Below are positions 1 through 64,000 of a DNA stretch of 64,000 bases, in pieces. The stretch comes from Lenisia limosa (lineage: Eukaryota; Protista; Breviatea), in contig LPNZ01003549.1 in the NCBI GenBank assembly GCA_001655205.1, forward strand, positions 1-64,000, read 5' to 3'. Position numbers and translations under genes: made by a program. Numbering within the stretch: position 1 is the first letter of the stretch; every line of letters begins with the position of its first letter. Below the pieces are notes generated by a model. It saw only the letters and a list, made by a program, of their open reading frames with translations. It was not told where the DNA came from and searched no databases.

Positions 1-92
1 CTGTAGGACTCCAACCACCGTTTTATATATCACTGTAGGACTCCAACCACCGTTTTATATCACTGTAGGACTCCAATCACCGTTTTATATCA
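1..92. repeat. Tandem repeat, 3 copies of a 30-32 bp unit (cactgtaggactccaaccaccgttttatat)
   Basis: Direct near-identical copies at the window start; probably intronic in the LRR gene. Confidence 0.9.
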
Positions 93-179
93 CGGCCCCA
101 AAATCAATCCGCCCTATAACACGCACAGTATAAAAGACGATTGTTAACATCGTAGTATAGCTGCTTGAAAAAAGATATC

Positions 180-1058
180 TATCAATGATCAACTGCCCAC
201 TCTGAGATCCAGGTCTTCGAGGTAAGGAGCTGCTGAAAGAATCGCTTCAAGAGCCGAAGACCCAAGGTCCTATAAGAGCTTTAAAAATGTTTGAAAGAAA
301 AGAATATCAACTCCAAGACAAATATTACAAGCAGAAATCATAAACTTAAGCAAGTCCAAGTGTATTACAAACGATAACGTATACATTTGGCTCTGGAGCT
401 TTATAAATAGAGGCAGTTGACATACCTGGTTGTCAGGCAAACGAAGGGTGGTAAGATTTGGCAAGGCCGCCAGACAGTCAGAGAGAATGGGTGTGCTTTG
501 GGCTTGGAGTCCTACCGGGGTAAACACTCAAACCAGGCCAAACCGTTAGCAGCCAGAGAAATGAAGGATAGTCCGGGGTGCCTGTTGGTTGACTCCAAAC
601 AGCATTTCAACGACCTGGTATTCATCAGATGAAAAATGAAGGCTGGAGCTATCCTAGATGTTGGTTGGCACATACCGAGTGTTTAGAGCACATGAATCAA
701 GCTGGAGAAGCTGCAGGCTGCTAGACTGCCTCAAAGCAGTTCCAATCGCGCGAGCATCTAGGAAACTTCATAATACACTTGTTCTGAGACAAAAGCTATC
801 CAGCTTTCAATATTATATTTGATACCCTTACTCACCTGTCATTGTCAGGCTGCGCTGTGAGAAGCTTACTCGGAGAGACTTGCACTTTCCTCTTCGAAGA
901 AGATCAAGTTCATTGCGGAGCGCGACAGCGGTAGAAATAACCTTACTAACTCTTGTAGTTATCTGTCTGCTAGATCTTGCAGGGATTGAAGAGGGAGGAA
1001 GGGTACTTAAGCGCGAAGGAGGAGGCATTTGACCTCCACCAGAAAAGCTAGAGGACAT
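180..1058 (-). CDS. Leucine-rich-repeat (RNI-like) protein, multi-exon, 3' end unresolved or beyond the window
   Basis: Exon 1 MSSSFSGGGQ...MTG ends at a GTGAGT donor (~836). Later exons read LAALPNLTTLRLPDNQ and DLGSSALEAILSAAPYLEDLDLR (LxxLxL LRR pattern). Confidence 0.6.
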
Positions 1059-1189
1059 AACCCTTCTGACCCCTTATTAGATTTCACTATACAATTATAT
1101 CAGCTTCATAACGATGAAAGCAGTATAGTTCTTTCCTTTACATTACACTTTCAACAAGAAGAGAAAGTTCAATCTAACTGATATCTTAT

Positions 1190-1215
1190 TATATATATAT
1201 ATATATATATATATA
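1190..1215. repeat. (AT)n microsatellite
   Basis: Perfect AT run. Confidence 0.95.
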
Positions 1216-1250
1216 AATGTCTAGCTTCGTGAGATTCGTCTAGTAGAGAA

Positions 1251-1950
1251 ATGGAGAAAATGGATTGGTTAAAAGGGGCCAAGGGAGGTATATACTCCCC
1301 CATGGTAAAGGCAAAGACAAGGTGGAAACCAGCGCCAGCGACCTTGCCAGCACCTTGTCAGCCCCAATTCTACCCAGACGTAGGCCAAAACATGAGCACT
1401 CTGGTGGTTGATAAAAGCGGCGGTGACGTTTTACGACGTATTTTCAGGTTTTCAGTGACGGTGTATAGCGTATTTTTGGCGTATTTTGGCCAATATCCTA
1501 TATGTACGGGTTTCGTGTTTTNNNNNNNNNNNNNNNNNNNNNNNNNNNNNNNNNNNNNNNNNNNNNNNNNNNNNNNNNNNNNNNNNNNNNNNNNGTAAGG
1601 TGTATGGTGGTGAACACATTTTGGAGAGTGACCCCTCCTTGATCCACGAAGGACGAATTATTTCCCCGATCTGGCTCCTTTTCGTCGTAGAAACTACCCC
1701 TTTTATTTCAGGTTGGACCGGGGGACCGGGGAAGAAGTTTATAGGTCTTTGTAATTAAAAACAAAAACAATAATTACAATATGTAATATGCGTAGTATAA
1801 GTATAAAGTAATACATAAATATATATAAAAAAAAACATCACATCGAACATGCTCTAATTCACAGCACCGGTTGAGGCTGGTACGATTGTTTCGGTGAAGG
1901 CATACGGAGCGCTGAGTTCACAAGAGACTTCTTCTCCATTGCGATGCTAA
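1251..1950 (+). CDS. Possible small multi-exon hypothetical gene interrupted by an N-gap
   Basis: ORF segments 1251-1440 and 1594-1745, and a cag|-preceded segment at 1865-1950 (PVEAGTIVSVKAYG...*); no recognisable domain. Confidence 0.25.
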
Positions 1951-2646
1951 AATGGTCACTTTAACCTTTAACCTAGCTTCCAAAAATAAAACGTATCATT
2001 AGGAACTAGGATCAGCCTCCATAATTCTGTTTAGTTAAAATTGAATCACCTTACAACTCAAGGGGGAAATTATCAACAAAGAATCACAAATAAACCTTAT
2101 CAGTGAATTTACATCCCCAACAAACGAAAAAGTTTACATCAATATAGACAACATTGCCAGTGTCTTTCATGTGCACGATAGGGTACCTATGAAGGTCAAC
2201 TTACTGGTGTTTCGACTGAATAACATCTGCTGCAACGTAAGCCGTAGGGATGAGGTAACACACACACACACCCGTCCTATCAACCAACCTCAAACTGAAT
2301 ATGGCACAACGCCCCATCAGCCAACCTCAAACTGAATATGTCACTCTCCACTGTACCGCTTTTCGCTTTCTAAGAAATTAGAGTGAAANNNNNNNNNNNN
2401 NNNNNNNNNNNNNNNNNNNNNNNNNNNNNNNNNNNNNNNNNNNNNNNNNNNNNNNNNNNNNNNNNNNNNNNNNNNNNNNNNNNNNNNNNNNNNNNNNNNN
2501 NNNNNNNNNNNNNNNNNNNNNNNNNNNNNNACCAAGAATCAGGGAGTTAACACGAGATAAATTGAACAAAGGATCACATATGTATCATATAGTATGTACA
2601 TATCATATGTGATATGTGAATAATAGTATTAATATGATTTTACTGT

Positions 2647-2855
2647 ATGTTAACCCATACCCACTAGTGATATGATCATATGACCGACTTTCAAGTCGAA
2701 ATAATGAACGAAGATAACACGAGGGTTGTTCCCAAGTGTATCAGAATATAATTGAGACTTGTCGGTCAATTATCAGACGAGTGGATATGAGGTATCATAT
2801 CTCTGCGTGGAAAATGATAGTTCACACGGGTGAAAATCCAAAAAGTGAAATGAAA
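2647..2855. mobile_element. Dispersed structured repeat, family R2, copy 1
   Basis: About 200 bp clearly homologous to 31854-32059; flanked by ATATC/ATATG-rich blocks. Confidence 0.75.
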
Positions 2856-3099
2856 GCAAGATTGATAAGACCCAACATACCATAATGGTAAAGTTGTTCA
2901 CGATACTGCCAATAGCAAAATGGTGATAAATTAAATTGTTGTAGAACAGGTTGTTCGCGAAGTAGTTCCATGTTGAACTCTTGATCTAAAAAATGGGACT
3001 CTTTCCTCATAAGTGATCGTGTTTAAACCTTCGGGGTAGTTATCTACATACAATATGATATATGATATACTAATATGTGATGAAAACTACACGACAAGG

Positions 3100-4870
3100 A
3101 ACCTACCATTCCATAAGCAGCCTCATAAGAGTAAGTAGACTGAATCTGGATATCAACCGCAAGTGGGGAGGCATGCTTACGGTGGCAAATCACGTCCACC
3201 TACACGTGTCAAAACTGTTGCTTTGATTAAAACAAGTCTGAAAAGGAGAAAAAAATTAAGACATCACAACCTCCAAAAAAAACATCATTTAGTATCGAGA
3301 ATATATCATATACCTATCATATCATATGGGTATTATATATATCATATATCATATATCATATATACATATGATATAGTAAAATATACATATTTATACGTAT
3401 ATCATATACTAGTAGTAGTATATGATATATAATATGATGAAAATAGTATATAATATAATCTGATATCGATATTTATGTTATAGTTTTGTTTCAAGATTTA
3501 TGTGTATTATCTCTATTGTGGTATTTAATGAACAAAAGCACCTCCCCCCCAACTGCAGTGTTGATCGACCCGTTGTCAAAGTAGTATTGGAAATAGTTTT
3601 TGTAGGTGCTCTTTGTAGAGGCTGTACTTGCCTGTTCACATTTGTGAGGAATGAGAAATAAAAAAAAAAGGTGCACTTGGAGTAGGATCGATTATATGAT
3701 ATGATACATATTAATATATCAAAAGTGTATATCATATATTATACTATATATATATATAATATAGGGATTGAAATAAAACAGGCAGCCTCAGCCTTCTACA
3801 CCATCACTCTTAAAACTAATAGTATAATATTAACTCACCCAATCATATTTCCCTTACAACTTGTTAATTTAAAACGATTTCTATTTAAATCGGTCTTTGG
3901 GGGAGAAAGGATTATTCTTAGATTTCGAGGATTGTTGCAAATGTTTGAATTTGGGTCTCAGTTAAAATTACGTCATGCCGCTTTGAAAGCCACCTGCTTT
4001 CCAAAAAAAAATTGCAGGGGACGAAGAAAGCTGTATCCGTATCCAATAGCAGCGTGATGGTGTGATTGGCTTCGGCCTATCCTTTTTTTTTTTCACATTT
4101 CTGCATATTACTATGATATTGATATTGCTTCATTTTGCTTCCCCTTACTTTAATATATCCAGCTGAAACAGTATCTGCGAAAACTGTTGTGGACTCAAGA
4201 GTTGTGATGTTCACGTTTGCCAGGGTGGCGGTTTGAACCTTGGGGGGGGGGGGGGGGNNNNNNNNNNNNNNNNNNNNNNNNNNNNNNNNNNNNNNNNNNN
4301 NNNNNNNNNNNNNNTCTGTTGGCTGACAACACACGAAAACAAAAACAAGCCCGAGCCAGCCTTTGAAGAGTTCGACCACCTCTCGATCCGTTTTTTTTAT
4401 GAAACAAAACAAAACCCGGAGTCAACCCTGTTGGCGAAACATATTGGTGTCAAATGCAAAAACCAAAAAAGGTTACTCCCCTTCATTTGGGACCTCCAGA
4501 CCTCCAAAACACCAAAACAAACACCTGCAACCACTTCTCACATTTAGAATGTCAAAATTTGCTTCAGGCGCAAAGACTCTTCCATCAATTGTGACTCCGC
4601 TTCCCGATTCCTAGGTGTGAAATACAAATCTGGGGAATATAGAGAGAATAGTGAGAAAGAGTGAATCTTGAACATAGATATTGTGGCAAAGGCTGCAATT
4701 CAAAAACAAAAAACCCAAAAGGTTGTGAGGAGAGGACGTGAGCTGGAGGCGGATTAGACTTTTTTTACCTTACCGCAATGTACCCTGTTACAGGGGCAAA
4801 GAGGGCGCATACAACCAGAAGAATGTTGGAAAAGCTCAACGCAATCATGATCAGCAGCAGGTATTGATTT
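3100..4870 (-). CDS. Hypothetical secreted/membrane protein, multi-exon, gap-interrupted
   Basis: Hydrophobic first exon LLLIMIALSFSNILLVVCALFAPVTGYIA|GTAAGG. Later exons ESGSGVTIDGRVFAPEANFDILNVRSG, KVQTATLANVNITTLESTTVFADTVSAGYIK|GTAAGG and LSSSPAIFFWKAGGFQSGM. 3' end uncertain. Confidence 0.4.
4041..4102 (+). mobile_element. Dispersed short repeat, family R1 (diverged copy)
   Basis: atccaat..agcgtgatggtgtg..ggcttcggcc..T-tract..cattt matches the copies at 25682, 30376 and 33172. Confidence 0.6.
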
Positions 4871-5402
4871 AATTTCCGACCGAGGAGGTGTGTCCGGCGC
4901 AGACGGCAGCAAGCAGGAGGATGAGTAAAAGTTTGATCAAAATCGTCGGTCGAAAAATCCCCTAAGGATTTTGGCTGGGGGTGGAGCCGTGGTCAGGGGT
5001 ATCAGTATATCGATATGTGTTGTTGACATGACACAAATATCACAATATTATTATACTATTATTATATTGCTATTATACAATCCAAATCAATGTTTTGGGC
5101 CGCAATTGGGCCGCGGCATCTCCGCATAATTGCGGCATAAACATACAATTGAGAGATTAATAATGCTGATTGATTGATTGGTAACCACAGTAACCACAAC
5201 TGGGTGCGTGGAAGTCAATCCGTTATTCATTCGACCACAAGTCAAACACAATTCAAAAGAACAAAAATATATCAGCAAAACGGGTTAACAAATCAACACA
5301 CTTGACTAACGAATAAAATATTTGAGGCTTACAATCTTTTGATCACTGTTAATGACTAATACCTGAAACGAAACAACACAATACAGACAAGAGACAGGTC
5401 AT

Positions 5403-7681
5403 TCATTGTCTCTTCATGATAATCACTTCAGACCCTCCTCTTGGAATGTCACCTCCACTCATATGGCTTCCTCTCCACTCTTCATGAAAGTTGTTAGCAT
5501 CCAACCACTCCTTGAAGTCAATTCTGCCGCTGAAGGACTCATGCTCCACACCAGACATGTAGATGACCCTCCAAGGCACGCCCTCCGGCTCGGCTTGATA
5601 GTGCACACTGCCTTGACAAGGCGTCGTCACCGACACTAATGTTGTCTCACCACTCCACATCGCAAGAAGAGCTGCCGGCTGACTATGGAACAAAGAGTCT
5701 TCGGTCATAAAACCGGCAATGTCTTCGCCCGGAAGTGGAGGTGAACAGTCAAGGAACCGAGTCTTCGCGTCAACAGAATGCAGCAACGCCTGGAATCATT
5801 AGTCCCGATGATTGCGGTCACATGTAACGGACTTGGTAGGGTGTCGCGTGGCACGGAGTCAGGAACCAAACATCAGACTGAGGGGTGTTGTGGACGAGAT
5901 CGGTCTGGGTGGTGATGTCATGACCCGACCAACCTGTTCTGCAAGGTATATCACCGCGTTGATAGTTCCCCTTTGATGAAAGAGACCAAAGAACAGAAGC
6001 ATGCTAATCTGAGCAGTGAAACAATGGAGAATTTAATATTTATTTGCCTGTCGCAGCATATTGTGAGAATCTTACCTGTACAGCAATGCAGATAAAGAGG
6101 AGTGATCTGCTGAGTTTTGGGTACTTCATGTTCAGATTGACATAAGCAAGGGAGGAGACGAGAAGCATATTTGGCAGGAGTGGGACAATAAAGCGAAACT
6201 CTTTATGTGCCGAAGCGGAGTAGACGCTAATACAAAGGAATGAAGCCAACAACAGCTTTCTAGCCAAGTGGACGACTGGGATCAGAAAACTGGCCTTTTT
6301 CGACACATAGCTCTGATTGAAAACCTGCAAAGAGATAAGCGTATTTTTTCAAATAATAAATACGTGTTGCGGACTTTTGCAAAAAAAAAAAATAATACCT
6401 GGAAATGTGGTTGTTATTCCCAAGTGCAGTACATACCTATACCATCATACCAAAAAACATCCGTAGACAAAGAAGACAACAAAGGGGCCACAAATAACAG
6501 GAATAGCATTTGAAAAGTACCTAAGCAATAAAGAGCCACGCTTCATTCGTACCAATGGATAGGGTGTGTACCGTAGTATGAGCCAAGTCCACTGAAAACA
6601 TTGAACCGAAGAAACTCCCAAATCACAAAAGCAGGACGGCCGTACATCCATGAATCAAGCAGAACTGATGATCCAAGAATTGGAACACTGAGCGGGTTAG
6701 TCAAGAAGAAAAAAATCCTACCCTAAGACAAAAGCTCTCCACACTACAGCCCAAGCCTCTTTAAACTGCTGGTCTCGAATAGAAACAAGAATAAGACACA
6801 CCCATAGCACGGCACTTGTCGGGCGAATAGAGCACGAGAGGCCTGCTAGTCCAACAGCTGTCCATTCCGATGCCCTGATCGTCACACCTCTCTCCAACGC
6901 ATACCTTGTTGACACACCTGGCCAATAGGCCAGAGCAAGCATTGTTGTGGTAAGTTCAAGACTATTAACAAGGGGGCGAAGGCCACAGTAGGCCATAAAC
7001 CAATTACTCACGAGAAACAAGAGCGAAACTGGAGCAAGCTCTTCACTCATACTGCGAATGGACTGAATAGTAACGAAGGTAGAAAAGTAACTTCCATGTT
7101 TGCAACTTTCTGCCCACACCCTTGTCAAATAGAAACCCAGTTACCTTGAAAGCAATCGTCTCTGCAAAAGCAAGGTAAAAAGCCTGTAGTATTCCAGGTC
7201 CATACAGCTGAGGGATGAGGAGTCATACAAAAACAAACAAGAACAGTAGGAGACGTCTTTTCAAAGAACTTCATTATTATGTATACTGGTGTCAGCATAA
7301 TGGGATGCAGATAGCCTCGGAGGAGCGAATTCCATTCCCATGTGAGGAAGCCAAAACCAAAAACAAGGCGATGACCCACTTCTCGTCCTTGCCACCATTC
7401 ATCTAGGAACATCAATCACGAGCATTGGAAAATTAAAAATATATAACATAAATATAAAACGTAAAACTACCTCTTGAGTAGGTTTTATGATTTTTTTGAA
7501 GAAAAAAACAAAGGAACAACTTAGTAAAAAGTAACGTTATATGATTCCTTTCTTCAAAAACAGCAAGAAAGACCCACCAACCAGGGTCAAAAGACGTTCG
7601 CACCAAAAAAACAAGAGTTGATTGAAGGACAAACAGTGCTGCAAACACAGCCAAAAGGGGCAGTTTGTTGATCTGGGGCAT
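5403..7681 (-). CDS. PIGB: GPI mannosyltransferase 3 (Alg9-like, glycosyltransferase family 22), multi-exon
   Basis: Motifs TSFDP-DEWWQGxEVGHRLVFGxGxLTWEW, LRGYLHP, RPLVNSLE, SCSIRPTSA, HKEFRFIVPLLP; many TM segments; stop TGA at 5403. Confidence 0.92.
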
Positions 7682-8171
7682 TAAGGGCACAGTATGTTGC
7701 TAAATGAGACCTTCTTTCCCTCTTACATCAACCATCTTTCTTGGGCAGAAGCAGCACTTCTTTCCCTGATAATCCTTTACTCCTTACTGCTTTAGCAATG
7801 AAAATAGAGAGAGAGAGAGAGGGGGGGGGGGTCGTTGGTTAAGAGAGAACTTCCTCCAGCTTTCTGCTCAAACTCTTCTATCTGCTTCTTTCCAGATTTT
7901 TTTTTTTCTCTCTACTACTACTCTGAGAAGAGACTACTATTACCACAACACTATTACCAATACCAAACATTAACCCCAAAAAACTGAAACATGGTGAAGA
8001 TCGGTGATCAATTATTCAATTGAGGTGGTTAGTTATTTGCTGCACGCAAGCTGCACGACAGGGTGAGGAGCTGAGTGATAATGTCAGAATGAGGAATGGA
8101 GAATGATTGCAAAAACTACAGGAAACAGGAAGGAAAGGGAACTGATATGAGGGCATAATAACTGTCCCAAC

Positions 8172-11100
8172 ATGTACCAGGCTCTCAATGCCGCCTATTC
8201 CAGGGTGATTAACATCTTTGATTTCATTGAGCTCTTGGAAGCCGAAAAGAGTCCAACAATCTGTCTGAAAAAGTTATTGTGCTCCGATGATCAATGCCAG
8301 GTTGGTGGTTAAAAATTACAGAAATAACCGCCATCGATGATATAGCTGACTTTCGAGTTAAAATGATGAATAAAGATCAAATAAGACTCACTTCGATAAT
8401 GTCAAATAAGAATCACTTCGATAATGTCAAATAAGACTCACTTCGATAATGTCACAGTAGTAGAGATATGATATTAGTTAATTTTTATAGCTGTGAATGT
8501 AGGAATTTAACTGAAATCTACATGAAATAGTTTGATGAAATGACTGTCACAGGCGCCATCGCAACTCAACAAAGAAACACCAATTCTTGTCGGACTTCCC
8601 AGGTTGGCAGGACAGAATATTGGATAATTCAGTTAAACAGACGAAGCACGGTTCCTCTTATTGACAAGACGTGCGTCGGTGTCTGTGACGAGTCCATTAA
8701 TGAGGTTGGTGGAAGTATGTCTAATGCTTGAAGACGGTTATCAGAGCGGCTAAACAGGTCCACTCAATGTCGTCGTTCTCCTTCCACAGTTTAGCGCTAT
8801 GTTACAAAATGGTATGTTGACAATGCTTCTTTGCAGTAATAGCACAGGATGGGGCTTCATGCTACGTTCGAGAAAACAAACAATCGTCAACTGACCAACT
8901 GTTCACCAAAATTCCATGGGCACAGGTGTATCCAAGGCTAGGTTTGTTTATAATAAAGTTAATCTTCTATCATGTGTGTAATAAGACAGGTACAAGGCTG
9001 GTGACAACTCTCTTGGTTTACTTTGGCATATTTGTTTCTTACAACGGCGGATATCAGCAGGTTTGAAAGCAAATGAAATCGCCACATTGTGTTTAAGAAA
9101 GAACATCAATCCAGCTTTATACTTGCATCATTGATTTGGATGTAGATTTGTGGAGTCTCAATTGATAGAGAGTTACGTAGCCTTGGTCTTTTAACTGGTC
9201 GTATGAGGGGAGGGTTATGAGGCTAGATTGAACTTAGGATCACTGACACCACCTAGAACTTGGCAGTCACCCAATTCTTCCAAAGCCAGGAAATCAACCT
9301 CAAGGCATTGTCACAAAGAATGACCTCGAAAGAAAACCTCGGCGGAAAAGATCTCGAGGAGGCAGGAGGTGGAAGCAGCAGCCTCCCTCTATTCTCCCCA
9401 AATTACCTGACTTGTCCCAGCCAAAACTGGACGGTGAATCCATCCCAACCACTTCCCTTCCCTCCCACCAACAAACTGAGCCAAATCTACCCGTTTGGCC
9501 ATCCATCTTACCATCATTCCGATTACCTCCGCGACCGTTAAAAAGAACCGCGTCAGACTCATGCATTTCCCCTCCTCCCCCCTCTCGTCCCAGGCCAGAC
9601 AGTGTTGGAAAAGAGGGGCCATCTTTTCCGTCGTCACCATTGCTACAAACACGCTCGTATTTTTCTCCTCCCAATTCGCCACTTCATGTACCACCTCCTC
9701 CATCAATCCATTTCCCCTCTGAACCACCATCACAAGGTACGGCCAAGCTCTGCTTACAATGTAGCTCCAAATGACGTTGCAGAACCGATCGCCTTCCTTC
9801 CAGCCCCATCTGTGGTCCTTCACGCGACTTCGATAATGTATTGTAAACGAAGCTCCAGAAGAGTCCTCGATGACAATCGTAGGTGATTGCCATTCTGACC
9901 CTCAGACCCCATTCGCAGCTTGGTGGCATGTCGGAGATCCGCCCGGGCATTGGTAGCGTTTATTGTGTCCTCGCCTCCGGGATCGGAAAAGGAGACCAGT
10001 ATTTCAGATCACATGATCAAATCAAAGGACCAAAAAAGGGTTTGTGTTCCTCTTTCTCATGTATTAGTCTGCGCTGTTCTTTCGTGAAGGCAGTCAGTTC
10101 TCAGGATCCGGGTACCTTTGGGGCTCCATCATCATGGATAAAAGAGTCAAATTCACAAAGCCTTTCAAGAATGCCAAAAACTGTTCATCCCCCTCCCTTC
10201 TTGGAGTTTCCTTCAGAAGAGCATGGGCCAATCGAGGGGCGCGGACACGGGTTATGAGGTTGGTACTTGTTCGGTAATGAGGGGGTTCTCACCTCTTTAG
10301 GGTTGGGAGTCTTCGGTCGCATCTTTCGTCTCATTGTATGGTAAGATAGGGACGGTGGTGATAATGACCCAATCTTACAAGCTTCCAAGAACATATCATA
10401 TTCATTATTCCTGCATACATAGTATCCTCTATGCAGGAGCTCATGAATTCAGTTCCGCCGTCGGGCTTCAAGTGGAGCATTGTCCCGATTGATATCGCCT
10501 CCCGCCTCTCCAATGGTTTGTGGCAGTAGTCACAGAATTTACTGTTAAGAGGAGCAGACTGCAGCGGACAACATCCCTTCAGAATTTGAGACGGACAAAT
10601 AAGCCCAGCAATTCCTCGGTCAAGATCTGTCCCGAAGCTCGAGGCTTGGTTAATGTCATTCTCCACGCTCTCCAGAAAGGCCGTCGTCTCCCTCTTTCAA
10701 AGCTTTTTAAGACGGAAATCAATTCCAACCCCCCCAGTCCGGCCATGTTTGATGGTGTTGACAGTTTTGGCTCGGTGGAGTGCCCTTCGGCTTCATCGTC
10801 CATTTCTTCAAGACCACAGTCGCCTAAACCTTCCCTGTCATACCACCCTCCATTGTCGCCTCGCCCCATCTCACAACCTCGGTCGTTGTCCTTGTCGTTA
10901 ACACCTACAATGTCTGAACCCTTCTCATTCACACCTACAATGTCCGACCTCTTGTCTCAGGGCCCTGATAACGCTTTGGAACCTAACTTGTTGAATCAGC
11001 ACACCCCAGCTTCTGTTGTCTTCAAATGCATCATTTCAGCGTGTCGCCTCCTTTTCCCTCCAAAGTAAGGCACGGATTGGAACCCTGTCATGATTTAGAA

Positions 11101-13916
11101 CCACTTGGGGGTCGACTCACAACTACAAATGGTTCCAGAACTCGGTTTCTTCCTTTTTGGTGAAAAAGGGTGATGATCTGACTCTTCGTAGTTTGACAAA
11201 AGGACTCAAAATCAGTGCGTTTCTCCCTGTACCTAACATTCAGGTCAAATTCCATGGTTGAACGGAAGAGGATCTCGCTTTGACAGACGAAGTCAATCTC
11301 AGGAAGTCACAGAGCGATTTGTTTACTTCGTTTTCATAGGAGTAGTGGTTGGTGAACTTGTGAAAGTAACTGCAAAGGTACCAATGATCAGAGGCTACTT
11401 CTATGTAACTGAAAGCACGTCATATGGCAAGAAACTGTTCTATTATCCTCACTCAACATGGAGTCGCATTTTGGCAGCACACTCCCCTGTAAGCACCGAA
11501 GTCTTCCGCTCTGACCATTATAGTCTATGATGAGGCCCCTTGGTGCATCTAGCTTCAATTCCTCTCTCAAAGTCTGTCAAGCAAGGCTTCTTCCAAAGGT
11601 TCTGAGTTGTTCCCCAATTTTTTTTGGTTTCACTATTTGATTTAATAACATATATGTAGGTTGGACCAGGGACTCGTTTAGTGTTTCCAATGAGGGCCGA
11701 CCATCAAACTAGCAGCATTATCAAAAAAGCACTCCTGTAAGCTCTGCAAAAGCTCATCTCTAGGGTGTATCAGCAGAAAAACCCGGTCCGACTTGGTGCT
11801 ACTGTTCTTGGAATCCATCGACTCGCTTCTGTGATCCGAGCCCTGTCCATGGCTGTTGGAAGCAAGCCAGCTTGGAAGGACCGAAAGTCAGGTGATATTT
11901 CAAAAATCAATGAAAATCCGGGTGAGACTGAGGCAATTTGGCCTTTCCATGGAGCACCCCTGCCTAATGGCGATTGGAGTCCTTGCCTGCACGTCACCCT
12001 TGACGGTGTGGCCACTTCCTGCCAAGAGTGCGCTCAGATATGCGGGGTTGTTCCCTCCGAACCAATTCAAAAGTGTCAATTCAGCCCATCTCTCTATACA
12101 ATTGCCTCAACAGATTGTAAGAACAGGTTTCATCCTGACAAACAGCATCACAAGCATACGATCGCCTTCCGCATAAGACGTCTCATGACATTATCACAAC
12201 TGCATTACAATCTGAGTAAGGCTGAAGTGCTTGTGACTTTGAGATTTGGTTCAGAGATTGAAACCTTCCGGTCAACACAAATCTCAGCCTCAGCGGTTCG
12301 CTCAGTGGTTCGTCAAAAACCACGAGTCCAAGTTGCCTCAAAAGGTGTGCAAACTGCTTGTTTCTCACTGTTTAGATGGCAAAGCTTCTACTCTCAACAA
12401 CTTTGAAAGTAGGATAATTTTTGTCTAATTTTCAGATATTGTCATTCCGTACACTGGAATGTCAGTTCCAAGAGCGGACGTTTTGAGCGTCGGCCTGCAA
12501 ACTGTGAGCCAGCATGTGGTCAAGGTGCGTCAGCTGGTCTTGTGACACCATTTAGCTCAATAACAAGAAGTACATCCCAGTTGTTGGAATCCCACAGGGC
12601 TTCATGGCTTCCTCAGTTATCTTGTCACTTGCATATTCAAGACTCGACGTTCGGCTGCTAAACGCTGTCAAGAAGAGACTGTCGGACCAAAATGTAGGGA
12701 GCTTCTTAGGCTCACATCCAGGCACCACACCTCGAACTGGAACACCTCCCTGCAGCACTCAGCACTTTGGGCCAAATGTCAAAGTCTCAGAGGCGACATC
12801 TAATTAAAACGCCGCGAGTGTTGCCGTCTGGCGGGGTACTTTGGAATTCCGAAAGTGGTATCATGGCGGTGGCTAGAGTTGTTGACGACTTCCTTGTCAT
12901 CTCCAATCGGGTCAAGCCTGTTGTTACCTACCTCCAAGAGTTTAGTAAAGGTAAGGTAATTACTGCTTAAGGTTTAGATGATATGGAGTCCGGGTGTACA
13001 GCAAACCACAGTAAAACAAGGACCTCTCTGGACAGCCCAGTAAGGTGGTATCACACTGACATTGGAGGATGACACGATTGCCTGGGTTCCTTGGTGCTCA
13101 CTCCTTCTTGGAACATCTCTTGAAGTCCGCAATGACTTGTCGCGATTCACTGGGGATGCGCTGCTAAACTCTGTTACCGACATGAATGTCTCCCTTGCTA
13201 TGAACTTGTTAGGCGTGTTTTTGGCGTTATCCCACAGGCAACGGATTGTGTCTTACTCGTCTGTTCGGCTTTCGGAGTGTTTGCTGGACCCCAACATAAA
13301 CTCTCCCCTCACCATTGCAGTGAATGTGTTTCAGGTGGGATCTAGGTGATCTTTTGACCTCAACAGTCGGTGTCTGTGGGGTGGCTCAAAGGAAGCTTCT
13401 TGAAACAAGTTCTTAGCTACTCTCAAGACTCCCTACAAAGTACTGAGTAGCCTTGGTTGATGTTTTAGTTCTCCTTTCACAGTCCCTCACTTTGATAACA
13501 AGGCACATTTTTGAGACCTCTTCACCACCCTTTTCCAAGGACCAGATCAAATGGTGGGATAATGTTGTTTTTCTTATACTTAGGTTGGCCTTAAGGGGCA
13601 TGAGCTTTGCATTATCCAAAAGCACGGCCCTTAGACACATTATCCCGTACCTTTTCCTTCTCAATAGTTGTGGACTATCTCTGACGACAGAAGTAGGAGC
13701 TCGGATCCCTTATCATATAGCCACCTTAGGACCTTATCATATAGCCATCTTAGGACCTTGTCATAACCAGACCTTATCATATAGCCATCTTGGGAGGATC
13801 TGTTTCTCAAAGACGGGACTGCAGCACTTTGTGAAATGCCTGCCACCCAACGCCTCCTTCTGTTCTCCGTCTCCTCTAGGTTCTGTCACGAACTCGTTCA
13901 AATCTCCACATTGTAA
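8172..13916 (+). CDS. TERT: Telomerase reverse transcriptase, full length (TEN-linker-TRBD-RT-CTE), more than 20 short introns
   Basis: TEN GQ region W..VYPRLG..LV..LL..FGIFV..NGGYQQICG (8920-9190). CP/QFP: QHTPASVVF...LLFPP, TWGSTHNYKWF. T motif IRGYFYVTESTSYGKKLFYYPHSTWSRI (11378-11470). Motif 1/2 ARLLPK/GTRLV. Motif A ASTDSSQAYDRLPH across a 29-nt intron (12117-12145). B' GIPQG (~12586). Motif C ARVVDDFLVIS (DD at 12884-12889). E WVPWCSLLL. CTE LLDPNINS. Last exon boundary approximate (13916-13926). Confidence 0.96.
8379..8454. repeat. Tandem repeat 3 x 25 bp in TERT intron 1
   Basis: aaataagactcacttcgataatgtc x3. Confidence 0.9.
13706..13793. repeat. Degenerate tandem repeat, ~24 bp unit, in the last TERT intron
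   Basis: gaccttatcatatagccatcttag repeated 3-4 times. Confidence 0.85.
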
Positions 13917-13983
13917 ATTGTGTTAGATACATTGGACGTAAGATTTTTAATTAAATAATATTGGAAAAAAAGAAGAAACCATT

Positions 13984-16900
13984 TTAGCGCTTGATATTAG
14001 GTAGAGACCTTGGCGTGAGGGACTGCGGGTAGTAGTACTGAGTTCGCGAGTTCGTTGGTATTGAACCTTGTAGTGCCAGGCCATGGACGTGTCTATTCAT
14101 GAGTACTTCAGTGTTGCTTACCGGTTGGTACTTCTGGGCGCGGTGAAAGGGTCCTTTTGTGCAAGGCTTGACTGTTTTCTTTTGGGAGTAGGTTCGGACA
14201 CTCGTGTTACCGGAATAGCAGCCTGACAATTACTCAAAGAATCAGAAAATACAACCCACAATCGGCTTCTTATGCAGAGATCTGATGGCGAAGAGTGGGG
14301 CTGGCNNNNNNNNNNNNNNNNNNNNNNNNNNNNNNNNNNNNNNNNNNNNNNNNNNNNNNNNNNNNNNNNNNNNTCCGTTCGTTTGGGGCTGGATTGACGC
14401 CCGCCTGGAGCAGTATGGCTGCCAAACTTCTCCCGTCACGGACCGCTGTGAAGGCCGCGACAGAGAGTCGCGGATGGAGGAACACAGTGGCAATGACTAG
14501 ACACATGAGATCATGAGGCGGCCTACCCGAAGGCGCATATCGAGGCGTGCGCGCAATAGCTCTACACACTACACCTGGCCTAGAAGATGACGTCATGTGC
14601 ACCGCCTTACTTAATATTGTTTGCACGGCACTGGTGAACAAGAGCAACCCCAGAAATATGGATCAACAAATCAGACCTATAGAATGAAAGCCGGACAAAA
14701 GACTCACGCTTGTATGGCGGCGTGGGCCAACTGTCTTCTGAACCACTGCATAGTTTCGTCCGTAATGGCTTGGCTCTTCTTGACTGGAGGCAGGCCTGAT
14801 TCGACAGCAAGACTCAGACGAACGACTGACAGGCCAGAGGGCCCCGAAATCTACTATAGTTAGGGCTTTGGTTGGGCCTACTCTTGGGAATCCCCTGTCG
14901 GTTGCTGGAACTTTGCCTTGACGAATGGCCTGACGCTTTTCTTCCATTGCGTCAGCCCTTTTCATGCATGACGGCTTCATTTCCTCCACCTCTAGGTCCT
15001 TTTCGTCCGAAGATGGGATGACGAGCGGAGTGAAAATGTCTGAAAACGATTCAACCTTGACAGGTGCATCCACTGATAAACCAGCGAGCTCGCCTAGCAC
15101 GTCAGCAACTTGGTTTTTCCTACTGAGGTCTGGGGAATGTGAGGGAGATACTGGAGGTGCGGAAGTATTCGGCGGAAGCTGTGGAGTGGATTTTATGAAA
15201 GTATCTGGAATATAGGGGACTACATTCGGAGAATCTAAATGGTGACATTAGACCCCACAGACAAATTACCCACCAAAAACAGGCCTTTTTGTTTTGGATG
15301 GTGATGAAGGCTCGACCATGAGAGAAGCGCCCTCTTGGCTCGGAGGCTGGGGGTTGGGCTGGCGGGGTGTTGTGATTTCAGGAAGGTTGGTGTGGATAGT
15401 TTGAGGGAGGGTAACTGGAGTGACATCATCTTGCGTGGAAGAATTGGTAGGATAGAGTGAGGCAGTGTGTTTGGCTATCAACTCCGCTTCGGTAACCTAG
15501 AATGTCAAAAGCAAATGGGTCTCACCGCGCGCGGCGTCCAGATCGTGAAGGACAGCACCAGAAGACGTGTTCGAGTTGCGGCGAGTAGCCCAACAGTCAC
15601 GCCACCGGGCATGCTTGAACTGCTCTCTCGCTCCTTATCGCCAGGTAAGGGGAACAAGTGAAGTGATTGCACGGGTTCAGGAACATTGACTTGGTCTGGA
15701 ACATGAGGCTGCCCAAATGTGTGAGAACTTACAGACAAGGTCGCTACTTATGACGTCCCATACCCTGATAGTGGAATCCTCCCCGGCTGTGGCTAAAACA
15801 GCCTAAAGGTCAGACATTGAAATGGCGTAACTTAACATCGTCTACCCTACAAACATCAGCGTTGTTATTAGCCGTAAGAAACGCTACGGCGTTGACTGGT
15901 CCGTCATGTTGCAAAGTGGCAATGAGGTGCGGTGTCTTTTTTAAAGCGTCCACGGGGCTCTCAGTATTTTGTACAATTTGAGATCGTATTGTGTCAGGAA
16001 GAGACATCAATGTTGCTGCGTCCCTTAGAAGCGTAAAACTGTCAATCCATAAGTACCAAACCATATTTTAGCAGATCCATCTTCACTAGCTGTAGCCACA
16101 TAATGCGAAGTCAGAATACTGATCCCAGTGACGGCACCATTATGAGAGAACTCTTTTGTTGCCCTAAACAGTAACATACAATTAGCCTTACAGAAAGCTG
16201 TCAGATAGCGAACTGAACACTTCAAATCTGATCAGTCAGAGAGAGGAAATGAACCAATCATATTCAGTAGAAAACCCAACAATGTAATATATTGCAGTCA
16301 CAATGTTGGTGATCAGACCACCAACCTGAAAGGGTTGACGAAAGAGACTTTTCCATTTGATAAACCGCCAACCAAGAGCCAGTGTGAAACCAAAGGAAGA
16401 GGAGGCTACAGAATAACTAGCCAAAGCAACTCACCATTTGGGGCTTTTTCTTTGGACCATTAATGGCTAAATCTGTCAGATCATAAGCCCCAATGTTTGA
16501 ACCAACCTTTACGAGGACTATAGGTTTGTTTGGCAGAAAAAATATCAGATTTGGTGGATACTAAATGTTTATTGTGACGCAAATGAGTACAGTAACCATG
16601 GCAGATATGGTAAATATAAAACAATTAGGGCTTCACTCCGGTACGAAAAAGATCAGGAAGCTATCGAAATATATCGAGAATTTATCGAAAAATTCAGTCA
16701 TTTTCTGGATCGGAGTGAAGCCCTCTAACAACAATGTAAGTATTCAAGAAAAATAATCACAAAATAGTAGCCCACTTGAAGCAAATGTGGGAGATCCAAC
16801 TACTGAAGCCGAGAAATCTGGAGGGTTAAGTATGTACGATTTTGTGGAGGGATGAAGTGGCACAGCATACTGGAGTAGTTGGTGGATGCAAGTGATCGAA

Positions 16901-17964
16901 CCGCTGAAGACAATGTCACAACATGGGGTGAGGCTAAGCAAGCCATTTTGACATTCCAAAGCATGGTCAGTCCATCAGCGGAACCAGTACTTAGATACTT
17001 ACAGTCGGGACTGAAGGTCATTGAAAAGATCGGCGACTGGTGCTTTCTCAATATTCTAAGCATGTCATATTTCTTTCTTGGCTTTTTGCATCACAAAACG
17101 CCAACAGACCCATGACAAGTTCTCTCAGTCAGGTTCCACAAGAGGACTCGACCACTTGCATCGCCACTTGCTAAAAACTGCGCATTGCTGCTGATGGCAA
17201 GACAAGTAATCCCAGCCTTATGCAGACGTGATGTAGACCTTCCCAACTACGTGTCACTAAAACAACCAATCGCCTTACCTGTCCAACGTATTCCAACCCA
17301 TCGGCAGCGGAACGCCACAGAAACACCACCATACCATTACCCGCTGCAACCACTCTAAATAATGTCAAATGCAATGCCTCCTTTGCCAATAAACCCAACT
17401 CCGCCTACCCCAAGGCCGAGCACGTATGGAAGAGGTTGACATCCACTTCGATGCTCTTATACAGTTTTCCAACAACAAGGTGCCTTCGTGGTGCACGCGA
17501 CACGTCACCCATCTAACAAGTCAGAATAAGAGCCCGCCCACCGTTCACCGTACCCAACCTATACCTCAAGAAAGACACAGAAAGGCGTGGGAAATGGCTG
17601 TAATTTACATTATATCGTTATATCTGCGTTATTTATAATACAGCAGTGTGGACTGAACAATGTCAAATAGGGGCACACCGGGAGAAGGTGAGATGTTGTT
17701 GTTGAGATGGGGGATTGGGTTGAGATCCGGTTGAGAGAGACTGCAGAGAGATGTTGAAGGTTAAAGGTGCTGTTTTAAATGAAGAGGAGCACTGGAAGAG
17801 TGGGAAGGAGGCCCGGAGGGAGGGCGTATTGGCTCGACCGCGGCTGGTCCGAAGATTCTGGCCCCAAATGAAGTAATCTATCTGTGGCTGGTCTCACACC
17901 TGGTCCGAAGATTCAAATGAAGTAATCTATCTGTGGCTGGTCTCACACCCTCAGTCCGTTCCAT
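13984..17964 (-). CDS. WD40-repeat protein with S/P-rich C-terminal region (could be two genes)
   Basis: WD units LRKHQSPIFSMTFSPDCKYLSTGSADGLTMLWNV, HNGAVTGISILTSHYVATASEDGSAKIW, LQHDGPVNAVAF; stop at 13984 converging on the TERT 3' end; start uncertain (17512-17964). Confidence 0.75.
17851..17949. repeat. 49-bp tandem duplication bounded by GT...AG on the minus strand
   Basis: caaatgaagtaatctatctgtggctggtctcacacc twice; ctggtccgaagattc twice. Confidence 0.9.
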
Positions 17965-18340
17965 TATTATCCGTACTCCCTCCATTATTATGAAAACACT
18001 CCAAAAAACAGTGACTTGCAGCAAATTCATGTGCAATCACAGAGACAATGCAGCAACAACCGATATCAATACATAAATAAAACCTCAATACAATTCTTGT
18101 AACAACAAAGAACCTTGTCTTAATTTACAACCTTTGGCCTCTGACAAGCCTCATGGCCCATGAAACCTACAACATAAAACCTGACCAGAGCGTTCCTCCT
18201 ACCTATCCCTGGGCTCGCCAAGACTGCAGCCTTGACCCTCTTTGCGTTGACTTGTCACTTGGCATCGGGAACGCGTCATTGAGATTCGAGAGAGACTCTT
18301 GAGGCCTGGACGATTACAGCTGTAGAAATGGTGCTTGTGG

Positions 18341-21065
18341 CTATTGTGACAGAGTTTGAAGAAGATTGAAGCCCGATGCATACTGGGAACTATTCCTGAT
18401 GTGAGAGTTCGACTGGTGAGATAGGTGTTGGTTCGTACTCTGAGCATAAGGCATCCACGGCTGCGGCTGCATATGGGGCTGAAGCTTGAGTGGAAAACAA
18501 AAAAACAAACAACAAATATAGAGAAGCATTTAATGAAATGAAGGTGTGCTACCAACCTCATAGCTTGGATAGGCCATCGGTACAACCTGGTAACCCATTG
18601 GAGGATATTGAACGTTCATATGAGGGTTGTAGTACATTGGGTTACCCTGTGACACGTTCTGTGAATGTTGCTACGAAGATGAGGGGAATAAAGAGAAACT
18701 AACCAGTCGCCTATCATAGAAGCTCTGGACCTCAGGCCTCATATTATTCTGCTTGGTGAACGGGGCAATTAAGAAACATATTTTGGTAAGAAAACAAATA
18801 AAAACGAAGCTCACCTTGACATGCTGATGAGACTGGTGATGCATCTGTTCTGGCTGCGGGGGCACGGAGTGCACAGTTTGCTGGGGGATAAAAGGCAAAT
18901 CGTACCTTACTGGTCTGAAATGGGACTTATTCGGAGGGGGTGAGACAGGGGATGGAATATGGTCGGATGCTGGAATATAGGCCTCATCTGGGGGGATCAA
19001 TAAACAAGGAAGGTCTTACCATGATGAGCAGAGAACAAGGCAGTCTGCTCTTTAGGGAAGAGGCTGTCGCGCTCCTTCGGGAAGAAGGGAGCAGAGCTGG
19101 CGCTGAAGAGCTCTGACGAAGCCTTGTCATAGGCCGTGGTGGTCTTCTTATCCTCAAATACCGGCTTGGAGGGGGGCTGGATGACAGCGGTGTACACCGA
19201 GGCTGTCGGGGTCGGAAGCGGTGATGGCGTGGCTTCCGGTGTCTCCTGTGAGTTTTCAATTAGGGGCTCATGTCTATATTATACAGGAGCAAAAATAATG
19301 CAACGCCCAAAGACCTGTGTTGAGTCATCAAACGCTTCAGTTGGGTCCACAGAAAGGGACACTTCATCGTCGTCATTGAGACCCAAGTCAGCCACAAGTG
19401 CAGCTACCTCCTGATCATCGTTGATGGACGTTTCCAATAAACTGCCTCCTAAAATGTTAGAACATTAGGATAACAGACCGTGAGCTATTCTGTCGAGATG
19501 GGCCTGCTCCTCCGCTGCCTCCTTCTCGTCATTGACTCTTTGCTCCTCTTCTTTACAGCGCTCGGCCTCAGCCTCTTTGTTAGCCTTCCTCAACTGCCTC
19601 TCTTCTTCTTCCTGGATTCGCGCCTCTTCCTCCAATTTCGCCAACTCTGCTTCCCGTGCAAAACGGTCCGCAATATTCTTATCGTTTTGCTCCAGTTCCT
19701 TTCGCTTTTGCTCCCGTTCATCATTTTCTTGCCGGAGCTAGACTGTGAAAATAGCCTGATTAAAAAGTTAAGCAAAATGAGCATATCAGCGTATCAACAG
19801 AATGCCACACATGTCATGCATATGGATGCAAATGGTGACATGAGGTCATCTAAGGCTAACTGGTAGAATAAAGACAGTAGTCTAATATCTATTTTCATCA
19901 CCCCTTTTTCTTCATATCCTCAAGGAGGGTAATTGACCCCTCACCATTGCCAAACGAACAACATTTTTCTGTTGTTGAACTAATTTTTGTGTTGATAATT
20001 CACGCTTTCTTTGACGCTCCTGTGGAGTATAGTAAGACGAAGGGGGGCGGGGTGGGGGGGGCTTACCAAATCTTCAGAAGATTGTGTGGTCTCTTCTGGG
20101 TCAGCAACCACAGTGGATGCGATAACCTGAGAAGTGACTTGACAAAAACTTAGCCCTACTGGTTTGGCTGGTGACAAGGCTGTCTTTTTTGAAGTGGATG
20201 GGTTGAGGAAAGAGAATTTTTCGCTTTGCGGTTTGATGGCAGCTGGCTTGTCGCTCTTGGCCATGCTAAGTCTGAAAAGGTCACCAACATTACCAGCTAA
20301 ACGAACCTGAGAGTTTCACCAAGGCTTAATGAGGGAGTTGTTGCAGGGAGGTTTGGCTTTGGGGCGGGATATGAAGGTACAGTGGACGATGTTGATGTGG
20401 CAGGTTTGGGCTTAGTAAGGACGGTCATTGTTGTGGGCTTTGCTTTAGTAAGAGGCTTTTTTTCAGATGAACTAGTTTTCCAATTGGAGGACCCTCGGCT
20501 ATGACTCTTATAAGCTCCAGTCGAGGTCAAGGGTTTCGCATCGTCGCCAGACTTCAACAAACTACTTAATGACCTTCCTTTGTTTCCCAAAGAAGGGAAA
20601 CTTGCTTCTGAATTCAGTATAGACGGCTGGAACAATTAAAAACAAACTTTTAAGAAAACAAAGCTTCTTTCTCACCCATACCTTCATATTCTTGCTGACA
20701 TTTGAGCCTAAGATGTTAGGATTGAATAACAAGGACCCAAAAGAATTGGTGAACGTTCCAGATATCACACTTCTCACCTCCCAGCTTGAAAGATTCAGTA
20801 TTACGTCTTTTATCAGATCCAAAGGGGTCTTGGGAGTCACTAGGCTTGGAAGAGAAAAGGTTGATTCGCTCTCTTCTTGAAGGATTTTGACGGAAAATAT
20901 CATCATCTTCACCATTCTCACGGTACCACTCTTCCTTAGCTTGGTCCATATTGTCATTATCTAAGAGATTTCATTTAGTGAAACAAAAAAAATTCTAAAA
21001 ACTAATCACCCTCACTTACTATGGTTTCTTTCAATTTGTCCCCATCTCCTGACATCGCCAGACAT
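18341..21065 (-). CDS. Low-complexity/coiled-coil protein with a PAM2-like motif and a Q/P-rich tail
   Basis: ATG 21065, exon 1 MSWRCQEMGQIERNH|GTAAGT joined in phase to NNDNMDQAKEEW. E/K/R-rich coiled coil 19490-19740; SEASFPSLG; ELFSASSAPFFPK (PAM2-like); QPHMQPQPWMPY. Confidence 0.65.
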
Positions 21066-21598
21066 TTTGAACCGTAAAAGGGTCTGTTACTAAGACTTTA
21101 AGTTGACTATTGCTTTTGATTTAGCTGCTAAACTGTGAATCTTTGAATTATAACTTTACACAACCAACTCAACAACTCAAACTGCTCAACAACTGCCAAA
21201 TAACTGCTCAAACATGGCTCAAACAAAAATTGTGTTAAGAGAGATCTTCACGATCACATCGAAAGTTGCCCGTGGTGGCCACGCCTCCNNNNNNNNNNNN
21301 NNNNNNNNNNNNNNNNNNNNNNNNNNNNNNNNNNNNNNNNNNNNNNNNNNNNNNNNNNNNNNNNNNNNNNNNNNNNNNNNNNNNNNNNNNNNNNNNNNAA
21401 GGTAAAATAATAAAACAACCTTGAAGCTCAACCAGCACCACACTAGCCGGTACATACATAAATTGCGGGCAAACAAACACTTGTATCCACCTTGTATCCC
21501 TCTCTTCCGATCCAAGTATGCCAACACCTTCGCCTACATTAGCCGGCAAACAGGCAAAACAACTTTTTAGTATGTTTAAAAGTACCATTTTTATTTGA

Positions 21599-23187
21599 AT
21601 GAGACTGGATGTGCAGTGGTATTCAATTTTAATATTGTTTCGTTTGCTCTAGTCACACCTCAGAGCAGGCAGCCGCCGCCATCAGCCGAGCAGAGGCACT
21701 CCTTATCACAACTGGAGCTGGAATGGGAGTTGATTCAGGACTGGTTTGTTAAACACATTTGATTAATGTTCTAGCCAGACTTTCGAGGCAAGGAAGGATT
21801 TTGGAATGCTTATCCTCCCATCAAAGAGGTGGGTGCTTGTCTCTCTTTTTAGTTATTTTGGATGTAAAGTCAATCATTTGTTAATTTCAGAGAGTTAATG
21901 ATCGCTAGGGATCCCAATATAGAGTAGCGATGGTTAATTTTTAAGAATAGAAACAAAAGTAAACATATTTCAGGCTCAATGACCCTCCCCGCCCATCATT
22001 TAGCTGGCAAATCATTTGTTTTAGAAGGGCTTATCTTTTCCTGAAGTGTCAACACCACATTGGTTCAAAGATGACCCAGAATTTGCATGGGTACGTCTAG
22101 TTATCCTCTCATCTGGCCCAGGGTTTCTTTGGTCACCGAATGAATCTCTACAACAAAACCACTCCACACAAAGTAGGCCGGGGGTGTAAACCCAAAATGG
22201 GTGTTATTTTGGTTGACTTATTCAAGGGACACGATATCATTTTGAAATGGGCTAAGGAAAAGGAGAGTAAAAGAGGTTGGTTTGATAGCATTGGATGTCT
22301 CTGATGAATCTAATAGGATGCTTTTTCTTTACTTCTAATGTGGACGGGCAGCTTATCAAAGCGGGTGTTAATGAACAGAAAATTGTGGAGTGTCATGGTA
22401 AGTAAAATATTTAAACCATTATATGATAGGATCTTTGAGAAATCTTCAATGTTGTAATGATTGCAAATCAAAGCTGTGGTCTTCAGAAGATATCAAAGTA
22501 TGTCATTCTTGTCTTTGTTACATTGGAGGTTGAGGTGGATGAGAACTTCAAGGCAGTAGGAAAGTTACCTGAATGCCCCTCTTGTCACGATCTGGCAAGG
22601 CCAAACGTACTCATGTTTGGTGACTATAAATGGAATGGAGAAGTGGGATGGGCACACTGGAGGAAAATGCATTTGCCCGCCTTTTACGTCAGAACTTATT
22701 TTTACCACTATTATACTTTTTTACCATAGTACTGTATTGTATTTAAAAACAATTAGAATCATTAGTTCGTAATATGATGACGATAATATGTATGTAAAAT
22801 GCTTGAACAATGATGTAATGCCGCATTTGGCCAGAGTTTACCCATTAGGAAACTATGCAACAAGAAACCCGATACAAACGTTGGTTTTCAGCCCTTGGAC
22901 ATGAGATCAAACTCGCAGTCATTGAGATTGGAGCTGGTAACGGTAGGAAATCAACTCTTCTTGTGTGACCTTTGAGCTGTACCAACTGTGCGAGCGCAAT
23001 CAGAAATTGTGTGTTCCGCGGTGGAGCGAATGGGTGGAGATGCAACCCTGATCCGAATTAATATCCATGACTCCGAAAGTAAGTCGGTTAGTCTTTTGAT
23101 GCTTCAGTTCCTGAAAGTGCGAGTTACTCTAAAATCAGCCTTGGTATGAGTGGTCTTGAAGCGCTAGAAGCCATCGCCAAATACTAA
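21599..23187 (+). CDS. Sir2-family NAD-dependent deacylase of the bacterial-type GAGMGVDSGLPDFRG subfamily
   Basis: LLITTGAGMGVDSGL|PDFRGKEGFWNAYPP, TSNVDGQ, ECHG|SLRNLQCCNDC, CPSCHDLARPNVLMFGD, AVIEIGAG..VPTVR, LIRIN; TAA 23185-23187. Confidence 0.93.
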
Positions 23188-23237
23188 ATACTGGTTATTT
23201 CATAAATACATTAAGAAAACAAAAAATTAGACCATAT

Positions 23238-26200
23238 CTAGACTCTCAGTTTTTTCCTTGAGGTTGAGGGAGCATTTGAAGACTTGGACCAGTTTTGGAC
23301 CAGGAAGTCAGGAGGGTGTATGACTGCTGATTTGGGCAGCATTGATTTCAAGCTGGTCATTTCCTAGAGTATGTAAGTCAAATAAAACAAACCGGCTGGT
23401 TAGGGTCATCGGTGATACAGATAGACACATCGCTTATTGGGAAGTTCACGACGGTACATCCCATTGCAGAAAGCATTCTTGTGGCTTTCTGGGGGGTGAG
23501 TCTTCCATATGGCAGACCTGTTTAGCATCTAAGTCTTGCATGACAACAATCGCAACTTCACCCTGGAGTTGAGGGCTTTCCTGGTACTCAACTAAAGTGT
23601 CATAACAAAGTAACTTACCATGATTAAAGCTATTCAACTGCGGTACCTTCACAGGTTCTACTGGATGAGTTCATTAAAACCTATCAAATCCAAAAGGAGT
23701 TTGCCCTCTAACTTGGTAATGGAGCTGGGGTTGCTTTTGTTTCCAAATCACTGTCACTCTCCGTTTCAGCTTCTTCTGCTGGGTTAACCGAAGAAAAACA
23801 AGAGAAAGAAACCTGGAGCGGGTCGTTTGAGTCTTTGAGTTGGTGCGACTGGTTCTTTGTCAGACACTTCCGTCAGATCTTTCTCCGTTTCCTGCACCAT
23901 TAGCACTACAAAAGATCAACTACCTCAGGTTCCGAAATCGCGTTGATAGACAAGTCCTGTGCAGTAAGGCTAGACACAAAATAACAAACCTCCTCCGATT
24001 CTGATTCGTTTTCCAAAATGGCGAAAGTGGCAAGGTTAGATGATACCGCCGCCGCCCTCGTTGGCCTGTTCCTTCTTGGTGGAAGCGGAGTGTTGTTTTC
24101 TGATGCCTGCTCTATGAGTATGCTGTCAGCCAACAAACCTCATCCGATTCAGTCTCATTTTGTTCATCCAAGTCTTCACTGTCCGACTCAAAGAAGCTTT
24201 TCTTGGGGGCAGAAGGAGGGGCTGGGGTGTCTGAAGATATTATCGCCTTTACAAAGAGTTTACAAACTTGTTTGAGGTTCATCATCACTTTCGGACTCGA
24301 AAAACGTTTTTGGTGCTCGCTTTGGTGATATAGAGAAGCCAACTACACCTTGATAATAAAAACTAGCCTACCATCTTCATCTTCGCTTTCTGATTCAAAG
24401 AAGTTCTTTTTTACCGGTACCAAGGCTGAACAATCAAATGAACACGTTCTTACCTGGGGTAGGAGCGGCGTCATCAGAGTCACTAGCTGTGCTCTCATCA
24501 TCTTCGTTATCCAAAACGACAGTCGAAGGAGCTGAAGAGTTAGTGTCAAAACAAGCTGTCTTTGCAATGGCCCTTCTTTACCTTGTCGCGGGTGAGTAAC
24601 AACACTTGGTTCTAAACAGTCAGCTCATGATGTGACAAAGCTCCCTCACTTTTGTTGTGTCTGAAGTAGTACACGGTGACATTGACATTTTTCTGGACGA
24701 GACGCGACCGAATTAACCGTTCAGTGGAATACCAATTGAACCCTAGACAATAACTAAAATTCAGAGTCAAACCTGGCATTTTATCTCCAATTCTTGGCAT
24801 ATGGACTGAGAGATTTTTGGTTTTAGCTGCCTTTGACAGTCTAGCAAGAGCCTCACCAAGCAAACTCGGGTCAATAACCTGAATTGTGAGTTCCATCCCA
24901 GTCCAATAGCAAACAGAACCAGCGCCCTTCCTACGGTGCGTTTCCGGTGGGCTGCAAGAAGAGCCACGTGGATTTGTGAGTTCTGCGAACAATAACCAAT
25001 TGCAGAAACCGACTTTGGTTGGGAGAAGCAAACAGAATCCAGGTTTCAAATCCTTCATTTTGTGGGCCTTTTCATATCCTTCAACAACTTCAGGCCTATA
25101 CCATCAGCGCAGCAGATTTGAATTACCATTTGTTCTTGATTACAGAGAAGATGCCACCGCGTCCCCAATCTCCGGAAGCATCCACAGTATGACAGACAAC
25201 TGCAGGAAGGCGCACTGGTTGCGAAACATCACCGATAGTAAAGTTGAGGCAGGTTGGGTTTTGTGCTACATATGTAACTCATATAAGTTTAATCACAAGC
25301 ATACGTATGACATCAGCGCCTTCTTCATCACTTGACCCAGCTGTTTCTTCATCAGATTCTCCAGCGGTCTTATCGGACTCTGATACATCACTCTCCAAGC
25401 TAAACGTCAGTCTACATCACCCAGGCCTACTCAAGGGCAACACTTTTATATCCTTCCTTCTGCCATTTGAGTTTAAGTCTCTGAAGAGTTAGTGTGATGA
25501 GGAAACGCCAAACCTCTTCTGCTGTAATTTTTGGCTTTGCAGGAGCCTTCTTCCGGGGTTTTGCAGCCAAAGCACCAGCCTACAAGTCAGAACCGAAGTA
25601 AACTAACCAGTTGGTTGGTATTTGTAGATGTGGTGGTCTTCCGCTTCGGCACTATATAATGAGGCACGCAAAAAGCATTACACTATAATCCAATATCTCT
25701 TATTAGCGTGATGGTGTGGACGGCTTCAGCCAGATACAACCTTATTTTTTATTTCTCATTGCTATACATATATCATATATCGTATATAATATATATAACA
25801 TCGATGCTAATTAATAAATAACAAACACAGGTCTGGAACTTTGGCAATAGCAGCTGCCTGCATTTCGGCCATGATTTTGTCATCAGCATCCTTGCTCTGA
25901 ACAGTAAGATATCATCATTGAGGCAGTACCTTTACTTGAGACACGCCGTCAAAGTGATAAAGATTGGATCTAGCTGTCAAATATGCGTCCACCTGAACAT
26001 TAAACATAATAATACATTCCAAATATCACACACCTTGTCTGTGTTTTGGTTCTTGAGTTCTTCATCAGAAATTTTATTCTTCTACAGATATGAGAGAACA
26101 AAAAGACAACTTTACAATATCAACAACAACAAACTTTGAGCATTGAAAGAATATCTCTGTCTTTGGGGAAGTCAGAATCCTGATCAGATACAAGGGAACT

Positions 26201-28987
26201 GAAATATTTAGGAGGCAAGCCATCAAAATGTCAGGGAAATGTGCACAAAGAATCCAGTGTCTAAGGTCCAAAAGAGAACACACCTGAGACCAAACTTGAG
26301 AGCGCTACGGACTTCGTCTGATGTCGAAGCTACATAGGTAACACAATAGATCTTGTCACCACTTTTCAGGGTATCGGTTGCTGCAGTTCCATCCAGGACC
26401 GCATTGCTAAGGGCCATTTTAGCCATAGCTCTTCTCAAGATCACCTTGAAAGTGAAGAGAGATCAAGAAGCCTGGTGTGGCTGTTGCCTCACCTCGTCAA
26501 TCGTATCACGTGAAATCAGGCGGATAACGGTGACGTCTTTAGTTTGGCCCAACCTGTATGCACGGTCTTCGGCCTGCAAGTCTGCGGTTGGGTTCCAATC
26601 CAGATCAGTGAAGATCACAGTGTCTGCAGCGACAAGATTGAGCCCTAAACCTCCTGCACGCGTTGACAAAAGGAACACAAATGAATCCTTGTCGTTTTGA
26701 AATGTTGTAACAGCAGCATTTCGTTCCTAGAAGTCAATGAGTGAGGTTCCAACTTCGCTTCGAGCTGATCCATCAAGTCGCTCATAGGGATAATCTCTCA
26801 AATGGCAATAGTCCTGTATGTAAGATGGTGACTAGAATGTTCACCTGAAGAATATCAATGAAGGACGTCATTTGTGAAAAGACAAGAGCCTTGCGCCCGT
26901 TCTTCTTGAGATCTTTCAGGATCACATCAAGAGCCTTGAGTTTGGCAGAAGCTTCAACTAAGTGCTCTCCTTGTAAATGAGAAAAATAGTACAACAACCC
27001 AAACCTTCAACAAACGGCTCAGGCTCTACTCCGTCGAAAAGATAAGGATGACACGACGCCTGAATGTGACTTACAAGAACAAAAGGAGTGGGATACCTTT
27101 CTGAGTTGGGCAACCACATTCAGTAACCTTGACGTTGCCATTCCCTCAATTTTGCCTGCATCTAAAGAGTGAGATGACACTAAATCCCACCCTTTGTGAG
27201 AACCGCTTTGTAGACATTTTTTTGGATAGTTGTCAGTGGCACTGGGACAACAACTCTATTTTTAGAAGGCAAATCCAGAACAACATCCTATAAATAAGAG
27301 ACACGAATAGCTCAACCTTTAGACGACGCAGGAAGATAGGTTTCATGACTTCTTTGAGCTGGTTTAGCACTTCTCCTGTTGGCTTTCCATCCTAGTGTAT
27401 TATATGAATAGATTTTCTAATAAAAATCAGAGTTCCTCTTCCAAGAATCCAAATACTTTTGCTGGGAATGTTTGGTGGAACTGTTCAGCGGATGTAAAGA
27501 TCTGAAAAGTTAACTATTGTCACAGAATACCCCAGAAATTCATATTTCTCTTGAGAAAATTAACACGGATATCAGAGCATAAACTTACGGTAACGTCATC
27601 TTAATACTACTTTTTCACCTTGAAGTTTTGGTCAACTTATATGATATGATATGGCTTTTCTCAACCACCCTAAAAACCTATTTAACTGTATTGACGAAAT
27701 CTCTGATTGTAGTGGTTACAAGGTTTTAATAGCTGTAGAGCCACGGTTGGTTTATATTGGGTACATTTAAAGATTTTCTCAAGCTTAAACGTAAAAAATG
27801 GTATTCTACAGCCGAGAGAGATCACCCTCTTGCTCTACTCTTTCTTTACTTCTTCTCCTTGGTTGTGCTTCTGTGTTTAGACGAGTTATTATAAATGAGC
27901 AGAGCGTAGACTTATCTATGATGATTTTGCTGATTTTATATGGAAAAGAAAGGCACAGACTGGCTGGGAATCCGAGCCAAGTTTCTGGTTATTTTTTTGG
28001 TAATTTTTATTGTGGTAAAAAGGAATGGTACACTCAATGCCCAATGCCACCTTGCCCATCTAACCTTTGGGAGACATAGATGAAGCAGGCTATATAGCTC
28101 TTGTAGATTGTTTTGAATAGGCGACCCAGTCAACATGACCATGTTCAGTAGCTTGTACTCAGACTCAAGAGCCTTGTAGAGGATAGCATCAGTGGATTTG
28201 AATCGATGTGCTTCATCAAGACAGGTGTACCTGCTTGTGTTATTGAAAAACTCAAATAGTTAACATCCAAATCCCGCATACACCCATTTGTATTTTGTGA
28301 AGAAAACTTTGTCTCTTAGGGCAAGGTCAAAGGAAGTAAGGACAATGTGGGGGTTCTGAGTGGTCTTAAACGATGCTCTGAACTTGTGGCGAATCTGCAT
28401 GTCAGACAACTTCACTCCCTACTTCTCTTCGACTATCCTGGTCGCCAACATAACTGAAAACAATTGAGTTTGGAAGGGCCTTTTTAATTTCTGCCTCCCA
28501 GTTCCCAACCGTTGATAACGGAGCAATCACAACTGAAAGGTTACATAACCCTGACCTTACGATAAGGGCCTTTTGACTGTTGTGCGAGGTGGCCGATCAT
28601 AGCAATTGCTTGTAGAGTCTTACCGAGTCCCTAGATGTTACAACTCAAGTAATTCTTACCATGTCATCCCCAAGAATTCCAGATAAACCATTGTCATAGA
28701 GATTGACAAGCCTGGCCAATGATTAATATTCTATCACTTTGAAAATAGTGAAAATGAAAATCCAAATATCCGGAATCCCCCTGACCAATTTAAACCTTCA
28801 AGTTGATAATCTCTGAGTTTGAAGTGTGAAAGAAACGCAGGAGAAGTTTGGTATCTTAAATCATTAACACAGTATACTCCTTTGAGTCATCATATTTAGG
28901 AATCCATCAATTTGAACACCTCCCCATCCTCTCTTACTTTGCTTTGCTAGAACTTGGAAGCAAATTCAGGTAATCTTTATAATTCAT
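23238..28987 (-). CDS. CHD1L: SNF2 helicase with C-terminal macro domain (ALC1/CHD1L), followed by an acidic linker and a BRCT-like domain
   Basis: [69 protein letters not shown] (ALC1-typical), [21 protein letters not shown], macro-domain VHMPRIG...[11 protein letters not shown]...VYYFR; ends RKKLRV*. Confidence 0.92.
25682..25765 (+). mobile_element. Dispersed short repeat, family R1, in a CHD1L intron (antisense to host)
   Basis: Close match to the reverse complement of 33172-33251. Confidence 0.8.
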
Positions 28988-29525
28988 CTTAGGTAGATGA
29001 GACAACTACTAATTGTCTCTCACTTTTACCTTTTTTCTTTTTTTTTTTTTTTACTTAATGAGATCCACTCACTCACTCACTTCTTGCTGCACTTCCCACG
29101 CACTTCCCCAGCAGAAAAGAAAAGGCAAAGGGAACAAAAGGGGGAAAGGGGGGCAAAAAGGGCAAAAATGACTCAACTCCAGATCACCAGATCAAAACAG
29201 ATTTGTGTTGTTGGTTGCGCTGGTTGCGCTAGCTTTCTACTATTATGGTGATGAGAAGAGGAGGAACTGAAACGGAAGGAAGAAAAAGCAGTACGGAGTC
29301 TAAGCAAAGCCCGTGAGGCAATGAAGCATCTTGTTGTTTTTTTGTTGTGTGGTATTTTTATGTTGTATAACCGAGGAGGGCTGTGTGAGGATTCTTATGG
29401 GACTCCCCAGTGCAATATCGGAGACTTTCTGTTTCTAGGGTGAATATACCCCCAGATTATTGATGCATTAAAGTTCACAGTTCATAGCCAGGCGTAGCTC
29501 GCTCTCTCACAAGTGATTCTTTGGC

Positions 29526-31553
29526 ATGTCACTCTCACAACGTTCTTCAGTTATCAAGGAGGGAGATTTGGTGATTTTGTATCTTTCTTACGGGAGCATC
29601 ACCTTCGCCTACATGGACCCTGAAAAGGTGGAATTAGGGACCTCTTTTAGATGAAGTTAACAATTATTTAACTACACAGGTTGTTAATAATACTCATGGT
29701 TGTTTCAAACATGAGAGTATCATTGGACAACACTTTGGCACCAAGGTGAGCTCCACAACCGCATGAATGCATGACTAGCCATGAGTTGATGCAATAGATA
29801 CGCTCCTCATCAGCACCCTTCGGATGGATGACACTTCTCCACCCTACGCCTGATCTTTGGACTAACGTTTTGAGCATGCGGACTCAGATTCTCTACCTTG
29901 CCGACATTTCAATGATTTCTGTTGTTCTTGGCCTTCGTGCTGGAGAGACCGTTTTTGAGTCCGGTAGGTCTGAGGCCCGTTTTTGAGCTGCATGTAGAAT
30001 AAGACAACTTTCATGTTGAAATCTTTCCATTCTTTTCGTGTACATTGGCTTAAACTCGCAGGTACTGGTACTGGGTCATTGACGACGTCTCTTGCACGGA
30101 CCGTGGGGGCCACTGGCAAGGTCTACACCTTCGAGTTCCATCCCGAGAGAGCACGCCTTGCAAAGTTGGCTCTTCGCCGCATCTTCTTATGGCTCTAGGA
30201 TTGCGTTCAAAGACAATGGACTTGACATGGTTGTTGGAAGTCACTGTGATGTCCTTGGTGGGTGATGGGGCATGTAATGGGGGTAATTGTTTAGGTATGC
30301 TGGGAAGGCACGCAGAAAGCTGTGTGCACAGATTTATAAGGCGAATGATGGGGTGAATCAGTATCATACATGTGTACTATAATCCAATATAAGAATGATG
30401 TTGTGGATGGCTTCGGCAGATACCACCTCTACATAGATTAGATCAAATGTTTTGGATTTGTTCAAACACATTTTATGCGATATGGTATGTAGCTATTGAG
30501 CAAGTTCAAGTATTTTTAAATAGGACATATAAAAAAGTAAGAAAAAGGCAATAAAAAACAGTAGTTCACGTTCTTAGGAAACGGGTTCCAGATTGAGGGA
30601 ACAGAATCATCGGCAATCAACATGGCTGATGCTTTGTTCTTGGATCTCCCATCACCACAAGTAAGGCAATGTGGTCTTTAGTATATGATGGCATCTTAGG
30701 ACGCTCTTGTTGCGGCAACTGGCGCGTTGAAGGACCTTGGAAGGCTGTGTTCGTTTTCACCTTGTATTGAGCAGGTGCGTTTGTTCTCTGTATGCTTTTT
30801 TATGTTTTAGGTTCAAAAGATGTCAGATGAGATGAGAGCAAAGGGATATATCAGTAGGCAATGGGTTCAGAAAGAATGTGGGAGATTCTGCTAACTTTTT
30901 CAAACAATCTTCCTTTTTTTTCTCATTAGTTTTCCTTGATACTGCATGTGAGATAGCTTTTTGCACGGAGTTATGTTGCAAATTATGAGCTTGATGATAA
31001 GAATGTTTCAGTCAGATAATTCCTTTCATTAAGAATGGCTTCAGCAGATAAGTCCTTTTATTATTATTATTTCTCATTTCTACATGTACTATGTATGATG
31101 TGCCGCTCCCTCTCCCCTCCCTTACCTTTTTTATTAGAACTTAAAAGGAAACCTTTTTGCGTCTTTAGAACAAAATAAGAAGTCTCTTTTAAATATATTA
31201 CCACAATAAAAAGACCTTTGTTTAAACAATCTGACCCTCACCCCTTCCCCACAGATGTGCGAACAGTGGAAACTCTTCTGAGAGCCCACGAGACAAGAAA
31301 TGAGAGTCTCCAAATTCCAGCTGAATTCAAAGCGGCTCCTCCCCAGGTTTGTGCTTTTCTTAATCCCCAGGTTCGTCCTTTTCCTATCTCTTTCTACAAC
31401 GCCAATTCATATACATAGGATCCTGAAGCGGTATCAAAGAAGGTTATGTTGGCAACTAATGAGCATATCACTTCGCATCCCTCAACATTTGCCAGGGGGC
31501 ACACGGGGTACCTCACTTTTGGAACTCGTCAGCTTAGATGTTTCGATAAATAG
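29526..31553 (+). CDS. TRMT61A: tRNA (adenine58-N1)-methyltransferase catalytic subunit (Gcd14/Trm61)
   Basis: IKEGDLVILY, HPTPDLWTNVLSMRTQILY, ES|GTGTGSLTTSLARTVGATGKVYTFEFH, LFLDLPSP, CSFSPCIEQ, VRTVETLLR, RGHTGYLTF; TAG 31551-31553. Confidence 0.95.
30376..30426 (+). mobile_element. Family R1 partial copy in a TRMT61A intron (sense)
   Basis: actataatccaatat..gatgttgtggatggcttcggcagatac. Confidence 0.65.
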
Positions 31554-31653
31554 ATTTTCAGTGCTCGTACGTGTTTCTTGAACTGTTTGGAATGTACTTG
31601 TACAGATGTTATATAGTATGATATATTATTAAAATAAAAATGGAACAAAAAAT

Positions 31654-34274
31654 TTAAAATTTACGTTTATACGGTGCAATTCGCACGAGTTTAAAACCTC
31701 CAATGGAGTATCCAACCTAAGTGTTAGCCACAAAACTGGGAAAAGGAATCTTACTTGCATATTTTCGGTTTCCTTCAAAATAGCCTTGACTTCGCATTTA
31801 GTCTTCACTAAAAACTACATGGTTCAGATCCAATTAATATCATATACTATCCATATGTTAACCCACTAGTGATATGATCATATGACCGACTTTCGAGTCG
31901 AATGATGAACGAAGATAACACAAGGGTTCATCCCGAGTGTATCAGAGTATCATTGATACTTGTCGGTCAATTATCATACGAGTGGATATAAGGTATCATA
32001 TCACTGCGTAGAAAATGATAGTTCACATGTGTGAAATTGATCCAAAAAGTGACATGAAAATCCTATTTCATATCATATACTATATGATATGTATTCTATA
32101 TTACTATAGTGCCATCTCACTAACCAACCTTAAACGTAACTTTCTGCATTGTAGCGGTCAAGTTGCTGAGAACATTTGCATCAAGACTTGCTTCGATTGT
32201 TCGAACGTTGTCATCATCGTCTTTAGCTCTGAAGATTAGTTCCAAAAGCAGGCGGCTTACTCAAGTTTGAGTTTGATTGGTACCTGGCGGTAACTAGTTG
32301 CTTTAACAGAGATATAGATACTCAAGGAATATACACCAGGCACAGCATCCCATGTTGAGTCATTTTGGTTACGAACACTAAATGTTATTACAGAGACAGG
32401 CCAACTTGAACCACCAGAGGCCCGTATCCAAATGCAAAAGACTGCCAAATGTTGAATAATGTTTGCTCTCTATAATAATTAAAGCCCTTCAAAAACACTT
32501 TGCCTAAAGTTGATTAACAATAAGATACACTAGAAAACGATCCCTCAATAAAATCCAAAGAATAATATTTGATAGTATTATATCATATTATTTGTACACT
32601 TTGATATAATGAATCCAACTTCAGCTTACTTTTTAAGCGCCAGTATTCATTAATCCAAGAAGCATGAAGACTCTCAGCTGGACGTGCCCCTTCCATGTAC
32701 ACTACACTTGCCTTGTCGCTGTCTGAACATGAAAATTGCGACAAACAAACAGCTGCGAAGACGAGTCATATCCACCAATTGATTGTAGGATGTTTTATCA
32801 AGATTATTTTCAACTTGGTCTCTTCTCCTTTGCCACATAACTTCATTCTTTCCAACTGGAATGTCATCCAAGAGGAATCTTACATTCTCGATACCACGCC
32901 TTCGACACTCTCGACAGTTTGAGGAGAACAGTGGTAGGCAGGCAATTTATGACTGCTTCAAGAGAGTTGCTGTCCAAGCCAAGAACATCCCCTTCCTGAA
33001 AAGGTGGTGGTAAGGAAACTGGGCACAATAAGTTGAGCTGAAAAATAATAAATAATTTGATATGATACCTACATCTCGATATACATAGCAGTACATAGTA
33101 TGACATGTATTATATCATATAGTATGATATATCGATATATACTAACACTACATATATTATAGTATTAAATATAGAAATGAGAAATAAAATAAGGCTGTAT
33201 CTGGCCGAAGCCGTCCACATCATCACGCCTATAAGAGATATTGGTTATAGTATACATTTGCCTTATAACTTCATGAATAAGGACAAAAGCCCTGTACAAT
33301 AACCCAGGTAGGTAATCGTATTTGCAAAAGGCCTCACATGCCTACCACTGCTGGAGAGAGCGATATACAAATGGGAGGTTGATTGGTCAAAACAGGTTGA
33401 GAGACAGTTGGATCTTGGAGATCAGAACAATCGCGTTGCACTTACATGAAGCTCTGTGGTTTGCCTCAGAAGGAAAGTCGATTAAATTGTTTATTTCGAA
33501 TAGAAGTTTGTATGTACTGTTATCCGGGAGAAGAAACAGCGGATGGGTTTCCTACAGAATCAGCATATCTATCTGCTTGGGTCTGGGAGCTGTACTCGAG
33601 GAAGAGTATACTCCTACAAGAGAGCTTGAAATAACATTTTGCTCACAATTTTGTTGGTGGAGGTACATTGAATCCCAACTGCCTTGCTGTCAAGAAGTTC
33701 ACTAGAGCCAGTTAGCTGGTGACCAGAAAGATAACAACGCACATTACTTCCTCAAGAGTAGACTTCCTGGGGACTTGTGTTACGCTATGTGGCCCGCCGT
33801 AAATCAAAGGGCACCGTGGCGCTACAGTGTCACTGACAATTCGGAAACACCTCATAATCTGCCACTCACCTGGCCCTACATCACTATCGTCATCCGAACC
33901 CGGCTCAACAACCCCACTCAAAATGGTCCATAAAGATCCATTCGGAAGGACAAAGTCCGAGTTGGTCACCTAAGAGTCAAAATATGAAACGTGAACCCAC
34001 AATTTCCCCAGTTCGGCTGTTCATAATACCGAGCGCATCCGGATTAAATCTGTTCCTACACATGTCATTCTTCAATAATTGATATGAAGACAGTTGGCCC
34101 AACAAACAAGACATTCAAAAGAGTCGACCCAGTGTCAACAGCAACATTGACATGGCCTTGAGTGACAAGAGGCGCCCTTCCTGTGACATTAATACAAGGT
34201 CCCATTAAGCTTACTGCTGGGTGGAAGCAAAACATATCCTCCTGGCTGGGCGGGAGGTCCGTTAGGCTCATCAT
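31654..34274 (-). CDS. Hypothetical protein with an internal F-box-like segment, multi-exon
   Basis: Chain of spliceable exons from ATG 34274; LEAVINCLPTTVLLKLSRVSKAWY resembles the F-box C-terminal half; last exons FLVKTKCEVKAILKETENMQ|VGYSIGGFKLVRIAPYKRKF*. Confidence 0.6.
31854..32059. mobile_element. Dispersed structured repeat, family R2, copy 2, inside an intron of the F-box-like gene
   Basis: Homologous to 2647-2855; lies between a GTTGGT donor (~32128) and an acceptor (~31818) on the minus strand. Confidence 0.75.
33172..33251 (-). mobile_element. Family R1 copy in an intron of the F-box-like gene (sense)
   Basis: Reverse complement: actataaccaatatctcttataggcgtgatgatgtggacggcttcggccagatacagccttattttatttctcatttc. 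Confidence 0.8.
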
Positions 34275-34920
34275 GTTTATTGGGGGGAAGGAGCATCTGT
34301 TCTCAGGGAGGTTCAGGATGTAACGTGTAAAGGTGGTTTTGTGTCACTACTTCTTTCCCTTCTTCTTTCTGTGTTTTTTTTTCTCTGTGGTGACAGTGTG
34401 TGTGTGTGCAGTGTGTGGTGCGATTTATTGTTTTGTTGTTTGATTTGTTGTTTTCGTCCATTTTCGCGTTTCATAGCACACGGTGCGGCTCTGAGGGCCC
34501 GTCACCGCTCCGCTCAAACGACATGATGAATGACATACACACATAAACTTCTACCAACAACAACACATGTACACGTTTAAATAATAAAAATACACAAATA
34601 CAGCCCACAACACCATAACAAAGCAAAGTCAAACGCCGCTCTCTCTTCTCTATTTCAAACCTTCCTTATTGGGAAAGCGTCAAACCTTGCTTTTCCATGA
34701 TAACCGCCATGATAAACCCGTAATTATAGATTACTGTCATAATTTCTTTGTTTTGGGTAATTGTAGAGGTCCTCCTAGTTTCCTCTGTTTCCAATCTGTT
34801 TCTGCTTGTATCATTTACTTTGAAATTTGAACTCTCTGCTAGTACTTAATTATTGAATTTCGCCATATTATTCTATTGAACCAATTGGAATTGCTCCCAA
34901 CCAAGCGCAACAGGTCAAAG

Positions 34921-37900
34921 ATGTCACAGGTATGCGTGCTAATGCTGACATGTATAGGTTAAGCGGCATGTTGAGTACCGAGTTGAGCCTAATGGTGTTG
35001 CTGTTGCCACGTTGACCAGCCCCACCAATTGCATTGGTTTGCCAGCTACGTGATTTCTCATTTCTACAAAAATTTTATTGACTTGAGCCTCTTGAATCAC
35101 TCCTCACTGTATCAAAATATCAAAATAGCGTTTTTGTAAGAAATTCAATGAGTGAAATAGTGATGAATATGTAGGTGAGCAAGTGGTCGATGAAATGTTT
35201 GAGGCTGTTGGGCATGTGATGAGTGATCCAAAGGTAAAGGGCCTTGTCGTAACAGGAGGCGGAAAGTTGTTTTCAACTGGAGCCAATTTGGCCCTCATCC
35301 ACAAGTATCAAGTTGAAGGTTCGCCATTTTGGTTTGACACTCAGACGAACCCATGGCTCCTTTCTTGAAGACTTTGGCAGACATGTTATCACGACTGGAA
35401 AGTGGACCAAAACCCACTGTAGCCTTGGTGACAGGATATTGTCTTGGAGGAGGTCTTGAGCTTGCTCTTTCTTGCAACCATTTGATCATTGGTGGGAAGG
35501 CAACACTTGGTCTTCCGGAAGTCACCCACGGTTTCCTTCCCGCAGCTGGAGGTTTGCTTTATTTGGCCTTAACTTTCAGGATGTGTCAGACTTCCTCGTG
35601 TTATTTGTCCCCTTATCGCATCAAAATACATTATGGTATGTCTTTTTGAAACTAATTTCCAGAATGCAACGCTGATTAATGAAAAAAAAGCGGAAATGCT
35701 CGGACTTGCTCACACAGTTGTTCCATCCTTTCAAGAGGCCATGGGTACGCTAGTCTCAAGTTGACTGTTAAGCTGTTGCATCAAATACCGTCATTGCCAT
35801 GGCTGAAAATCGACTTGTCCGAAGAATGCCGTGTAGTCATCCTACAATGAATAAAGAAGACTTCCAAAAGGTGAGTCAATGTATATGCGTCTGATTGTCC
35901 AGATCAAATCAGCAGTTACGGCTCCAAAACGCATCAAACATGCCTCCTCCGTTATGGATGTCATTGAAGTTGGATTGACAAAGGGGTGAGTCCCCCGTGA
36001 TTTAATATCCAAGCCCTATTGAAGGATTGCATGCCGAGAGAACCGCGTTTGATGTTTTGTGTCACGATCCCAAGTCAAAAGCAAAGCTGCATGTCTTTAT
36101 GTCACAAAAAATGGCTGGAAAGTCTTCCAACTTGCCAGGACCTGCCAAGATTCAATCCGTTGGTGTTATTGGTAAGGCATGCCAAAGTAACATTTGAGGT
36201 GGTGGTCTCATGGGTGCGGGGATTGCTTCAGCCTCTCTTATTAAGGGGTACAAGGTAAGCTTTGCTCTATTACCAATGTCACAATCGCAATTACACTCAG
36301 GTGATGATCAAAGAGATTTCAGCCAAATTTGCCAATGCTGCCGGTTAGTTGGTGCTGACTCCTCAATTTGTAGCTCTTCGTGTTAAAGCCTTCCTATCAT
36401 CTGCTGTCAAGGCCAAACGTCTCCCTCAACAAGCCATGTGTTTGTCAAACATTATCTCACCATTCAGTTAAGGTACTTGGCAACCTAAAAGTGACCACGA
36501 ATCTCAATGATCTGAGGCAAATGGACATTGTCATTGAAGCAGCTACTGAGCGACTGGATATTAAACAAAAACTCTTTGTTGATTTAGAAAAAACAGTTGC
36601 GTTATCATGTATTTTGGTCACGAACACAAGCACTCTCACTCTCAATACTGTTGGTGAAAGTTGGCTAAATGACACTTTCAGATTTCAAAGAACATGATGA
36701 AACCCGATCGTCTCAATGGTTTGCCACATAGTCATTAATCCTCAGGCATGCACTTCTTCAACCCGGTCCTTCTTATGCCTTTGGTGGAAGTTGTTCATCA
36801 CAAGAACACTTCACCTTCAGACTTAACATCTATCATTGGTGCGGTTCCATGGTCACTGACAGAATAGGTTTCACAAGAAAACTCGGAAAAACTCCAATTT
36901 TGGCCAAAAGCTGCACCGGATTTGCAGTCAATCGAATGTTTGGTTAGAGGCGGGGGGTTTAGCTCCACATCATTCGAATGAATGACAGTTGTTTTTACCT
37001 GGCATTTAGGTCCGTTTTTTATGGCGGCCATGGCTGCTGTTTATGCAGGTGCCCAGCCTAAAGATGTTGACGGTGTGTAATAACATTTTCATGACAGGTT
37101 TTATCTTACATTGTAATATTATGATGCTATGATCCAACCTTGGTTGATATACTTGGAATATAAAGTCAGAATTAGTTGTATTAGTTTGAGTCGCGGTAGT
37201 TCTGACTTTTCAGCCGCATTGGAGTCCTTTGGAATGGCAATGGGTCCCTTCAAAACTGCAGACTTGGTCGGAATAGACACCTTTGCTGCTGTACAGAGGT
37301 AATCAAACCAACACAAGTCATAGACAAATTCATGATGCATACCCTGACCGCTCTATCACCATCCCTTTAGACAAATTCATGACGCGTACCCTGACCGCTC
37401 TATCACCATCCCTCTGCTTGAAGACCTTGTCAAAGCAAGAAATCTCGGACAAAAAACTGGTATGCTAGGTAATATGATAACATACATGCAGGAAAGGGAT
37501 TCTACCAGTATGAAAGAGGAAGTCGCCGTACACATCCGCGCACTGATTTGGATGGCATCTTGGAGGTTTCAAGATTAAAGACGGGGTATGAAATTTCAGC
37601 ACACCTGACTGTTCAGTCTCGGAATTGAAATGTCCCAAAAGAGCGTTGTACCCAAAGATCCCAAACAGGTGAGATCAGGAAATAGTCTAACTATCCCATT
37701 AGCTTGCTGAGTCTCTGGTATCCTTCCTAGTGTGTGAGTGTTGTCGAGTTATGAGTGAACAAGTTGCAACGGCAGGTGACATCGACTTTGCGGCTGTGGC
37801 TGGAATGGGATTCCCGGCAACCAAGTATGTTCAGTTATAGGCTGACATTCAGGGGCGGACCATTATGGTGGGCTGACCAAATCGGCATTGACAGAGTCAT

Positions 37901-37993
37901 TGCCAATGTTGTAGCCTTGGCTCCTCTGTGTCCCAAACTGTTCCAAGTACCCGACTGCATGTTGAAGCATAGTAAACTCAGCATCAAATTGAG
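34921..37993 (+). other. MFP portion (crotonase/ECH + HACD domains; plant AIM1/MFP2- or FadB-like)
   Basis: [37 protein letters not shown] (both catalytic Glu); [75 protein letters not shown]. Confidence 0.95.
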
Positions 37994-39638
37994 GTTTGTA
38001 GAAAACGCATTTGTGACTTTTCAGTCCCCCAATTCTACAAACTGACGAATACGAAGCCTACACCACCCCTCTTTCAGGTGAGATGCCGCAACATCTGATA
38101 TTCCCAGGGCCCGCCTTCCAGTCACAAAGAGAAGACGATATTGTCGTTGTGTCATTTGCTCGAACTGCGGTAACAAAAGCGAAGCGCGGAAGTTTCAACA
38201 ACACACACCCTGCTGAAATGGTTGGAATTCCCCGACATTACCCTCCAGATGTACACCGTAATCAAAAGCACAATGGACCAATGTCCAAACCTGGCTCCCG
38301 GGGGCGTTGGTGACGTCATCTGCGGTACGGACTTGAGATACTGACATTTAGGCCGTGTTCTTGGGCTTGGTGACGTTGAGGCCACATACTGCCGCATGGC
38401 TGCACTTCAAGCCGGGGTGCCATACTCCGTTCCACTTCGCCTCACAAACCGTCTGTGCTCCTCCGGCCTGCAAGCGGTTGCCGACGTGGCCCAGGGCATT
38501 CGGACCGGAATGTACGACGTTGGCCTTGCCGTCGGCTTCGAGTCCATGACAAGACATCATTTGGCTGGAGGTGAGCCCGCTCTTCTGTCATTGGTTCAGA
38601 TGGTGATATTGAGAAATGGTCCCGAGCAGAGGGAGACGCGAGTGACTGCTTTATGAATATGGGGATGACAAGTGACAATGTTGCAAGAGACTATCATGTG
38701 ACTCGAAATGAACAAGTAATGAGGGATGAGTGGCTTATGCCTTCTAGGACGAATTTGCTGCTGAGTCCCATAGCAAGGCCAACCAAGCTTCTTCCCTCAG
38801 ACACAGTAAGTCTTAATAAATCTTATCACTTCAGCCGAAATTACACCATTGCAAACTACAGCATTCATGAAAAAGTCAAGGAAGGGCGAGGCAAAACTGG
38901 TAGAAATCCTCTTATGTGACTTTTCAGGAGACCGTAACGGTGAGCAAAGACGAAGGCGTCCGATCCTCTTCCACCGTCGACAGCTTAGCAAAGCTTCGTC
39001 CTGTGTTTTCCAAGAACGGGACCACCACACCTGGCAATGCGTCTCAGCTCAGCGGTTTGCCAATGTGTCCTGACAGTGTAGATGGAGCAGCAGCCATCCT
39101 CCTTATGACTCGCGCTAAAGCAAGGCAGTTTGGTGTCAAGCCAAGAGCCGTGTTCAGGTCCGCTCATGAAAACACTGATCTTTCAGATCGTTCAGTGTTG
39201 CCGGGGTACCGCCTGCAACAATGGGAATGGGCCCGGCCGCGGCCATCCCTTTGGCCCTCAAGGCTGCTAATGTTGGTGCCGGCCATGACGTCACTATGTA
39301 GCTTGACAAGAGTGACGTCGACATTTGGGAGGTCAATGAAGCTTTTGCAAGTCAGGCCAAATGCTGTCTCGATATGCTTGGTGTTGACCCAAAGAAGTGA
39401 GACCTTCGAAGCGTTAACGTTTTAGAGCCAATCTAAGAGGAGGAGCGATCGCCCTAGGGCATCCCCTTGGAATGACAGGCGCGCGAATGACGATTACGGC
39501 CCTTGACCAGTTGAGAGTGGCAAAGGCAAAAACGGCGGTGGTATCAATGTGCATTGGAACGGGAATGGGTAGGTGAGGGCTTTGGTTAATGTTGTAGGTG
39601 CTGCTGCTGTGTACGAAAGAGACTCAACCTGCTTATAA
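34921..39638 (+). CDS. Predicted single-chain trifunctional beta-oxidation enzyme: enoyl-CoA hydratase + L-3-hydroxyacyl-CoA dehydrogenase + 3-ketoacyl-CoA thiolase
   Basis: MFP frame continues through introns 37994-38024 and 38078-38107 in-frame into the thiolase (…[37 protein letters not shown]…); single stop TAA 39636-39638. Confidence 0.8.
37321..37414 (+). repeat. 47-bp tandem duplication of a 3' splice site plus exon start
   Basis: tagacaaattcatga(t/c)gc(a/g)taccctgaccgctctatcaccatccct x2. Confidence 0.9.
38108..39638 (+). other. Thiolase portion (peroxisomal/FadA-type 3-ketoacyl-CoA thiolase)
   Basis: [30 protein letters not shown] (catalytic Cys), [77 protein letters not shown]. Confidence 0.95.
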
Positions 39639-40002
39639 GCTCTATTCAACTTCCTTAATTCTTTATTTGTTTTTATTATCTGCAATGCAACCATCACAAG
39701 AAAAATAAAAGAGAATAAATAAAATCAGTAAACAAAGTATATGACTGTCCATAAGCGTTATGATTAGGAAACACTCCTCCTCACACGCGGACCTTTCAAA
39801 GTTGTTTGTGTCTAAAATGTTATTGAGATACCCAAATAATATCGTCACCAACCGGTTTCTTTTCAGCAGGCGTTTTGGTTACTCGTTTCGGTTTCGGACT
39901 AGTGGGGCCTTCTGTCTTCTTTACTCTGCAAAATAATCAAAATAATTTAAAACCAAGGTTACTCCCTGGTTGAAGACAAGACCAAATTGTTGACCGAACC
40001 CC

Positions 40003-43000
40003 TTACGAAGCCCTTGTGATTCTTGGCCTTGGCATGCTGGAAGTGGTAATAGGCACCTTGTTAGAATCCAACGGTGCAACTGCGGTGCTGGACGCAGACT
40101 TTTGGCCTGGTTTAGGTCTCCGAGCCGCGACAGCCACACGATTACTAGACGGCGATGGCGCCAAAGGAGCTGGAGGCGGCCTGCCGCGCGCAAGAAGAAG
40201 CCCGCTGCTACCACGCATTGCAGCGCGTCTGCTGACCCTTGAAGAGACTGCTGGCGGTGGCGGCGGCTGCGCTTTTGTTTGACTTGCAAGGGCCCGCACT
40301 AGAGGAATCTCCTTCTCCTCCTCCTTTATCTTTGGCTTCGTGACCGAGCTTGAGCGTTTGCGTCGAGGTGTGGCGTGAGGAGTGGATTTTGGTGTAGATT
40401 TTGGCGTGGATTTTGGTGTAGATTTTGGTGTGGTCTTTGCTGGGGTCTTTGCCGAGGTGCTTGACGTTCTCTTGCGGCGCTTCCTTCTTGAAGACGAGGA
40501 TGGTGACAGCGGCTCAGACGGCTCCGTAATAATATCGGGGGACACCTCGGGGGACGGAAGGGGGGGATTGAATAGGCTCATCAAGGAGGATGGCACAACG
40601 GCACGGCTTGCGAAGGGCGGTGTGAACTCCACTTCCTCGGCATCTTGGGGCTGCAGATCGCTTAGATCGAGGGGAGTGGCTGGAATGGACCGCTCAGGCG
40701 TGGGCAGTAAGTCATTATCACTGAACAGTCCAAGTTCATCGCAATCATAACGATCGAAGAGGACAGAGGTGGCAGCCGGGGTAGCAATGGGCTGGAACAA
40801 CGCCTCGGGTTGTCGCGGCGGCACGGCGTCTTTTTGTGGAGTAGGTTGCATTGGAGGTTTACGTGGAGTCTGAGGAGAAACGCTCTTTAGACTCCGAGGG
40901 GAAGACACTGGTGTGAGACAGCATAAGCGAGGCGACTGGAGGGGCTGGCGGGGGGATGGTAGGGATTGTCTTGGTGACGATTGCGGCGAGGTCAAGGATT
41001 GCGACCGTGCGAATGGAGCAACAGTGGGACCGGATTTCGGCCCAGGGAAAAGCGTTTTCACCGGCGTTTTGACAGGAGTCTGTGCGATGTAGGGAGGGAG
41101 CGAGCCAGCGGAGGAGAAATGCTCCTTCAAGTCAGGAGAGCTGAGGGGAGACAGCTCGGGCGAAGAAATCAACGTCACTTCCTCGGGTGAGAGGATTGAA
41201 CTGAAGTCAACCGCCTTATTGGGTACGGTGGCATAGAGGCTACTCGGTCGAGGCAAGGCCGGCCGCGGACCTGGCGACGCCACGCCATGGTACGACAAAC
41301 TCCGGCGGCGGCTGACATTATGTCGTCTTGTTGGCGTGTCGAGGGGCGACGTGGTTGCCAATGGGCTGACAAGGGTTTGGGGGGAGAATGTCGGAAGGTC
41401 AGAAGGCGGCTGGAAGGTACGCGGCGATAGTTGCGGTCGCGGCGAGCTGAGTCTGCGGACTCGTGGGGACGGCTCTTCCTCGGCCTCCTCGGGTACTGCT
41501 AAGTTAGAACCAAGCGGAGCACAATGGAAATAGAGTGGATCCGAGAAATTAAGTGATTATTAATGAAGTGAAGAGAATAACGGATAAATGGACGAAAAAA
41601 ATCCGGATCCAAATATCTTGCCCTCTTAAAATAGCCTCTACAATAGTAATGCAGCTGGTTTATGGTATGCAATGAGGCTTACTTGGAGGGGTGGATTCAC
41701 GGAGATTCTCAACCTGCTGGATTCTCTTCGCAGTTGGAGCAATTTTTGGATCAGACAATAAGGCAGCAGTTTGGTAGTTTGCCTGGATGTGCTGAAGGCT
41801 CATTGATGATGATGTTGATGTTCGTAGTGTTCCTCTGAAGTCACTGGCGGCCTTTTTGCCTGCCCAACCTGTCAAATGATAACCTATATCAGTAAGATAA
41901 AGCAAAAGCAGTAAACTCTTCAAACAATGTCACATGGGTCCAAACTTACGAGACAATGCACCTGGTAGCTCTCCAAGATCGGCAAACTCAAAGTAAAATG
42001 CTGTGCGCCCAGACTACAGAGTCAAAAGAGGACCCATCAATTGGAGTCAAAAGAAGGCCCATCAAGTGACTCGCAGTACCCAACAAAATCTGATTGAAAG
42101 CTCACGTAGTAGGTGTAGAGGTTGGTGAAGATTTCAAGACTATCAGCCTCCTCAGCCACTGCAGCGGAATCGTCGACTGCCTGACCCCACATCTGTGTCG
42201 TGACAGTATGTTGCGGACTTACAATGTAAGCTGGTCTGTTTGGGATACCAATGACCCCAGCCGCTGCCGTTCCGGATGCTACTCCAAAGGAAACGGACAC
42301 TTTCGAAATTTCGTCAACCTAAGCGAAGTGAGACCTTCGTCGTCCCACCTTTGCTGCTGTAATGGTGTCCTTCAGAGTGTCCCGGGCGTCCAAACTGAAT
42401 GCACAAACTAGAGTGTTACAGAAGGGAGAAACAGCAAACGTTGGGCAGCATGGTCATTCTCTGCACCAGGTAAGCCTCCAACAACTCGGTATGTTCCTTC
42501 GTAGGGTGCAAGCTAAAGAGTCACACGCCAACGTCTAAGCAAACCTTATGCAAAGACGGGTACTCCTTGAGGGGATTGTCAAGAGAAGAGTAGATGTGGT
42601 TCAAGAGCAGGGTGATCATTTCAGGATTTAGGACCTAGAATCAGTCAAAACCCCAAAAATGTAATAATACCATTGAAAGTTCAGGGTAGTTCCGAATTGT
42701 GCATGACATAACGGCAACGGTAGTCAGTCTGTCCAATGGGGGGGATGTTGCTCTGAAAGGTCACTTATTCGGTTACCTTACTCTTCGTCAGTCATGAGGT
42801 GGTTGATCAAAGGAGGTACAGAGTGAAGTGGTAGCATCGATTCCAAAACTTCGCGTGAACGCAACGACGCTTTATTACGCGCAAGCTAAAAGTGTTATTG
42901 TTTAATTTCCAAACCATTAAAAGGAAAGACTTCCTCCATCGCCTCTCTGACGTATACCCGACAACCAGTCCAACTAGAAACGAACCTGCAGAGCGTTAGC

Positions 43001-46000
43001 GGAAGGGGGGAAGCAAAAACAAAAAAAGACAAATCAACTCTATTGCCCAAAGATTTGACACACACGGGGGTTGAAAAAACCCCCCAAACAAATCCCAGTC
43101 CTGCAATAACAGGTCTTTCATCATTGGGTAAACAAGGAAAAACTTCAATGATAATTATGTAATGTATGTGCGTAAAACTATATAACTTGAACCAAATAAT
43201 CTAAATTTTGAAACAAAGCAAATGACAAAAACAAATAATTACGAGAATTAATTGTTATATGCAGAATAACAGTGGGGGGGGGGGGGGNNNNNNNNNNNNN
43301 NNNNNNNNNNNNNNNNNNNNNNNNNNNNNNNNNNNNNNNNNNNNNNNNNNNNNNNNNNNNNNNNACGACGACGATGAAAACAGAAGGGCTACAAACGACA
43401 CAAAATGTGATGCAAGAAATCCACCAAACGTCCACTAAAAGGATGAGATAAACTTTAAACCAACATTGAACGGAGTGCGGCCCATTGAAAAAAGCAACGG
43501 CTGTGCGAGGGATACCTGGCGGCAATGAGAACAAGGAGGTGCGGTGAATGAACATATTAATTGTATAATATATCATATCATATATTATTACTATATAGGT
43601 ACTATATGATATACTATATATCATATACGATATATAGCTTTTAGAATGGTGAACTGTTACACCGACTCCTTATATCATAACATATGATGTGGGTACAAGT
43701 ATACTATATGAAGATATATATGATATAGACATTATTTCCAACCGAGACTCCTAGTCAATCATCACTACTCCAACATACAGCGGAAGCGAGGAATTCCGTT
43801 TGGTCAGGGTAATGTGCTAAATTAAAGACAAACTCAGCAGTGAGAGTACCAATAAGGCATGTTGTCAAGATCGGACCCACAATCTAACGCATTAGGCAAA
43901 AGAGCTCATCGACCAACATTGTATTTGGAGAGTAATTTGTTGGAGTGGATCAAGCCAGCCCAAATGACAAAGATAGTAACCTGGATAGCCTAAAGGGTTT
44001 AATCGCAAATTGCTGCGAATGCTTACTGCCATGACAAGAATGAAGAATGCCCTTCCTTGTTCCAGCAAAATCATGAATTGTGCACTAGAAAGTGAGTTGG
44101 TAGTTGAGTAAATTTAAAGTCATGACGGCGTACCAACTCGCCGCTATCATGATGGGAAGAACAATTTTCAGAACTCTTCTGTTGCCTTTAGCGTAGTGAG
44201 AGAAAAACGGGGCCTCCAGTCTGAAAAGTGAGAACAAAGGAAGTCCCCACCCAGTTTGCGAGAACGCTAGTGGAAACGTTGAAATGAGTGGAAGAGAATT
44301 TGACGACTCGGGTGCCATGTTACCGCTTGTCAAAATAACGGCCGACGCTGTATAGTCAAAAAGAAGTCAAGGCTTACATCCGAGGGTGGATGGGGTGATA
44401 GTGCACTGTGGGTCCAAGACACGCAAGTCTTCAAGGGGAAAACAGGGATTCTCTGAACGCATTGATATATCCAAACTACTCAATTAGTAAACACGGATAT
44501 GGAATACCCATCTTCGTCCGAAGACGACACGACGTCAAAATCGCTTTCGTTGGGGTCAGACAGACATGAATCAGACACCACTTGCTCATTGCCGCGTTTG
44601 GGTACCGGCGGTGCTCGTGCCACTATCTCAGCTGCATCTACNNNNNNNNNNNNNNNNNNNNNNNNNNNNNNNNNNNNNNNNNNNNNNNNNNNNNNNNNNN
44701 NNNNNNNNNNNNNNNNNNNNNNNNNNNNNNNNNNNNNNNNNNNNNNNNNNNNNAAAGCTTCGACCGTTGATATGACTGAAGGGGACACAATAACAGATCC
44801 TGGGATACTACAATGTCAAATAAAGGAAGCACAAACCAAAAGTCAATCAGAGAATTTGCTAAATGAAGAGTTGAGCCGTAAACGCCAAACTGGAGACTCA
44901 CCTGCCCAGTTAATCTTCCAGTGAAAAATGTGTGACATTGTTTGCAGTGTGTATTGAACTAGGTACATAATTACATACCATATGCATATATCATATGTAG
45001 TGTAGTCTCGCTTAAATAATAAATAGCTACTAAAAAAACAGTTTGTCATAGATTAATATAATAAGAGATATTAAGTTGCTACAAATAAAACAATATAATA
45101 AGAGATATTAAGTTGCTACAAATAAAACAATAATATCTAGAACAATCGTTACTTATAAATATCTAGTACAATAGCTACTTATAAATATCTACTATATGGA
45201 TGGTACAATAGCTACTTATAAATATATATGGATGGTACAATAGATACTTATAAATATGCATATATATAGATGGTACAATAGTATACTTTATAATATTTTT
45301 GTTAATAAACCTCCAACTTGGCCAATAACTCCTGCCTGAAGGGGTCCGGTGTGAACCGCTATGCGACAAGCCTCAACATGACTAGAATCCTTCACCAAAG
45401 CCTGAAGGTTCTGGGCAAGGCGAAGACCTATTGCATGAATATTGTTGGGTTCCAACCATAAACCGCATGTGTGGACATCCTGCTCGGGCAGCCTGCTGTT
45501 GCAATGTACATCTGGTCCAAAGCAAGGACTAAAGTATTACGATTGCGCTTACATGTTCGTACAAACCAGGATGGCATGAAAGATGCTCTGCAGCTTCATC
45601 AAAAGCAGCATACAATGAATTGAGTGAGTTCAGCTAAACGGTGAAAAACACTCCAGAATAGCAGCATACTCTGCTCTGGTCGTCCAATTTCCTCGAAAAC
45701 TGTACATTGCAGATGATGACTGTTGCCTTTGGAGTCAAATGATGAAAATATAAAAGAATGCAATGACATGAACTCACCAAAGGGTAATACTCGGAAACAC
45801 TCAATCCATCTTTTAGATGACCAGCCAAGTGTGGCGGTATGAGGTTCGAAATCACTGTGTCAATGTGTTTTTTACTGAGAGCGACCTGCGAGTAAGTTCA
45901 CTAACACAAAGACCACAGTACTCTTTTCTCATTGTGGAAAATCTTTAAGGATTGCTGGGTTTTCCGTTTATAGTAAATTGTTCCAATGACAACACAGAGG

Positions 46001-47102
46001 CCTTTATATCAGTAAATTTGGAATGGCAAAGCCTACCAAGCATAACAAACGCAAAGAGCGCCTTTGAAATATCCTCTGGTTTGTGGTTAAGAAAACCAAA
46101 CTAAATTGTGATTTCTGTCCCAAGAGCTGGATGTACCAATGTAGTCCCTCCCCCCAACAATGAAAAAAAAGGAGGTGTCCACAATCACGAAGACGATAGC
46201 ACTGATGAAAGTATTTCCTGAAAAACCGAAACTGAGAATGACAAGAGCCATCAGAGTTCCAATGCTAATTTCGCTCCAGTAGCCAGACTTTGATTGGCTG
46301 GGCAATGAGACCAAAAACAGCCAACCTGAACATCAAAGTGGCAACCATGCCACGCAAACACCACATGGTTCCGACAGCCACTTGCCGCGGCCGTAGCCTC
46401 GCGATATAGGCTGACAGGAAGTTGCACACCACAATCGCCAGGAAAAGAAGGCGAAGGTACACCATGGGGTCTGAACAGTGATCATTAGAAACACTCCTAC
46501 TGGTTACGGGTTCATCCGACATCAGTGCGTGAATAAAAGATACACCCAGCACTGCCAAATAGAAACTAGCTTGAGCTAAAGAAGACACCTGATGGGGAGG
46601 GGGGCGTTAACAAAATACACTCATTACAAATGAGCATAACAAACATGTGTACCATTAGGAGGCGAAAATAGGAACCCAAAATGTTAATTTGCGAATACGA
46701 GAAGCACGAACCTTATTTTCGAAGATTCTTGAAGACACAATGAGCTTGGCGGCCTCCTGTGCCCATGCGCTCGCAGCAAGCCCGGCCTTCCAGTCCTTCT
46801 CATCACTCGTGTTGTCCAATTGCAATGGACTTGCCTTCATATCATTCAAGATGGGTGAGCCTATATATCATTATAACCGGACTGAGCCAACCAGTTCTTG
46901 CCGAGGTTGGAGCTGCAGAGGCGCGAAGACTGACCCGCATTGTCCCTTGCTTCTTGAGAGGGCCTTTTTCATTGTCTTCAATACCTATAGGTTTTGAAAA
47001 CTCTGTCGGGACCACAAGAGTGACAGCTTTGGCAAGCGTCCGGAAGGATATCCGCGGTTTCACTGCGGATGAAACATGCTCAACTGCTTCGTCAACTGCC
47101 AT
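40003..47102 (-). CDS. Transmembrane class III nucleotide-cyclase-like protein (TM-C1-TM-C2) with a ~500-aa Ser/Thr/Pro/basic C-terminal tail; catalytic residues degenerate
   Basis: TM exons 46090-46590 and 43000-44330. C1: SNLIPPHLA...VIICNV...LNSLYAAFD...LDQMYIATAGCP...HA...RIAVHTGPLQAGVIG...QFGVYGSTLHLANS. C2: ESMLPLH...VAVMSCTI...LLNHIYSSLD...GTYRVVGGLP..DHA...FGVASGTAAAGVIG...MWGQAVDD. Phase-1 splice (GTAAGC donor ~41680; ttctaacttag acceptor ~41500) joins it to ORF 40003-41361. Confidence 0.8.
45050..45295. repeat. Intronic tandem array (2 x 37 bp, then ~5 degenerate copies of ggtacaatagctacttataaatat)
   Basis: Direct repeats visible in the cyclase-gene intron. Confidence 0.85.
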
Positions 47103-47694
47103 GATAGAAATTCCTCAATGCATTGTCTCAGACGTAATTATTTATCAAGAGAAACTAATAAACCAATTGGAAGCAATAAGAGGGGCCTTGTCAAGTCCAT
47201 TTCTTCCAATTTTGTTTCTTTGGAAGCCTTTCCCGCTCTTACTCTTATCAAAACACCCTACTAACACCAACCTTGCAACCTTGCACCAACACCAACCAAA
47301 CAACAACATTTTTCTTTTCTCATTTGTAAGGCGGGGTGGCGGCGGCGGGGCACCTATCTTATCCTCTCATTGTGAATTNNNNNNNNNNNNNNNNNNNNNN
47401 NNNNNNNNNNNNNNNNNNNNNNNNNNNNNNNNNNNNNNNNNNNNNNNNNNNNNNNNNNNNNNNNNNNNNNNNNNNNNNNNNNNNNNNNNNNNNNNNNNNN
47501 NNNNNNNNNNNNNNNNNNNNNNNNNNNNNNNNNNNNNNNNNNNNNNNNNNNNNNAACTGGATATATAGATATATTAATATATTATATCATATCGATATGT
47601 GGAATGTGACACCAGTAATAAACAAAAACACAAATCATACATCTCGACATCTCAACAATGAAATCAGCAAATTAGAACAAACAAACTTGTGATC

Positions 47695-48440
47695 CTAATA
47701 GGTTCGCTTCCTGGCGACCTTCCTTTGAAGGTCCAACTCCACGCGTGCCTCTTCCAACTCCTCGTCAGGCCGGTCGAGCCCGACAACTACTGAAATGTTC
47801 TCTTCAGTAAACATTGAAAACACTGGAACGGATCTGCATGTTGGGATCAAGCCAAGTTGCGCGGATTGTTCACTAAAAGGGTCACCCAAAAGAAGGTTTC
47901 CCAAAAAGACTGAATTTCTTAAATTGAATACTTTTTGAACGGAAGTGAATCCCATAATGGCGAAATCAAATCCCATCCGACCTTTCAATTGCTGCTGTAC
48001 GTAGCTGTTCCAGTTTCGAATCCGCTTCACTAGCAAGCTATTTCGTAAGACTTATCCACCCATACTTTTTTCCTGTAGTTCACTATTCCGCCTTCATTAG
48101 CAATGGCATCCAATAACCGCTGTTTTTGTTCCTGTGGCCCATACCGGGCCTCTGTGCCGTAGCTTCCATCCTCCTGCTGTTTGAGAGAGAAAAAAAAAAA
48201 AGGAGAGAGCACAAAAAGTCCACTGAGGAGGAAAAATCGATTCTTCGAATAAGGCATTTTTCTGCTTGCTTTTTGTGCAAAAATGTTATATACGTGTTCT
48301 TAAGCTGTATTCGAATGGATAAGATATTTCCCACTAACCCGTACTCCCAAGGAGATGAAGTTCTTTTCTTTAGCCTCTTCGCAGTTCTCACTGTCCATAA
48401 AGAGAACATCACCGTCGTTTTCATCATCCTAATCTTGTAA
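47695..48440 (-). CDS. Hypothetical protein, multi-exon; 5' end upstream of an AT-rich intron, unresolved
   Basis: Spliceable exons DDENDGDVLFMDSENCEEAKEKNFISLGVR|, QEDGSYGTEARYGPQEQKQRLLDAIANEGG, ...ELEEARVELDLQRKVARKRTY*. Confidence 0.5.
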
Positions 48441-49013
48441 GTTCTCGAACAATAAGAATGATATGGAGATAAATTGTGATGAGAGCAGAAAAGAAACCTT
48501 GTTGAGGATGAAAAAAAAAAAAAAGTCACAGGGAAGTATTCTTCATACATAATATGAGTATATCATATGATACGTGTATGTACATTATGTAGAGAGTATA
48601 TCTATTAGTATAGATATATCTTATATCATATGATATAGATATTCCAAATGTACATATGATATACTAATAGCAATAATACGAGCTCTGGGGCCCATTTGCA
48701 TTAACAGAAGTGACACCGCAAGACCAAGGTAATTTTTCAATTTTCCTTCTGGTATCCCTTCCCTAGATTTCAAATGCATAAATTGGAGTGCCAAAGAGAC
48801 GAGAACCGAGCAGTTTTAAGAAGCTACTCTGAAGGAGGTACTTAAAATTTGAGCTAAAATTTTTATTTGCCGAGTGAGCTAAATTTACGTAAAAACTTAA
48901 ACCCCGAGGGCTACCCAACTTTGTAAGAATCGAATAAGAGGTGCTATATAAAAATAGCCCTTTGTCTTTCCAGGTAACGTTTATGGTTTACTGAGAAAAA
49001 CAAAACAAGAAAA

Positions 49014-49085
49014 AGGCCACGGCGAGAATCGAACTCGCGTTACTGGAATCAGAACCCAGGGTGATGACCATTACACTACGCAGCC
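49014..49085 (-). tRNA. tRNA-Gln (anticodon CTG)
   Basis: GGCTGCGTAGTGTAATGGTCATCACCCTGGGTTCTGATTCCAGTAACGCGAGTTCGATTCTCGCCGTGGCCT: full cloverleaf, 72 nt, no encoded CCA, followed by a T-run Pol III terminator. Confidence 0.97.
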
Positions 49086-49774
49086 GGTCGAAAAATATGG
49101 AATTTTTTTTCAGAGTGGATCGAATACCAAAAAATCGGATTTCATGGTGCTTCTTAGCATTTATTGTTCTTTCAAAAGCTTCTTCGCGCTTAATTCAACT
49201 AATTCTCAAAACTGGACCAGTGTTACACATAGGGTTATTGCCAATTTCCTTCTCTTTGTCTCCTCTTTGTTCTTTGTACAGACTGTTTCCCATCCCCTTT
49301 CCAATTAGTTGACTCAATACACCCAAAAAAACTTCTTAGCCCCCCCCCTCTCCTCGGTGCTCCCGAGGAACTACTCTCCATAACTCAGGAACTGTTCTCT
49401 GAAGAGAGCCTGTCAAAGGGCAAGCAGCGAGTTGGCTACTTGCACAAGCACCCACCACATTGTACGATTTCGTCTTTGTCTGCACTAGCCATGTTCCTTT
49501 TCGGATTCACATTTAAGTGTTTTCCTTTTACCCAATGGTGCTTCTTTGCGCCCCCATCCCCAATTCTCCCCTGGTGACTCTATCTTCCACATCTAGCTCT
49601 AATCATTGTACTTTTTGTATAGATCGTTTCCTTTTCTTCTGAAACGTCTACACTTGCATTTTTTTTTTTTTTTTTTTTTGNNNNNNNNNNNNNNNNNNNN
49701 NNNNNNNNNNNNNNNNNNNNNNNNNNNNNNNNNNNNNNNNNNNNNNNNNNNNNNNNNNNNNNNNNNNNNNNNNN

Positions 49775-50040
49775 TCATCGTCATCGCCGCCGAAACTGTC
49801 TATTGCCCCTTGCCGTATTGTCTTCGTCTTCGTCCTCGCTGCCGCCAGCGCCGCAACTGTCTGTTGCTTTGTTGTATTGTGTCCGTCTACGTCCTCGCTG
49901 CTGCCTATCGTCTTCGTCTTCGTTTCGCTACCACCGCTGCTGCCTATTGCCTTTTGCCGTATCTTCACCGCCGCAACTCTCTATTGCCCCTTGCCGTATT
50001 GTCTTCGTCTACGTCGCCGCCGCCGAAACTACCGCCGCCT
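49775..50040. repeat. GC-rich degenerate repeat (tattgccccttgccgtattgtcttcgtct units; (cgt)n/(cgc)n tracts)
   Basis: Near-identical ~35-bp units at ~49798 and ~49978 plus partial copies; adjacent to an N-gap. Confidence 0.75.
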
Positions 50041-50349
50041 TCACTTGATTGATACCTGGGTCCTCAATGGAGTGCTTCACTGGGTCGGTCTGTTCTTGGT
50101 GAGCACTGTTGTTCTCTTGGCCCGCCGCGATCGGTCCTATGTTTTGGGCCGTTTTCGCTTCCGCTTTGGCCGCCAAGGTTCGACGAGTGCAAGCATATAG
50201 CACTTCGTAGGGTTTAGGGTACCCCCGTTTTTCTAGTTAGCATTCCCGCCGCCGCCACCTAATCATGTTGTTCTCTTTTCCCTTTTTTCTTGCTCCATTT
50301 ACTGGTAGTTTATGTGTTTGTGTTTTTCATTTTCGATATTCAATTTTTG

Positions 50350-50590
50350 TCCTTCCAAAACTTTTGATAACCTGTCCCCACTCCAAAGGGAGGACTCCCC
50401 AGCTCACATTTATGACGCAAATATTCCATTCCACTACTTAGCAGCCGGCCTAGTGCCCGAATTTAGTGACGAACTGAATTTTGTATCCCCTATTGAGGCA
50501 ATTTGCGCCCCCAAAAAGCTGTCAACAATCATCCTTGATGGCTCATACGAAATATGGAATATAAGGAACTCCCTTGCCTCGCACTAATCC
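50350..50590 (+). pseudogene. Possible 3' remnant of a non-LTR retrotransposon ORF2
   Basis: HYLAAGLVP...ILDGSYEIWNIRN resembles the GLIP...IWxxRN C-terminal signature of LINE ORF2; no RT core seen. Confidence 0.25.
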
Positions 50591-51095
50591 AACAACCCAA
50601 TCCACTCTCGGAATTCTCTTCCCCTCTCTATACAACCCTGAGGCTAGCCTAATTATTTTAGGGCAAGCCTTTTATTAAAGTGTTGGAAACATATTACTAC
50701 TATTACTTGCTTCCCCCTTCCCTGAAATTACACAGAGGTGTGACAGACTGAGCCTGGTTAGCCAGTACTCACCCAGCTGCGGCTGGGGTCTCCGAGCACC
50801 TAGTGTGACTCGAGGGGGTGGGCGCCGAGGAGCGTGGGCGCGGAGGTATGGTAATTTGTTGATGGTATCTCTATGTATTTTTTTGTTTCCCAGATTTTTA
50901 ATGTACTATATTATTTATCGTTCAAAAAAAATAAATATTTTTTTACTACGCCTTGCCAAGACCTCCCCTTGGTGTCCATCATCGCCACTAGTCGCCAAAT
51001 TGTTGATTTTTTTTTTTTTTTTTTTTCNNNNNNNNNNNNNNNNNNNNNNNNNNNNNNNNNNNNNNNNNNNNNNNNNNNNNNNNNNNNNAAAGATG

Positions 51096-51686
51096 TCATC
51101 CCTCTCTAACTTTTAAATCATATTTATCAAGAGAACCAGGATTGTATGGATTTAGGTATTTCATGACTTTTGATGTGGCAAATTCCTTATTTTGATGTTC
51201 AATGCATCTTATTTCTCTTTTCAAATGATTGTATCTTTCAATAACAATCAATTTGGACAGCAGAGGATAAATATCAAGCAATTTTTTAGAGGATCACCTT
51301 AAAAAGAAAAAACTTGTACAAGACACGGGTGTATTATATCTCGCTTCAATAGCGATAGAAACAAATTGTTTGAGCCCCCAAGAAGGGCGAACCCCAAGAA
51401 GACCTCCCAAGCAAGAGTCTCTTGCATCCATCCCAATATCAAAACATCCTTCAAGCTCCCAACGCCAAGCCCCTCTTACCTCTATTGCTCTTGCTAAGTC
51501 TCGTTTTCGGATAAGTTCTCGCAAGTCGGAAATTGAAGGGAAATTTTTAATTTCAGCAGCCTCCGCCTCCTCAAGTCTAAAACCGTCAACACCATCTGAG
51601 AATCTTCTATGGCTACATGGGAAGAGGAAGGCTGTCGAATAGTTCAAGGCGCTCCTCCGAATTGTCTGAAATGGATTTGAGACCAT
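51096..51686 (-). CDS. Hypothetical, probably mitochondrial protein
   Basis: MVSNPFQTIRRSALNYSTAFLFPCSHRRFS|DG is presequence-like (basic, no acidic residues, RRFS site); three spliceable exons. Confidence 0.45.
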
Positions 51687-51692
51687 TGGGGA

Positions 51693-54305
51693 TCATGCGC
51701 TGAAATGTAAGACTACTGGCTTGCTTGCAAACTCGAATCTCTTTTTCAAGAAGGTCAACTTCATCAGAGTCTTGCTCGCAAAAATGTGCGTCAGCTGCGG
51801 TCAGGCGCCTAAGAGTAATGGGAGGGGGTAAATGAACTCACAGTTTACAAGCACTGGCAATATCCCAGACTCTCATTGTAAAGTCCACGGCTCCAGAGAG
51901 TATGACTCTTGATTGCTTATCAAAGCTCAGCGTTCGGATTTCCTGCGCAATTATACTACCCTAACACATACCGCCAAGTGTCCCGCTAGACTGGCAACAT
52001 GTCTTCCTTCTTTGAAGTCCAGCAGTGTGACGACACCATCAACGCCACCACTTGCAATATACCTTCCATCTGGGCTACAGGCAAGAACAAGGGGGTTCGA
52101 CTGCGCATTAAAATGGGTTTGAGGTAGCTTACCATGAGGGAGCTATAAGTTCTAACACACTGTCCAGTTTGAATTGCCCAAACACGAACGGTCTGTATGG
52201 TAAGAATTGAGCAAAATTGACATCGCTTACTCTATCAACTGATCCGGTGATCACGTAGTTGGAGTTTTGATGGAAGCAAATAGACTACACTATTAGGAGG
52301 ACAACAGAAGTCGGTCTCACCGTAATATCAGCAGTATGTCCGACAAAGAGACGAAGCGGCCGGTTTTGCGTTGTTGACCAAAGACGAGCAGTGTTGTCAC
52401 GACCTCCAGAAGCAAAATAGTAACCCTAATCATTATATGTCAAAGGTGTGCCTTACATGAGGTGAGAAAGCACAGCACCAAACAGGCATAATGTGCCCAA
52501 CAAAATTCACAACACACATCTTTGACTCCATATTCCACAACTTGACTAAGGGATAAGAGGAAGGAAAGCAGAGCCCACTGATGCCGTCTTCTGAGCAAGA
52601 AAGAAGTAAAGAACCAGTTTTGTCAAATTCAAGTCCATGAATCGGTTTTCTGTGCCCTACAAGGCGATGCTGTGCCTGCTGGCTTTCAATAGCTAAACAT
52701 AACAATCAAAGAGTCGCTTACTCAATTTGCAATCTGAATCCATTCTTGGCATGAAAACCCGGATAATTCCATCTTCACCCCCAAAAGCAAGCCACTTGAA
52801 GTCTTTTGAAAGAGTTGCACACGTGGCACTAAGGAGTTATCAGTGATAGACTCTCAACTGTTTGCTCTGGTTGACGTTGTAGAGTCCGACTGGTGGAAGG
52901 GGCCGGTTTGTTCCAAGAACTCGACAATTTTCGCGTTCATTTTTAATTGCTTCAATTTCCTTAGCACTGTATCTAAAAAGATTACGTAGGCATTTTACAA
53001 ACAAATTAAGGAGACCAAGATCGGATCCGCAGTGGGGTGCTGGAGGGGGGCGCTCTTGCTGGTATAACTGTTTTTCTTCCTGAAAGATAAGCTAAGAAGA
53101 TCTTATTCATTGTCTTTCAATTTGCCCAAACTCACATGATAGATAACTGGATCCTGAACTCCCCACTTGACTTCAATCTTGAGGGTGAATGAAAGAGTCT
53201 CAGAGAACAACAACAAAAAGAAATACGAACCCACTTGTTGATTTCTGATACTATGCTCATTCATGTGGCCAAATTTATCATAGTTAGGCAAATCATTAGA
53301 AGCTGAATAGATAAGCATACAAAGCTCCTGTACTCCTACTTTGAAATTCGATAAACTGGTTGACAATTGAAAACAAGGGAATCTAATGGTTAATCAGAAT
53401 CAAGGGGAGTTGTGACATTTACCATATTCGCAGCACTGAGGTAACTGACAAGTAAGCTGTGTCCGATCTTTGTGATGGGAACCTGAACAGTTAATCTTTG
53501 GTGACACCTAGAACGGGCCCACAACAAAGCGTTGTTGGCGCCATCGATGTACCACGGTTTGTGGCGAGTCTTCAGGAGTTTTCTGTTTGTCACAAACAAG
53601 AGGATTGCCTACTTTCGGTTTGCCTCCCTCATGTGTTTCGGCTACCGGGAATGGATAAGAATGGAAATGAGCCGGGGTGTTCACACTCCTGAGCTTGGAG
53701 ATATCATAGTCAAATACAATGTCATGCTCAGCTCCATATTTGCTCATCAGTATTTCAGCTAAAAGGTCAATTCATTGACAACAAACGTTCTTACCTTCAT
53801 CAACTCCCTTTTCAACAAGCTGCAGGTATGTTTGCACGAAAGTTGGGTATAGAAAGAGGCGAAACTCGGGCTAAAATATGTTAAAAACCTATACTATGCC
53901 AACTTTATACTTGTCAATAGAAGAGTGGACCCAGTCATGAAGGTCTTTGTATAGATCAAAGAGTTGGCTTCCTTGGCGACGGTCACGTTCAGTGGTAGGT
54001 CCTGGAGGTATTAGGGAACTTGGACTGTGGTAGTGTTAAAGAAACCAACTTGGCTGTGTTGTCCGTGTCTTCACCTAAATAAATTAGACAGTTCATAGAT
54101 TGATCATCCCTCTTACTTCAGCAATGGCAGAATTAATTTTATTGCATATCTCTTTTTGGCCTGAAGCATTCAAGAAATCTTGAATGCTTTTGAGTGTTTG
54201 AGGATCATAGTCGGCAGGCAGGTTCAAAGGAGCGAGAGGTTTAGGGGAAGCCGTTCGATTAATAGGTGGAGCTGACTGGGCTTGGGAAATGTATGTACTC
54301 ATCAT
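51693..54305 (-). CDS. TAF5: TFIID subunit 5 (NTD2 + WD40)
   Basis: NTD2 LYKDLHDWVHSSID...LFLYPTFVQTYLQLV. WD40s LVGHRKPIHGLEFD, VGHIMPVWCCAFSP-GYYFASGGRDNTARLW..RPLRLFVGHTAD, FHQNSNYVITGSVD, SPDGRYIASGG. Last exon ambiguous. Confidence 0.9.
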
Positions 54306-54687
54306 ATATTTTCTTATTTTAGTACTGTGCAAATTCTAGATAACTCACTCATGCATATGTCGTCAATGCAGGTGCAATTTGGGAATTTGGGTGCAATGCA
54401 GGAAATAGCAGAGGATTGTAGCGAAACTGGTTCCCCGGTCCAACCGTGGGTCTAAATCTTTGGACTGGGGACCCGGCTCGTGGAAGGAAAGATCAGACCA
54501 CAGTCGCTGCCGGGGTTTTTCAATTTTCATTTTCTTGCGCTTGTTTCAGCTTGTTCTGGTCAGTTTCTTGTTTCTTTTCAGTTTCTTTTAGTTCTTTAGG
54601 ATTGTTGAGTTCTTTTTCAGTCTCTTTAGTGTCTAGAAGAGAGTAATCATTTTCCTCTAGTCATTTTTTTTTGCAGGAAGGACAGAC

Positions 54688-57171
54688 ATGCAGATTAAAG
54701 TGAAGACAACAACTCGTTTAGAGTTTGTTGTAGATGTAGAGCCATCCGAGACAGTATTTGGGGATTATGAGTAGTTTCTACCATTTGTGTCTTCATCAGC
54801 AATGGTATCTTTTCCTGTAAGGCTTCTTTTTATTGATATTTAGTGAATTAAATGGGGATGTTTTGAAAGTAAAGCTTCAGGTGTCAGTCCTTCGTGAAAA
54901 GGTCATCGCAGCTCATCCTCCTTATGCCAACATGTCTTGTAGGCTTATCCTTGCAGGAACGGTTTTGAAGGTAAGTATTTAACTGTTCAATAAATGTTTT
55001 TAATCTATTTGTCTATTTTCCCTTTTTCATTCTGTGGCATGTAATCGCGTTTTAGGATGAAACACTGGTGTCTGAGTTGAAGGTGTCTGATACCTCTTTC
55101 CTTGTTGCTATGCCCATGAAGGTTTGTTTGCCAAAGGAGATTGGTCTTTTAGTTGTGTTGAGTCGATATTCTGGCACATCTTCAAATTGATGTGGTGTAG
55201 AAGAAAGCAACGTCGTCGCCACCAGCAGCCCAAGTTGCGCCAGCACAGCCCACCCCGGTTACCCCTCCTGTGCCTGCTGTTGAAGAAAAGGCTGCGTCGG
55301 TGGAGTCAAAGATGGAGGCGGAAGATGATGCTGAAGGTAGGTTACAGAGAGTCAGACATTTCCTTTTCCTTTTTTTTTTTTTTTTTTTGNNNNNNNNNNN
55401 NNNNNNNNNNNNNNNNNNNNNNNNNNNNNNNNNNNNNNNNNNNNNNNNNNNNNNNNNNNNAAATGAAGATGCCAAAGAAAAAGAAAAGGAAGATATAAAG
55501 GAAGAAGTTGTTGCACCTAGCACGTTGGATAACAATTTATTTTTCAAATATCATTTTTCAGAGTTGACGCTGCCGCGTCTGCACTTGTGTCTGATGAGGC
55601 GGAGATTTCTTCAACGGTAAGTGGGGGGATTTCTATTTTGCTATCGCTTCTCAATTTTTTACCAAATAGGTCATGCAACTCATGGAAATTTCCGGAAAAG
55701 ACAAGGAAACCTGTGACAAGGCTCTGTACGCAGCCTATGGCAATCCAGACCGTGCGGTTGAGTATCTGTTCTCTGACCACATCCCCGAGAGAGCTGCACC
55801 AGTTATGCAACCAATGGTATTTTATTGACATTTGATTGACCAATCCAGGCTGGTCCAGGAATGGGCGCACAAGCGCATCCTGGGATGGGAGAAGATTCTG
55901 GGATGGGGGATGACGAAGAAATGGGTTGGCATTTATGAACTATTTTTAACAAGTCAAAGGTGGCTTTGGAGAACTTGATGTGTCTAATCCTGAGGCCGCT
56001 TTCGAAGCTTTGAGAAATAATCCCCAGTTCAATGCTCTCAGGTTTGCTGTTGTCTGTTCATTGTATGACTACTTAGATTCCTTTGCCAATCCAACCCAGC
56101 CATTACCCAACCCCTTATCGGACAAATTGCGGCATCCCATCCTGGCATGCTTCAGCTGATTCGTGACAACGGTGAACAGTTCATGGCTTTCCTTCAGGAG
56201 GTAAGCTGCTTTGTGGTCATCTGTATTATTCTGTGATGATTAGAACATGTGACTTTTGACTTTTTGGCAACATAGTATAGTGCAACAATTTGTTGTTTTC
56301 TCCCTGTTGCATATTTTGACGAGCACAAGGTGCTCTGGGCCTGACAGTGGTCTGGGGTGTTAAATGACCGCAATATCTCAGATATGTCACAAATGAATGA
56401 TCCTTTTTGTTGCTGTTGCCATCAGTTGTGGCTCCTGTTACCCTCTAGCCATTGACAGAGGAACAAATGGCGCAGGCCACGCAAGAGTCACAGAGAATGA
56501 TGGGACCGGCAATGGGCTCAGCAGACGCCGCATCCGCCGCTGTTGGTCTGTAGGGTTTTGTTAATGGCTCTTCACCAAGGAATTAACTCACTAGGAGCAC
56601 CTGGAATGGGTGAACCTGGAATGGGAGAGCCGGGAATGGGCGAGGCCCCTCAAGGTGCACTTCCTCCTAATACTATTCAGGTTTGTATTTTCTGTTTCCT
56701 AATGGCAGCACTCTAAATTTTTATTATATTTTATTTGATTTTTAATATTTTTATTATTATTATGATAGGTGACGGAAGCGGAAAAGGCTGCAATAGAAAG
56801 AGTAAGCTTCTTGTCAGTATGATACTCCCAAGTTGGGCTTCACTTCGGTTCCAAGAACCACTGCTAAATATCGATATTTCCCAAGTCTTTTTTAGACCGA
56901 GGTGAAGCCCAAACCAAACCACAATTACAAAACTTCAAGTTAAAGACTGGTCTGTTTTCTCAGATATTCTTTAGCTTTGTGAACTTGGATTCCCTCGTGA
57001 AGCTGCTATTCAAGCTTATTTCGCATGCGACAAGAACGAAGAAATGGCTGCTAACTTCCTTCGTATGTCTGGCTACTCTGTTTTGTGTTTTACTTTTGTG
57101 CTCTTTTTGCTTAATTCATACATAATAGTTAAACTCACAGTTTAGTTTCTACCATGGATGACTACATGTAA
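54688..57171 (+). CDS. RAD23: UV excision repair/proteasome shuttle factor (UBL-UBA1-XPCB-UBA2)
   Basis: [101 protein letters not shown]. Confidence 0.96.
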
Positions 57172-57711
57172 ATCTTTGTTGTAATTTTCAATGCACTACT
57201 ATTCTTTAATAATTATCATGTTGAGGATTTCCTATACCGTTTGGAGTTACACTATTTCGTATTCAGAGTGTTTGTGATTTGCTGTTGCAACTACATTGCA
57301 TTATGGGTCGAAATACTAATAGAAGCACTTTTCGAGCTTCCGAGCTTGCAAGGACCTTGACAGTCGGTAAAAGTACAAAACCTCACAACCAAACCAGACC
57401 AGCCAAACCCACAAGAAAAAAATATCTTTCAAGCGCACAAGGCACACTATTTCCATAACCATCAACCACACCACACATTTCTCACATTTCATTTGCCAAC
57501 TTGCCAACCAATCATACCTCCCCCCTCTCCCCCAAATCCCACATTCCTACCCATCATCAACTCATCATACATACATATCAAACTATCAAACAAACGTTGA
57601 ACAAACGTGCAAAAGTTGCTTATTGGCTTGTGTCTTAGTGTTGCATGAAAGAACCCAGAGAACACGAGAACACAACACATTAACCTGCCATCACAACTCC
57701 AGAGGAGGGTG

Positions 57712-57785
57712 GGAATGGTGGAACTAACTCTGATTGATGTGACCTTCGGGCCACCGGGTGTTCGAAACCCCACCATTTCATTTTT
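57712..57785 (+). ncRNA. tRNA-like element with A/B boxes and a T-run (pseudo-tRNA, SINE head or small Pol III RNA)
   Basis: 8-bp terminal stem GGAATGGT/ACCATTTC, UUCG hairpin 57739-57754, GTTCGAAAC B-box 57760-57768, TTTTT at 57781; anticodon and D arms incomplete. Confidence 0.4.
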
Positions 57786-58351
57786 GTTAAGTAATTTCGT
57801 AAATGGGGATCCGAGGTACTAGTTGCTAATTTTTTACCGTGAATTGATGATTTTTCACGACAACTCTCGTGCTTAAATTTACCCCCCAATTACCAGGTTT
57901 CAGCCCTCTGAGCCGTCCAGGTCTTACTCCTCTGGTTGGTTCAGAGGGGGTTTCAGCCAGGTTTCGTTTCTCTAAATATTACCGCAAAACAAAAACAATA
58001 TTTCAAAATATGCCAAATCCCAAATCTAACAGATTAAGCAGTGCTTCATTGAGAAAAACCATGGGGTCTCTTCTCTATACTACCCATGAGAAAAACAACT
58101 CGCTCCACAAAACCCCTCTTCGTATATGAGCACTGGGAATCATCATAAAACATTGTAAACAATCACAAAAGCTCATGATCTTCAGAGTTGGACTCAAACT
58201 AGATTTTTTCCCTTAACCAATCCTCGAATATTCTTATAATTAGAGTAGCTACAAAACTATGTACTTTTTTATTTGCGAATTGGAGTTTTGCATTTTTGGC
58301 CAGCAGTTGTCACCTCGGTTCCCCATCTAGTGATTTTACCTCCCATCTCCC

Positions 58352-61032
58352 ATGTTTTCGCAGGGTTCAGTTCAGGTATTCAACACCTTCATTAAATATA
58401 TTATACTGTATATATTTATTGATTGAAATAATAAGGAGGTTTATTTGTTAAAGCAGTCCAAGTAACTATGCTCCCAGATCTTGTCTCATCAGCTCTCTCC
58501 TTGATTATTTTGGAGAATTATGCTGCTGCTTCACGTCTTTTAACAGAGGTATACCGTTTAACTCTCAAAGCGTTTTTGATCTTACATTTAGGCTCTTGTT
58601 GTTTCTCATGGACTTCGAGGATTCATTCTTTCCCATCGCTCCAACAGCCGTCGTCTTTCCGGTGATATCGAGGGAAGCCTTGCTGACGCCAATGAGAGTC
58701 TTGCCATCAAACCAACTGCTTTTGCTTATTACATGAATGGGTATGTTGTCTGTCTGAGCTAATTACCTAGCCTTTCACTTTTTAGCATGGGTAGCTTCCA
58801 AGAGGCTCTGTCTGTCTTTGAAAATGTAGAAGTAGGCTTTGAAGAACAACTATCAACACTTTTAAATCACGTTACCCTGACTATGAAGGTAGCAGAGCCA
58901 TCAGAGGACCATAGTTCAGGGCTTTACAAGAACTACAATATGATGTAAGTTTGTTATTTTGAGTTTATGCACCAGTGAGGATGAAGCTATCATTTTGTCA
59001 GCCAAAAGATGGATCATGAAGTGCCGTGTGGAGCTTGGTAGGGTAATAAAAAAATATAATGGTTGTAGAATTAGATGAACAAGTTACCCGATCTGCAAAC
59101 GAGTCCGTAATTAATGAGGTTTGTCATCCCTTTAAGGATCTTATTGAAGACATTATCAAAGTATTAAAATAAAATAGAATCTAAAGGATAAACGGTAACA
59201 CACCGTTTATTTCAAGATTGAAATTACTCTTTCCAGAACTATTTCAAATAAAACATCCTTTGATGGTACTGGGGTTATTTCTTTAGAAAACCCAGAAGGT
59301 TGTTGAAGAAGCTGCTGAGAGAATCAAACAACAAGAACCAGAAGCCCCAAGGTAGGTAGAAATTAAAGTCCAGTCAACCTTTAGGAGTAGTGGAGGTGCT
59401 ATCAAACAGCGCGTTGACAAATACTCGTTTGAGGGTTTTGGATGGTAATTCATGGAATTGCAATTTTATTTATAGTATTATAATATCATATTGTACATGT
59501 GCATGTGAGTGTTTAACCAAACAGGAGGGACTTCTATCAGACATCAAGCCACGTCACTATCGCCATCTATATTAAGGGAATTGAAAGTGACGGATCAACT
59601 ATCGAGTTCGATAACAATGAGGTATGTTAGCGTAGTGATCTTCATCTCTTCACTTTAGATGTCTGTTGATCTGCAACTTCCGAACGGTTCTCGTTATATG
59701 ATGGAAGTAGACTTGGCTGGACCTATCATTCCCTTTGAATCGAAGGTGAGTCTGAACGGAAAATGATTGAAGTCAAATAACAGTTTTATGTGATGGCATT
59801 ATTCCATAGTCATCAAGCTTCAGTTTTTTTCCTCGTTTATTCTTTCAGTATACAATTTCTGCGTCAAAGATTGAAATCGTTTTGAAAAAGGCCGATTCAA
59901 GGAAGTGGAAAGCACTGGAGAGAAGTGAGGCCGACCAAAGTTGGAATACTCAACATGAAACAAGTTTTAACAGTTTAGTTGCTGAGCAGAAGCCATCATA
60001 CCCTTCTTCATGTAGGTTTTAGAATTTGTGATTATATGGTTCAGTCCTTTTTTTTATTTTTTTGAAAAAAAAACAAATTGCGTAAATCTGGAATGTGACT
60101 ATCTGAGGCGCTAAGAGGCCAAATATAGACAATATGGCTGTATTGGTTTTGCATCAAACACAAAAAAGGTGAAAAAAGAGCAAACCCCCAAAAACTTCAA
60201 AAATTGGAACATGGAAATAACCTTTTCCATATAAATTACTGTATTTTTACTATAAGAAAAGCCCAACGCCGTGACTCAGGTGTTTTCCATTCAAATTCCC
60301 CCTCGTTTTTTCCCACAAGGTTGTCTTCCTTTTGTTACATGGAGTTTTCTTTTGAGCAAAACATTCGTTCGCTTCACAAAGTGTTTTCCGGCCAGAAAGC
60401 TCCATGTAAAAAGAAAAGAAAACCACTCCCAGGAAAAGGGGTTGGGGTTTTCTTCTTGTAAAACTACCCTGTGGAATTATTCCGAAGAGTCATTTAGATT
60501 GCCATATTTACTTATTTTTCATGGTTGGACTGTTTATTTATGAAAAAATACCTTGTGGAATTATCCTGAAGGGTCATTTTAATTGCCCAATTTTTCAAAA
60601 TAAAAAGAAAAGGACTGAACCACCTTTAGTCTAATCATGTAGCGAAGAACAAGAAGGATTGGGCAAAAGTGAATAAAGAGTCAGAGGAGGCAACGAAAGG
60701 TGATGATGAAGGTGATGAGCTTAATGCCCTCTTGAAGGTATATATAATACATGTACACGTAGTGTATATGTACCAGGTGCTGGTTTCTAAAGTAATGCGT
60801 TCAGGGTATCTACAGCAATGCTACCGAAGAAACCAGAAGAGCAATGAATAAATCATTTGTAAGCTGTTATTTAACTGAATGAGTTATTTTATGGTGTAGT
60901 CCGAGTCAGGCGGAACAGTGTTGTCCACAAGTTGGAAAGATGTCGGGTATAAGAACATTGACCCCACACCGCCAGAAGGTTTGTTGAATCCTTTCTTTTC
61001 ACCATATAGGAATGGAGGCAGTCAAGTACTAG
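58352..61032 (+). CDS. SGT1: Hsp90 co-chaperone SGT1 (TPR-CS-SGS)
   Basis: TPR EALADANESLAIKPT..AYY; CS TIAIYIKG..SVDLQLPNGSRY...DLAGPI...SKIEIVLKK...WKALE; SGS YPSS..KKDWAKV...[38 protein letters not shown]...PPEGME. Confidence 0.95.
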
Positions 61033-61154
61033 GAACTAATGGGGTTTTTTTTTCCTAAATGTATCATATTAGGTAACGTTTAGTCACATATTTATTCAAT
61101 AACTCAATCGCATTTGCATATGATATTTCCGATATCAATATCAATATGTATTCA

Positions 61155-63780
61155 TTAAGAATAATAACAACAATGATACAGACGCAAATCCTCTATCACA
61201 CTCTACAATCCCTTCAAAGAGCAGATAACCAAAAATCATGTGACCTCTGGTTCATCTTTCGGGGACAAGCCAAACAAATATCTAAACGTCTTGGTTCTTG
61301 CCACAAATGCAAGAGAAAGACTGAGAACTGACGTTGCTGTGAAGTAGATTTGAAGTAACTGTGCATCAGTCTTGTATTATGAAAGTAACCTACCGAAGGG
61401 AATTTGGCTGTGATTGGAATGGACAGAAAGGCAAGGTATGATAATGTATGAGCAAGCTGCGGGGACGTTTTTTTCTAAAGTCATAATTTAAACCTCTATG
61501 ATACTATCGAAAGTGATGCAACCCATTATTTCGTGCTCACAAGTGCTGATCGAATGCCCAATGCCATTGACACTGCAGATATTGAGGGAAGTAGCATTAA
61601 AGGGTCTGGGTCAGACAGGTTAGCGAGATGCCCAAATGACTCTGATGACAGGAGCGCTGAATGTAAATTAAGCAGAAAGATATAACTTACCAGTAGACTC
61701 GGTAGAATTATCCAACTAAATCGTGAGAATAATGAAAAGAGTAAAATTACAATCATATCATATGATATCGATAATATTAGTACATCATATGATATGTAAA
61801 CATACAGGCAACAGTCCTTCAAGTCCTTTTGGAAGAAAAGTTGAAGATAAGCTACCTAAGATGTCAATCTTAGCCAACAATAATATTGATCTTACCAAAA
61901 AGGGGTGGATCTGAAGAGAGAATATCCGAAATATCCTCGGCCTAAAAACAGTTAGTCCAAGTGCTTTTACTTTATACTCCTCAACAAAACATGCTACTTT
62001 TCTTAATCAGAAATTTTAAAGACAAAATATATCTTATGTTCTGCAGAAAGGACGCAGTTTTGGTACATTCGCATTGTCATTATTTTACAGAGCCTCCCCC
62101 CCCCTCTATGATTGAATAAAGACAACCACCCACATTAATACCACCTTGCGGGGGTTTCGCGACTGATGATTTTAGAATAGACAACTGTGGTTGATATAGC
62201 GTAGAACTAATAAACCGAAGAGAATTGAAAACTCCAACAAAAATTGGGACTGTAATCATGAGTGATAAAGCTGATCACTTACGCTGTATGAAAGGAGCAA
62301 GCGTTTGGCCAATCATATTAATACCTTTTGAATCCAAAAAATCCTGGGGCTATGACATTCAAAAAAAACTACTAACCGATAGCTCGGTTTGAGCTTCTTG
62401 AAGACACTGTTCATTTCCAGTGGACTTGTATTTCCTGCCAAGTGATTGATATTGAATAAAGTCTCCCAACAATGTTCCTGGGGACAAAGTATTTAGGTAT
62501 TTCCTTCGTTGAGGGTATATGAGCTAATATACTATATTGTCATAGCTAGGGCTTTACTTCGGTTCGAAAAAAGACCGATACAATATCGATAGTTTTCGAG
62601 GATTTATAGAAAAATTCAGTCTTTTTTCGAACCGAAGTGAAGCCCTAATCATAGCCATTCCATTCCCACAGAATTGAAGCGTTAAGTTCGGCTATTTCAG
62701 GTGCAAATTCGGCCATACGGCTGTTAATCCTGAGCTGAACAGTTAATATTACCCCAAAAAAATATATCATCTCATATAATACATGTACAATATCATAAGA
62801 CAATAAAATTAATTTCATCATATAAATAGTAAGTTGAACGTCAACATTTCTCGTGCATACAGTATAGAGATAGATCGGCCAAGTGATGACCTTGACAGCA
62901 AGGGCAGTAGCAATTGCAGTTCCACCCCATGAGAGCCCTGTTGTTACCTGAAGATGACCACCAGAACCAATCAAACCTTAAGAGCTTCCAAGAAAGGTAC
63001 AAGACTTGGGACAGCAGTAGGGGCATGGTAGTTACGAATCTGCGATGACGCACGGAAGATAGAAAAGTTGTTCGTCCTTGAGGCAGTATTAACGTATCTG
63101 GTGAAAGAACAACAACTTCTCAGTACGCTTGGGGCAGAGGGCTGGAGAGGAATAAGCTGAACAATTGCGGATGGCTTAGTTCTTCGTAAGCGTGGAAGAG
63201 AACGTAATCTGTTGGTGATAGATAGCCGAGTATTACGGTGCTTTAGAATAGAAACTACAGATTGATGAAGGTCCTTGTAACGCTGTGTTCGCATCGTTGA
63301 TTGGAATATTGATTTTGAATTGCTCGCTGAACTAAATAAAAAGACTGGTGACTGCCTCAATATCTTAATTGGAGTTCGGATCAATGACACATTCTGTGAA
63401 ACTGCCTCTTTCATTCCAGCCACCAGGTGCCGTACAAGCATTCCGTAAACAAATCGCTGCGAAAGCACGGTAAACGCAAGTTGCTTGAAGATCGAAGTTT
63501 TTACAATGAAGCTTGGCAAGTCAAGCTTCTTCGTCAGTGTTGAAAAAACCGCTTCTTGGAAGGCTGGTGTCTGGATGAGACGATCTGAGAATCGTTGTGG
63601 AGGCTGGGCACGATTGAAGAGATAGTAAATTGAAGCTGAGGGCGTCTCTCTTTGATGGTGATATGGTTTGACAAAAGAAAAGGGGAGGCGTCTTGTTTGT
63701 GTCGAAACCAAAACCTTCTGGATTATGGAGCTTTTAGCTGACATTGATGAGAAGGAGAAGAGAAGCCTTTTTGCACTCAT
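61155..63780 (-). CDS. Oxa1/YidC-family mitochondrial membrane insertase, probably Cox18/Oxa2-like (short mature N- and C-termini), with a very long basic N-terminal extension
   Basis: TTGLSWGGTAIATALAVKVITWPIY, LAPFIQ-VPIFVGVFNSLR, LANLSDPDPLMLLP, PITAKFPS; 269-aa first exon ending QIRNYH. Confidence 0.85.
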
Positions 63781-64000
63781 CTGGAAAAAAATTAGAAGGG
63801 GAAAAAAGCACTGACCTTGGAAAGAAAACTTTTGAGAAGCAAGGGGTTAGCCATCAACTTTATAGAGTTAAAATAATAACTTGTGAGAGTGAATGGTGTC
63901 AGTTAAAATATCCTCCTCCCCCGCTCAATTAGAAGGAGCTGCTGGGCGTATAGAAGGAGAGGAAGAGGCAAGGCAGGGGAGGGGAGGAGGGGGGAGAGGC

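What the first reader, a model, noticed from the sequence alone, without database searches (positions are those of the whole stretch)
34921..39638. Single-polypeptide trifunctional beta-oxidation enzyme (ECH-HACD-thiolase fusion)
Seen: after the HACD C-terminal GGPLWWAD motif, donor AG|gtttgt (37994) to ttttcag| (38024, 31 nt), a 53-nt exon, then TCAG|gtgaga (38078) to ttcccag| (38107, 30 nt) put the thiolase exactly in frame: ...[44 protein letters not shown]... Both introns match the size and donor style of this genome. Unspliced, MFP would stop at 38045 and the only thiolase ATG (38083, inside the second intron) would be 37 nt away, leaving no room for a terminator plus promoter. All catalytic residues look intact (two ECH Glu, HACD His, thiolase Cys/His/Cys). 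Established: these three activities are normally on separate chains (FadB+FadA, FadJ+FadI, HADHA+HADHB, peroxisomal MFP + ACAA1/KAT) that assemble for substrate channelling. Inference: a covalent version of that complex with a ~30-aa linker.
Basis: partly seen in the sequence, partly recalled or inferred. Interest (0 to 1): 0.88.

Follow-up and report, generated by a model that had tools for sequence, protein, structure and literature searches.

The report
Fused three-enzyme fat-breakdown gene, already known
This protist gene does appear to join three fatty-acid beta-oxidation enzymes (hydratase, dehydrogenase, thiolase) into one 1126-residue protein, but the same fusion was published for red algae in 2016 and sits in databases for several other protist groups, so this is a new member of a known kind.

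Summary
A homology-guided spliced model gives one gene, from ATG 34921 to TAA 39636-39638. It has 36 exons, 35 GT-AG introns (30 of them 26-34 nt) and encodes 1126 aa without a stop. The domain order is ECH, then 3HCDH_N/3HCDH, then Thiolase_N/C, and all catalytic residues are intact.

The two junction introns (37994-38024 and 38078-38107) match this gene's donor, branch-site and acceptor pattern. About 0.05 such sites are expected by chance in that gap, and two are present. Only intron 1 is needed for the fusion, because intron 2 is in frame and stop-free.

The model aligns colinearly over residues 1-1122 with more than 80 fused proteins at 36-40% identity.

The architecture is not new. Cyanidioschyzon merolae CMR380C is annotated as this fusion and was described in 2016 as a red-algal feature (PMC4928187). 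Fused orthologues also exist in Cyanophora, Andalucia, Heterolobosea sp. BB2 and Balamuthia.

Three caveats remain:
- The one poly(A) RNA run has no coverage of the gene, so splicing is unproven.
- A 47-nt tandem repeat (2 or 3 copies, depending on the assembly) duplicates a 3' splice site inside the gene.
- The protein has neither PTS1 nor PTS2.

An earlier first-stage note (s1-201263) flagged the same junction.

The parts
34921..39638 (+). Whole coding region of the fused gene. It has 36 exons, 35 GT-AG introns, a 3381-nt CDS and encodes 1126 aa. The ATG is at 34921 and the TAA at 39636-39638.
   Evidence: Spliced protein-to-genome alignments against 12-18 fused homologues, followed by model assembly.
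34921..35744 (+). Exons 1-6, the enoyl-CoA hydratase (crotonase) domain, with catalytic E116 and E136.
   Evidence: Pfam ECH_1/ECH_2 hits on exon pieces. Residue mapping against E. coli FadB E119/E139.
36014..37993 (+). [quoted passage not shown] They carry S415, H436, E448 and N486, and end in ...GGPLWWAD...HSKLSIKL.
   Evidence: Pfam 3HCDH_N and 3HCDH hits. The best solved relative is Arabidopsis MFP2, 2wtb. Residue mapping.
37321..37413 (+). 47-nt tandem repeat, 2.0 copies here and 3 in the ENA assembly L002. It duplicates the TAG acceptor plus the first 44 nt of exon 19. A productive frame needs the distal acceptor (intron 37299-37370).
   Evidence: TRF. Window versus L002 difference. Logan unitig break and 1.5x depth at 37340-37413. 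Frame test.
37994..38024 (+). Junction intron 1 (31 nt, phase 2): GTTTGT...TGTGACTTTTCAG. Its removal shifts the MFP frame into the thiolase frame. If it is retained, the frame stops at TGA 38043-38045.
   Evidence: The best-scoring guide, P0284, chooses this intron.
38025..38077 (+). 53-nt linker micro-exon encoding [18 protein letters not shown]. It is not conserved, as is true of the linkers in the fused homologues.
   Evidence: Alignment of the junction across 16 fused proteins. Per-exon identity.
38078..38107 (+). Junction intron 2 (30 nt, phase 1): GTGAGA...TCTGATATTCCCAG. It is in frame and stop-free if retained. It contains ATG 38083-38085, the only possible start for a stand-alone thiolase.
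38108..39638 (+). Exons 25-36: a thiolase of the peroxisomal KAT/ACAA1 type, with C821, H1078 and C1108. The C-terminus is ...YERDSTCL.
   Evidence: Pfam Thiolase_N hits. The best PDB matches are 2wua, 2c7y, 2wu9, 1pxt and 2iik, well ahead of FadA-type chains. Residue mapping.

Best explanation
This is one nuclear gene of an intron-dense protist. Once its 35 tiny introns are removed it encodes a 1126-residue chain. The chain is a plant-type peroxisomal multifunctional protein (enoyl-CoA hydratase plus L-3-hydroxyacyl-CoA dehydrogenase), then a linker of about 30 residues, then a peroxisomal-type 3-ketoacyl-CoA thiolase.

It is a divergent member of an existing family of MFP-thiolase fusions known from red algae, a glaucophyte, jakobid and heterolobosean excavates, and an amoebozoan.

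Inferred mechanism, not shown here: thiolases are obligate dimers, so the chain should dimerise through its thiolase domains. That would give a two-chain particle equivalent to the alpha2-beta2 FadBA or TFP core. It would carry out steps 2-4 of each beta-oxidation cycle, or their reversal, with fixed 1:1 stoichiometry and with the active sites held close together.
For: Gene model:
- The ORF is intact across 36 exons, and all introns are GT-AG.
- Both junction introns fit the gene's own pattern: 31 and 30 nt, a GTNNG donor, and a TGAC or TGAT branch motif 7-12 nt from YAG. About 0.05 such sites are expected in the gap and two are seen.
- The junction is identical in Logan contigs of run X1 and in the ENA contig L002.

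Domains and residues:
- Pfam domains run in the order ECH_1, 3HCDH_N, 3HCDH, Thiolase_N.
- All catalytic residues are conserved.

Comparison with other proteins:
- blastp of the model gives single colinear HSPs over residues 1-1122 with more than 80 fused proteins.
- An unbiased HMMER scan of 1.8 billion representatives with one thiolase exon returned fused proteins among its best full-length hits: P0002, P0008, P0012, P0013, P0023 and P0099.
- The fusion is annotated in C. merolae and is present in Porphyridium, Chondrus, Galdieria, Cyanophora, Andalucia, Heterolobosea sp. BB2 (a single transcript contig) and Balamuthia.
- It is published in PMC4928187.
- Linkers in these homologues are also short and unconserved.
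Against: - There is no RNA evidence. The only poly(A) run, X2, has zero depth over the gene although the neighbouring minus-strand gene is covered.
- No transcript-derived protein of this gene is in the protein database, only unspliced ORF fragments.
- A 47-nt tandem repeat duplicates a 3' splice site. If the proximal acceptor were used, the frame would break and end at residue 613. The two assemblies disagree on copy number.
- The sequence sits on a long branch, 2.5 substitutions per site for the MFP half. This could reflect relaxed constraint.
- No PTS1 or PTS2 was found.
- The dimer and channelling mechanism is inference only.
Confidence: 0.85

Rival explanations
1. There are two separate tandem genes. 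An MFP gene ends at TGA 38043-38045 with intron 1 unspliced. A thiolase gene starts at ATG 38083. The apparent in-frame join is coincidence.
For: Read without splicing, a stop (38043-45) and an in-frame ATG (38083) both exist. No RNA data exclude this reading. Homology-guided alignment will always find some frame-restoring GT..AG pair, so the aligner's success alone proves nothing.
Against: - Only 37 nt separate the stop from the ATG.
- Two introns matching this gene's full pattern lie in a gap where 0.05 are expected.
- The linker exon is stop-free in the required frame.
- The nearest relatives of both halves are themselves fused, in the same order.
Confidence: 0.05
2. It is a fusion gene that is decaying, or is largely unproductive in this lineage. 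The 47-nt tandem duplication of a splice acceptor diverts splicing to a frameshifted product. The gene is not expressed, and its fast evolution reflects relaxed constraint.
For: - The repeat has 2 or 3 copies depending on the assembly, and the proximal acceptor leads to a premature stop.
- RNA depth over the gene is zero.
- The terminal branch is very long.
- No targeting signal was found.
Against: - A 3381-nt ORF stays open across 35 correctly phased introns, with every catalytic residue kept. That is unlikely without selection.
- The distal acceptor has a CTGAC branch motif upstream and restores the frame.
- The thiolase half keeps 52% identity to the BB2 orthologue.
- One small RNA run (47 M letters of contigs) is a weak test of expression.
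Confidence: 0.08
3. The locus makes several products: the fused chain, an MFP-only isoform by retention of intron 1, and perhaps a thiolase-only isoform from an internal start at ATG 38083.
For: Retaining intron 1 gives a clean stop 18 codons later. ATG 38083 is in frame with the thiolase. This reading is compatible with the best explanation rather than exclusive of it.
Against: Nothing positive supports it. The BB2 transcript set shows a fused form and N-terminal fragments only, with no thiolase-only form.
Confidence: 0.15

Closest known systems
Red-algal three-domain MFP: Cyanidioschyzon merolae CMR380C (BAM82571.1 / XP_005538607.1) and the Porphyridium purpureum homologue, described by Mori et al. 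2016 (PMC4928187)
   Same: The Pfam order is the same: ECH_1, 3HCDH_N, 3HCDH, Thiolase_N, Thiolase_C on one chain of about 1130-1150 aa. It aligns colinearly with the window protein at about 37% identity over residues 1-1123. The linker is short and unconserved.
   Different: Most red-algal members end in a PTS1 (SRL, AKL or GKL), and the window protein does not. The window gene has 35 introns, whereas C. merolae has a contiguous ORF. The window sequence is much more divergent.
Fused orthologues in Heterolobosea sp. BB2 (P0284), Andalucia godoyi ANDGO_06968 (P0298), Balamuthia mandrillaris (P0233) and Cyanophora paradoxa (P0235)
   Same: The architecture is the same. BB2 is the nearest relative of both halves of the window protein, at 52% identity in the thiolase half.
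   Different: BB2, Andalucia and Balamuthia carry an N-terminal PTS2-like nonapeptide (for example RREVLLSHL or RQTVLLGHV) ahead of the hydratase. My pattern found none in Cyanophora. The window protein starts directly at the hydratase fold.
Plant peroxisomal MFP2/AIM1 with KAT2, and human ACAA1 (PDB 2wtb, 2c7y, 2wu9, 2iik)
   Same: These are the closest solved relatives of the two halves. The chemistry and catalytic residues are the same.
   Different: They are separate polypeptides, each with its own targeting signal (PTS1 on MFP, PTS2 on thiolase). No stable complex between them is known to me; that statement rests on my own knowledge.
Bacterial FadBA/FadJI and the mitochondrial trifunctional protein HADHA/HADHB (PDB 1wdk, 6dv2, 5zqz)
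   Same: Three consecutive beta-oxidation activities are held in one particle, with the thiolase dimer as its core.
   Different: They have two gene products. Their thiolase subtype is more distant, scoring 33-34 bits against 55-76 bits for peroxisomal thiolases with the same exon. Whether the fused chain is arranged the same way was not tested.

Membership tests
MFP-thiolase fusion (three-domain MFP as in C. merolae CMR380C) | ECH, 3HCDH_N, 3HCDH and thiolase domains in that order on one strand, joined in one reading frame | tested here: met
   Pfam hits on exon pieces in this order. The spliced model has an open 1126-codon frame.
MFP-thiolase fusion (three-domain MFP as in C. merolae CMR380C) | Full-length colinear similarity to recognised members | tested here: met
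   Single blastp HSPs covering residues 1-1122 with P0157 (C. merolae), P0180 (Porphyridium), P0284 (BB2) and more than 80 others, at 36-40% identity.
MFP-thiolase fusion (three-domain MFP as in C. merolae CMR380C) | Catalytic residues of all three enzymes present | tested here: met
   E116 and E136; S415, H436, E448 and N486; C821, H1078 and C1108. All are invariant across 15 fused homologues.
MFP-thiolase fusion (three-domain MFP as in C. merolae CMR380C) | A single mRNA and protein spanning both halves | tested here: inconclusive
   RNA run X2 has zero depth over the gene, and no other RNA run holds it. No transcript-derived protein of this gene is in the database.
MFP-thiolase fusion (three-domain MFP as in C. 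merolae CMR380C) | Peroxisomal targeting signal, either C-terminal PTS1 or N-terminal PTS2. This is usual in the family but not universal. | tested here: not met
   The C-terminus is DSTCL, and no R-x6-H-L motif lies in the first 70 residues. Among 86 fused proteins, 60 have PTS1, 4 have PTS2 and 22 have neither; C. merolae and the P0228 group are among those with neither. This was pattern matching only.
FadBA / mitochondrial trifunctional protein complex | Alpha (ECH-HACD) and beta (thiolase) subunits as separate polypeptides forming alpha2-beta2 or larger assemblies | tested here: not met
   The two halves are joined in one frame. The thiolase exon scores 55-76 bits with peroxisomal thiolases and 33-34 bits with FadA-type chains.
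FadBA / mitochondrial trifunctional protein complex | Substrate channelling between active sites | not testable with these tools
   This needs enzymology or a structure. No fused chain is in the PDB.

The most novel reading that the evidence does not exclude
The MFP-thiolase fusion may not be a red-algal peculiarity. It could be an old, pan-eukaryotic form of the peroxisomal beta-oxidation core, found in Archaeplastida, Discoba, Amoebozoa and now a likely breviate. Its targeting signal would have been re-solved differently in each lineage. In this apparently anaerobic protist the chain has lost both PTS1 and PTS2, and it may work outside peroxisomes. One possibility is that it runs in the reductive direction (reverse beta-oxidation) as an electron sink.
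Probability: 0.12. Interest if true: 0.5.

Novelty: new member of a known kind. Interest (0 to 1): 0.25.

Why it matters
The fusion itself is not a discovery. It has been annotated in C. merolae for years and was published in 2016.

What this locus adds is modest:
- It is one more lineage carrying the fusion. Other agents of this scan take it to be a breviate, which I did not test.
- It lacks recognisable peroxisomal signals.
- It sits in a genome with about 10 tiny introns per kb of coding sequence.

Together with the database hits in excavates, an amoebozoan and a glaucophyte, it shows that the published statement "a feature of red algae" is too narrow.

The family is still uncharacterised. 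I found no solved structure of a fused chain, and no enzymology in the papers I could search. A natural single-chain beta-oxidation core therefore remains a reasonable target for structural and channelling studies. A red-algal or heterolobosean orthologue with transcript support would be a better starting point than this gene.

Tried and rejected
- **RNA evidence.** Two run searches (one search failed because the machine was busy) and one read lay gave no coverage of the gene. The second read-laying run was not used, because no run holds the transcript.
- **Minimum-intron path search.** It produced an open frame but a wrong model with far too few introns. It was replaced by protein-guided spliced alignment.
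- **E. coli FadB/FadA as guides.** They were too distant to define the exons.
- **TG- and GG-ended acceptors.** Other agents reported these for this genome. Allowing them did not change the model or its scores.
- **Trees of each half.** The window sequence is a long branch. Fused proteins were not resolved as one clade against plant KAT or MFP, so I make no claim about single or multiple origin, or about donors.
- **Whole-protein tools on the window protein.** The spliced protein has no reference form, so I did not submit it to structure prediction, whole-protein database searches or family scans. I used exon pieces and homologues instead.
- **Structure prediction of a homologue.** I did not run it, because the tool returns no coordinates with which to compare the arrangement with FadBA.
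- **The 141-nt intron (37073-37213).** It contains two intron-like modules. Including the 86-nt piece between them breaks the frame, so I kept it as one intron.
- **Literature beyond Mori 2016.** Searches for a description of the fusion found nothing further in the held library.
Full report
**Observation.** The exon carrying GGPLWWAD ends ...AAATTGAG. A 31-nt stretch GTTTGT...TTTTCAG follows (37994-38024), then a 53-nt exon, then a 30-nt stretch GTGAGA...TTCCCAG (38078-38107), and then the thiolase N-terminus. Left unspliced, the MFP frame stops at TGA 38043-38045. The only ATG ahead of the thiolase is at 38083, inside the second intron.

**Gene model.** A search for the path with the fewest introns gave an open frame but a poor model, and E. 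coli FadB/FadA were too distant to guide exon finding.

The consensus model has these features:
- ATG at 34921 and TAA at 39636-39638.
- 36 exons and 35 GT-AG introns.
- A 3381-nt CDS encoding 1126 aa with no stop.

Thirty introns are 26-34 nt long. The other five are 46, 67, 72, 138 and 141 nt. That is about 10 introns per kb of coding sequence. Other agents reported TG- or GG-ended acceptors for this genome, but allowing them changed nothing here.

Pfam hits on exon pieces run in the order ECH_1, 3HCDH_N, 3HCDH, Thiolase_N. In an alignment with E. coli FadB/FadA and 15 fused proteins, all catalytic residues are present. These are ECH E116 and E136; HACD S415, H436, E448 and N486; and thiolase C821, H1078 and C1108.

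**Are the two junction introns real?** An aligner will always find some frame-restoring GT..AG pair, so I tested them on their own merits.

The 23 introns chosen by nearly all guides share four features:
- a GTNNG donor;
- a length of 26-32 nt;
- a TRAY branch motif (CTGAC, TTAAC or CTGAT) 6-12 nt from the 3' end;
- a YAG acceptor.

Both junction introns have all four. The tail of intron 1, TGACTTTTCAG, is identical to that of intron 37073-37213. This strict pattern occurs 22 times in the gene, against 28.7 +/- 5.6 per 64 kb in Markov shuffles. About 0.05 would therefore be expected in the 115-nt gap, and two are present.

Intron 2 is 30 nt and stop-free, so the fusion depends only on intron 1. 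Skipping the 53-nt exon would break the frame.

The junction DNA is identical in Logan contigs of run X1 and in the ENA assembly contig fetched as L002.

**RNA.** The only RNA run offered is X2, a poly(A) metatranscriptome of 47 M letters of contigs. It has zero depth across the gene. It does cover the convergent neighbour gene and shows its 41-nt intron. A second, narrower search found no other holder. The protein databases hold only unspliced, prokaryote-style ORF fragments of this locus, such as P0001. Splicing of this gene is therefore not shown directly.

**Comparative evidence.** I ran a HMMER scan of 1.8 billion representative proteins with one thiolase exon. Among its best full-length hits were proteins with long N-terminal extensions. 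Pfam shows these to be complete or partial ECH-3HCDH-thiolase fusions.

One cluster contains Cyanidioschyzon merolae BAM82571.1 / XP_005538607.1, named [quoted passage not shown].

Two wider searches listed about 80 fused proteins of 1000-1220 aa. They come from:
- Red algae: Galdieria, Porphyridium, Chondrus, Pyropia, Hildenbrandia, Agarophyton and Gracilaria. Shorter entries from Compsopogon and Timspurckia also carry both halves.
- Cyanophora paradoxa.
- Andalucia godoyi.
- Heterolobosea sp. BB2, as a single 1158-aa ORF on one transcript contig.
- Balamuthia mandrillaris.

blastp of my model against these proteins gives single colinear HSPs over residues 1-1122 at 36-40% identity. The region between the two halves is short and unconserved in all of them, as it is here (about residues 701-731).

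By solved structures, the halves are of the Arabidopsis MFP2 type (2wtb) and the peroxisomal thiolase type (2wua, 2c7y, 2wu9, 1pxt, 2iik). The FadA type scores far lower. No fused chain is in the PDB.

**Literature.** Mori et al. [quoted passage not shown] In their hands the protein did not localise to peroxisomes. I found no other description and no enzymology.

**Phylogeny.** In trees of each half the window protein is a long branch: 2.5 substitutions per site for the MFP half and 1.0 for the thiolase half. Its nearest relative by path length is the Heterolobosea BB2 protein in both trees. All fused thiolases fall in a supported clade with plant KAT2. The fused proteins are not resolved as one clade, so I draw no conclusion on one origin versus several.

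**Caveats found on the way.**
1. A 47-nt tandem repeat (37321-37413, 2.0 copies, 95% match) duplicates the TAG acceptor and the first 44 nt of exon 19.
   - The ENA assembly has a third copy, and the Logan unitigs break there with 1.5x depth.
   - Only the last acceptor keeps the frame. The proximal one (a 25-nt intron) leads to a stop at residue 613.
   - The two copies differ at two synonymous positions.
2. The protein has neither a PTS1 (its C-terminus is DSTCL) nor an N-terminal PTS2-like motif.
   - Among 86 fused proteins, 60 carry PTS1, and these are essentially the red-algal type.
   - Four carry an N-terminal PTS2-like nonapeptide: Andalucia, BB2, Balamuthia and one Logan protein.
   - Twenty-two carry neither, including C. 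merolae and the P0228 group. This was pattern matching only.

**Organism.** Other agents of this scan concluded that the genome is that of the breviate Lenisia limosa. The run metadata (2016, a poly(A) metatranscriptome in the same study as the DNA) fit that conclusion. I did not test it.

**How it most likely works (inference).** Thiolases are obligate dimers. A chain with the thiolase at its C-terminus should therefore form a homodimer whose core is the thiolase dimer, with two MFP arms. That is the covalent equivalent of an alpha2-beta2 FadBA particle. It would carry out hydration, NAD-dependent oxidation and thiolysis at fixed 1:1 stoichiometry. Whether intermediates are channelled, and in which direction the pathway runs in a presumably anaerobic host, is unknown.

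**Verdict.** The fusion reading is supported at about 0.85, with no direct RNA proof. The architecture is already known, so this is a new and divergent member of a known kind.

Noticed in passing
window 37321-37413 (and L002 4354-4400): A 47-nt tandem repeat inside the gene duplicates a 3' splice site plus 44 nt of exon. It has 2 copies in the window and 3 in the ENA assembly. The Logan unitig there has 1.5x depth, which suggests a copy-number polymorphism. The copies differ at two synonymous sites.
   Followed up: partly
window 37073-37213: The 141-nt intron is built of a 25-nt and a 30-nt intron-like module flanking an 86-nt segment (37098-37183). Including that segment would frameshift to a stop at residue 522, so it may be a poison exon or a nested-intron remnant.
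   Followed up: partly
window 34921-39638: Intron density is extreme, at 35 introns in a 3381-nt CDS (about 10 per kb). The lengths peak sharply at 27-30 nt, and a TRAY branch motif sits only 6-12 nt from the acceptor. The first exon is just 9 nt.
   Followed up: partly
fused homologues P0284, P0298, P0233, P0236 versus red-algal P0169, P0180, P0220 and others: Targeting signals differ by lineage. Red-algal fusions keep a C-terminal PTS1. The excavate and amoebozoan fusions instead carry a PTS2-like nonapeptide placed at the new N-terminus, ahead of the hydratase. The Cyanidioschyzon group (C. merolae and its closest relatives), the P0228 group and the window protein show neither.
   Followed up: partly
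window 39789-41361 (minus strand): The convergent neighbour gene is expressed in run X2 and shows a spliced 41-nt GT-AG intron (39812-39852 on the minus strand). Its large exon encodes a Ser/Pro/Thr-rich low-complexity protein with TPKS repeats. Its 3' end lies within about 150 nt of the fused gene's stop.
   Followed up: no
window 43288-43364 and 44642-44753: Two runs of N in the window are filled with real sequence in the ENA assembly contig (L002 10349-10394 and 11672-11760).
   Followed up: no
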